NCBI RefSeq assembly: GCF_036971445.1
Contig: NC_091477.1
Location: 113,584,001-113,648,000 of the forward strand
Direction: 5' to 3'
DNA: 64,000 nt
From: Narcine bancroftii
Lineage: Eukaryota
The translations under genes were made by a program, and so were the position numbers. The notes beneath the pieces were generated by a model. That model saw nothing but the letters and a program-made list of their open reading frames with translations, was not told where the DNA came from and did not search any database. This document shows positions 1 to 64,000 of the stretch, one piece after another (position 1 is the first letter of the stretch; every line of letters begins with the position of its first letter).

Positions 1-506
1 ATGTCGGAGCCACTGCTGTCTGGAAGAGAGCTTGAGGCTCATGTGATTTTTGCAAGCAGAGAGAGTCAGACAGGCTTTCTCTCAGAGAGAGAGAGAGAAA
101 TACAGAGATCACTTGTACAGTGTTACAGCCAGCAGACAGCAGCTGGGACTGGAACAGGACAAGCTGGCAAACTTATGGAAATCTCATTTTTGGAAGATGG
201 CTGGTCAAAGTCCTGTGGTTCATGCAAGAGGAGAGGACTGGCTGTCTAATGTTTCATTTGGAATAAGGGAAACAAAAAGGAACTCTGTGGTGACCTGAAA
301 TAAAGAGGTTATCATCTGGAGAACCTTGATGGGGCAAATTTACACACACATTACATACACGTGCACTTAGTATTAGAAGGGGGTTAAGTAAGTCAAGCGA
401 GATGAGTTAAAGTTTGATTCTGTTTTCATGTTTAAAGATAATTAAAAGCAACTTTTGTTTAAGAAATCATTGCTGCTGGGTGTTAGGGTCCTCTGGGCTC
501 ATAACA
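1..506 (+). mobile_element. Solo LTR-like element, 3' part (family also at 14559-15535 and 57787-58746)
   Basis: 40-300 closely matches 58005-58258; 340-506 matches 15360-15535 and 58621-58746; ends ...GGGCTCATAACA (CA terminus) and abuts an L1-type ORF2 relic. Confidence 0.65.
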
Positions 507-1570
507 CTACCTTTTTGGTATCTTTCATAATCAAAGTTTTGCAATAGCATTATTTTACTTTTGTTCATATTTATTTTATATCCTGATATTCTTCCATATT
601 TTCCTAATATTGTTTGTAATCTTATCAATGATTCACGTGGGTCAGACGTGTATAATAGCACGTCATCAACAAATTAACAAATTTTATGTTTTTCCTGCCC
701 AACCTTGAAACCCTTAATATCTGGTTTTCTTCTTATAATCTCCACCAGAGGTTAAATAGCTGGTATGAATAATGCTGGAGGTAGGGAAAAATAGATGGCA
801 TTTAGTTATTAGTTATCATTTTAGTTATTGGCTTATGATAAAAGGTTTTTATCCAATTTATACATTTTCTACCTATACCAATTTTTTCCAATGTTTTATG
901 TAAAAAAGACCATTCTAGTCAGTCAAATTCCTTTTCTGCATCTAAAGAAGTAGTTATGTTTGGATTCAACCTTGATTTTGCCATATGTATTATATTGAAT
1001 AATCTACCTTGAAGAATGACTTCCTTTAACAAATCCCACCTGATCTGGATGTATTAATTTTGGTAAATATTCAATCTGTTGGTTAGTGCCTTTGTTAGAA
1101 CTTTATAATCTGCATTCAGGAGTGATATTAGTCCGTATGATGAGGTTTTTAATGGGTCTCTACCATTCTTCAGTAGCACTGTAATTATAGCAGTTGAAGA
1201 AGTTTCCGGGAGGATTTGGGTCTCCACCGGCTGGTCTCACACATTCTCACAGAGGCATCAACATATCTTTAAATTCTCTATAGAACTCAGGAGGGAGCCC
1301 AGGGACTTATTAGCTTGTAAAGTACCCAGAGCTTTCTCTATTTCTTCCCTTGCATCTAAGTCATCTTTTTCTCTCTCTTCTTTGAGTAAGTCTTCTCATT
1401 ATTCTTATTGAAAAATTGCTGGTTCCCTTCCACTACTCCAAGCGTCAAAGTCATGGGGTATATCATTATGTATTTCAAGTTTTTAACATATAGTTGTCTT
1501 TTCACATCTTCAAATTTTTTTCTTTATTTAATCAAGATCAGGCTAAAATCTTGAAAAAAAATTAGTACCT

Positions 1571-1919
1571 TGTAGCGGCTACTATGGTAGAGCTACTAAA
1601 GTAATACAAAAAACATGCCAGACTAGTCAACTGAAGACAGATTTATTCAGGGTTTACAGGCTTCTTTTATATACTGCATATCCCGGGCTCCACAGACAAG
1701 GTGGGACGTCACTATGAGATTGCTGTCGATCCACGGGACCTGCAGGTTTAAATTAAGCCTTGTAAGTGCCCTGCACCTTCCGGCGGGAGACTCAATAGCT
1801 CAACGTGCTGTTCATTAGGTGAGTATGCTGCAGTACGTATTATGGTTCTGCGCGCCCACAAAACCACGCCGGCCACAGTTCGCGTTGCCCCACTGTGTGC
1901 CCGCTACACGGGTGCTACA
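1571..1919 (-). mobile_element. Solo LTR (349 bp) inserted in the L1 relic
   Basis: Termini TGTAGC...GCTACA; perfect 4-bp TSD ACCT (1567-1570, 1920-1923); TTTATT at ~1642 is AATAAA on the minus strand. Confidence 0.85.
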
Positions 1920-2304
1920 ACCTTTTCATAATCAACCTTGGTCGGGCCATTATTCTGCTTAGAGTAATCATATTCTGCTCCCAGAATTATCTCTGGTTCT
2001 CGGTAGCTTAAAAGGCTCACCAGGACTGGCCAAGTTTTGGTGAGCTCTCTCGATATGCAGTTTTTCTCCAAATTTGTCCTCTCCCAGTACTTGTGGGATC
2101 CATTTTTGAAAAAAAAAGTTCATGGTCCCTTCTCTCAATTCCTTCATTTGTCCAATAATTCAGACATTATTTTGTCAACTAAATTTTGTCCAACAGTCCT
2201 TGTTTATCTAACTCCCATTCTTTGGCTTATGTTTCCAAAATCTTGAGTTTTTCATGCATTTTTGACAATTCAAATTCTGCTTGACCCAATCTCCATCAGA
2301 GCTT

Positions 2305-2473
2305 CAATAATCTCTTTTATTTCAGTCATTTTCTCTGTCATATCTCTCATCAACCTGTGAATCGGTTACTCAAATTCTCCATCTTTTCACAATAATCTCT
2401 TTTATTTCAGTCATTTTCTCTGTCATATCTCTCATCAACCTGTGAATCGGTTACTCAAATTCTCCATCTTTTC
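2305..2473. repeat. Tandem duplication, 85-bp period x2
   Basis: CAATAATCTCTTTTATTTCAGTC...CTCCATCTTTTC starts at 2305 and again at 2390. Confidence 0.9.
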
Positions 2474-3169
2474 CAGGATGGTGCTCAATTCTTGAGTGGT
2501 CCCCATTTTTGCACCACTCCCTTTCAGACTTTCACCCGATGTTCCTGGTTGAATAGGAACTTCTTCATTCTTTGTTTTTGGCTGTCTTGGCTCTTTGTGC
2601 TAGTTCTATCCATTTTTAATGAAGAAAATCTTGATTTTCAAATTTTTTTCTGTCTAGTACTCTTTACAGCTCAACCAAAACATGTCTATCTAAGTCCTTC
2701 GCATGGCCACAACCCCCTCATTGTGCTATTCTTGATTTAAGGACATCTCAGCATGTTTTTTTTAGCTGATTAATACTTTTTAAAGTATGGATATTAAGAA
2801 TGTTGATGATATCTGACAAATATCATTGGAACTTAGCAATGACTGAATACTTTATTAGCTTTGTTTGGTAAATCTATGCAATGAATTGCTGTTCATTGTA
2901 CACTCATGATGTTGCTTTGATTCAACTTTGGTTTAATTTCTCGTCTGAAATCTGTATCATCAATGACAATTGTTGCCCTTCAGTGTTTTCCCAAAATATC
3001 AGCCTAATTATTTATCCAAGTTCAGATTTGACTCAATCATGTGGCTCGGGCAAAACTCTAGGCGACAAAAAGCTACGCTTCTGATTTTCGGAAGAATATT
3101 TGCCAAAAGACTGAAAGCTCTCCCTTATCTTTTAATTATGTTAAGAGATAATTTATGTCCACTATAAGC

Positions 3170-3320
3170 ACTTATGGAATGGCATTCCCACATGAATGCA
3201 TTCACATCTTTGGAATCTAGGTGGAAACTGGAGTGCTTGGAGAAAACCGAGGTGGCCACAGGGAAACCATGCAAAGCCCACAAAGCAGCAGAGGATTGAA
3301 TTTATGTTACTGTAGCCAAG
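3170..3320 (-). mobile_element. V-SINE-like fragment
   Basis: Reverse complement of the conserved V-SINE core (GGAAACTGGAG...GAAAACCGAGGTGGCCACAGGGAAACCATGCAAA). Confidence 0.55.
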
Positions 3321-3339
3321 AGAGAGCAGCTCTACCAGT

Positions 3340-3780
3340 TCAGATTTTTCAGATGTCAGAGGAGTACATAGATGACATTGCATAAAACCCTGAGATTGTT
3401 TTGCACTTATTGGTAGGGCAAAGAAGCACACATGTAAACAACTGACTATGTAATATAGAGGGAAAAATAAAAAAAACAAGTAAGTACAAAAGTAAGAGTC
3501 CTTAAATGAGTCTTGGATTGAGCTTGTTTTTGAGCCTGATGGTGGAGGGGTGACAGCTGTTGCTGGACCTGGTGGTGGGTCTTGCATCTAACCCAACCTA
3601 CACCTCTTATGGTAGCAGTGAGAACAGATCGTGTGTTGGGTTGTGTGTATCCTTGATGATGCTCCTCTCCAATGGCAGCGATCCCCGTAGATGTTCTCGA
3701 AGGTGGAAAGGGGGTTTCCCTGTGATACCCTGGGCTGTGTCCACTACCTTTCACAGACCCTTCTCCAAAAAGGAAAACCT
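3340..3780 (-). mobile_element. Rex1/Babar-like LINE 3' fragment
   Basis: Minus strand encodes a degenerate ..IIKDT..P...LLP.. C-terminal motif, followed by the family 3' UTR. Confidence 0.55.
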
Positions 3781-3854
3781 TAACCATGTACTCTTGACAT
3801 TTAATGGAGTAACCATTGCCAATTATCCAGTATCATTACCAAAAACTGGACATA

Positions 3855-4270
3855 ACATGAAAATGCTGGAGAAACTCAGCAAGTCATGCAGCATTCCTTA
3901 TGTAGCAAAAATAAAAATACATAACCAACATTTCACACCTGAGCCTTTCACCAAGGCACGAGCTAAAAGTAGGCAGGCAGGTGAAAGAGGGGAGGAGCAC
4001 AGGGCCACAGGCAAGAGGTCATTGGATATAGGTGGGGGTGCACAAGAGAAAAACTGCTGAGAAGTGATGGGGAGGGGATAGCTTTCTGAATGAAGAGGGT
4101 GGTTGGATCTGGTGGTGGGGGAATAGTGGGATAGGAAAGTTGGAGGGATAAGAAAGTCAGGGAGGAGGTGGAGGGTTGGGGAAGCCAGAAGGTGGAGGTG
4201 GCATTTGTGGGGGGTCGTAGAGGAGTTGGGGGTAGATGAGAGGGGTCTAAGGGCTAGCTGGTGGAGAGAT
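3855..4270 (-). mobile_element. Penelope-like element terminal region
   Basis: TGCTGGAGAAACTCAGC motif and purine-rich tract shared with the Penelope relic at 51055-51385 and other copies. Confidence 0.55.
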
Positions 4271-4495
4271 ACATGGGGCTGGGGTGGAAAGAAAGGGGGA
4301 GCTTTACGTAATGTAACATGGACATAATATGCTTTACTTTTCATGGAACTTATGTTAGAGGCTGGATATACTATAATGAGTGATTTGCCACCTGATACCC
4401 AAAAGACTTCCCACCATCTTCAAGGTACATTTCAGGAGTCTAACCCTAATACTGTCTATTTTCCTAGATGAGTACAGCTCAAAGAAGTTCTATAA

Positions 4496-4856
4496 CAGGG
4501 GTGGGCAACCTTTTTTTTAAAAAAATTACTTTCCACCTTAAGCAATCCCTATGCCATAAGTGCTCTAATTAGTAAGGGATTGCTTAAGGTGGTATGTGAG
4601 TGGAAAGAAAAAGGTTTGAAAACCATTGTTTTAATTCTACCTAATTGATTCATTTTGTGCACGGTTTCATAACTCCAGAGGAAATGGGCCAATGACAACT
4701 TTTCTCAAGCAAAATATTTCAGTAACAATTTGATCTAGATCCTTCCCTTCCCACTCACAGACCATCTTAAGCAACCCCTTAATAACACAGAGCACTTATG
4801 GCGTAGGAAATACTTAAGGTGGAATGTGAGTTTAAAAAAAAGTTTGCCCACCCCTG
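4496..4856. mobile_element. hAT (Charlie-like) MITE
   Basis: TIR CAGGGGTGGGCAA / TTGCCCACCCCTG; 8-bp TSD TTCTATAA / CTCTATAA with central TA; long internal inverted arms. Confidence 0.85.
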
Positions 4857-4940
4857 CTCTATAACATCAAGAACAAAGTGACCCTCTTGGCTATCAACTT
4901 TTAAAATACTGTTACACAGTAATTTCCTTGGCTGACACAC

Positions 4941-5148
4941 TGCAGTGAACTGGGATTCACTGGTAGGGTGTTGTGCTGGTGGTTGTCCCTGCCTCCTGGC
5001 TCCGCCCCCATCTGGTCACATATAACCCTGGTTTCCCGCCTAAACCCAGAACCCTGCTGAAGACTATTGTGAAACCTTGCCCTTAGTTATAAGCTAATAA
5101 AAAACATTTGTTCTCCCTCCAGTTGTGAGAGCTTTTATTCACGCTACA
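4941..5148 (+). mobile_element. Short solo LTR (~208 bp)
   Basis: TG...CA termini (TGCAGTGAA / CACGCTACA); flanked by CACAC on both sides; GC box, TATAA and GCTAATAAAA in order. Confidence 0.7.
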
Positions 5149-5199
5149 CACACACACAGAGGATGCAATGTGTACTATCCACTTGGCAGTACTTCAGTG

Positions 5200-5613
5200 T
5201 TTGCATCTGGACCCTAAGTATTAAACAATGGAAAGAATATTTTGCACACTTTAATCTTTTGGAGGTGTGGTTTTACAATCTTAGGAGGCGAAGGGACATA
5301 ACACCTTATTAAAAATCTGGCAGCCCTATTTAGAATATATAGGTACCCCACTGATGCCACCATAGGATTATGACCGCTACTGACTAGCCAGCAGTCCTCT
5401 ATAAAAATTTTAACATTGTGACCCCATCATGTCTGTGTTTTAATGAATGCACTGATGATGGGATTTTTGTTTCTTTTTTTCCCTTTTCATTGTTTAATTG
5501 GACTTATACAGAGGGGAGCACGTGAAGGGATGAGTTTTCTTGACGTTTTGTATTTTGTATGGTTGTTGATCATTAAATATATTTAAAATGGTAAATAAAA
5601 TATTACAAAAAAA
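5200..5613 (+). mobile_element. L1-clade LINE 3' end
   Basis: Peptide ..KIWQPYLEYI typical of the L1/Tx1 ORF2 C-terminus, then UTR, AATAAA and an A-rich tail. Confidence 0.55.
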
Positions 5614-6244
5614 GAGGCAAGTTGGTGTAAAAAAATATATACTGAAATACCTGCCTAATGCTGATGTTCTGTTATTTGCCCAAAGGAAAGTGTGTGATAT
5701 TACAAACAGGATCATTCTGCCTTCTGAACAATGCCATAGCTGCTGAGATAAATTCAGCCTGTGTTAGCTAATAAATTGAGCCCAGGTATGGATTCAGGCA
5801 AAATGAGCTACTGCACTCATTGTTCTGTTAAATCATAGCTGTCGTTTTCATCTACAGTTATTCAGATCACAAACTCAAATTAAATACAGTACTGCTGGAA
5901 TAACTTTTACTCCTAGAAGGTGTGCACATGGGATTTCATATTCAGCTTTGTAAAGTCTGACGTTAATGCAATCTCATGGATGCTTTATTGAGCATTTGTG
6001 CCTCCCGAAGTGTTTTATAGTTCTTGGTTTTCTTTCTTTCACTATAGTCAAATCATTTAGATGACATCCAGATTTGGGTTAGGCTATAAAATAAGTACAA
6101 GTTTGTATGCATTATACATCTATAGTTCAAACATCCCTTTGTGTTTTCAAAGGGAAAATACAACATTGCATGATAAGAGCAGTGTATATAACGTTTCTCA
6201 CATTGAGATGACATTGTGCAATTTCAGAACAATTTCATAGCCTT

Positions 6245-6903
6245 ACCTTCTTCAGTCTTCTTAAATTTATCCTGGACCTTATCCACCACTTTCAGACATT
6301 TTGCCGGATCCAATTTAATAGAAGATAATTCCCCCTTCATATCAGCATGCTTTTCCTTCACAGATGAAAACCCTTGACCCATCTGAATTGCCAAATTCTC
6401 CATCTGCTTAGACAAGTCAATAGGTAAAGTTGAATCAGAATGATGAGGATCAGACTTAAACTTTAAAGCCTGCTTAACCATAGGCCTACCCTTGTATCTT
6501 AACAGTTTCCTCCTCCTCCTGCTTAACCATAGGCCTACCCTTGTATCTAACAGCTTCCTCCTCCTCCTGCTTAACCATAGGCCTACCCTTGTATCTAACA
6601 GCTTCCTCCTCCTCCTCCTGCTTAACCATAGGCCTACCCTTGTATCTAACAGCTTCCTCCTCCTCCTCCATACCTTGATCTTCTTCTTCCAGTCCTCTTG
6701 TGTCAGCTTCCTTCTCCTCCGTTGATACTGAAGTCGCTTCAGCCCAATTACGGGTCCAAACCCTCCCCTCCTGTCAGTCCAGGATCGCTGGACCGAGAGA
6801 AGTCGGGTCCCCCTGCAGCCTGGGCTAACCCGACATAATGTGCATGTGCGAAACCTTGTGCATGCGCAATTGTTCTTCTTGGTCCGGAGGGGGACGACGT
6901 CAG
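6245..6903 (-). mobile_element. L1/Tx1-type LINE ORF1 region, downstream of the Gypsy insertion
   Basis: Coiled-coil-like peptide (MENLAIQMGQGFSSVKEKHADMKGELSSIKLD...) collinear with 13306-13629 once the Gypsy is removed. Confidence 0.6.
6469..6669. repeat. Minisatellite, ~48-51 bp x4
   Basis: Unit CCTGCTTAACCATAGGCCTACCCTTGTATCTAACAGCTT(CCT)n; reads (E)nAVRYKGRPMVKQ on the minus strand. Confidence 0.95.
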
Positions 6904-7124
6904 TGTGGTGAAGGTCTGCCAAGCTGCCTGTCTCCCCCCCTCTGGCGAGCCTTGCTGTACTAACATTGGCTGTGCGTTATCTCTACTGTTAAGGACACTC
7001 CCCTTGGATATAACTGTATATGCACATATTGTCTTTCATTATTGTACCATGAGTTTCTGCTAATAAAAGCCATGATTATTGTTCGACCACATCGTCTTTG
7101 TCCACTTCATCAACTGGCACTTCA
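6904..7124 (+). repeat. 5' LTR of the Gypsy element
   Basis: TGTGGTG...CACTTCA; TATAA at 7009; AATAAA at 7062; direct repeat of 13093-13305. Confidence 0.95.
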
Positions 7125-7139
7125 ATTTTATTAGCAGAA

Positions 7140-7949
7140 ATGGATGCAGCTCTCAAGCCAGAGCGGTTTATAATCGACCAGTTTGCCCCGAGGGCCAGAG
7201 AAATTTTCAACCACTGGATTGCTTGTTTCGATTACTACATGGCTCGAAACAACGTGGTCAATGAAGCGATACAGTGGGGCAACCTGGAACCTCTGCTGGG
7301 TGAGGTCCCTTTCACCGTAACGCAAGGAGCTACCACTCTGGCTATAGCCCGGGAACGTCTGCCTGCTTACTATGCAGTGCCACGGAATGTGGTGCTTGCT
7401 CGACACCAGTTGTTGACTAGACGCCAGAAACCCGGGGAAAGTGATGCTGCCTATGCACTGGCCCACGACTCGCTGGCAAATGAATGTGATGTCAGGGCAG
7501 TCAATCTGCAACAACACCACAATGCCTTGAAGCTGGATGCTTTAGTTAACGGGATTGACTCCAGTTACATCTGACAGAGGCTGCTGGAGACAGAGCCCTT
7601 AAACTACGACCAGGCAGTCACTCTAGCCAAAACACTGAGAAGTGCCATGTGGTCCAGTGAAATGCTAGAAACCGAAAAGGAAACATCCAGGAGCGCTGGA
7701 ACCCCGAAGGAAAGAAAAGGGCAAACTCTTGAAAAATGCTACTTCTGTGATAAGAGCTGGCACCCCAGACAGAAGTGCTCGGCTCGATTTGCTACCTGTA
7801 GCTACTGTGGGAAACTCGACCACTTCGCTAAAGCGTGTAAGGCAAAAGGTACTCCCACTGATAAGAAGGAGAAGAGAAGCACCAAGAAAATGCATCCTGG
7901 AGCACCAGGAATGGAAGACAACTGTGAAAAGAGGAAAATCTTTAGATGA
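7140..7949 (+). pseudogene. gag: Gypsy gag with one in-frame stop (TGA 7572-7574)
   Basis: ATG at 7140; ARHQLLTRRQKPGES motif; tandem knuckles CYFC...HPRQKC and CSYCGKLDHFAKAC; ORFs 7098-7574 and 7647-7949 share one frame. Confidence 0.9.
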
Positions 7950-8039
7950 GCAGGCTGAATCGACTTCAAGTGACGGCGAGGTGAGATCCCATGATAGTTC
8001 AATTGACTGTCAAGCTTGGGGAATGTTACGGACTGGAAT

Positions 8040-9969
8040 GGTCGACTATGAAGGGGGAGGTGAATGGTGAGACTCTTGATTGTCTAATAGACTCAGGGAG
8101 TGCTGACAGCTACATCCACGAGAGAGTTGCCAGAACCATAAATTTGTGGAGATTTCCAGCGAACCAAAAGATATTGATGGCTTGTAGTGAACTTACAAAA
8201 ACTGTACGGGACAAGTGTAAAGTTACTTTAAATTTGCAGGGACATTGCCTTGCTGATGTGTGGCTCTTTATTATGCCGGAGCTCTGCGCCACCGTGTTTC
8301 TGGGGTTAGATATTCAATCTCAGATGAACAGTGCAGTGTTAAATTTCACTACCCACACTTACCATCCCCCGCATTAGTTACTGCGGTCTGTCCGCATTAA
8401 AGATCAAAGCTTCTCTTTTCAGTGATTTATCCCCTGAGTGTCAGCTGATGGCCACTAAGAGCCGTTCTTACAGCAAAGAGGATTGTGAGTTTATCAAAGC
8501 GGAGACCCAGAGACTGCTTAAAGAGGGAGTAATTGAACCTAGTAAGAGTCCGTAGTTGGCCCAAGTGATAGTCGTGAAAAATCACACTAAGAGACGACTG
8601 GCTATTGACTATAGCCAGACAATCAACCGTTACACTAACCTGGATGCCTACCCCCTGCCACGCATCAATGAAATGATTAATCAGATAGCGCAATACAAAG
8701 TTTACTCCACTATCGATCTCAAAGCAGCTTATCACCAAATCCCCATTAAGAAAAGGGAATGGCCCTATACGGCTTTTGAGGCTGATGAGGGGTTATACCA
8801 GTTTAAAAGGGTACCTTTTGGGGTCACTAATGGTGTGTCCGTGTTTCAGAGGGAAATGGTTAAGATCGTTAGGATGTTTGAGTTACAGGGTACGTTCCCC
8901 TATCTGGATAATGTCACTCTCTATGGGAAAACACAGGCTGAGCATGACAACAACTTAAAGAAAATTTTAGCAACAGCTAAAGAACTCAACCTTATATTTA
9001 ACGAGGGCGAATGTGACAGAGCTACCCATTCTGGGCTACATTGTCCGCAAGGGCGAAATCCGCCCCGACCCGGAAAGAATGGCCCCCCCCTTAAGAAGTT
9101 ACCACCCCCAGACTCAGCAAAAGCCCTTATGGGTTCGGGACTACGCCACGAAGGCACACCCTCTGTTTGACACAAAATATTTTCCTCTCTCTCCAATGGC
9201 TTTGAAGACTTGAGAGAGAATTAAAGCTGATATTGCCAAAGCTGCACTCTCGTCCATTGACGAGGATGTCCCATTCCAAGTGGAAACTGATGCTTCAGAT
9301 TGTGCCTTGGCAGGAACCCTTAATCAAAAGGGCAGACCTGTGGCATTTTTCTCCCACATGTTACGCGGACCTGAACTTAAAAAAACTGCCATTGATAAAG
9401 AAGCCCAGGCTATTATTGAAGCTGTTTGCTACTGGAGACACTTGCGAGCCGGCAGAAAATTTACTCTTGTCACTGATCAGAAATCTGTAGCCTCCATGTT
9501 CAGTACTAAACACAAAAGTAAAATCAAGAACGATAAGATGGCACGTTGGCAAATAGAGCTCTCAACTTATAATTATGCGATCCAGTCCAGACCGGGCAGG
9601 TTAAATGATCCCTCTGACGCATTATCACGATCTGCTGCTGGTGCTCAGCTGGAGGGGCTAAGAGAGATCCATAGCAGACTGTGCCACTCAGGAGTCACGC
9701 AGTTCTTCCACTACATAAGGGCTTACAACCTGCCTTACTCTCTGGAAGAAGTCAGGAAACTGACTAAAAGCTGTCCCATTTGCGCAGAATGCAAACCGCA
9801 ATACTTCAAAGCTCCGGAGGCCACTCTCATCAAGGCAGCCTGACCTTTTGAGAGGATTAGCTTAGATTTTAAAGGACCGTTACCTTCCAACAACAAAAAT
9901 GTATATTTCCTTACTGTAATTGATAAATATTCCAGGTTTCCCTTTGTGATACCCTGCCCTGTCATCTCA
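8040..9969 (+). pseudogene. pol: Gypsy pol: protease, RT, RNase H, integrase N-terminal part (stops and frameshifts)
   Basis: LIDSGS (PR); YPLPRI, IDLKAAYHQI, PFGVTNG, YLDN (RT); ETDASD, PVAFFS, LVTDQK (RH); H..LCH...CPIC and SLDFKGP (IN). Confidence 0.93.
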
Positions 9970-12123
9970 AAAGACAATAGACAATAGGAGCTGGAGTAGG
10001 CCATTTGGCCCGTCGGGCCAGCACCGCCATTTTAGATCATGGCTGATCATTACCATCAGTGCCCCTTTCCAGCCTTATCCCCATAACCCTTAACTCCGTT
10101 ACCCACAAGAGTCTTATCTAACTCTCTTTTGAACATAGTCAGCGAATCCGCCTCTACCACCCTCTGTGGCAGAGCATTCCACAGATTCACACTTCTCTGG
10201 GTAAAAAAATGCTTTCTCATCTCCGTCCTAAAGGGCCTACCCTGTATTCTTAAACTATGCCCTCTAGTCCTCGTCTCCCCCATCATTGGGAACAAGTAAT
10301 CAGACTTCACCTTGTCTATCCCCCTGATGATTTTGTATACCTCAATCATGTCCCCCCTCATCCTTCTAAACTCCAATGGATACAAGTCCAGTTTTTCTAG
10401 CCTTGCTGCATATGACAACCCTGCCATCCCTGGAACTTGTAAATCTGCGCTGCACACCCTCTATAGCTAGTATGTCCTTCCTCAAGTTTGGAGACCAGAG
10501 CTGGACGCAATACTCCAGGTGGGGTCTCACCAGGGCCCTGTATAACTGCAGAAGGCCGTCTCTGTTCCTATACTCCAATCCCCTCTTTATGAAAGCCAAC
10601 ATTCCATTTGCCTTCTTCACAGCTTTCTGAACCTGCATGCTAGCCTTCAGTGACCGGTGAACAAGTACACCCAGATCCATTTGCACTTCCCCACTCCCTA
10701 GCTTGTCTCCATTTAAATAATACTCAGCTTTCCTATTACTTCCCCCAAAATGAATAACCTCACATTTGTTCACATTGAAATTCATCTTCCATTTAGCCGC
10801 CCACTCCTCCAGCCTCTCCAAGTCCCTCTGCATTTTCCTTACATCCTCCTCACACCCCACACCGCCACCCAGTTTAGTGTCATCTGCAAATTTGCTCATG
10901 TTATTTATAATCCCCTCATCCAAATCATTAACATAAATTACAAACAACTGAGGACCCAACACCGATCCCTGAGGCACTCCACTCGTCACATCCTGAAAAA
11001 GACCCATTTACTCCAACTCTTTGTTTCCTATCTCTTAACCAATTTCCTATCCATGTCAGCACCTTACCTCCAATACCATGCTCCCTGATCTTGCCCACTA
11101 GACTCCCGTGCGGTACCTTATCAAAGGCCTTCTGGAAGTCCAAATACACCACATCCACCGGCTCTCCCGAGTCCACCTTCTTTGTCACATCCTCAAAAAA
11201 TTCCAGAAGGTTAGTCAAGCATGACTTACCCTTAAGGAATCCATGCTGACTAGCCCTTATACTATTATTACTGACTAAGTGTTCTGCTATTTCTCCTTTT
11301 ATGATGGACTCCAATATCTTCCCCACCACTGATCTCAGGCTAACCGGTCTATAATTTCCCGTTTTCTCCCTCCCTCCTTTCTTAAAAAGCGGCACCACAT
11401 CAGCCACTCTCCAATCCTCAGGGACCTCCCCGGAATCTATGGAACTTTGGAAAATGTCGACCAGTGCCTCCACAACTTCCATAGCCACCTCTTTAAGCAC
11501 CCTAGGATGCAGCCCATCAGGCCCTGGGGATTTATCAGCCCTCAGTCCCAACAATTTACTCATAACCTCCTGCTTCTGGATCCGGATATCCATTAGATCC
11601 CCTACCTCCCCAGTAAAGTTCCCCAAGTCTCTTGGTACCGCATGACCACTACCCCCTAACTGACTATAACCTATATCCTCCTTGGTGAAGACAGTTGCAA
11701 AGTATTTGTTAAATTTCTCTGCCATCTCCTTGTTTCCGGTAATAATTTCACCCTTGCCCATTTTCAAAGGGCCAATTTTAGACCGAACCAATTTCTTCCT
11801 CTTCACATACTTAAAAAAGCTTTTGCTATCCTCCGCAATATTATCTGCTAATTTCCTCTCGTACTTCATTTTCCCGTCTCTTATGGCTTTCTTAGTTACC
11901 CTCTGATGTTCTTTGAAGGTTTCCCAATCCTCTAATTTCCTACTCCGCTTCGCTATCTTATAATTACTCCCTTTGGACTTGATAATGCACTTGATTTCCT
12001 TAGTTAGCCAGGGCTGCCATTTGCATCTCCTAGAGCCTTTCCTCCACTTTGGAATAAATTTGTCCTGAATCCTGTGAAAAATGTCCATAAAAACCTGCCA
12101 TTTTTCCCCAGTTGTCCTCCCAG
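9970..12123 (-). mobile_element. 5'-truncated CR1 LINE inserted in the Gypsy integrase
   Basis: KSPGPDGLHPRVLKE, NYRPVSL, YLDFQKAFDKVPH, GVPQGSVLGP, SKFADDTK; (CTATTGT)n 3' tail; two small frameshifting deletions; CTCA at both junctions. Confidence 0.95.
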
Positions 12124-12950
12124 CTCATCAGCGTCTGTCATTAAGTCACTTGACAGAATTTTCAGCATTTTTGGTTTTCCCAATTACATTCATACCGTGA
12201 GGGGCTCAGCATTCATTAGCGATGAACTACAGCGAGTCCTGCTACGGAAGGGGATTGTCACCAACCGTACCACAAGCTACAACCCGCAGTGCAATGGGAA
12301 GGTCGAAAGGGCTAATGCTACAGTCTAGAAGACTGTTAATCTTGGTTTAAAAACACATTGTTACCCTGTTACCTGGTAGCAGGAGGTGCTGCCTGAGGCA
12401 CTACACTCTATTCTGTCATTATTGTGTACTGGAACAAATAAAACACCTCATGAACGCATGTTTGCCTTTCCTAATCAGGAAATCAGGAACGGTGATGGAC
12501 TGGCCAGCCTGTTTATCTGAGCCCGGAACCGTGCTGCTGAAGAGCCATGCTCGGGCGCGTAAAACAGACCCCCTAGTCCAATCAGTTCAGTTACTGCATA
12601 CTAACCCCAACTACGCTCATGTTAAATTTCCAGACGGGAGTACTGACAGTGTACCTCTAAGAGATCTGGCCTCGCCTGGTTCGCCCCTTCCTCACACCCC
12701 TACTCAGAGTGAGCCTGAGAGATTGGGCTCACGCCCCAGCCTGTGACCCCTAGTCAGCTTTCAGATGGCCACGCTGAGGCTCCATGCCTCAAGCTGGCGA
12801 TTCTGGAGCGGGTCCAGAAGTCAGTCCTTCCCAGACTACAGACCCAGGAACTGTACCAGTTCCCAAAGTTACAAAGGAGCCACCTCTTTCGAGAAGAAGC
12901 ACCAGAATTCGTAAACAGCCTGATAGGCTGACATTCATAAAACATCTCAT
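12124..12950 (+). pseudogene. pol: Gypsy integrase core and C-terminus (resumes after the CR1)
   Basis: SASVIKSLDRIFSIFGFP, TTSYNPQCNGKVER, TNKTPHERM, RRSTRIRKQPDRL; continues IPCPVIS at 9949-9969. Confidence 0.9.
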
Positions 12951-13092
12951 TATATTTCGATTGCTTGCTAGATACTGGCGTATTTTGGCTGTAAGAGTAT
13001 CTCAATGCCAAACATGGTATCCATGTATCGCTTGCTTCAGTCTTTCCTAGTAGCTGTCCTTTTGATTTTAACTTCTTCTGCCGGGGGGAGAC

Positions 13093-13305
13093 TGTGGTGA
13101 ATGTCTGCCAAGCTGCCTGTCTCCCCTCTGGTGAGTCTTGCTGTACTAATGTTGGCTGTGCATTATCTCTCCTGTTAAGGACACTCCCCTTGGAGTGTGC
13201 ATGCACCTATTGTCTTTCATTATTGTACCATGAGTTTCTGCTAATAAAAGTTATGATTATTGTTCGACCACATCGTCTTTGTCTACTTCATCAACTGGCA
13301 CTTCT
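13093..13305 (+). repeat. 3' LTR of the Gypsy element
   Basis: Direct repeat of 6904-7124 with about a dozen substitutions and two indel regions; preceded by a polypurine tract. Confidence 0.95.
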
Positions 13306-13629
13306 TCATGCCGGCGCCATCTTCTGTAGCACTGCACGAAGTCAGCGCTGTTGTTTACTGTATCCTACTGGAGGACTGGCACTGAAGGTGAGGAAGAATC
13401 GAGCCCGGAGGCTGCACTTGTAAGGTAGGCCCAAATTCTTCAGCATTTGTTAACTGTTTAGTAGTTGTTTTCTTTGCTGGTTGATCTTTTGTTTTCTTCA
13501 TAACTGCTTCAACAGTATCAACATAATATTTAAAACTTTCTAAAAATAATTTTAAAACTCTAAAACAGGTTTTGAATAGGGGGAGGTGTTTTCCCACGTC
13601 TTCTCCCTACGCCGTCACACCACACCCCT
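13306..13629 (-). mobile_element. L1/Tx1-type LINE 5' UTR and ORF1 start
   Basis: Minus strand begins GGGGTGTGGTGTGACGGCGTAGGGAGAAGACG (L1-like 5' end), then basic peptide MKKTKDQPAKKTTTK. Confidence 0.55.
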
Positions 13630-13742
13630 CATCATAGCCCTACCTGATCATTATTTGTAACAATGTTAGTACTATTTTCAAAAGTTTTTTGTCATTTATC
13701 TTGAAAGTCAAATACAGCAAGCATTAAAACTTTTTTGCTGGT

Positions 13743-13959
13743 TAAATGGTTCATTTAAAAAAAAAACATCATTAAGGGTGGAATAATTGTCCTAGTGGTT
13801 AGTGCAACGCCTTTATAAATGGTTCATTTAAAAAAAAACATCATTAAGGGTGGAATAATTGTCCTAGTGGTTAGTGCAACGCCTTTATAAATGGTTCATT
13901 TAAAAAAAAACATCATTAAGGGTGGAATAATTGTCCTAGTGGTTAGTGCAACGCCTTTA
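13743..13959. repeat. Tandem repeat 72-73 bp x3 spanning flank and SINE head
   Basis: TAAATGGTTCATTT(A)nCATCATTAAGGGTGG...GCAACGCCTTTA starts at 13743, 13816 and 13888. Confidence 0.95.
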
Positions 13960-14175
13960 CAGTGCCAACAATCAGGTCTGAGGTTAGAATTCCACGCTCT
14001 TTGTTTAGAAGTTTAGAAGTTCTCCCCGTGTTTGTGTGGGTTTTCCCTGGGGGCTCCTGTTGCCTCCCACTGTTCAAAACATACTGGGGGTGTGGGTTAA
14101 TTGGGCATAAATTTGGCGGCACAGACTTGTGGGCCAAAATGGCCTGTACCATGCTGTATGTCTAAATCTAAATTT
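13920..14175 (+). mobile_element. tRNA-derived V-SINE (HE1-like)
   Basis: A-box-like TAGTGGTTAG, V-domain GTTCTCCCCGTGTTTGTGTGGGTTTTCC, CR1-like tail GGCCTGTACCATGCTGTATGTCTAAA. Confidence 0.8.
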
Positions 14176-14558
14176 GAGTCTTGCAATAAATTTTAATGGG
14201 GTTTTGTACCATCAATCCTGTAGACATTTCTCATTAAATAATTTTCTCACAAATAGCTGGTTATCTTTATTTGCAGATTGGGCTTCATTATCATTTAATG
14301 CCCATCTTGGGTTGTGAGTCACCAGTTTTGGGACTGAAGGACTTATTCTCATTTGGAAGCATAAATGATAATTATGAATCCACAATTCAGTTGTGGGAAT
14401 ATGATGCAAAGCTCAACTCAATTTTGCTTGTTGTCACCATCCACATGTATTTAACGTATATCTCTGACCTTTGGAGCCACCATTTAGTTGGAGTGATCCC
14501 TTGTTGTCCTGCTGAGATCTATTAATTCTCTCAGGAATCGAACTTGGGAGTTTTATGA

Positions 14559-15535
14559 TGTTACAGAATAAGTTAATAAAATTATGATAAAATGTATCTT
14601 AAAAGGGTAAGATTTCACAAACATCTCATTTTTCATGCACGAGCTATGCAAGGGTAGAGTTCGTGTCTACAGTTGGCTTTACAGAGTTGATGGAAGTGCT
14701 TGTGAGAGTTTCACAACTAGGTGTTAATGGGCCAGCATGTTTGAATAATGTCCAGACTTGATAAATGAGAAATCTTTTGCTTTTAAACTGGTGCCAGAGT
14801 TTTAAATGTCTAGTTGAAGTTTGTTGTCCTAAGGGGAGCCTGGTGCTTTTGAAAAACAGAAATAAAGCACCCATTGTTTGTTAGATTATTCTGCAACAGT
14901 TTGTGTGAAGGCTGCAAGTTGGCAGACCTGCTGCAAGACCCCATTTCAAGACGGGTTTTGAGTTCTGACTTCAACCTATTTTAAATCTCTGTAGTCAATT
15001 GCAGCGGTTGTGGCTGGTTATTGTGTTTCTCCTGGAATGGGGGAAAAAGAAGAGCTCCTTGTGGTAAGCTGGAAAACAGATTATCTTTTGGAAAAACCCA
15101 AGAGGGGGAAAGTTTCTTTGGTAAGATACTTTAGTTGCTGATTGAAGGAAATCAGTTTGTGTGTCCAACAAACAAATATCTCTTTGAAACCAACAAAGAC
15201 TTTCCTGAACAGTAACAACTTAAGTTAAAGAATGAGAGCCTGGTGAATATAATAACTGCTTAATTCTGTGCACAGTATGGAAGATTGCCTGACAACTGTG
15301 AACTTGGAGAAGTGAAAAGTGAATGATTGGACAGTGAAAAAGAACTTTCCTGAACACATAAACATTACATACACGTGCCCTTAGAATTAGAAGGGGATTA
15401 AGTTGTTAATAGTAATAAGTTAAGTATTGATCTTATTATTATGTATTAAGAAAATAAAACCTGATTTGTTTAAGTAGCCGTTGTCTCGGTGAATTTCTGT
15501 TGCTGCTGGTGTTTGAGTCCTTTGGGCTCGTATCA
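14559..15535 (+). mobile_element. Diverged solo LTR-like element related to 1-506 and 57787-58746
   Basis: 15110-15535 aligns by eye with 58265-58746 and 340-506; TG/CA termini; AATAAA at ~15452; no clear TSD, left edge uncertain. Confidence 0.55.
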
Positions 15536-15557
15536 TCTGGTCTGTATCACTCTAGAA

Positions 15558-15946
15558 CAGTAGTTTTCAAACTGCCCAACCCCCCCCCCCCCACCCCAAA
15601 CTCGCATTCCATCTTAAGCAATCCCTGTGCCATAAGTACAATGTGATTAGTAAGGGAATGCATAAGGTGGTATGTGGGTGGAAAGAAAGGTTTGAAAACC
15701 ACTGTTTTAATCGTACCTCATTGACTTGTTATGTGAATGGTTTCATAACTCCAAAGGAAAAGAGCCAATGACAATTTTCTCAAGCAAAATATTTCAGTAA
15801 CAGTTGGGTCTAGAGCAGTGGTTCTCAACCTTCCCTTCCCACTCACATACCATCTTAAACAATCCCTTACTAATCACAGAGCACTTATGGCATAGGGATT
15901 ACTTAAGGTGGAATGTGAGTTTAAGGGGGTGGTTGGAAAACCACTG
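15558..15946. mobile_element. hAT (Charlie-like) compound MITE
   Basis: TIR CAGTAGTTTTCAAAC / GTTGGAAAACCACTG; perfect 8-bp TSD CTCTAGAA; interior homologous to 4496-4856. Confidence 0.9.
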
Positions 15947-16059
15947 CTCTAGAACTACCTGACACTGCACATTGAGTAATTCAGTCTCTGATTCTAGAAC
16001 TGAAAGTTTAATCTTGAACTTACTTTCATAAAACGCCAATTGCATATGATTATTGATGT

Positions 16060-17578
16060 CTTTTCTTCTTTCTTTCTTTGGCTTGGCTTCGCGGACGAAG
16101 ATTTATGGAGGGGGTAAAAAGTCCACGTCAGCTGCAGGCTCGTTTGTGGCTGACCAGTCCGATGCGGGACAGGCAGACACGATTGCAGCGGTTGCAAGGG
16201 AAAATTGGTTGGTTGGGGTTGGGTGTTGGGTTTTTCCTCCTTTGCCTTTTGTCAGTGAGGTGGGCTCTGCGGTCTTCTTCAAAGGAGGCTGCTGCCCGCC
16301 AAACTGTGAGGCGCCAAGATGCACGGTTTGAGGCGTTATCAGCCCACTGGCGGTGGTCAATGTGGCAGGCACCAAGAGATTTCTTTAGGCAGTCCTTGTA
16401 CCTTTTCTTTGGTGCACCTCTGTCACGGTGGCCAGTGGAGAGCTCGCCATATAATACGATCTTGGGAAGGTGATGGTCCTCCATTCTGGAGACGTGACCC
16501 ATCCAGCGCAGCTGGATCTTCAGCAGCGTGGACTCGATGCTGTCGACCTCTGCCATCTCGAGTACCTCGACGTTAGGGGTGTGAGCGCTCCAATGGATGT
16601 TGAGGATGGAGCGGAGACAACGCTGGTGGAAGCGTTCTAGGAGCCGTAGGTGGTGCCGGTAGAGGACCCATGATTCGGAGCCGAACAGGAGTGTGGGTAT
16701 GACAACGGCTCTGTATACGCTTATCTTTGTGAGGTTTTTCAGTTGGTTGTTTTTCCAGACTCTTTTGTGTAGTCTTCCAAAGGCGCTATTTGCCTTGGCG
16801 AGTCTGTTGTCTATCTCATTGTCGATCCTTGCATCTGATGAAATGGTGCAGCCGAGATAGGTAAACTGGTTGACCGTTTTGAGTTTTGTGTGCCCGATGG
16901 AGATGTGGGGGGGCTGGTAGTCATGGTGGGGAGCTGGCTGATGGAGGACCTCAGTTTTCTTCAGGCTGACTTCCAGGCCAAACATTTTCAGACTGCTCAA
17001 ACTACAGGGGAATCACGTTGCTCTCCATTGCAGGCAAAATCTTCGCTAGGATTCTACTAAATAGAATAATACCTAGTGTCGCTGAGAATATTCTCCCAGA
17101 ATATCTCGCCAAACGAACACAGCTCAGCGCGGACATTGGCGACTTCAGGGGTTTCTACGAGGCTCTAAAGGCTGTGTACGGCCCCTCACCCCAAGTCCAA
17201 AGCCCGCTGCGCAGCTCAGACGGCAAAGTCCTCCTCAGCGACAAGATCTCCATCCTCAACCGATGGTCAGAACACTTCCAATCTCTTTTCAGTACCAACC
17301 GCTCAGTCCAAGATTCCGCCCTGCTCCAGCTCCCTCAACAGCCCCTAAGGCTAGAGCTGGATGAGGTTCCCACCCTGGATGAGACATATAAGGCAATCGA
17401 ACAACTGAAAAGTGGCAAAGCAGCAGGTATGGATGGAATCCCCCCAGAAGTCTGGAAGGCTGGCGGCAAAACTCTGCATGCCAAACTGCATGAGTTTTTC
17501 AAGCTTTGTTGGGACCAAGGTAAACTGCCTCAGGATCTTCGTGATGCCACCATCATCACCCTGTACAAAAACAAAGGC
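16060..17578. mobile_element. RTE-clade LINE insertion with inverted, permuted 5' part
   Basis: 16060-16988 is the minus-strand ORF C-terminus (..KRACS) with tail; 16988-17578 is plus-strand RT pieces; 12-bp TSD GATTATTGATGT at 16048-16059 and 17579-17590. Confidence 0.95.
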
Positions 17579-17604
17579 GATTATTGATGTAATAATTACA
17601 TAAA

Positions 17605-18390
17605 TGATGAGTTTATTGTCATATACATGAATACAATATTCATATTCACTGAAATTCTTGCTGCAGCTTAACATGTACATTGTACAATATAATAGTCTGT
17701 ATTAAATTGCCATATGGAAAGAGACAATAAATATTCACAGTCACAGTTGTGCAAGAAAACCGATTGCATGAGTAGTTTATGATTAGTGTAGTAAGGGGAA
17801 GTAATAACTATTAGCCGGGGGGGCGGGGGGGGGAACTGTTCTTGAACCTTGAGGTACTGAACTTCAGGCTTCTGTACCTTCTTTCCCAAGATAGGAATGA
17901 GAAGAGGTTATGACCAGGATGATGGAAGTCCTTTGAGATATTGCCTGCCTTCTTGAGGCTGTGGCTCACATAGATTTCTTCAATGGATGGGAGATCAGAA
18001 CCTGTGATGGACTTTGTTATGTTTGCTACCTTCTGCTTTCCTGAGCACTTTAATTATCTAACCAGGCTTTGAAGCAAATGGTCAATATGCTTTCCACAGT
18101 AGAGTATTTGACAATATATTAAATCTCTTCAGACTTCTTAGAAATTAGAGGCATTGGTGGGGCTATCTTCCTAGTTGCCTTGATGTTCTGGCTTCAGGAG
18201 AGGTCCTCCGATTATGTAGACTCCCAGCAACTTGAAGGTACTGACCCTGTCCATCTCAGTCCCATCAATGTGGGCAGGTACTTAGTCCCTCGGCCTCCCT
18301 TTTCTAAAATCCACAACTCGCTGCTTGGTCTTGTTGACATTGAGAGGAAGGTTGTTTTGGCACCACGCAACCAGATTCTTGATTCCATTT
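17605..18390 (-). mobile_element. Old Rex1/Babar-like LINE fragment
   Basis: TTTATTGTCA (tail TGACAATAAA on minus) and degenerate ..LNVNKTK..VDFRK.. motif at ~18300-18345. Confidence 0.6.
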
Positions 18391-18714
18391 GAAGAGGGCA
18401 CCTTCAGAGAGCAGGTACTTCATATACTCTTCACTGAAATGTCGCCCTGGTTTGTATGATTATCAAGTGTGGGATTTGAACACACAACCTTCTAATGCAG
18501 AAATGGGGATCTTACAACTGAACCAAAACAATAATCTTCTCATCATGAAAACTGGAATACTATGCCAATGAGAAATACTTGTCAAAATCAGCTAAAGTTC
18601 AGTAGTGCTATATATCTTTGACCTGTCTCCATTGAATGCTTTCTATTTGCATGAAATGTATTAAAATCAATTTTCAACTACAATTGATATGAATGAATAT
18701 GCTTACGGTACTTA

Positions 18715-20142
18715 TGGACTGCATCTCTGGGTGCTTAGGGAGGTTACTTTTGAAATTGTGGATGCATTAGTCGACATTTTCTATTGATTCAAGAAAAGTG
18801 CCTGTGGATTGGAGGGTGGCTAATGTTGTACCGCTTTTTAAGAAAGGAGGGAGCGAGAGAACGGGCAATTACGGTTAGCCTGACATCAGTAGTGGGGAAG
18901 ATATTAGAATCTATTATAAAAGAAGAAATAACAGAACACTTAGACAAATAATAGGGAAAATCATGCTTGGCTAATCTGAAATTTTTCGAGAATGTGATGA
19001 GGAGGGTGGATACGGGAGAGCCAGTCAATGTGGTGAACTTGGAATTTCAGAAGGCTTTTGATAAAGTCCCGCACAGGAGATTAGTAGGCAAAATCAGAGA
19101 GCATAGAAACAAAGAGTTGGGATTAACGGGTAACTTTCGGGATGGCAAGATGTGACAAGTGGGGTCCCACAGGGCTCAGTGCTGGGTCCTCAGTTTATCA
19201 TATATATTAATGATTTAGATAAGAGGATTATAAATAACATTAGCAAATTTGCAAATGACACGAAAGTGGGTGGCAGTGTGAAGTGTGAGGAGGATGTTAG
19301 GAAAATGCTCGGGGATTTGGTCAGGTTAGGTGAGTGGGAGGATGCATGGAAGATGTAGTTTAATATGGATCAATTTGAGGTAATCCACTTTGGTTTCAGG
19401 ATCAGAAATGCAGATTATTATTCAAATGGAGTCAAGTTAGGGATTGAGAAAATGCAACGTGAGCTAGGTGTACTTGTACATCAGTCACTAAAAGCTAGCA
19501 TGCAGGTTCAACAAACTGTGACAAGGCAAATGGCACGTTGGCCTTCATAAAAAGGGGAATAGAGTATAGGAGTAAAGATGTTCTTATGCAGTTGTACAGG
19601 GCCCTGGTGAGACCACACCTGGAGTATTGTGTCCATTCTGGTCTCCTAATTTGAGGAAGGACATTCTCGCTATTGAGTGAGTGGAGTGTAGATTCACAAG
19701 GTTAGTTCCCGGGATGGTGGGACCGACGTATGCCAAAAGGTTGGATAAATTAGGTTTGTATAGGTTGAAATTTAGACGGATGAGGGGAGATATGATTGAG
19801 GTATATAAAATGATTAAGGGATTGGACATGATAGAAACTGCTTACAGGTTCCTGATGTTAGGGGAGACTAGGACTAGAGGCCATAGTTTAAGAATATAAG
19901 GAATGCCCTTTCGGACAGAGATGTGAATTTTACCCAGAGAATTGTTGGTCTATGAAATGCTTTGCTGCAGAGGGTGGAAGAGGCAGGTCCTCAGGATAAG
20001 TTCAAGAGGGAGTTAGATAAGGTTCTTGTGGACAGAGGAATTAAGAGTTAGGGAGAAGGCAGGGACAGGGTACTGATAGTGGAAGATCAGCCATGATCTA
20101 AATGAATGGCGGTGCTGGCTCAATGGGCCAAATGTCTATTGT
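18715..20142 (+). mobile_element. Decayed 5'-truncated CR1 LINE, same family as 9970-12123
   Basis: FQKAFDKVPH, GVPQGSVLGP, SKFANDTK; 3' end TCTATTGT; many stops. Confidence 0.93.
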
Positions 20143-23100
20143 GAAAATTTCAGAAATAATGTGAAAATATCATCCAGAAACAAAAGCCCCAGTAGTTGGA
20201 TGACCCTTTCTTTTCACATGTCATGATTTGATGCAGTGACTGTTCAGAAAATTGGAAATTTAAAATGCTTGTTCTTTTCTGTCAAAAATGCATGGCAACA
20301 GCAATAAGAATTGCAATTTCGTGCAGTCAGATCTTCAGTTTAGAATACGAGTCGCTTTATTTCATTGTAATTTCTGTCAGTGATTTGGGATCTTGAATGT
20401 ATTTGGTAGTGGATGAGAGGCCTGAAAGCTTGGTAAAAATTACTATTGTGAAAATAAGAAATCTTAGGGAAAAAAAAGATGAAAATATTCACGATTAAAA
20501 GGATATAGAATGAAATGAATTGCAAAGTTTGGTATTGTTTGTGTATGTGTTCTGAAATGCTCTAGTCGAGGAATTTTCTTCTGAAAAATCAGCTAGAAGG
20601 TGTTGAAGTGGTGATTTAATGGTGGGGTGAGCAATCAATAACCATTCCTGTTTGTTATTTGCAAATCCAAATCAATGTATTTTGTACATTTATATATTAA
20701 TTGGTTGTGGGTTTTCCTAGCCAAGCTATTATTTATTTTGTCCTCCTATCTCTGGCAAGGTGAACCACTTTTTTTAAACTGCAGTTTACTGTATGACAAA
20801 GATAATTTCACAGTGCCGATCAGTATTACAATCCAGAGTGATGTGTAAATTGGCGGAAAATGGGTGGAGGGAGTTTGTCTGTGTGTCTGTGTCTGTCTGT
20901 CTGTCTTGGTCTTGTTCTAAATGGTATTGGAATTAAATTCATCCAAGTAACTGAGGATTATTTTCATCTTGCTATGGACTTAGAAATTTTAGGCAGTCAC
21001 TTTCGGCAATGATTCACTGTTTTGTTGATGATGAGCTTATTGTCATACATGTTGTACAATGCACATATGCACCAAAATTCTTGCTGCAACTAAGGTACTT
21101 ATAAGGAAAACGTAGTGAGCTCATTGAATTAATTTAAGAGATAATGTAGATACTAAATTTTGGCAGTAATCAGTGTGTGCAAGTCCTTTTGTGCTGTCAG
21201 AGCATTCTATAATTGGTGTACCAAGGGGAAGTTCGAGTCTAATAGCTGTTGAAAAGAAACTTTTCTTGAACCTGGACGTACTGGGTTTTCAAGCTGTTGC
21301 CTCTAGGTAGTAGTGAAAATAGGTTCTGATCAGGGTGGAGGAGGTTCTTTATGATGTTGGTTACCTGTCTTGAGGCATGGTATGGGTGTGAATTTGCATG
21401 CAGACCAGATCAAGGAGAACAGATATCATATGCTGAAATATATTTTATGGATGTATCCATTTTCTGCAATGGTTTTGTGGTCACCATTATTGATGCAAGC
21501 AATCAGTTAAATTCCAACCTTTCATATTGGAATTTGAACTTGTTTCTCTGGGTCATTAATTCAGGCTTCTGGGTGTTCAGTAAATTGAGCACTTTTACTA
21601 TAATTGCATCATGTCGAATGATTTCAATAGAAAAAGTTATTTCATGTTATAAACTCTGTTCCTCGATCACACCCGGGCCTTCTGCAGTTTTTCTTCGATC
21701 TATTGCCACCCAACTTTAAACTCTTCCATGTTGTCCACTTCTGCATTTTCCCCTCCTAATTCCTGAGACTTCAGATAAATGTCCTCCTGATAACATCAAT
21801 ACTGCTGCTTGTTTTGCTCGACCCCTGACCTTCCTTTCAAAATGACCTTTGTACTTCTCTCCTCACAAGTTCATTTTTCAACTTCTGTTCTTCAACTCTA
21901 AGGCAGTTGAACATGCTAACACTTCTTCCCATAAGCAGTGAGAATGCTGAACGACCAAAGGAACTACTCCCACTAACCATCCGAGGCTCTCATACTTATG
22001 AAACAATATTTATTCATTTGTGTATATGAATAGTTGTCCTGCATATGTATTGTTTGTTTTTATTTGTGTTATGAATGGTTGTGTGTCTGCATGTTTTGCA
22101 CCGAGGACCAAAGAATGCTGTTTCATTGGGTTGTTCTTGTGCAACCAAATGACAATAAATTTGACTTTCCAATACACTATTCATTCATAATATCCCCCCT
22201 TTTAATTTCTTCAGTATTTTTCTGGAAGTCTGAAGTACCAGTAATGCATTGGTCAAAATGCTGAATGACATCTTTTAACTACAGTTGAGTTGTCCTGCCT
22301 GTATTTTTTTCCTCTGCTCTATAAATATAATTAAAGATCCTATTGATTCTATTTCCTGTAGACTGAGATATTTTGTGCATCATGGTTTGTGACTTAAGAT
22401 CTTTCTTAATCTGTCTGCCTCAATACATATTGCAGTGTAACCTTGACTGTCTACACTCATTATCTTAGTCTGGTTTGTATCCTGTCATTTAGATAAAGGG
22501 TAGGGATTTAGTTTTGCATAAAGATGCTAAAAGGCAGCTGAGCAGTATTAGTTATTTCTTCAATGACTTTAGGGTTATGACCCATGAAGATAAAGTGACA
22601 ATAATTTGGAATCCATGCTCTTTGCACTGTAGCGTGGGCTTCAAAGCAAGTAGAGTGATGTTGTACATGTGAAGGTCTCACAGGGATCACTTAGCCAACA
22701 AATACTTTTCAGTAAAATCTTGATGAATTATACTTTTGAAAATATGGATTTTACTTGTATAATATTGGAGACTTTAATGTGATGGACATCTAAATTAACA
22801 TTTGGAAGTTAAGAAGTTATCATGTAAAATTAAATATGAGGGAACCTTAGCTCTTTGCCAGATTAGTTTATCTGCTTTATTCATAGCGAGTCACCTGTGT
22901 CGAGTTTGAATGTCTTCTCTGTGACTCCATGGATTTCTCCTAGAAATGTGAGGGTTGGTGGGTTTATTGTCACCATAAATTGACAAGGCTAGTGGTAAAA
23001 TTTGGTGTTGGGTGGAAGTGATTGTAGGGAGAATTACATCGTTTGGGGTAGGATTAGTTTAAAAATGGGAACTTGGCAGTCAGTATGGACTTGTTGACCC

Positions 23101-23271
23101 ATAGGGGGCCTATTTCTGTGCTGACTGAATTAGTTCTGTCGTATAAATATTACACTTTTTTCTTCCTAAATAATTGTGTGAGTTACGGCAGCTTAAGCTA
23201 AAATTGCAATTAAATTCGAAAAACAAATTTCTTGCAGTGTGATCAAATGTATTCACTTTTGTTCCCTGCAG

Positions 23272-23603
23272 ATAAACCTCAAAATTGGGATATATGGTAC
23301 GAGAGCAAGTTTGACGATTGTGGAAGAGAAGCCTGCCTGTCATTTTCAAAGGATGCTTTATGTTCCCGTGTTACGGTCGACCATAACTACTATGCTATCT
23401 GTCAAAACCTGCTCTCCAGGTATGCCATCTGGCGTGGTACATCCGGAGGGCTCCTGCATAACCCTCCTGTTGAAATTGCCAGAACTGGCAGACTGGAAGC
23501 TTTGCTTGAAGAATGTGCCAACCCGAAGAAAGAATATGGTCGATTCCAGGCTGCAAGAGAATTGCGAGATTACCTTGCAAAACTGAACAATAATGTCAGG
23601 TAG
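23272..23603 (+). CDS. DIPK2A: Terminal coding exon of divergent protein kinase domain 2A (C3orf58/DIA1)
   Basis: Peptide DKPQNWDIWYESKFDDC..ACLSFSK..LC...TVDHNYYAICQNLLSR...WRGTSGGLLH.PP...GRLEALLEECANPKK.YGRFQAA.ELR.YLA.LNNNVR* recognised as the DIPK2A C-terminus; acceptor TTTTGTTCCCTGCAG (AG 23270-71), phase 1; stop TAG. Confidence 0.95.
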
Positions 23604-24975
23604 CTCAAAATGGGATCTATTGCTTATTTTTTACATTGCTTTAGATTTGAGATTGCAGTTAGTCAAATGTGGTTCCTGTGCAGAATGTAAATTTACATTG
23701 GAATGAAACCATGCACATAGGACAGGCACCAGGTTAGTAATTCGTGCTTGGAACAACAATGGAAATCTGCAAACCTGTGTGTGTGAGAGCATTATGAGAG
23801 CATTGAGCTTTTATTGACTTGTTCTCCGCCTGTGGGTGAAGATGAGCAAGCCACTGGAGATAATAGACTCTGACAGGGTTATTGATTGCAAATGTGTCAA
23901 AGGGCAATTGACATAACACAACATTACTGTTACAGATTGGGAGGTTGATACTTCTACTGAGAAACCCTTGCTTAATTGAAAGCCTGTTTCAAGGCTTGAA
24001 CCTACTTATGTTGTCTTGCATTTCTATATTTTGAATAAGGAAACGTTAAAAGTTTTTCTTAAAAGCTTACATGTACTGCCATTAAAATGTACAAGATTTT
24101 GATACATTTGTCCATACTACTTTGAAAGTATATGAACATGTATGTAACTTGTGTGTAAACTGAAGCACTGAGAAAAATATGGCATTGCAGTATTTTGTCA
24201 AACCTTAAACCATTCCTTCATCACCATTAAGCAATAATTTAATCGAAATATAATGAGAAAATCGAAAATCATTTTACTTTTAAGTATTACATGAGACATC
24301 TTTGAACTGAAGTAGTGACACAAGATTAATTTAAAAAGGGGTAAGATCATAATTTAAGACTATGTAAGGTTTACTTAAAGCAGAGCCACGTTGACAATTC
24401 TATAAATAAAATGAGAACTCCTTTACAATTGGAAAACATAAAGATGCAGAAGCATCAACTATTTGAGCATAAACCAAAGAGTGAGTTGTTCCAAAATTAC
24501 TGTCATCTTGGCAAAAGAAACCTATTTATTGAAGTAAACAGCAATAGAAACAAAATGAGGACACATTTCAAAGATGTTTGTATTTTGTGGCTTTAATCTC
24601 CATTTGATATCGTGCTTTTGATTCTAAAACTAGCTTGAGTTGGCTTTGTTCTAAGGGACTGAACGCTGCAAAATTGTAAGAGTATAATAGAAAGCAATAG
24701 CTTTTTTTTCCAAATTCTCAGACACTGAAGTAATCCATTTAATGGTACACATGTAGCTTTTATTCTGTACTCGTTAGTGAAGATAAAGTTGACCAGTGGG
24801 TTTTACGAATGAGATTTGAAGATTGTAAAATGATGTCTTCACTTTTTTTGTATGTTTTTTTTTCCATGTTTTATCAAAATTGTCTGACTTACTGTGCCTT
24901 CCATTCAAATTTGTCTTTATTACTTGGTGGATTCATATAATAAAAACTGTTACTTATTAAAACTATTTGTTACTG
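23604..24975 (+). other. DIPK2A: Probable DIPK2A 3' UTR
   Basis: AT-rich, free of recognisable TEs; AATAAA at 24405 and 24939, ATTAAA at 24956; end point inferred. Confidence 0.55.
24939..24961 (+). terminator. Candidate polyadenylation signals AATAAA + ATTAAA
   Basis: Two hexamers 17 nt apart after U-rich tracts and followed by T/GT-rich sequence. Confidence 0.5.
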
Positions 24976-26304
24976 CCCTTTCAACCTGTAATTTTAAAGC
25001 TTTTAACTTCTATTTAACGTGGAGCCTAGTGGCTGTAATATACTCAACCATCACAGAATCTAGGTAGGTAGCAAAGTACATAACGTGAATGTTATCAAAC
25101 AAAATGTGATGCAAGGGTGCATAAAGAGACATTAAGGCTACTGACCAAAAATTTGAAAGGCATGTTCTAAGAATTGACTCAAAAATAGAGGTGCATAAAA
25201 AAAGGTTTAAGAGGATTTTTTTCTGAAGTTTTGGGCTTTGCCATTTGAAGGCCCCGCTTGTACTGATGGAGAATTGAGTTTAGAATAAACAAGATGTTCA
25301 AAATTGAGAATAGAAATGTATTAGATGGTTAGAAGTTGGAGGAAACCAGTATTTTGGTGCATTTGAAAATTTTTTACAAATAAAAGATTGTTTAAGAAAA
25401 ACTAGAATAAATCAAAAACCTTGGCTATTGGACCTACCATGCAAATTAAGGCAGCCAGCAGAACCTTGGGTGACTCATTCATTGAGAGAGGCATTAGGAA
25501 AACGGGCTAGAGGTACACTGGAGTATGACCAGTAGTTGCTAAGACATGGATGATGATATCCCCAGTCTGAGCTGAAGGAGAGGTGGAGCCCGATGACATT
25601 CTACATTTAGTGAAAATGGGTGATACTTGTAAGTGAGTTTAACACCGAACAATTATGATGCTAGGATTGAGAACAGTCTGATTCTATCAAACAATTCCTA
25701 CGGTGAGGGAGGAAACTTGTGGCCAGAGAAAGAAATAAGTGATTTGAACCAAAAGCAGTAGTTTCAGTAACTTCAAATTTGGAGGAAAATTCTCATCTAG
25801 CACCTGATGTTTATCAACCAGATAAAACAGTTTGGATAGAGAATGCATAACTAAAGAATGAAGAGTAATTTTAAAAAGTGCTGGAAACACACTGTTCTGA
25901 AATACCAATTGTTTCTCTTTACCCGACTGCCTGACTAGCATTTTCAGTTTCTGAAAAGTTGGTCTGATTCTAAAACAGCAAGGAAATTGGCCCTCTGGTT
26001 CAACTTGAACATGCCAATGAGGGTGCCTTGCAAAGCTAATCCCATTCCATGCATTTGCCCCATATCCTTCTAAACCTTTCTGCTCTCACAAACCCCACTA
26101 AGCAAGCAATAAAGAAAGAAAAGACAGATTATGGAAGTAAACTACCACAAAATAGAAAAAATAGATAGTAAACAGGAAAAGAGTGGCTAAAATGAACATA
26201 ATAATGGGTAAATCAGTGAGCAATTGTTTTATGTAGATCGTCACAGTAGAAAACATAGGTAACTTGTACAAGAGTGTAAGAATGGGATGGGAAACGAGGA
26301 CCTC

Positions 26305-26495
26305 AGTACATCACTAAAGGTAGACAAGTCCCCTGGCCGTGAGAGAATGAATCTCAGGGCACTGAAAGCAATGGCAGAAGTTATGGTAGATCTGTTTGTG
26401 GTAATTTAACAAAATTCTCTGGACAGGACCCCAGGCAGATTGGAGGACAGAAAATGTCATGCTATGTTTAAAAAAGGATGTAGGCAAAAGGCCAG
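26305..26495 (+). mobile_element. Old CR1 fragment
   Basis: LKVDKSPG..MNLRALK and PADWRTENVMLC-like remnants of the KSPGPD and PEDWR motifs. Confidence 0.6.
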
Positions 26496-26499
26496 TTAA

Positions 26500-27480
26500 C
26501 CCTTTGGACTCTGGCCATTTTTAATCTTTCATAATTGATACTCCAGATCAGGTCCATGGGTAAATTGCAGTATGAACACCAGTTACGGGAATCAGGAATA
26601 TGGAGTATACACAATTGTTGGTCATCTCTGAAAACCGGAGCTGAGAAAATGCTTGAATTTTAAATTGTATTTTAAATAATAATGTTCAGTTAATAAATAC
26701 AATATTAAGGAACATCGAGCAAGTCAGCAGGCATCTTAAAAGCACTTTTTAAACACAACTAGAATTACATTTGGTGTTAAATGTTTTATTTTTGGAACCT
26801 CATCGTGCTCTTTTAGTAAGTCAGACCGCAACTGTCCTTGTTTTCCCCCAATCTGCAATCTTAGCTCATAAACACTGAGCTTGTATGATCTGGGCAAATG
26901 TTATTGCCCCCAGGCAGTAAATTTTGATCCACAATATCTTTTGTTGCTGTTGGATTCTTTTTTCATTCTTGTCCTCAGTTCATTTCAAAGCTTTCATAAA
27001 TGAACTTCGATCTGAAGTGCTAATCGTTTCTCTAGATATCAAAGCTTAGTGTTTCCAGCATTATCTCCTTTTATTCTAAATTCCAATTTCTTTCCCACAG
27101 TAGCTTATTTGCTATTGTTGAAGCAAGATTTTAAAATCAAGTTTTTTTAACCAAAAAAAAAGCCATTTGTCACCAGAATTTTTTTTGTTTTAAGTTTGAT
27201 AAGTTCAATCACTGGATAAAATCTTGATCAGTCTAACCCTTCCATGGAAATAGAGAAGGAACATCTGAGAATGCACCCAGAATGTTGAGTCTCTTCAGAA
27301 GTATGGAGATGTCTTGCAAATGTGGTGGAAGTAGTATACAATCTCCCACCTGCCCTGTCAATCACCTTCTGACCCATCTGCAGCCAAGTGTGGGAATGGC
27401 ATAATGACATCATCAGCCCAGTTCAACCACAAAACTAGAGTGCCCTTTTTGGCCCCGAAGGACTGCCACAGAGAATATCA
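26500..27480. mobile_element. Possible piggyBac-like relic
   Basis: CR1 homology stops abruptly at TTAA|CCCTTT, a typical piggyBac terminus; no matching other end found, so extent is a guess. Confidence 0.3.
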
Positions 27481-30400
27481 CAATTTCTCATGTGATGCAT
27501 TCAGTGTTCAAGTTCAAATCCCAATCAGAACAGCTTACGAAATCACTGTTTAACATTGGCAAAGATGACGTCTAAACACATCTGTCTTGTAATGTTCTTT
27601 TTTTGGGAAATTCTTAAGGCCAATATTTGTCTCTTTAACATTTTGCTGTTTCACCGGGTTATAATCAGATGACAATAAACTTGACTTGGTAGTTTAAAAC
27701 AAAGATCAGAGCCATAAACATGATTTTGGGGCAAAACAGGAATTAATGTTCCGTTTCTGCACTTATACTTGAGATAAATTACAACATAAACATGTTTTCT
27801 AAGTGCAGGAAATTCAATTATTTATTCAATTAAATGCTTTTTCAATTAAAACCCCTGTTAGCCACAATTGAAGCAACTGACAAAAAAATTGTGGAAAATA
27901 AATAGGTAAAAGGTACAGAAATTTAAAACTGGCATATCTTGCTGTTAGTTCATCAATCACACAACATTTAACCAGAAAATTCATCAGTCCCCATAGGTGC
28001 TGGATGCCAGGGATTTTGCTCTATCTGGTTGAAACATCACTAAATTGTTATTTGTGCAAAACCTGTTTGGAGATGGCTGAAATGATGGCACTTCATGTAT
28101 TTTAAGGGTGCCTCATTATTTATTCATCCCTATTTTAAATATGCCACTTAGTGGTCCAGATTAAAACATAGTGCACAGATACCTTTGCACTTTGTGTGAG
28201 AAACTTTTCATGGAAAGCTCATGATTTCGCGTGTTATTTTCCTTTAATGTGGTATTCATTTTATGCCTGTGCAACCCCTGACACATCACCTAATACAGCT
28301 TGCTCTCTGACAATAAAAATGCCAACAGCAGCTGGCAATTTTAAGAAGGTTCTGGAAATCCTCAGCAAGTCAGCTAATACCTGTAGAGAGAGAACTGAAC
28401 AGAATGCAAGTAACTTTTTCACTGAATGCTGCCTTGCTTGCTGAATATTTACAAGGTATTTTATTTTAACATATTTTTCCACTTGAATTGTTAATGTTTC
28501 CAAGACCATACAAGAATGACAGTTGCTTCGAAACTTTTCCTTCACCCCTGAGATGAAGTTCACATTCAGCTGTGTGAAGTTCTGCCAAAGGCAAAAATAT
28601 TTTCCAGTCTTTTTTCTGGTCAGCAATAGAATATACAACAAAGAACTGCAATAAATAGTTAGTCTCATTTAAAGATGGTGGAAAATATCTGTTATGATTA
28701 TATGGAAATGGTATTATTCAGTTGCTCTAAAGAGTTATGCTCTGTTTAAAACTTGAATATATATTAAAGTTTTTATTCCAGACTGAACGTGGTTAAACCC
28801 AAATCCTCGGGGAGCTTGCTACTGATATTGAGAACTGGAATTCCTATACAATAATTAAGAAAAGAGAAACTGAATGCTTAATACTGCATATGTGATGCAT
28901 ATCAGATCCAAAAGTTTAATTTTAAAATGTAATTTTATTCCCCAGTTCCTCGCTGGTGAAGAAAGCTTGAAGCCACAATCTTGCTCCTGTCCCCATCCTA
29001 TTCTGCCAGGTGTTGGGTGCGGCTGTTGTAGCATTGGCCTCAGCCTATTGTATTTTTGTTTTACACTTCTTCAATTTAGAAGCATGCACACTTTTCGGTA
29101 CTCTCACTGCTAATCTATGTGGTAGGTACAATTTTGTGGGTTGACTTTTATCAAACGCTGTTCTCGGATCAGCTCAATTCTCATTCATTGATCTTCCAGA
29201 TTTTAGCATCGTATAAAGCCATCACATTATTGGGGATGAGTGAGACCAGGTCTTTCCCACTAAACTGCTTTTGAAAAAATTTTGATGGCCAACAAAGAAA
29301 GATGTCATACCCATCAAAACTCTGTACATTTCTCATATCGAGTGATACTCAAGAACATTCAAAACTGTTGAATGTGAACAAATCAACCTATTAAAACAAA
29401 AGCCAGAGCACCAAAATGATTTCAAATAAATAAAAGTACAACTAAATTTGATTTTAAAAACTTATAACCTAATGCCTCACTCCCTTGCAAACCATGTTTT
29501 TTTTAATAATGTTGCTATTGCCTCCAGTTCAGTGGGCATGTAAATTCTGGCGAATTGTGTCTACATCCTGGACCACTGAATCCAAGAGGAATCCAAAATC
29601 AGAGCATGCTTTGGAAGCGATCTACTAAAAACAGCCACAGTGTTCACTGCCGTGACCCTGAATAATAGCACTTTAGTTGATTCCCTGCAAAATCCTATCC
29701 TGTTCTATGCACAAGTGATCCCCTGAAGAAGCTAGTCCTTATCTACTTGATATATACAATGAAATTATTAATACAATTCCTGATGGTAGGGGTCAAAACT
29801 AATCATACGCAGAACCCAACAGTAACCTCATTACAGATTACTGCAAGGAAAACGTCTCGATCAAACGTCCCTTGAAAGAAATAAAAAGGTCACAGTAGCT
29901 AGAAATGATCTGGCTTCTAAGACAATATTCCAGAGGCAAAAGTAGTCCTCAATTTTCCTGGGAAGCTTATTTATCCAGACTGGAATACAAACATGGCAGC
30001 ATAGTAATGCAAATTCACCACTATCAGGGGTGATAACAAGGTTCTTGCCAAAGTGCCCTGCTGTCAAAGCCTCTTCAATTATTATGCAGAGCATTAGAAT
30101 GCCCATTGCAATTTAAAGCCCATTCCAGCTGCTCAATCCTTCTGCATGTATAACAGTGAAAAATATTGAGAAGAATGAAGCCACAATCTTGCTCCTGTCC
30201 CCATCCTATTCTGCCAGCTGTTGGGTGCGACACCACATTTTGCTAATTATAGCAAAAACATCCATGAGAAAAAAATAATAGAAACTCGTGATTAAACTAG
30301 AGAAAACAGTTAAACCACATTGACTCATGTCAAGCTGCAGTGAACCTATAATTTAGAGCCTGGATATATATCAGCAACTTTGTTAAAATTTGGAAACAGC

Positions 30401-31017
30401 CACACTACCAGGATGAGGAGTAGCTTCTTCCCGCAGGCAATGAGAACTCTGAACCTCCAAAGGAATTGCTCATGTTAACCATCAGAGACTCTCATATTGA
30501 TGAAGCAATATTTATTTACTTGTATGGATGAAATACTTGTCCTGCACAAATATTGTTGGTCTACACATGTCTGGTTGAACGTCTGTGTGTTTTGTACCGA
30601 GGACCAGAGAACACTGTTTTGTTGGGTTGTACTTGTACAATCAGATGACAATAAATTTGACCTGACGACTTAAAATAGCACAAGTAAGTGCATACAGCAG
30701 AGCTGCTACAGAAGTATTAGGGTGTTTTGTCATGTAACTTGGAAGCAGCACCAATGATTTTATACAATTATTATTCTAAATGTTTGTGATAAGTCGCCTA
30801 CAATCAAATTTAGTTGTGGACTAAGTGAAATATTTTTTGGATTTTGAGGGATCATGGAATATGGATCAGAAAAGGAATGTGTTGCTGAGGTGAGAGATCA
30901 GCTTGAGTCTTATTAAATGGCAGAGCAAACATGAGGGACTATATGGTTACAGTCTTGATGCAACTCTTCTGCTGTGTTGGACGAGTGTTGACCCTTTGCT
31001 CTGAAGGGAAACACTTT

Positions 31018-31260
31018 AAAAATCCGGATGCCAGAAATCCAGACCACCTGAGAATCCAGATTTCTCAAACTCTCGACTGAAATCCGGATCACCTGAGAAG
31101 CCAGACTTCTTGAAAACTTTCTGCTTTTGTATGTACGTGTGCTTGCTTGCAAGCATTGCGTGTGTGCCTGCATTGTGTAAATGCCACAGATGTACTGCCC
31201 GAGAATCTGGAAAATCCAGACCGACCCAATCCCCCAGTCTGAATTTTAGGACTTTTACTG
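31018..31260. mobile_element. Tc1/mariner (Tigger-like) MITE remnant
   Basis: Repeated AATCC(G/A)GA subterminal motifs; right end GGACTTTTACTG|TA. Confidence 0.55.
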
Positions 31261-33483
31261 TATTGACAAAAGCCATTGTGATGAATAATGTTCTGCAGAG
31301 CTGAATTGCAACAATATCTCAGTAATTTAAATGAGTCCATCATGTTGCAAGAATATGTATGCAAATTTGTTTTCTGTGGGCAAGATTTCATAAAATTTTC
31401 AAGATTGGCATGAATAAAGTAAATAATTTGATGCCATTCAGTCCCATTTTCTTGAATGCAATGAAAGCTCTTGTTTGTACTTAGAATATTTCTTTATGCC
31501 ATATGTTATTTGTTCAGTTTTCTTGTGTTCAGTTATGCTACCTATTTTGTATCAACAAAATACCCTCAGCAGACGTATGATCAAAAATTTACTGTGACTT
31601 CATGGATTGTATTTATTCTCCTCTCTCCAGTTTTTTTTTGCTCATATATGCTCTCGAAGGCCTGTGCCTGTGAAGAAGTATGATTTCATCGGGTGATGTA
31701 GGTCACTGAAGCATCGCTCATGGCCAATTTCACAGTCTGGGCTTTGGCAGGGTGATCAACCCATCTGTTCAGGGACACTATAGGTGAGTCTGATCTTATC
31801 CAGAGGCGTGATTTACACTTCTATTGCCAGTTTTTTGAGAGAAAAAAAAGAATGGCCAGCACTTTCCTTTTACAGGTGCCAGGTGACCAGCTGTGCATTT
31901 TTCAAGTTTTCTACTGAAGTTTCCTTCAGGAATGATAAAATTTGTTCTTCGGAGAACATAATAAATTGGAACAGGAGGAGGCATGCGGCCTTTTGAGTCT
32001 GTACTACCATTCAAGAAGTTCATGGCTGATGAGGCCTTGACCAATCCACTTACCTGCCTTTTTCCCCCAGATCCTTTAGTTTCCCCTATTACACAAACAC
32101 CTGTGTCTTAATTTTAATAAGGCAGCATTTACTGTTCCCTGGGGCAAAGAATTTCACAGATTCACTGTTATCTGGGAGAAGCAGTTCCTCCTCTGTCATC
32201 TGCTCCCCTGAATCTTGAGGCTACATCCCCCAGTTCTAGTTAAGAGGTCTCTCAGAACCGAAGGTGTCTTCCATGCAGGCCCTCTGGGTCCTAAGGATAG
32301 TGATTGAGACCATTGTGGGATCAGGCAACTTTACCACAGGTGGCGTAGGAGGTTAGGGTTAAGTTAGAGAAAGGTGAGCAGTTTGCAAGTCATTATGCTC
32401 CTCCTGCCGTTAGTGTTGAACTTCTGATAGGTTGTCAGACCTATCCTCCTCTGTAGGTCATTGGACAGAGATTTCAGGTAGTCAGGGGGTTTGTGTATTT
32501 TTTTGGAAGAATCTACAAGAATAGCCTGCAATCTTTTCCAGTAATTTTTTCACATGACAAAACCCACAATTGAGCATCTGTTTCAAGATTCTGATCTTGA
32601 TTGGTCATATGAACAATGTGACCAGCCCATTGGTTATTAACCACCAATCAAAATAAAGGAACCTGCTTTCAATACCCAGTGACATTGAAATCTACTGTAG
32701 CCAAAGCTGCTGTGAACGATGCGATCAGAATTTAATTTATTTAAGTGAAGTAACTGCAAAGTAGAACTTAAATCTGTGGTTTGCACAGACAGTTTGTTTA
32801 CATGTATATGTTGAGTCAAGTTTTTTGAACTACCAGTAAGTGGTCATTTTGCCTCGCCTGCAGGAAAAAGAATCTCAAGCTTGCATATGATGTCATGTAC
32901 GTACCCTGACAATAAATCTGAATCTGATATCTAAATAGGAACTATGTAGAAGATAAAAACAAGTGGAACCTCATAGCTCCAGCATAGTACACAAAAGGTT
33001 ACGCAGAATCTGTAGGAAGTAAAAGGGAGTCAACATTTCATGCCTGAAGCCTTACTCAGGAATGCCTTTTGCTTCCTATGAATGCTGCGTGAGCTGCTGA
33101 GTTTCTCCAGCACTTTAGACCCCAGCATCTGCAGATTTTCTTGTTCAACCCTCAGCTCCAGCAACCCAGATTCATTCCTGCCTGTGTGGAGTTTGCATAT
33201 TCTACATGTCACTATGTGATTTCCTCCTGGTGCTCGGCTTTCCTTCCGCATCAAAGAGTTTTGCGGATTGATTCGTTAAGTTGGATCCTAGTGTATAGGA
33301 GACTGGTAGAATAGAGGGAAATAAAAATATATTTTAGGATGGGAGGAGTTTAAATGGGTGCTCGATGGCCATCTTAAAATGTGGTTAAATTTATGTCTGC
33401 TGATGACCATCATAAATTTATAAAAACAACTCAGATTTCTAAATATTACTCTAAATCTTCAGATTCACTGAATCAGATTTCTA

Positions 33484-33740
33484 GGGGTAGCACGGTTGGC
33501 GTGGCAGTTAGAGCAACACCTTTACAGCACCAGCGATTAAGACTGGGGTTCGGGTCCCGCGCTGTCTGTAAGGAGTTTCTACGTTCTCCATGTGTCAGCG
33601 TGGGCTTTCTGTGGGGACTCCAGTTTTCTCCAATCATTCAAAGCGTTCTAGGGATGTAAGTTAATTGGGTGTAAATTGGGTGGCATGGACTCGTGGGCCA
33701 AAATGGTCTGTTACCATGCTGTACGTCTTTTAAAAAAAAA
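33484..33740 (+). mobile_element. V-SINE (HE1-like)
   Basis: GGGGTAGCACGGTTGGCGTGGCAGTTAG head, B-box-like GGTTCGGGTCC, V domain and tail; homologous to 13920-14175. Confidence 0.85.
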
Positions 33741-34048
33741 CATTAGTCTACTTTGTTAACCTTATTAAAACATAATTTGTGTTTTAAAACACTTTGTTTC
33801 AAAACTTGACTAGAAGCTGCCTAGTTTTAATGTCAGTCCTGCATTATAATTTGTACTAAAATGATGGCCCTGAATGCCTTTATTGGCAGACGGCCTGAGG
33901 CTGATAATTCTAACAGTGGGGTAATCTGTTTTATGGATGTGTTCCATTGTCAGCTTTACTCCAACATCTGGTTCTGAGTAGGCTTTTGAGTTTTTCTGGA
34001 ATTTGAAGGCAGTAGGTCTATTTCTCAAATGAGCAGAGTTCTCTTATA

Positions 34049-34720
34049 CAGTAAAACCCATGGAATCTGGCACCTATGGGGATTGGTAGATGCCAGATAA
34101 GTGTATTTTTTGGTTGCGTGAGACACTCTTACTAATACACCTAGTTAAGAATAAACTGTTTAAAAGACGAAAATACTATACTGTAAGTATACTGAGCAAA
34201 CTTGACTTGCATGAATATATAAACCTTAAAGCATTTTACTTTATCTTCAGTCACATTCTTTGAAAACATTTAACCATTACTACATCTGCACGAAGCAGCC
34301 CGAAAGACAAACAATAACGTTATAGATTGTTAACCCCGCCCCCCCATACCCTTCCCCAGGTTTATAGATAAAGCCTCTGACCCGGGGCGACTTACTAAGC
34401 AGGGATAAGGAGACAATTTAAAGAGTCACCCCAATGGCGAACGACGTCAACCAGTTCTTCATCCTGAGCGACGCCATTTCTGTTTCACACAACTTTATTC
34501 AAACAGCTGGTCTGAGCAAACCATGAATATTTGCTCCCATCTTCACCAAATGTTTCTGTGTTACTTCAGAGAACATTTACAATTTTAAGCTTGCGTATTT
34601 TTAACCTATTATTGTATTCATATGTATTTTAATGTTTTTACTTATTTCCCTCAATTTTTTTTTTTGCTGGTAGCTTGAGGCTGCCAGTTGCTTGAATTCT
34701 GGATACCAGGAGTTTTACAG
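34049..34720. mobile_element. Tigger/pogo-like MITE
   Basis: TA|CAGTAAAACCCATGGAATC ... GATACCAGGAGTTTTACAG; interior homologous to 50221-50731. Confidence 0.85.
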
Positions 34721-37239
34721 CCATTTCTTTGTCCTTCCCTCAAGCAGTACTTTTTGGAGGCCATACACATTCCCTCATCTACAAAGCAGACACATCCAAT
34801 TCTGTTAAATTTCAGTTCTCTTAGATTTATGATTCTCTTGGAGTTTATGATTTTTTTTAGTGGTAGATGTCATTCAGTTTAAAGAATAGAAGAGGAAACA
34901 GCAACTTGTCGCAAAATATTACAGATGCTGGAAACTGAAGCTTAAAGCTATCAGCTGGAGGAACTCAGTGAGTTAAGAACCATCAGTGTGAGAAGGATAG
35001 TGGTCTGTATAAAGGGTTTTGGCATGAAACATCAACCATTCTCTTCCTGGTGCATGTCCCCACACCCGCCCCCACCCCATCTCCCCACGTTCCTCTGGCA
35101 GAAAGTGTTTGGTAACTTGTCCCTGATTGGTTTTGCTTTCAATGTTCCCATTTACTTCCCAGGAAGTTTATTTGATTAATGTACCAGCTTGTCTTTCCTC
35201 CACTCGTCTTGGAGTTGGAGTTTAGGGCCTCAGTTTATAGGTCAGGGAAGAGAGATGATGGGTAGAAGGATCAGGAACAAAAATAGGAGTGATGGTTGCA
35301 AATCAGGCATTCAAGTAGGCGAAAAGATGGCGTATAGCAAGGGAAAAGAGGATTTATAGAAAACCATTTAAATAGTGCGAGTCTAATGAATGGTGGTGTA
35401 CAAAGAGATATTGGTGTATTCAGCTACGAGTATTCAGAAAACAGTGTAATCAGGAAAGAAAATGTAATTTTGGCCTTTATTAGAATCGATATATTAATTT
35501 AAGGATGAGTAACTTGGAGGGAGTTTGTAGAAGCTTCGCAGCATGAATTCCTGCGAAGAATTCCTCTCAAGAAAGATTCAGTGGATTCTGCCTGCCTAGA
35601 TGACTGAAAAGTTAGAGTTAATTATCAAGCTTGAGGGAAACTGACAGAGATGTAATGATTTTTTTATCAGCAGAGAGAAGAAGAGTCTCAAGATAACAGA
35701 TTTAAGGCTCAGATGAGAAATGTTTTACCACTGTAAATCTGGGAAATTCTTCCCTTGGAGAATTGTGGATGCTAAGTAACTTTATAATTCAATTCAAATA
35801 GATTTTGGGACTGGAGAGGAATCATGTTTATGGGGGGGGGATCATGTGGACTAATTTGCATGTTTTATCATTGATGACACCACATGGCCAAACAGGCTGC
35901 CTTCACCTTTTCCCATGAGTGCACAAGATATTGGTCAGAGATACAAGTTGAACCAACTGCATTTTAAAATGGGCAACTGCGTGCAAATTTTACTAATGCA
36001 TGCGTCTTTGTTCCAAAGTAGCCTGGTGGATGATTGAAATGTTTTTAGCAAAATGTCGAGGGCATGGTAGGAGTTGGGGGTTGTTGGTATGATGCTGTTG
36101 TACGTGACATCTCGTTCTGTGAACAGGAAGAAGCGAGAGTTCAGCTCCACGCTACACGCTCCAGCTATTGGCATTGATGTGGAGTCAGCAGATAATTAGT
36201 GACATTTTCTGTCAGTGGAAAGGAAATTCAACACATTATCTTGCCGTAAGAGGTAATAGAACTTGTTCATTGTTTTTTGGAAAAAAAGTTTATGCACTGA
36301 CATGAGCTTTATTAAGAACTGCCTGCACCATTGATATGGATCCATACCGAGCACATTATAAAACTACCTAATAAAAAAATCACAACAATTTGTATTATTA
36401 CAGAGCTCTTTGCAGCATTGGCCTCTATATCCAGTTTGCACAGTTATTGAATTATTCATAACTGTATTGAATTATTAGTATTGAAGAGATGAACTGAATG
36501 TTAAATTTGTTACTGTTTTCCAAGCTGGTCTCCCTACCTAATACTTTCTAGATATAATTCTCCCTCCCTCGATCTCAGTATCTCCACAATTCCAGATGTT
36601 GGGTCTGAAGCTCCTGTCTAAATTCTATCATCTTTTGAGTACAGTGATGCTTCCTTGCATGAAAGGCACCATACATGTGTAGGTGTTGAAGTAGTCATGG
36701 TGATTCATAGGAAGGTGGTAATTATGCAATTGAAGTGTGCCCTAAATTACTGCAGAATTAACACTTGCTGTGAAGTCCCTCCTGTAACTCCAAGCTGAGA
36801 AAACAAGACACAGTCTTTGCAATGGACATCAAATTATCTTTCTGAACTTTTCAGTTTTTTTTATATCCCTTCAGGGTTGCCTGAAGGATTTTGCAAACAC
36901 TACATTTATGAGACTTACTGAGTTCCTAATGATTAGGAAATAATAATGATTAAAGTCTTGTTTCTCTCCTGGTCTCTTTATCTCATGATACTTGCAAAAT
37001 GTGAATCAATACATTGCTGCATTATCTCCATTGCAAGGATAGGAAAGAGACTAGAGATCTATGCAGAGGTATTTATTCAGGAATGAAGGAGTTGTTGGTT
37101 AATTGGGGTATTTGGGCAGTACAACTCGTGGGCTGGAAGGGCCTGTTACCATACTGTATGCTCAAAAAAAATTAAAATTTATGATCGCTATCACTGGTCT
37201 ACTTTCTGTCTCTTGGCTGAAGGACCTTTCAGGATGGTG

Positions 37240-37670
37240 ACCAAAACAACAGACCGGCAAGGGGCTCAGCGGCTGATGGACCCACACAGGCTGCGAGTGA
37301 CTTGAGATTGGGGGGACCCGCATGGGCTGCAGGCTGCTGGACTCTGGTTTAATCTATCCAGGTATTGCAGCTGGAGTTCGAGAGGATGCTGAGGGCAAGA
37401 ACGGCTTTCAAAGGGTCTCGAGCACTAAAGCCTTCCTGATCATGTCAGAGGTTGGGATCTGCAGCTTGGGCTTACGATGAATCGAGCAGGAGTCTGTGCA
37501 GCTACAGAGGCTGCGGGACCACTGGAGACAAATCCACGGACACTCGGTAACTCTCTTTTGCTTCTTATTCCCTCGAACTATAAGGGACACCGGGCAATAC
37601 TAACAGCAGCCCTTTGTCTGCCTTGCGGCAGGGAAGTGTTGAAGTATATTGTGTATGTTACATTTTAATT
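37240..37670 (+). repeat. Unclassified interspersed repeat, second copy at 41560-41920
   Basis: Shared blocks CTTCCTGAT..GTC.GAGGTT.GGAT, AATCCAC, CTCTCTTTTGCTTCT, ACTATAAGGG.CAC.GGG.AAT. Confidence 0.6.
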
Positions 37671-38909
37671 TTCACACACACACAAATAGATGGGGATAGA
37701 TTTAGTGTTAAAGATAGTTTAAGAGTTAGAAATAAAATTATCATTTTAAAATTAAGCATTATCTGGATCATTGTCCTATTGCTGTTCATTACTCCCGGTT
37801 CCTAACAGTATGGAAATGTTAATATAATAACCTGGTCATACCTCAAGTACTCCTGTTCAGAGGACATCTTCAGGCCCATTCTGCTCCAAAGATTCAGCGT
37901 CAATACTATAGAATAAGGGAGCCCCCCGCCTCCCCACACACACACACAGAATTAACAATGAGCCAAATGATTTTTCCCTAACCTCATCGCAGAGTGAAGG
38001 GAGGGAGGTTTAGGGGAGACATCAGGGGTAATTTCTTTTTAAATACAGAGTTCTGGTTGTCTGAAATGTGTTGCCAGGGATGGTGATGGAGGGTGGAACA
38101 ATAGGGGCATTTCAGAGACTCGTAGTCGGGCACATGGATGAAAGCAAAATGGAGGATTACGAGATAGGGAGGGCTTTTTTTAGGTGTATATATACCATGA
38201 GCTTAAGGGCCTGTAGGTGTATTTAAGTTTTCAAAAATCTTTCTGAAATAACATTATGAATGCAGAATGTTGGCAATTAGTTTCAAAGCGGTGAGTTTGA
38301 AGTTACAGGCCTTGGGTGAAAATAAAGGGCAGGTTCTACAATCAGCAGGAGGTGAAAAGTAATAATCAACAGGGATCGCAGGCATTAATGTTTCCATGTG
38401 TTTGCTAGAGACTTGGATAATATGATAAAATGCCAAAGAGATTTCAAGGTTCAAGATTCCTTTTACAGGGCAGGCTTTGCTCTGAATCCACAAAAGAACT
38501 GCTTCAAAAAGCTGTTTTCTCTCCAGCAGTCAGAATGGTTCACCCTTTGCAAAATCACAATGTCTTTGGAAATGTAATGAATTCTGGAACAAACCTTCCC
38601 TCAGTTCTTCCAATGTATTGAATTATCGCTGGGCTGTGACTTGCGTTGCACTTGTGTGAAATGTTAACTGTGACCATTCAGTCCCTTCTGTCTTACATTT
38701 TACTAAAATGGGAGCTCATAATAATACTTGTCAACTTGCAAACTTGTCCTTGTTGAAGTGAAAAGAGTCACACGAGGGCGAACTTGGTTACGAGACGCTG
38801 TTCCTCTGTAACCGATGACTATTCTTATTCTCCCATACACCCTCAACCCAACCCCAGAAAAGACCACCTGTCAGCTCCCCTGCATTCAGCACCAGTCAGA
38901 TACCCATGC

Positions 38910-39553
38910 TTTTCTTCTTTGGCTTGGCTTCGCGGACGAAGATTTATGGAGGGGGTAAAAGTCCACGTCAGCTGCAGGCTCGTTTGTGGCTGACGAGTCC
39001 GATGCGGGACAGGCAGACACGGTTGTAGCGGTTGCAAGGGAAAATTGGTGGGTTGGGGTTGGGTGTTGGGTTTTTCCTCCTTTGCCTTTTGTCAGTGAGG
39101 TGGGCTCTGCGGTCTTCTTCAAAGGAGGTTGCTGCCCACCGAACTGTGAGGCGCCAAGATGCACGGTTTGAGGCGATATCAGCCCACTGGCGGTGGTCAA
39201 TGTGGCAGGCACCAAGAGATTTCTTTAGGCAGTCCTTGTACCTTTTCTTTGGTGCACCTCTGTCACGGTGGCCAGTGGAGAGCTCGCCATATAACACGAT
39301 CTTGGGAAGGCGATGGTCCTCCATTCTGGAGACGTGACCCATCCAGCGCAGCTGGATCTTCAGCAGCGTGGACTCGATGCTGTCGACCTCTGTCATCTCG
39401 AGTACTTCGACGTTAGGGATGAAAGCGCTCCAATGGATGTTGAGGATGGAGCGGAGACAACGCTGGTGGAAGCGTTCTAGGAGCCTTAGGTGATGCCGGT
39501 AGAGGACCCATGATTCGGAGCCAAACAGGAGTGTGGGTATGACATCGGCTCTG
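38910..39553 (-). mobile_element. 5'-truncated RTE LINE
   Basis: Near-identical to 16070-16713; open frame to ..HKRACS; no TSD evident. Confidence 0.95.
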
Positions 39554-40039
39554 CAAACCAATAACATTTAACTGAATCTTTCATGAGAGGAAATAACATC
39601 TGCATCTCATTCATCTGACAGTGGACTGGCCGGCTCTGCTCTTCAAGGCAAGTTGGAAGGATTATATTCAGTGGAAAGTCCAGCTCTGGTTTTTAGTGGC
39701 AGTTAATTGCTCATTGTGAACCTTTTCTTGAGTGCCTCATCACCCTTAATTCACTGATGCACGAGCTGCACAAGCGACAACTAACTGTCAAAGAGAATCA
39801 CATCTGTGAACGGAGTGAAGGCACTGAGCTCTAGCTTTTGTGCTGCATTTGTCTTTTGCAATTTAACCATGTCAAAGTGCCTCCTGCCGACCAGGTCGAA
39901 GCTGCTGCCAAGGCAGATGGCGCCTCATTCCCAAATGTCGACTTTATGACCTTGCCATCATCTTATCTCAGTAGTCATTGAATTAATTAAAAATGAGCAT
40001 ATAATTTTCGAAGTAACAGCCCTATTAAGGAGAAGTAAA

Positions 40040-40580
40040 AATGTGATGCTGGAGAAACTCAGCAGATTAAACAATGTATTTTATATTGTAAAGATAAAGA
40101 TGTATAACCAACGTTTTGGGCATGAGCAAAATGTCAGCAGGCGCCTGAATTTGGATGATGAAGGACTCAAGCCCGAAATATTGGTTAGGTCAGAATCAGA
40201 ATTTATTGTCATGAACATGTCACAATGTACGTTGTTTTATGTCGGCATCACAGTCCAAACATTTATATAAGCCACCTTACCTAATAAATAAAAATAGAAG
40301 AAGAAAAATACAAAGTAAGGTCGTGTTTGTTGTTCATTGTTCATTCAGGAATCAGACAGCAGAGGGGAAGAAGCTGTCCTTGTGTTGCTGAGTGCTTGTT
40401 CCTTTTTCCCAATGGTAGCAGAGTGCAGAGGGCACAGCCTGAGTGGTGGGGGACCTTGAGGTTAGAGGCTGCTTTCTTAAGACACCACCTTTATAAAGGA
40501 CACTGTTTGACCTGCTGAGTTTCTCCAGCATTGTGTTTTTATTTCAACCACAGTGACTGCGGACTTTGTGTTTTACTTCT
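40040..40580. mobile_element. Head-to-head Penelope terminal repeats interrupted by a Rex1-like fragment (40187-40490, minus)
   Basis: TGCTGGAGAAACTCAGCAG at ~40047 and its reverse complement CTGCTGAGTTTCTCCAGCA at ~40512; insert begins TCAGAATCAGAATTTATTGTCA. Confidence 0.65.
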
Positions 40581-42249
40581 ATTAAGGATAAGATTTATTT
40601 AATGGAGTCGACATTGTTTTACTTTTCACAGCAGGACTGGCAGTTCCTCGGAAACACCAGCTCCATTAAATTAATTCAAAAGAGCAAAAAATGTTGGTGC
40701 TTCAAGCAGGCTTCACTGTAAATACATTCTAGGAAGGAGACAAGTGACACTGGCATTCAAGTGGAGAATGAGATTAAACTCTTAGCAATTAGAAAAGAGG
40801 GCAGGTGGCAGCAGATTGGATTTGCTCCACAACTGCATGTAATCTCTTTCCACTTCTCATTAACAGTCGTTCCAACTGTGATGAATTACTCTTTGTATTT
40901 TGTGTCAAATTTTACTTTGGATTGCTTTTTTTAAAAGTACAATTTTTTTTGGTCTTAACAGTGAATGTCCAAAAAATAATTTTGCTTAACCACAGGTTAG
41001 CTCAGATATTTGTAAAGTTCATTTTCTGCACCAGTAGATCGCAAAGCAATTTTTAAAAAAATGCCTAATGAATAGCATCTATCTTTAGTCAAAAATCTGC
41101 CTGCTCCTGCAGCTGCTTACTGTTTCGGAGTTAACTGGGCAACTGTCTTGTGCAGTGATTACCAGTGTGTGTAATTCCAATGGCCACAGATTATCGGTGT
41201 TACTGAGATTCCTTCTGTCCTTGGTAACGTTATTTTTACATAAAGGATGATATTTAATATGAAAAATGTTTACACATTAGATAATCTTTTTGTAATGTAG
41301 CAACATTTTCCACTCCATTCCTAACACTATACTTGTATCTGCAAGCTTATTTGTATGCCAAACAGTGCAATTCTACAAAACTGGACACTGCAAAGAGGAG
41401 CCCCTTTATAATCTTCTCGTCCTTTTGAGTGTTTTTTTTTTCCCTGAACTGGTCTTCAGAGCTGTTCTTTTCCATCACTTATTCATTCACTAGGACATGG
41501 AGCACCAAGCAAACATAAAAGATTTATGATGTATAATCTTCAGATAAACTCCAGGTACAGTTGCGGGCTGTTGCGACTGCGCTCAAGGGACTCGCACCAG
41601 GTTGCGGACTCCAGGAAACTGGCTTGAGACCAGGTATTAGAAGCAAGATGCGAGAGGGTCCTGAGGGCTTCCTGATGGTGTCCGAGGTTTGGATATGGAG
41701 CTCAGGTTGACTGAAGTCTGATTGGCTGCAGGAGCGCTGGAGGTGAATCCACAGATGCTCAGCGATTCTGGGTGGGCTCTCTTTTGCTTCTCTTTCTCTG
41801 ACTATAAGGGGCACTGGGTAATTTGTGTTGATAGCAAATCTTTGCCTTATGTTTAGACGAAAGGAAATTTCATGCAATACCACATTTTCTGTTTTATTAC
41901 CTGCCAATAACAGAATCTAGGATCTTGGTGAAAACAATATTTTGAGATCACCACATGATAAAAATCTAATTAGGTTATTTCAGCCCACCAGCCTTAAGGG
42001 AGCAATTATATTAATGACTGACAGCTAAACAGTGTTATCTCACATTGACCTTATATAGCACTTCAGAACCTAGAGAATTAGAGAGGAACCGTTAACCTCG
42101 ACCTCAAGAGAGTATCTAAAAAGATAGATATATAAACCCCGCTAATCTCTCTTAAAGAAAAGAAGGAAGCAAATCATGATGTACAAACCAATAAACATGC
42201 TTGTACTGGAGGCTTAAATACTCCAATAAATCAACGAAGTACGGTTGTA

Positions 42250-42600
42250 GTAGTAGTTTATTTATTTAGCGCATTTTACAACGCAAGTTGATCTAAAGCG
42301 CTGAACATACAATTAGGAATAAACTGGTTACTATTTAAACAATAACGGGCAGCCAAAGTACACCGGCACTGCCAACCTTTTACATAGACTATCCCACTTA
42401 GAGCATTCATTATTTAAACCCCAACCCGTTCCTCCCAATCGCAGCAATGAGCAACTTCTCACTTTCAAATGAACAGTGCTACAAGTACCAGACTTCAAAG
42501 AGCAAGCGGAGAAAGCAAATGAGCCCGTTCGCTAATAGGTTTGGATGTTACAAAAAGTCCAACCGCAGCCATCTTAGAGGCTGGTTTAGCAGGACTTAGA
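42250..42600 (-). mobile_element. L2-like LINE 3' end
   Basis: TTTATTTAGCGCATTTT...TAAAGCGCT stem-loop tail with short (GTA)n/(TTTA)n repeats. Confidence 0.4.
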
Positions 42601-42829
42601 TGTTAAAGTCTGCCAACTTCAAAAGGGAAACTACCAGCCAAGTCACAGTTTCTCGAGGCAGCAGAAATCCAAGTGCCATAATTAGCAACTTTTGCACATA
42701 TTGAGGTACATTGATCCCTGGAAATCTCCTCACAGAATTCCTTTACAAGTTTGGAAAGCAGTAACCTTCTGTGTTCATCCTTATTTGAGCCTTGTTCCTT
42801 TACTGGCAAACTGCTCACAACCGGCTTTT

Positions 42830-43640
42830 CAAGTTTATTGTCACAATAAACCTGATATAATGAGAAGGGTTTGTTTCCACAAGCAGACCAACAAGTCGTC
42901 TCTGACATGTGTGGAACCGTACAAAGAAGTAGAGCAAGAGTACAAAGTGTTCCAATGAAAGGATCAATTAGAACAGAAGGAGAGCACTTGAGGGTTTCAT
43001 TCAGGTCACAGATGACTGCAGGGAAGAACTTCCCTTTAAGCCTGTTGTTGTGCTATTTCTTATGGTTGTATCTTCTCGGGGGAAGAGGAAGAAGAGAGTT
43101 TAATGTAGGGTGAGATGGGTCCTTTAGTATATATAGGCTGCCTTTTTTAGGCAATGGGAGGTGTTGATGGGGGGAGTGGCGGGGGGGAGGGAAAGGTTCG
43201 GGCAATGTTCTGTGCTGCCTTCTGCAGCTTCTGATCTTAGGCAGAGCAAGCCAAATACCAAACTGTGATGTATCCATCTTTTGATGGTGCTCTGGCTGAG
43301 TTGTTGAGGGACTAGGGGGATATCCTGAACTTTCTTACTCTTCTAAGAAAGTAGAAGGAATGTTATGCTTTCTGAACTGTTGTGTCAACATGGTCCAGGT
43401 CAAGACATTGGAAATGTTTGTGCCAAAGAACCTAAAGCTATCCACTATCCACTGTCTCCACTTCAGCACAATTGATGTGGGCACGGGTATGAGCTTGACC
43501 CCCTTTCCTGAAGTTTATGGGTTATCAGCTCCTTTGGCTCACTGATGTTGAGAGAGGGGTTGTTATCTGGTCACCAGATCACTATTATCTCAATTACATT
43601 CCTGTATTCCAGCTCTTTATCCAGCATGATGTTGTCAACA
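42830..43640 (-). mobile_element. Old Rex1/Babar-like LINE fragment
   Basis: Minus ORF 43053-43277 contains ILKDPSHP...LLPLPPRRY; tail TTTATTGTCA at ~42834. Confidence 0.65.
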
Positions 43641-44424
43641 AACTAATAGAGTTGGAGCAGTTGTTGGTTGCACAATCATAGCTATGGAGGCTGGAGGGTG
43701 GGGGGAGCAGGGTCGGGGTAGTATAGTGGAGGGGTTGCAGTGGATGGATGGCTGAGGGCAGAACTCTGTGCAATTGGCTGTTCTGAACAAAATTATTTCC
43801 TCGTCTGAGATCTGGAATACCTTGCCCCTCATGTGCTCAGTATCTGAGAGCCTCATCCATCCCTTCACAGTATCTATCCGCTGTACTACATCATTCTGCC
43901 CATATCACTATTCATCTTTGGCTGACTTGGGTGTCTTTCCTTCCTCCTTTACTTTGTGCTGATCCAAAGCCAATGCAAGAGATGCTTGAGGGTAAAGCCT
44001 GTCTGTTCAATCATTTCTTGCTTTTCATGGCCCCCTCCGCCCTCCCAAGGAGTTCTGAGGTAAAGCCGAATATCTTAGCCTCTCTAATCCACTCCCTGCA
44101 CAGCTTGCTTATAAGTGAGGTTATGTACATTTATCATCAGCTTGATCTCCTGATCATCTTGGACCACAGAGCACCTCATCAGTTCTTCTTGTCGATCCCA
44201 TGTGTTTGCAAGGCTTCTTTGCAGTTTGTACTTAACACAAGCCATCAAACGTTAGGCCTGTGGGTCTGCCGTGCTGTCCACATTCATTACCAGGTACTGA
44301 CCATGTTATTTAATCATAATTTTGAACTCCATGAATCTGATATTCCATTTCTGCTCTTTCTGTCAGCTTGTCTTGACCTCCTTTTTTGATTGAGCTAATG
44401 TTATTTTAGCCTTGAGGCATATAT

Positions 44425-44720
44425 TGAACATAGAACAGTATAGCACAGGAACAGGTTCTTCGGCCCACATGTCTGTTGAACTTGATATCCAAGTCAAACT
44501 AAATCTCTGCTGCTTAAACTTGATGAATATCCCTCCATCCCCTTCATATTCATGTGTCTATCTAGCAACCTCTTAAACACTATTGTTGTATTTGCATCCA
44601 TCACTACCCCTGGCAGCCCATTCCAGACACCCACCTGTAAAATATATGCCTCACACATCTGTCTTTAACTTGCTCCTCCTCACCTTAAACACATGTCCTG
44701 TAATGTGTGACACTTTTACC
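44425..44720 (-). mobile_element. CR1 3' end
   Basis: AACATAGAACAGTATAGCACAGGAACAGG tail followed by CR1-like 3' sequence. Confidence 0.6.
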
Positions 44721-45039
44721 CTGCACTGAAGGCTCTGGCTTATTAAGAGTCACTCGGTCGGAGGCTTTATCTGTAAACATTGGGAAAGGGTGGAATTAAT
44801 TATCTAAAATATTATTTGTCTTTCAGGCGAGTCCGTGGAGAGGGGGGCACCTGCAGATACAGTGACAGTTAACTGTTTTCAAAGAATGTGATTGAAAATA
44901 AAGTAAAATGATTAAATGTTTATATATTAATGCAGTGGAGTTTGTTCAGTATGAGTACATTATAGTATTTTGTCTTTTAAATTGTTTATTCTTAAGGTGT
45001 ATTAGAGGATTTATCCTGGAGCCTCCATGTTGATGCAAT

Positions 45040-45595
45040 AACGAAGAAAACTCACCAGCAGGTATACTTTGTGAAGTGTCTGAGAAGATTAGGTATGTCA
45101 CCAAAGACTCTCGTAAACTTCTTCAGGTGTCGAGAGCATTCTGTCTGGTTGCATCACTGCCTGGTATGGAGGCACCAACTCTCAGGATGAGAATAAACTC
45201 CAGAGGGTTGTTAACTCGGCCTGTGACACCACAGGCACATGACTTCACTCCATCGAGGGCATCTACATGAGACGGTGTCTTAAAAAAGCAGCCTGTATCC
45301 TCAAGGACCGCCACCACCCAGATCACATCCTCTTCACTCTGCTACCATCGGGGAAAAGATACAGGAGTCTAAAGACAAGCACTCAGTGGCACAAGGACAG
45401 CTTCTTCCCCACTGCCCTCAGGTTCCTGAATAATCAATGAACCAAAGGCACTGGTTTACTTTTCCTGCACGCTTTTTGTTTTTTTTTAATGGTAATATTG
45501 TAAGATGGTTATAATATGAATGTTTGCTCTATGACGCTGCCACAAAACACCAAATTTCATGACTTGTTCATGACAATAAATTCTTATTCTGATTC
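45040..45595 (+). mobile_element. Rex1/Babar-like LINE 3' fragment
   Basis: VESILSGCITAWYG...RCLKKAACILKDRHHPDHILFTLLPSGKRYRSLKTSTQWHKDSFFP; ends TGACAATAAA + (TTCTGA)-like tail. Confidence 0.85.
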
Positions 45596-48029
45596 ACAGT
45601 TGCTTCCCTGCACTCCAAATTAGTTTCTGCTTAGAGGAGTTTCTGTCCCTGTGAGTGTCAAGTGCCTCTCTCCTCCTCTTCATTTCATTAGCTGTGACCT
45701 GCAGGGCTGTTGTTGGAAACTCAGAGGGCCAGCTTTTGCTCTTGTTACTGCCTCTTCTAGATGAAGCTTCCTTCAATCAGCGCAATCCAATTTCAAGATT
45801 CCTTTGTCATGTAATATTATATGAAACTGCCTTCTGCCTACAGCAAGCCATTTACAGTAAAAGAGAAAGGGAAGCAAAAGAGACCTGGCCATATCCTGGT
45901 GAATGTCCTCTAGCTGGGGGGCCAGAACTACACCCAGTACTCTGTTGTCTCACCAACGCCTTGTATAGCTGAATCATGAGGTCTCATCTTTTGTACCCCG
46001 TTCAATGAAGCCAAGTGGGCAGTTAGCACAATGCAATTGCAGCACCCCAGCAATTTGGGGCCAGGAGTTTGAATCCCATGCCTGTTCTCTCCGTGTCTGC
46101 AAGGGTTTCCTTCAGGTGCTCCAGTTTCCTCCCACCTTTCAATCCATACTGGGGGTTGTAAGTCAATTGGATGTAATCGGGCCTGTTTTTATGCTGGATG
46201 TCTAAATTTATATTTAACTAAAAGGCTTTCTTCACCCCTTTATCAACCTGATTTGCCACTTTCAATGAACTGTGTTCCTGTACCCTGAGTCATTGTAATT
46301 TTTTCCTTTTTCCCATCTTAGTTTTTTAAATTTAGACATCCAGCACGGTAACATAGTCTTGTTTACCTTAAAACCAAACTCTTTGACCGACCATGATTAT
46401 CTGTTCAGGAACAGTTGCTACCCCTCCACCATTAGACTCCTAAATAAATTCAATCAGAGACTAAATTAAGGAAATTTACTCTGCACATTATTTATTACTC
46501 AATATTTATTTTGTTTTTGTATTGCATAGTCAGCCTGTTTATATTTATGTCTTTGATTACACTTATCTCCTTTGTCTACGCATCTTTTCTTGAGTACAGT
46601 TTTTTTTTGCCCTACCAATAAGTAGAAATTCTACCATGCCCACAGGGAAAAAATCTCGGTTGTCTGTGATGTCATGTATGGACTCTGACAATAAATCTGA
46701 ACTTTGAACTTTCTGAAAGAGAGAAAAATAAGTTTTAAAAACATAATGAATTTTCTAAACTGAAATTGGTATACGTTTTCAATAACTGGTCAGTATGCAT
46801 GAGGCTTGAATTTTCAGTGCTTGGTTTACATTGAGGTATTGGTTTGTGGAGCTGAATGGCTTCCATGTGTCATTGTATCAGGATGTGAACATTACAGAGA
46901 ACCTGCCATTAGGAAATGTTATACAATAATTTAATTCTGCCTTTCAAAAGCATCATCTAATTTACCGCGTAGGATTTAATAAATATTTACAAAAGTACTT
47001 ATTCCAACCTAGCCAGTAATTAAAGGTGGCTTTAAAGTGTATTATCCCCTGAATTAGCTTGGAATCTCTTTTCAAATTCCCTTCAGAAATTTCACCATTA
47101 GTTTGCAGCAAATGCATCAATAATTTTTATTTCCAAACTACTTCAGGAAGCTGAAAACTTGCATCAGGGAGACCTAGGGAACGTTTCAGATTTCTGTGTT
47201 AATTCATAATCTGCACACAATATATCCAAGTAATGTTGAATGCCTTTATAACTGAAGCACCTCTTAGCATGAGGCAGTGGCCGAGAAATTCAATGAGATA
47301 GGGGGGATAAAATGGCTCTGCAGAGGCTGCAATGGTGTCAGGGCTTGATTTTCATTTGCACATCTTGGGCAAAGATGATGATTTTCCCCAATTTCCAGAA
47401 TCCTGTTCACAAGCTAAAAATAATCAGCCCAAATAACCTGAACCTCTTCACCACAACAGTGTTCTCCCTCCGCTTGTCAGATAGGAAAATGTACCTCCAT
47501 CATTTGTGGTTTTATTGGAAGGTTCTTATTTAGTTGGTCCTTTCTAAGGAAGGAGAGTGTGGTTTGCATTGACTGTTGACATGGACATAAGGGTCCCTGT
47601 GAACCAATGTAGCAAATCAGTGCCGAGATCACTCTCAACATTGAGGGAAATAGGTGATGACTCTCAGATGTCTGAAGCTAGTTGTCTCCTGTGAATGCAA
47701 TCATTTTTGGTGGTAGTAAGAATACAATGGGCATAATTCTTAATTATTAACTGTTGTGCCATATAAATCAGGAACTGTCATTTGAATATATTTCAAATTC
47801 ACCCACCTCAGCAGATTCGAACATTAAAATCTTTAACTGTCAGAATGTTCCGACCCTGATTCCTGCCTTTGCTACACTTATTAATAGACTGTCACTTGCA
47901 GGTGTTAATGAAGCAGCACACAAGATACCACGGTCGTGGGCTGTAGAAAAAGGAGCAATGAGTCAGTATACAGGAGAGAGATTGAAAACTTGGGGGATGG
48001 TGTACTAACCCACAACCTCTCACTCATGT

Positions 48030-48787
48030 GACTAAAACCAAGATGCTGATTGTCGACTTCAGGAAGGGAAAACCAGCGGGATCCTTGATCAGAGGCGGAG
48101 AGCAAATTTAAATTCTTCAGAGTCGTGATCTCGGAGGACCTTTCCAGGACCCATTGTGAAGAAAGTACATCAGTGCCTCTACTCTTTGCATAAGAGTTTA
48201 TTATGACATCTAAAACCTTGGAAATCTTCTATGGGGGCACCGATACGTCTGAGTGGAAAGCCCTGCAAAAGGAAATGGACAAAGTGCAGGTCATCAGGCA
48301 AAAGTCTACCCACCGTCGACAAAATGTACATGAAATGATGCTGTCGGAGAGCAGCAGCAATCATCAAGGATCCACCCAGAACATGCTCAATATGCATGTG
48401 GCTTGAATTTTCAGTGCTTGATTTACATTGAGGTATTGGTTTGTGGAGCTGAATGGCTTCCATGTGTCATTGTATCAGGATGTGATATCGCACCACCAAG
48501 TTCAGGAACAGTTGCTACCCCTCCACGGTCAGACTCCTAAACAGCAAACTCAATTGGGGACTTGTTTAAGGACACTTTGCACATTATTCATTACTGTATG
48601 TTTAGCTTCTTCTGTATTGTACAGTCAGTTTGTTTACATTTCTTTCTTTATTTCCATTTCTTTCTTGTGTAATATCTTTTTCTCTTGACTACCATTAAAT
48701 AGAAATTCTGCCTAGCCCAAAGGAAAAAGAATCTTAGAGTTGTATATGCTGTCATGTATATATACTGGCAATAAATTTTGAACTTTA
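48030..48787 (+). mobile_element. Rex1/Babar-like LINE fragment carrying a 95-bp foreign insert
   Basis: KTKMLIVDFRK, KALQK, IIKDP, FRNSCYP remnants; GGCAATAAA tail. Confidence 0.7.
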
Positions 48788-49252
48788 GAAAGTTTTGGAG
48801 GAACCCAATGAGTTAGGCATAGCCATGTGACCCCAACATTACTACTACATTTAGTTTAGGCATTGTTATTCCCTCTTAACTAGTCCAATTCTATGTGTCT
48901 CCAGCCTTATTTGCAATATCTCTGGAATGCCATCACTTGCAAGCTCCCCTCCAAATCACACACTTGGAAATATCTTTTTCATGGAAATTGGATCAAAATC
49001 CTTGAACTCCATACCTGACAGTACTTTGCGGATTACCTTCCAGAGAAGGAACGCAGCATTTTAAAAAGCTGGTTGAGGAGCACAGCCAGAAGGGCAATCA
49101 GGTATGGGCAATAATCATTGTTTTCACAGGTACTGCCTACGTCCTGGAAGAGATGGGCTAATCTAGATGTTGTGGAGCAAAGGGCAGTTCCAAGGTTATA
49201 AAGGCAGATGGAAATATAGCAGTGGAAGCATCCTATGTTGCAATAACTGAGA

Positions 49253-49485
49253 ATAAGAACATAAGAAATAGGAGCAGGAGTAGACCATCCGGCCCGTCGA
49301 GCCTATTCTGCCATTCAATGAGATCATGGCTGATCCGATGAGAGGCTCATCTCCACCTACCTGCCTTTTCCCCATATCCCTGAATTCCCCTACTATGTAA
49401 AAATCAATCCAACCTTGCCTTAAATATATTCACTGAGGTTGCCTCCACTGCTTCAATGGGCAGAGGATTCCATAGATTCACCAGA
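49253..49485 (-). mobile_element. CR1 3' end
   Basis: AAGAACATAAGAAATAGGAGCAGGAGTAG...GATCATGGCTGATC, homologous to 9985-10050. Confidence 0.75.
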
Positions 49486-50220
49486 AGGATGTGACCCCTT
49501 CTTCACAGGGTGAGGAAAGAAATTTGGGAACACAAGGGGGAAGCCCATTTGGAATGAAAGTCTCAGGGTCGCAGAGAAACGCAGCACGGAAATGGATTGT
49601 GCAGCCCTGCGATTCTGTGTCCTCCATCGACCACCCATGTGCACTGATCTCAAATTAATTCCATTTATTTTTAATATTCTCACCAACTTCCGAAGACTCT
49701 ACCACTCACTTACATACACGGGTAAGTTTAGTGGACAGCTGCTCAATCAGCTTGCACACCTTTGGGATGCAGAAGGAAACTGGAGGTAACCCACATGGTC
49801 ACAGGGAAGGATGTGCAAACTGCACAGACAGCAGCGGAGGTCAGGTTTGTATAGGAGTCTCTCTGAGACTGTGAGGCAGCTCCACCAACGTGCTGCTTTG
49901 ATGCTGTTTGTTGTGGTCTCTCTTAAAGCCAATTCCTGGAAGGAAGTGGCAAAAGTCCAATTTTGAGTGAGTGCCAGGAATTAAGAGCAAATTTTAAAGG
50001 CAGGAATGTTGATATTAAGATTATTATTGGTGCCATGAGTTATTTGTCCTGGGGATGGTGTGCACAATACTGAGTGGCCAAGAGGCATGCCAGTTCCATT
50101 TGCAGGACTAAAACAGGAAGGAGCTTTTCTATTGGGGAAAAAAAGCTGTGTTTCAACGCAAAGGGAAAAGGATCCTGGTGGAAAGGTGAACAAGCTGGTT
50201 AGAGCAGCTTTAAATGAGTA

Positions 50221-50731
50221 CAGTAAAACCCCTGGTATCCAGCTCCTGGATTGGTAAATGCCAGATAAGTGTATTTTCAGGTTGCTTGAGACTTATTCTT
50301 ACAACGCCTAACTAATACACCTGTGCGGAGCCGCCCAAAAGACAAACAATAACGCCCCCCCCCCAAAGTTTACAGATAAAGCCTCTAACCAGGGTGACTC
50401 TTACTAATCAGGGATAAGGAGACAATTTAAAAAATGTACCCCAACTGCTCTTCATCCTGGGCGACACCATTGCTGTTTCACACGACTTTATTCAACCAGC
50501 TGCTATGAGCAAAGCACAACCAAGGCTCTCCGCTGGCTGAATATTTGCTCCCATTTTCACCAAAGACTTATGTATTACTTCAGAGAACATTAAAATTTTT
50601 GAACCTGCATATTTTTACTTGTTATTTTATTCTTAATTACATTAAAAATTTTATTTTATTTTCCTCAGTTTTTTTTGTTGGTTGCTTGAGGCTGCCACTT
50701 GCTTGAATTCCGGATACCAGGAGTTTTATTG
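50221..50731. mobile_element. Tigger/pogo-like MITE
   Basis: TA|CAGTAAAACCCCTGGTATCC ... GGATACCAGGAGTTTTATTG|TA. Confidence 0.9.
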
Positions 50732-51054
50732 TAAATGGTGGGAGGATTGGGGTTAGTGGTGATTTAAAGATCTTTTTTAAATGAAAGAATAATGCTCAAG
50801 GTACAAAAATTGATATAAATATCCAGGAGCAAGAGAGACTGGCATAACTAAAGCAGCCTCAAGGGAAATGTGCTCATGGTGTGTGTTGTCTGGGCAGAAG
50901 AAAGCTCACAATTCTTGCCAAATAGGAACCTCGTATATTAGCGTGCAGAGTGTAATAATCTGTACTGGGTGAATTAGAATCTCAGCTAGAATTTAGAGAG
51001 AGGAAGGTAGAACGCAGACTTGCTTGCTAGTTGGCCATGATGTGGAGTTAGATC

Positions 51055-51385
51055 TTTGGAGATGCTGGAATCTTGAGCAAACAATGAGCAGCTGGAGAGA
51101 TAGTAAGCCAAAAAGGACGTGGGGATGGGCTGGGAAGGGAGAACACTCAGGGAGAGAGGGTGTTGAGAGAAAAGTGTGAACAGGAGCAGGTAAAGGATAA
51201 GTGGAAACAGTAGAACTGAATCAGGGATGGGGGTTTCCTGAAAGTGGGGAAATTCAACGTTCACACTTTTGGATTTGAGGCTATGAGGAGGAACATGATG
51301 TGTTGTTGCTCAAGTTTTCGTTTGGCCTCACCCTGGCAATGGATAAGGCTGAGAGCAGACAAGTAGTGTTGGGGGATGGTGAGGG
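51055..51385 (-). mobile_element. Penelope-like element 3' end (GIY-YIG C-terminus relic)
   Basis: Minus strand HCQGEAKRKLEQQHIMFLL...NVEFPHF resembles the RKLEEQHLIF..L.P.GMN.EF end of Penelope ORFs. Confidence 0.7.
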
Positions 51386-51406
51386 GAATTAAAATCAATC
51401 AGTCAG

Positions 51407-51646
51407 TGTGATAGGACAGATCTATCACCAATGTATATAGTGTATATAGTTACAGTATCTAGACTGGGCTTACAGCGATTGGCTGAGAGCTAAGCCACGC
51501 CCACTGTTTGGGCCTTAAAGGGTTGTGTCCCTAGCCAGGTCGGATCATTCCGGACTGGTCAGCCACCTGTGACGAGCTCCTGTCTTTTGCTAATAAAAGC
51601 CTTGGTTTGGATCAACAAGTCTTTGATTCTTTCGACAAGCTCTACA
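51407..51646 (+). mobile_element. Solo LTR (240 bp)
   Basis: TGT...ACA termini; 5-bp TSD GTCAG (51402-06, 51647-51); CCAAT box (ATTGG) and TGCTAATAAAAGC. Confidence 0.85.
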
Positions 51647-52602
51647 GTCAGTCAGCCTTTATTGTCACTTTAACACCAAGTGCCATGGAATTGAAACAAT
51701 ACAACATTCCCAAGACCACAGTCATTTTAAAGGGCTGCATTACAAAAACAGTGCTACACACAATTAATTACTCAGAGATTAGACAATGGCACTGGTTACA
51801 AGCTAGATGGTACAAGCGTCTGCCAGTTCAAGTGGAGAAGATCATTCCCCGATCCTGAGGGGCTGCTAGTCGCAGAGCCATCACAGATCCGGTCACTGTC
51901 CTCTCCAGGACAAGATGTTATGGGAAACAGACAACGTCGCAGTCATAGTTCTCGGAGCTTCCAATAGCTTTGGTTCTGTCCGCCACGAGACCCAGGACAA
52001 TGTATCTCTTGACCTCCACAGCTCCAGTTGCAACCGGGTGCCACCTCTGAGTCCGCCACTCCATCCTCTTCTCTTGATCTCTGGCAGCGGACATCCCCAA
52101 CGTTGACCCAAAGAGTCTGAAAAGCTGCCAGGCCACATCAGCACAAAGTGGCTCGACCTCCTCCTCTAGGCCATGCTAAAGCACTGTTCTTCAGCGGATG
52201 AGTTCTCTGCAACTTGGCAGCATTGGTTGGGAACGGATCCTGTTCAGTGCTTCCCACTTGCAACACATGACTCACTGTGATACAAAGTCCAACTTCATCA
52301 AATTAAAAGTAGTATAGAACACTAAGTTCTGAGTTCCTGCAGCAACTGTAGTCCAGAGTAACCGCTGCACTGTCAAAATGGCTGACATCAGGGAGACACA
52401 GCTTGTACCTGAGGAGAGAGAGCACAGGAGTTTGTGTGTGTTGATTGTTTTATCTTCAGCTTGCGGTTTTATTTAGTACGTCTGCCCCTCCTCACCCAAC
52501 ATCATCCCATTCCTTTCCAAAGACCTTGTATCCTGACTTAGTAAAGGGTTCCAACCCAAATCATTGCGCATTTCTCTCATGGACACTGCCTGACCTGTTG
52601 AG

Positions 52603-52980
52603 TCAGATTCAGATTTCATATTTATTGTCAGATCACGTACATGACATAACCCTGAGATTCTTTTTCCTGCGTGCAAGGCAGAATTACCACTTATCGGTAA
52701 TGCAAAAAAACTACACAACGTACATGTGTAAACAAATAAAGTGTAAACCTATAAAGAAATGAAGCAAACTGCAATACAGAGAGAATTGTAAAAAAAATCA
52801 ATGGCATACAGAAGTAAGAATCCTTAAATGTGTCTCTGATGGAGGGGTAGCAGGTGTTCCTGAACCTAGTGGCTTGAGTCTTGTGGTAGCAGAGAGAACA
52901 GAGCACGTGCTGGGTGATGTGGTTCCTTGATGATTGCTGCTGCTCTCCGACGGCAGCGTCCCCTGTAGATGTTCTCGATG
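52603..52980 (-). mobile_element. Rex1/Babar-like 3' fragment
   Basis: TCAGATTCAGATTTCATATTTATTGTCA tail; minus peptide TRFRNTCYP. Confidence 0.65.
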
Positions 52981-54114
52981 GCTGTCCTTCCAGCTTCTCA
53001 TTGTTTACTCAGCAATCGCGCTGTGATTGAGGAATTGGGAAATTTCAAACTGTAAACATCATCTGGCAGCAATAATTTTGAGGTATTAAAACCAAGTAAA
53101 GACTATTAGCAAAAGGGACACTTGATCTTTGTTCCCCTACATCAGGAAAAGGAGGCCAGCCAGAGTCAAACATATTTTAACTTTATTTTACTTGGCAGAA
53201 TGTGTATGGTCTTGAACCATGACTACTGCGCCAGAATTAATTAATAATCTAACAGTAAGGGAACATAAGTGGGTTGAAACAGAGATGAACAAAGGCAAAT
53301 AGGTGAAAGTACCACCGAGTAAAACGAGAAATGATCAAGCAGATCAGGGTGTCAGAAACTAATCTGGCTCAATTCAGGACTTTAAAGAATGCTGCATGAC
53401 TTGCTGGGTTTCTCCAGCATTTTCAGGACTGGTGTTTGCTTCGAAGGGACCACAGCTCCGCTTACCAAATAGATCAAATTAAAAAGAATGATTAACCGTT
53501 AACTGGGGACTTGCGCAATTTCAGAATTTCCAAAAATGCTTTGCTCCAAATAAAATGCTGTTGAAGATTTGCCATTGCTGTAATAGAGAAAAGACATATC
53601 GGAGAATTAACAGGCAGCATAATCCCAAGCCAGCAATGTGATAATATTCCCCTTTTGTGACATTGGTTTAGGGATAAATATTTAGCAGGAGAGTGGAGAT
53701 GATCTCCATGTTCCTCTTCAAAGTAGTGTTATAGGTTAGTCTGTGGCAAGCTGAGAGGGTATTCCCCATCTTCCCTCTCAGTCTTGAAGGGTTACAACCC
53801 AAAACATCGACCACTCTTTTTCTCCCACTGATGCTGTTCGACCCACTGAGAACCTCCAGCAAATTGCCCTTGGCTCAGATTCCAGTATCTGCAGTCTCTC
53901 GTGTGTCTCCAGGGTATGCAGGACCTTATCTTCCAAAAGACTGCAATGATAATGAATGTCATCATACAGCTAAGTGCAATGCAGATGTGCATCAACTGTA
54001 CCCTAACTCGCAAGCATTCAAGGTACGGTACTTTCTAATACCTGAAGGCACTAAAGAATGACAAACCAGAGGAATTGATGGTTTCCTTGTGCCTTTAAAG
54101 AAAGTGAGAGGAAA

Positions 54115-54355
54115 CTGCATGGTTAGGGTAGTGGTGAGCATTATATAGCACCAGTGACCCGGGTTCACGTCCAGCGCTGTCCGTAAGGAGTTTGTGCATT
54201 CTCCCTGTGTCTGCGAGGGCTTCCTGCAGGTGCTCTGATTTTCTCCCACCCTTCAAAAATGTACAGGGGTTGTAAGTTTGATTGGTGCCTTTGAGGGGGC
54301 ATAGGGTTTTTGGCTGGAAGGGCCTGTTACCATGCTGCACATCTACAAAAAAAGA
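54115..54355 (+). mobile_element. V-SINE (HE1-like)
   Basis: Homologous to 33484-33740; further degenerate copies near 46015, 49700 (-), 57660 (-), 61140 (-) and 61425. Confidence 0.75.
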
Positions 54356-54469
54356 AACTATCCTTGAACTGTAATCTTCCAAAATTATATCAATTCAATA
54401 TCTTTATACTGGAGCATTAAAAACAGTTCCACTGTTTGAGAAAGCTGAGTGAGCAAGAGCGAAACCAGA

Positions 54470-54868
54470 AAATGATAGACCTGTTAGCCGAACATCTGTT
54501 GTAAGGAAGTTCTTGGAATGTATAATTAAGAATAGAGTGACTGAACACAGAGAAGTTCATGCTAATTAGAAAGAGCCAACATGGATTTGTAAAGCATAGG
54601 TCATGCTGAACAAATCTAATTGAATTTTTGAAGCAACTAATTAGACAGGGAAAAGTCTATGGATGCAATGGAGATGGACTTCTAGAAGAGATTTAGTTTC
54701 ACAAATCTGTTAGCTAAAATTAAAATGCATGGAATTGAAGTTAAATTAATGATTTGATTCTGAGATTGCTTAACCAGTGGAAAATGGAGAGGAGGAATAA
54801 CACTTGCTTACTTGAACTGGATTGGGTTGAAGTTCCACAAGGATCCGTGACAGGAAATCAACTACTGT
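54470..54868 (+). mobile_element. Old CR1 fragment, continues at ~56254-56680 after the RTE insertion
   Basis: RPVS.TSVVRK.LE, ESQHGFVKHRSC.TNLIEF, VPQGSV remnants. Confidence 0.7.
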
Positions 54869-54881
54869 ACTTTGTATCTTT

Positions 54882-56240
54882 CTTTCTTTGGCTTGGCTTC
54901 GCGGACGAAGATTTATGGAGGGGGTAAAAAGTCCACGTCAGCTGCAGGCTCGTTTGTGGCTGACAAGTCCGATGTGGGACAGGCAGACACGATTGCAGCG
55001 GTTGCAAGGGAAAATTGGTTGGTTGGAGTTGGGTGTTGGGTTTTTCCTCCTTTGCCTTTTGTCAGTGAGGTGGGCTCTGCGGTCTTCTTCAAAGGAGGTT
55101 GCTGCCCGCCAAACTGTGAGGCGCCAAGATGCACGGTTTGAGGCGTTATCAGCCCACTGGCGGTGGTCAATGTGACAGGCACCAAGAGATTTCTTTAGGC
55201 AGTCCTTGTACCTTTTCTTTGGTGCACCTCTGTCACGGTGGCCAGTGGAGAGCTCGCCATATAACACGATCTTGGGAAGGCGATGGTCCTCCATTCTGGA
55301 GACGTGACCCATCCAGCGCAGCTGGATCTTCAGCAGTGTGGACTCGATGCTGTCGACCTCTGCCATCTCGAGTACTTCGACGTTAGGGGTGTAAGCGCTC
55401 CAATGGATGTTGAGGATGGAGCGGAGACAACGCTGGTGGAAGCGTTCTAGGAGCCGTAGGTGGTGCCGGTAGAGGACCCATGATTCGGAGCCGAACAGGA
55501 GTGTGGGTATGACAACGGCTCTGTATACGCTTATCTTTGTGAGGTTTTTCAGTTGGTTGTTTTTCCAGACTCTTTTGTGTAGTCTTCCAAAGGCGCTATT
55601 TGCCTTGGCGAGTCTGTTGTCTATCTCATTGTCGATCCTTGCATCTGATGAAATGGTGCAGCCGAGATAGGTAAACTGGTTGACCGTTTTGAGTTTTGTG
55701 TGCCCGATGGAGATGTGGGGGGGCTGGTAGTCATGGTGGGGAGCTGGCTGATGGAGGACCTCAGTTTTCTTCAGGCTGACTTCCAGGCCAAACATTTTGG
55801 CAGTTTCCGCAAAGCAGGACGTCAAGCGCTGAAGAGCTGGCTCTGAATGGGCAACTAAAGCGGCATCATCTGCAAAGAGTAGTTCACGGACAAGTTTCTC
55901 TTGTGTCTTGGTGTGAGCTTGCAGGCGCCTCAGATTGAAGAGACTGCCATCCGTGCGGTACCGGATGTAAACAGCGTCTTCATTGTTGGGGTCTTTCATG
56001 GCTTGGTTCAGCATCATGCTGAAGAAGATTGAAAAGAGGGTTGGTGCGAGAACACAGCCTTGCTTCACGCCATTGTTAATGGAGAAGGGTTCAGAGAGCT
56101 CATTGCTGTATCTGACCCGACCTTGTTGGTTTTCGTGCAGTTGGATAATCATGTTGAGGAACTTTGGGGGACATCCGATGCGCTCTAGTATTTGCCAAAG
56201 CCCTTTCCTGCTCACGGTGTCGAAGGCTTTGGTGAGGTCA
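54882..56240 (-). mobile_element. 5'-truncated young RTE LINE with an open 425-aa RT/C-terminal frame
   Basis: DLTKAFDTVSR, GVKQGCVLAP, LLFADD, FTYLG; 13-bp TSD ACTTTGTATCTTT (54869-81, 56241-53). Confidence 0.97.
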
Positions 56241-57326
56241 ACTTTGTATCTTTATTAATGAATTAAATGGTGCAATGGATACTGTGTACCCAAGGTCAGT
56301 GATGACTAGCAGCCCATTGAGGCTTATTATCTGGTGAAGTGAGTGGGGGAAAAAGCTATTGATGGATTTCAATGCAGATAAATACCACACTTCTTAAATG
56401 CTGAAAAGCTAAAACAATGGAGTCTCCAAAGAGATTTAGTCCATGTGCACATTATAAAAGTGTATTGATAATGTGCAAAAATTAAAAAAAAACAAGGATT
56501 ATGATGTATTGGATTTATATTTACTAGGGTGTAGAGAGATCTGATGTGTAGATCCAGCAGGATAACTCAGAAAGAGTACCCTGACCTTGGAAGCAGTGAA
56601 GTCCTGAAGTGAGCAATGTCTGACAACCGGAGTATGGATTTAACCAGTCATGATCTCATGGAATGTGGGAATGAATGTGTTTGGATTTGCCCCTTTCTTT
56701 CTGAATGATACATGCTGCTTTTACTGCTTTTCCTATTAAACCCTGAGGCCTCAGACTTGTTTCAGATTGCATTGGGCTTCATCAATGGAATCCATCTTAA
56801 TGTCATTTTAACTGAGCTAATTTACAAAAATGAGTTCCTTTGAAGAGAAGGATCCTCTGATAATGACATTATTCTTAAAGTATCTGCATCTTTACTGCTG
56901 TGGGACCAATACATCAAACAATGCTCTTCATACAGCAGGCTTACAGATACGCTGCACAACTTGATGTTTTTGGCGATATTGTTCAAAGTACTTCTGGGAT
57001 TAATCCGCCAGTATTGATTATTGTTTTGCACTTAAACACAGGCATCTAATATAGTCATGCTCAACAAAATAACTACATGAACATGCACTAACAGTTGTCT
57101 ATCTACAGAATTAGTCATTCTGGTCCATGACCTGTCATCAGTGGTTGGCAGGGCAATGGGAAGTTGAAGATTCAAGAGGAGAAAATGATTCAGACAAATT
57201 CCAATGTGGCAAATCAGATTCTGAAGGATAGTAAAACCTGTATGGTGGATCAGTGGGGAAACTTAGTTTTTCATTGCAGTGCTGGAAAGAAGCTGGCAAC
57301 TCTAAACAGGTTTTTTTTTTTGCCTA

Positions 57327-57548
57327 CAGTAAAATCCCCTTATCCGGAATTGAAGCAACCAGCAGCCTTGAGCAACTGGCAAAAAAAATCACAGAAAATA
57401 AATAGGTGTAAAAAAAAAAATCCGAACGTTTAAAATTGGCGTGCCCTTGTGGTTCGTCACCAATCACAAAATCTCAATCTCAACTGGCAAATTCACTTAT
57501 CTGGGATCTACCAATCCCCATAGGTGCCAGATACTGAAGGTTTTACTG
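57327..57548. mobile_element. Short Tigger/pogo-like MITE, opposite orientation to the 34049 and 50221 copies
   Basis: TA|CAGTAAAATCCCCTTATCC ... GATACTGAAGGTTTTACTG; another decayed copy at ~27850-28020. Confidence 0.75.
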
Positions 57549-57786
57549 TTATTGGTTTTAGCAGTTTACAATATCAGGGCATCTGCTGACATATTTAATG
57601 TGGAACCACAAGGGATTGCAGATGTTGGAGTCTATTTTTTTTAAGTTTTTAAAAAAAAAATTAGAGGTCCAACACAATAACAGGCCCTTCTGGGCCATGA
57701 GCCTGTGCCACCCAAAAACATCCAATCTACCTACAACCCCCTTTAATTTTATGGAACACTCATGCAGACACGGAGAGAATGTACAG

Positions 57787-58746
57787 TGTGACAGAGTATA
57801 TAGATATGTTTTTGGGAGATAAATTGGGAAAGGTTTGTTAGAGTAGGTTATCTGCAAACACTTTAGAACAGATCTTATTTAAAATACTGGAGCTCGGCCT
57901 CATGCTCGACATATCGGCTCCACAGCTTTTGCAAGAGCTTTGGAGAGTGCCCAAGATATTGTTGTTTACAAAAGGCAACAGATGAGTAGAGCTTGCTGGT
58001 CCTAGAGTCACGTGGCTTTGCAAGCAGAGAGACTAAAACAGGCTTTCTCTCAGAGAGAGACAGAATTCATTCTACAATGTTACAGCCAGCAGAAGCAGCT
58101 GGGACTGGAACAGGACAAGCTGGCAAGCTTCTGGAAAGCCCCAGTTGGAAGACAGCCTGGTCAAAGCCCTTGTGGTTCATGCAAGAGGAGAGGACTGGCT
58201 GTCTAATGTTTCACTTGGAATAAGTGAAACCAAAAGGAACTCTGTGGTGACCTGAAAGGGTAAGTTTCGTCAGCAAGTCACTGAGGTGACTGATGGAAGT
58301 ACATCAGTTGTGGTTGTCCTGGAACAACAAATCTCTCTCTGAAAACCGACAAGAACCTTCCTGAGCGGTAACCATTCACCTTTTAGGCCTCAAAGCCTGG
58401 TGAACTTTATAAATGTTAAATTCTGTGCACAGTATAAGAATTGCCTGCAACCAGTGAACTTCGAGGAATGAGAAGTTAGATTGGACTGTGAANNNNNNNN
58501 NNNNNNNNNNNNNNNNNNNNNNNNNNNNNNNNNNNNNNNNNNNNNNNNNNNNNNNNNNNNNNNNNNNNNNNNNNNNNNNNNNNNNNNNNNNNNNNNNNNN
58601 NNNNNNNNNNNNNNNNNNNNAGAAGGCGGTTAAGTTAGGATAAGTAAGTCAAAAGAGATAAGTTAAAGTTTGATTCTGTTTTAATATTTAAAGATAATTA
58701 AAAGCAACTTTAAGTAACCATTTTTCTTGGTGAATATCTATTGCTG
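57787..58746 (+). mobile_element. Solo LTR-like element inserted in a minus-strand V-SINE
   Basis: Starts TGTGACAG; homologous to 1-506; SINE sequence on both sides (57660-57786, 58747-58810); spans the assembly gap. Confidence 0.65.
58493..58620. other. Assembly gap (128 N)
   Basis: Run of n. Confidence 1.
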
Positions 58747-59328
58747 CACCAGATTCAAACCCAGGTTGCTAGCAATGTAATAGCATAGGCACTAACTACT
58801 GCACTAATTGTGTCCACCTAATTTGGAGCAGAAGTCTTGATGAAGGTTCTGATGTGAAACATTGATAATCCTTTCTCTTTCACTGATGCTGCTTAGCTTG
58901 CTGGGTTTCTCCAGCAGGTTGTTCCATGCTTGATCCATAATACCACCACTACAACCTCCCTATCAAGACAAGAAAGAGAAGGAAAAGAGAGTCCCATCTG
59001 AGTCAGTGTGTGTCCGTACATCCTGCCGGCTCCTCCAATATCACCGTCTCCTGTACCCACGTCACGTCCGTAGCTGCACAGCCTCCAGCCCTGTCCCGCA
59101 GTGAACCCAAGCTTGAGTCATTGAGTCTCACCATCTCGGCCCCTGGTTCCAAACCCCTGAAGTAATTAGGAAGCTGTCAGTTTTTTTTTGAGATTCAGGT
59201 TCAATACAAAAATACAGGAGAAACTCAGCAGGGCATGTGGGAATCTTTATGTAGCAAAGAGAAATAACCAGTGTTTCTGGCCTGAGTCCTACGTCAAAGT
59301 GCTTATATAATACTTATTAATATTAATA

Positions 59329-59952
59329 CCATATATACATGTGTAATAGTTGATCTTGTATAGTAGTTGGCCCTCCTACTTTTTTGGCCCAAAAATTGCG
59401 TGTATTCGGCATGACCCATGTAAAAGTTGACACTGATTTTTGGCTCCAACTGCCCGCCCATCCAAGCTCTCAATGCACTGACAGCAAATGCTCACCTCAG
59501 CCACAAGCCCATCCAAGCTCCTGATGCCTCAGCCGCACGCCGATCCGTGCTCCCAGCACCCCAACTGCCTGCACACTGGAGCTTCCGTCGCCCCAACCGC
59601 CTGCCCACCAGAGCTCCCAGAACACCGACTGCGCATCCGCGCTCCGGCCGCCCACCTGTTTGAGCTCCCAATGCCACAACCACAGACCCTCGCCTCGGCA
59701 TCCTGCCCATTCAAGTTCACCCCAGCTGCCCACCCACTGGAGGTCCCGATGCCCTGGATACAGACATACCATCCAGCCCTGGCCATTCGAGCTCCCAACA
59801 TCCCAAATGCGGACTTACCGCCCAGTCCCTGCCATCCATACTCCTGACATCTTGAACAATGCAGCTACTTACTACGGTCAAAAGTATGACCTGTGTGAAA
59901 GTGAGCTGAAAAATTGGTCCAAACAACTCAACAATTATACGAGTATATATGG
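59329..59952. mobile_element. Tc1/mariner-type MITE with a C-rich degenerate minisatellite interior
   Basis: ~25-bp imperfect TIR CCATATATACATGTGTAATAGTTGA / TCAACAATTATACGAGTATATATGG; TA on both sides; recurring GAGCTCCCA motif inside. Confidence 0.75.
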
Positions 59953-62249
59953 TAATGTGCATTATATTAATTTTAAGCTATTCATCTTTGCTATATAATG
60001 AATGCTGCGTGATCTGCTGAGTTTCTCCAGAACAGTCGAGTTTTGAACTACAATAAGAGCATCTGCAGACGTTCCTGTTTTGCTGTTTCCTTCAGGTATC
60101 AGTATGAAGGCACAATGAACATCAATCACATTACCTCAAACACAGATCACAGGGGAGCATCTTTAAAACAACCTGCAGAACTAAATGGTTTCTCTCTGAG
60201 TTGTAGATTTCTACAATTCCAATAATTGACTATCATCAAGAATTCTTTGTGTCAGGCCAAACTTTGTAATCTAAACACAAGGTTTCAAAAACTGAAACAC
60301 AAAGGAAGCATTACGTAATATGACATGAAGGACATTTTAGAAAAAAAAATCACCATCCTCTCTCCTAGTACATACACAATGATGTCAAATCTCGTTAAAC
60401 TAGGCACGGTCGCTATTGCTAGGTTGTTAGCATGAGAGAAAAACACATTCTCTTGGGGAATATGGATTATTAATAGTCTTAAATGTGTCTTCGAGGTGAG
60501 CATGTTGTTGAGAATTCTAAAGGTTCCTTTCCAATGTTAGAAGTTGATGAGAATCCGAAACATCAATAGATCTTTTGTATCAATGTTGAAAAGATACATT
60601 GATTTATCCAAAATAAAAAGCATGAGCTATAAATTCCTTTGTGCTGCTCAACACAAAGAAATGTCATTTCATTTCAGTCTTGTTTGCCAAATGTTATCAA
60701 GTGCTTTGTGCACATGGTGTAATTTGCAAAATTTGTTGGCGGCCTCTGTGAATACAATGCCCAAAGGCTGGCTGACATGTGCAGTGCATGTAGACACTGT
60801 GGAATATATGCATTTATATGAACAGCAAAATTAGTTTATTTATTCAAATTTGCATTAAATAGCCAGACTCAAGGTGTTGCTATTCTTTCAATCGGCAGCA
60901 TGGTTAGTGTAGAGGTGAGCACAATGTTATTACAGCACTGGACAAAACCCACGGTCCTTTGTAGACAGCACTAGATTTGAACCCGGATCACTGGCACTGT
61001 AGTGGCATGCTAACTGCTACGCTACATCCGACTCTTCTTAATCCTTCCAGAGTACACATATTAGGATAAGATCCATTTACCATTGCTCTGCACGTCAGCT
61101 GTAGTTGAAGTCCACCCTTTTAATTTTTGCATCATTTTCTTTCGCGATACAGCACAGTAACTGGCCCTTCCAGCCTGTACCACCCAATTACACCCTTGTG
61201 ACCCAATGATCTACGAACTCTCTACATCTTTGGAATGTCAGAAGGGACCAAAACATCCGGAGGAAACCCTGCAGCCAAGAGGAGAATGTTGTCCTTACAG
61301 ATAGTGGCAGCTTTGAACCCAGCTTACAGGTAGGTCATCTGAGAACTTATGAATCACAATCCCCAAATTCATATCCAGATCCTTAATGTATTGAACAAAC
61401 AGAAGGTGACCGATGTAGAAGAGCGGCAGGGTTAGCTTGTGGTTAACGCAGTGCTATTACAGCTCGAACAACCCTGGTTCAAATTCACCGCTGTCTCTGA
61501 GGAATTTGTGTTCTTCAAATGACCTACATGGGTTTTCCCTGCATACTTCAATTCCCCCCACCCTCCACCCTCCAAAACATTCGGAAATGGTAGGTTAATT
61601 TTTATAATGTGCTGGCATAAGTTTCCATGGCTGGAATCTGCTTCCACCATGTGGTAAATAAAATTAAAATGAAAGATCAGACATGATGATGTTGAATGGT
61701 GAAGGAGGCTTAAAGAACATGATAATCTACTCCATCTTTTATCCTTATACGCTTACTTGAGGACTGTGATAATCCAGTGTCATGGTCTCCAGCAGAAGGC
61801 TGACTAAGGTCACAGGTGAAGTGTTTAGACTGGCTGCTGGAATGAGGTACGAGGACCAAAATGCCGTGGAAGTCACACGTGGGTCAACGTTGTAGGCCAT
61901 TAACTGGTCATCAGACTCAGATGCTTGATTTATGATTATAGGCTGCTTTGTTTTCCCAAAATTAAACAATTATGGCACTGCAAAGTGCTTCATTGCCAGT
62001 GAAAAGCTTTGATCGAAGAGGCCTTTGTGAAGAACTGTGTTGATGCAAATTCTCCATTTATTTAAATCTGTTTTACTTTTGCTTGTATTCTCTTCGATTT
62101 ATAAAATATGAAAGAGTGATGTTTTCCTAACTGGTCCCAGTAACATTTATTGGGCTGATGATCTTGATGAATTTCCAGGCCCATGTGGCTTGGCTGTGAA
62201 GGAGGAACATGGGTGGTTTGTAGTTGGAATATTCTGATATTTTACCTGT

Positions 62250-62367
62250 TGTTGTGGGTGAGGAAACAGGTTTGGTAGGTCTCAAAGGCAAGGACTCTGG
62301 ACACGCAGTTTTAGTTGTGAAGGATTTTATTTACAGAAGGCAAGTGTGGGGAATGGTAACAGATGCA

Positions 62368-62430
<63 letters not shown>

Positions 62431-62893
62431 ATGAACTGGTACATACTATCATCAAGGAAAAATCAGTACAATACCCCACCGCCCCTTGACACTCTATGCT
62501 ACAAGGGACACTAATTAAACACTCCCAACCCTTTTAAATACTGCACATCTTACCAACAGTTTCTCCAATGCCCTTCCATGTTTCTAGGCCTAGAGTGAAG
62601 CAAGGTGGTCCCAAGCTGCAAAGGGAGAAAAACAAAGAACACATGGTACCTTTATCGTGCTGGAGGGTCCAGCCCAGGTCGTTAAGGGACAACAGCTCAG
62701 TGCTAGGAGGGTTAATCCAATTTCAATGACCCAAGGCCAAGAACAGACAGGCTGGAGAGTCCAGTCCATGTAATTTAAATGGGTCCAGCAGCAAGGTGTG
62801 CACTAATGGGTGGGACTGAACCAAACCATGATTGACAGCTGGTCTGTCCTCTGACTTGGTAGGTAGACCGTGCTGTCATGTGACAGCCACAAC
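62250..62893 (-). mobile_element. Possible solo LTR
   Basis: TGTTGTGG ... CCACAAC imperfect terminal repeat, TTTATT near the left end; no TSD confirmed. Confidence 0.35.
62370..62430. repeat. (CA)n microsatellite
   Basis: About 30 CA units with one TA interruption. Confidence 0.98.
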
Positions 62894-64000
62894 TTTTCCC
62901 AATGCACCCATGTTTTAACAAAACTAAAAAAAAACTCACTGCCCGTTAAGATATTTAAACTGCACTCCAACTTTCATGAATAATATGGATAACTGTTAAG
63001 CCTTAATGCTATACTTGGTTATCGACTGTGCTCATGAAGGTAATTTTTCAATAGCAATTTTCTATTAATAATTAACTGCCCTGATCAATTTAAAAACGAG
63101 GCAACTTCAGCATGAGGACATTTGAGGATGAGTGGATAAATAGCAATTCAAAGAATAAAGCTTGGTTAAGCGCAAAACAAAACCTTCATGACATTTCTCA
63201 TACAAAGTGACCAATAAAGAGAGTCTTGCATTATGCTATCCAGATTTATTCTTGTCGCCTGTGTGTTGAATCCTGGTACCATGTGAAGAGCACCCAAAGA
63301 GCGCAGGCCAAGTCAAAATACCACAAGCAGTGAAATTTTGAACTTGCTTCTGCTGTTAACAGTAAGGCCCCATCTGCCTTACTGAATTTCAGAATGTCCT
63401 GCTTTATTACAGCAAAATTGCATTTGACTTTGCTCTGTTACCCACGGAGAGGCAGTATTACTTCCCCTCGCCTTTCACATTGTTTGACTCTGATTTCATT
63501 CACCATGGTCATTTCTGGAGGGATTTGATGATAAATAATAGTTAGTGCCCAGGAAGAAAATGAAAAGCGGTGTTCCAGAGCCATTTATTCAGCAAATACG
63601 CTCAGGTTTCGCTGGCTCATTGGCAAGCAGCAATGGATGCTTAATTCAGTGTGACAGCACAAGGAACATGCCAGGGATGTGTGTAATTTGCATTTGCTGT
63701 AAATTCTCAGCAAAAATGAATTCTGAGTCTCTGCCTATTCCCCCATGGGCTTGAACCTTGCAGAAAACAATCCCAAATTTCACACCTCATTTGCGTCTCT
63801 CATTGACACTGTGCTGGAAACCATTTGAAACGAGAGCATGCAGCTGGAAGAGCTTATTTTAAGGGACCACGAGTGCAGCAAATCAAGTAGAAAACTTAAG
63901 TCACACTGCTAATATCTTGAGAAGTGCCTGCTTGGAACATCATGTGGGAGTAATACCATCATGTCCTGAAAGATATGGCATACAGTGATTAGAAACAGAT

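Follow-up and report, generated by a model that had tools for sequence, protein, structure and literature searches.

The 64-kb window (the whole stretch of DNA that was analysed) contains a Gypsy element that spans 6904 to about 13305 (Table 1). The element has the structure of a Ty3/Gypsy LTR retrotransposon, with the domain order PR-RT-RNaseH-IN, TG...CA LTRs, a polypurine tract (PPT), and a target duplication. The LTR ends and the PPT were fixed from 20 family copies, many of which carry 5-bp target duplications (for instance, CCTGT, AAGTT, and CATAG). The window copy is decayed: its reading frames are broken by stops and frameshifts, and the integrase holds an inserted LINE fragment, about 2.1 kb long, which we take to be CR1-like from its motifs. 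In addition, the two LTRs differ at 15 of 213 aligned sites and by two indels. The gag ATG starts on the last base of the primer site (7140). The RT active-site motif, located in 8556-9170, is YLDN and not YxDD, and YxDN was found in 94 of the 120 relatives listed. Furthermore, tandem repeats flank the element (6459-6672, about 49 nt, 4 copies; 13755-13970, about 72 nt, 3 copies), and a non-LTR retrotransposon-like repeat is present in three copies, 86-98% identical, at 16060-17587, 38900-39250, and 54870-55220 of the window.

Table 1. Features of the Gypsy element in the window
Feature	Position	Strand	Basis and remarks
5′ LTR	6904..7124	+	221 bp, TGTGGTG...CACTTCA; ends set from 20 family copies
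TTAAGG, positional homologue of the TATA-like box of related families	6989..6994	+	putative function; predicted start near 7020
TATAA (7009) and TATAT (7017) motifs	7009..7021	+	putative alternative promoter, start near 7038-7047
LTR arm, 3′ part of the predicted self-primer	7054..7068	+	predicted cut after 7068; complementarity and covariation
AATAAA hexamer within the arm, likely poly(A) signal	7062..7067	+	sequence
Predicted second helix stacked on the arm, and U5 stem	7069..7118	+	GCCA 7069-7072 pairs with TGGC 7115-7118; folds, shuffle control
7-nt bulge containing the LTR end	7119-7125	+	predicted fold
Single base separating the primer site from the LTR end	7125	+	A in 26/27 representatives
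Primer-binding position, complement of the LTR arm, without TGG	7126..7140	+	sequence and representatives
Broken gag-pro-RT-RNaseH-IN region	7140..12940 (end approximate)	+	two CCHC knuckles, YLDN RT motif; copies L034, L044
LINE fragment within the integrase	9970..12125 (boundaries approximate)	-	ORFs 10056-12124
Polypurine tract GGGGGGAG and 2-nt AC spacer	13083..13092	+	sequence, family copies
3′ LTR	13093..13305	+	terminal CA degraded; no clear target duplication in the window copy

The arm in the 5′ LTR (7054-7068, TTTCTGCTAATAAAA) and the post-LTR site (7126-7140) are exact reverse complements of each other. An earlier reading of the window, made from the sequence only, had described a perfect 15-nt complement of the element's own LTR at the PBS position, and the match holds: at 63,672 mock post-LTR positions in the window, a perfect complement to the LTR was never longer than 12 nt. 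The primer-like geometry and the missing tRNA PBS noted in the same reading were also borne out. The complement begins one base (the spacer A) past the terminal CA of the LTR, in a register that is fixed across the representatives described below, and no TGG follows the LTR. That reading had further pointed out that the arm is the same in both LTRs despite their divergence. The arm is indeed identical in the 3′ LTR (at 13235), but an unchanged 15-mer is weak evidence alone, since it is expected by chance in about 1 in 3 cases.

To find relatives, the RT-RNaseH-IN sequence was used as a query against a protein database, and 816 longer proteins were matched, which is a lower bound for the lineage. 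The best 120 of these at least 816 relatives were 50-61% identical to the query, typically started with MDxxL[RK]PERL, and mostly had two CCHC knuckles. The named sources among the matches listed were rays, a catshark, Trichuris (nematode), Actinostola (sea anemone), and Styela (tunicate). A Gag-only protein search gave 1 match, and two scans of viral contigs gave no relatives.

The alignment of relatives retrieved 80 metagenome loci, 29 of which had the gag start and enough upstream DNA. In addition, gag queries in the window's own genome gave two sets of 30 loci, one from a young second family and the other from older families. The young second family showed the same layout with compensatory change at 30/30 loci when inspected by eye. 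For this family (L131-L160), there were at least 150 copies in which the first 70 Gag residues are 100% identical to the query, and many open frames of 1,400-1,500 aa. The remaining loci were screened with a cut-off of at least 10 of 12 pairs with the own LTR at the CA+1 register. Positives were found at 22/29 metagenome loci and 21/30 other own-genome loci (43/59 in total). Some of the 16 loci missed by the screen are visibly deleted or decayed, and the metagenome loci L053, L089, L103, and L124 were missed without explanation.

From the positives, that is, for showing the duplex, 27 representatives were picked, and 26 of them (12 from the own genome and 14 metagenomic) were aligned. Their own LTR and own site formed on average 12.4/13 pairs, compared with 8.9 between families, and 0 of 100,000 permutations were as high; the representatives are partly related (gag identity up to 0.87, and 1.0 for L058/L059), so that these permutations and the shuffles below overstate independence and are not strict probabilities. 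Pairing begins at LTR end +2 in all representatives, and TGG within 7 nt of the LTR end occurs in 0/27. In the 26-row alignment (A2), 91.5% of the arm/site cells are paired and 87 cells carry a double-sided change. The observed value was reached by 0/500 shuffles on four measures and by 2/500 on a fifth, which again are not strict probabilities, and slid registers gave a pairing of only 31-49%. The sequence-only reading had suggested looking for compensatory covariation in relatives, and it is present: 12 of the 15 pairs have changed on both sides in these 26 selected rows. Furthermore, both LTR arms of L058 carry a G>T change, mirrored in the site, that sets it apart from L057, L059, and L060, its siblings with 97.8-98.9% identity across about 4.2 kb. 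This double change is a single case, and it would be the outcome expected from primer copying. The arm is 11-16 nt long. Its last bases are TAAA, AAAA, or TTAA, the next ones mostly GCC or ACC, and 34-65 nt separate it from the end of the LTR. The arm/site duplex is a real and conserved feature of the whole lineage.

Two unrelated elements of the own genome (L239 and L240) carry ordinary TGG sites. L239, which we take to be Mag-like (as with our other Mag-like labels, from motifs), is nested inside the family copy L042 and has 180-bp LTRs, and its site reads CA and then TGGCGACGAGG. L240 (L240:3637-9235) also lies inside a family copy; its two 774-bp LTRs are identical, and its TGG site comes two bases after CA. 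Its long open frames gave no alignment to the Gypsy RT query, and our impression is that it is possibly retrovirus-like. L063, at first a candidate TGG-bearing member, was rejected; it is really a circular junction inside gag. The own genome is also rich in elements with integrase before RT (Gmr1-like order; L223-L234 and L236-L238). Three further loci (L221, L222, and L235) are decayed remnants of sushi-like chromoviruses with a chromodomain-like end, and they are too decayed for a comparison of primer geometry.

A DNA search of the own genome gave 1,972 candidates for the window's own family. Among 75 distinct copies, 43 formed 15/15 pairs and 73 formed at least 12/15, and the exact arm-gap-site pattern had 506 matches genome-wide, a few of them read twice (both strands). 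At position 7 of the primer site, a T>G variant recurs in 37 copies compared with 506 (about 7%), and it accounts for 35 of the 38 non-T letters. Concerted arm/site change within this family was looked for and not seen: the site variant is unlinked to the arm, with 1 mirrored copy, which is about the chance level, and no linked SNPs mark it. In the copies with a C in the arm for which both LTRs were found, the arm change is in the 5′ LTR only (5/5). The arm change A>C is the commonest at its position (23 of 43 non-A letters). Arm A>C and site T>G are a single type of change, in an identical sequence context, read on opposite strands, and a mutation bias can explain the arm side. The candidate sources of the recurring site variant (G000 family copies, L299-L327, L335) are a mismatch-bearing master and recurrent misincorporation. 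The lack of an observed concerted change in the window's family counts against self-priming.

Judged from complementarity and covariation, the lineage likely primes reverse transcription with its own RNA, free of tRNA and in a Tf1-like way. The transcript would start about 35 nt before the arm (16 nt with the alternative TATA) and fold so that the arm pairs with the primer site. The RNase H of the element, by analogy with Tf1, would then cut at the AAA/GCC junction, where the second helix is predicted to stack. This would free a 3′ end on a capped RNA fragment about 30-55 nt long. Extension of that end through the spacer A and U5 would give a strong-stop DNA of 35-65 nt, which would jump via the short R homology between the cut and the poly(A) site. 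In members with the hexamer inside the arm, the same duplex would also mask the 5′ poly(A) signal. The helix stacked 3′ of the arm beat its shuffles in 21/26 representatives (mean 0.69 vs 0.41). The spacer base and the last A of the primer would make 2 nt beyond CA, which matches the 2 nt between the PPT and TG. Retroviral end-processing is the basis for reading a 2-nt extension beyond CA, and by this analogy the match may reflect such an extension.

The sequence-only reading had placed the transcript start just 5′ of the arm, on the basis of TATA-like motifs. These motifs (TATAA at 7009 and TATAT at 7017) are present. However, in six related families of the own genome, a TATA-like box precedes the 3′ end of the arm by 82-87 nt, and the homologous box of the window's family is TTAAGG at 6989, 80 nt before the arm end. 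From this spacing, the leader before the arm is predicted to be about 35 nt long and the primer about 50 nt, whereas the TATA at 7009 would give a primer of about 30 nt. With either promoter candidate, transcription is predicted to begin 5′ of the arm. A clear TATA is missing from most invertebrate members. In Tf1 the primer is at the 5′ end of the RNA, and the predicted position of the arm inside the transcript would count against self-priming.

Alternatively, the duplex could serve only to mask the 5′ LTR's poly(A) signal (together with the gag AUG), with priming by another, unseen route. The hexamer AATAAA/ATTAAA overlaps the arm in 17/26 representatives, which favours a poly(A) role and counts against the self-priming reading. 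Only the 5′ end has a partner strand, and the predicted fold of the window copy extends over the gag AUG. Such a role is known from HIV-1, in which a hairpin occludes the 5′ poly(A) signal. However, the duplex is kept in the 9/26 representatives without AATAAA/ATTAAA in the arm, and in three of these (L051, L054, and L118) the hexamer lies downstream, outside the duplex. Poly(A) hiding also gives no reason for the missing TGG site, and it leaves the invariant register unexplained. This fixed register to the LTR end recognised by integrase supports priming, because priming demands it and occlusion does not. Thus, we think it unlikely that the duplex only hides the signal; poly(A) hiding is compatible with self-priming as a second function.

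It is also quite unlikely, in our judgement, that the arm primes in trans, without a Tf1-like cut in cis. In this reading, short transcripts of solo or 3′ LTRs, or the 3′ end of a co-packaged genome, would be trimmed back as far as the end of the arm and would anneal to the site. The arm is present in every LTR and ends at the poly(A) hexamer, the site of RNA 3′ processing, and the window's family shows no coupling between arm and site variants. LTR copies also outnumber internal ones in contigs from four runs of one study that we guess to be RNA-derived, which is a weak point in favour of priming in trans. Against it, the conserved helix directly 3′ of the arm and the short distance of 34-65 nt favour folding in cis. 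Poly(A) cleavage normally occurs 10-30 nt after AATAAA, and a cleavage flush with it would be unusual. Finally, half-tRNA primers exist in Copia lineages, as described in the available text of PMC6317226, but priming by a host tRNA fragment or other small RNA, with the self-complementarity incidental, is highly improbable, since the site varies between families in step with its own arm, so that the covariation largely refutes it, and an Rfam scan of 6850-7300 gave no match at E ≤ 1.

The sequence-only reading had noted no visible chromodomain, and this is borne out: PF00385 (chromodomain), and likewise PF24626 (SH3_Tf2-1), is absent from the precomputed domains of the best 120 of the at least 816 relatives; they are present in most of the fish elements compared. 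A set of 181 RT-RNaseH rows was reduced by identity to 95 and to 61 rows for two trees, and 50 of 97 rows were used for a third tree of RT-RNaseH-IN; the model was LG+G4 without mixture. The references were fish chromodomain elements, unnamed Gypsy domains, and own-genome elements, none of them a Tf1, fungal, or named Mag reference. In all trees, the lineage was on one side of a branch with a support of 100. The claim that the element lies outside Tf1/sushi stands in part: nesting among the 7 fish chromodomain (sushi-type) rows sampled was rejected (p = 4e-54), but sisterhood to chromoviruses was not (AU p = 0.56 for RT-RNaseH and 0.15 for RT-RNaseH-IN). The same is true for the Mag-like label. 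The Gag with two CCHC knuckles resembles Mag, but the pol is on its own 100-supported branch, separate from the Mag-like sequences, and nesting with one Mag-like subgroup was rejected (p = 0.004). Sisterhood to the whole Mag-like set (p = 0.13) and, with RT-RNaseH alone, joining with the fish group plus P0234 (p = 0.24) were not rejected. The deep relatives of the lineage carry no clade names. The lineage should not be filed as Tf1/sushi or Mag.

With sisterhood to chromoviruses still standing, the independent origin of tRNA-free priming proposed in the earlier reading is unproven. Nevertheless, it is plausible, because other chromovirus clades use tRNA according to the available text of PMC6317226. 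Our tentative scenario, to which we give somewhat less than an even chance, is that tRNA-free priming arose, separately from Tf1/sushi, in an old and large Gypsy lineage found across animals, which co-opted the hairpin hiding its 5′ poly(A) signal. In this scenario, one duplex would silence the signal and, when cut at AAA/GCC, yield a capped primer of about 50 nt.

Priming by tRNA is treated as a hallmark of LTR elements, and self-priming as confined to Tf1/sushi and a plant Copia lineage. If the present lineage self-primes, independence from tRNA would be far commoner in animals than described, tRNA 3′ fragments would fail to silence such elements, and annotation tools based on the PBS would misjudge them. 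In addition, the overlap between primer and poly(A) signal suggests an evolutionary route to self-priming, and the predicted AAA/GCC junction specifies the exact position at which an RNA end should be found. The mechanism is known already from yeast, which limits the surprise.

In Mag elements, a TGG-starting tRNA PBS is typical, whereas the junctions of the 27 representatives have no TGG. The lineage is similar to Mag (A/B/C clades) in the two CCHC knuckles of Gag and in short LTRs with a clear AATAAA, as far as these are described in the available text of PMC3601003, and its integrase end is RRS.R..K.PDR-like. Saci2/lennie and MolGy are unplaced invertebrate Gypsy groups (PMC6238403, available text). 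The available descriptions of lennie give a tRNA-Leu PBS and 4-bp target duplications (PMC4558846, PMC12471100), whereas the window's lineage has 5-bp duplications and no tRNA PBS. The lineage could already bear a name, that of a large MolGy clade (PMC6238403, available text). In the literature searched, in which most subscription journals were not covered, we found no prior description of self-priming in this lineage.

According to the parts of the literature available to us, Tf1 has been shown to prime itself, and the same has been inferred for Tf1/sushi, Tcn1, and Copia TAR (PMC6317226, PMC4600332, PMC10085805, PMC6934838). Skipper (PMC5006619) and SM-Tcn1 (PMC2864245) are described, in the text available, as tRNA-less cases without complementarity to the LTR. 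Tf1/Tf2 of S. pombe, Tj1, Tosmo/Tcry, and Tf1/sushi likewise have no tRNA PBS and a site complementary to the 5′ LTR in the accessible accounts (PMC7175516, PMC4600332, PMC10085805). The Tf1 primer is the first 11 nt of the RNA (PMC7175516, available text), whereas in the present lineage about 35 nt of transcript are predicted to precede the arm, which usually overlaps the poly(A) hexamer. In the Tf1 "pretzel", U5 forms a second duplex with sequence located 3′ of the primer (PMC10085805, available text), and the predicted stacked helix of the lineage resembles it. The arm/site duplex corresponds to the central duplex of the pretzel. A third duplex of the pretzel type was not supported in the 26 representatives, as its own score (6.6) was no higher than the cross-family score (6.9). 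Further differences from Tf1/sushi are the absence of the chromodomain and SH3_Tf2-1 (120 relatives listed), the two CCHC knuckles, and, mostly, YxDN.

For Copia TAR (Houba, Osr-1) and Tcn1 of plants, self-priming was predicted by the same criterion of LTR complementarity (PMC6317226, available text). TAR is therefore a precedent, already predicted in that source, for an origin of self-priming outside Tf1/sushi. However, TAR is a plant-specific Copia lineage and Tcn1 is a chromovirus, whereas the lineage of the window is an animal Gypsy lineage without a chromodomain.
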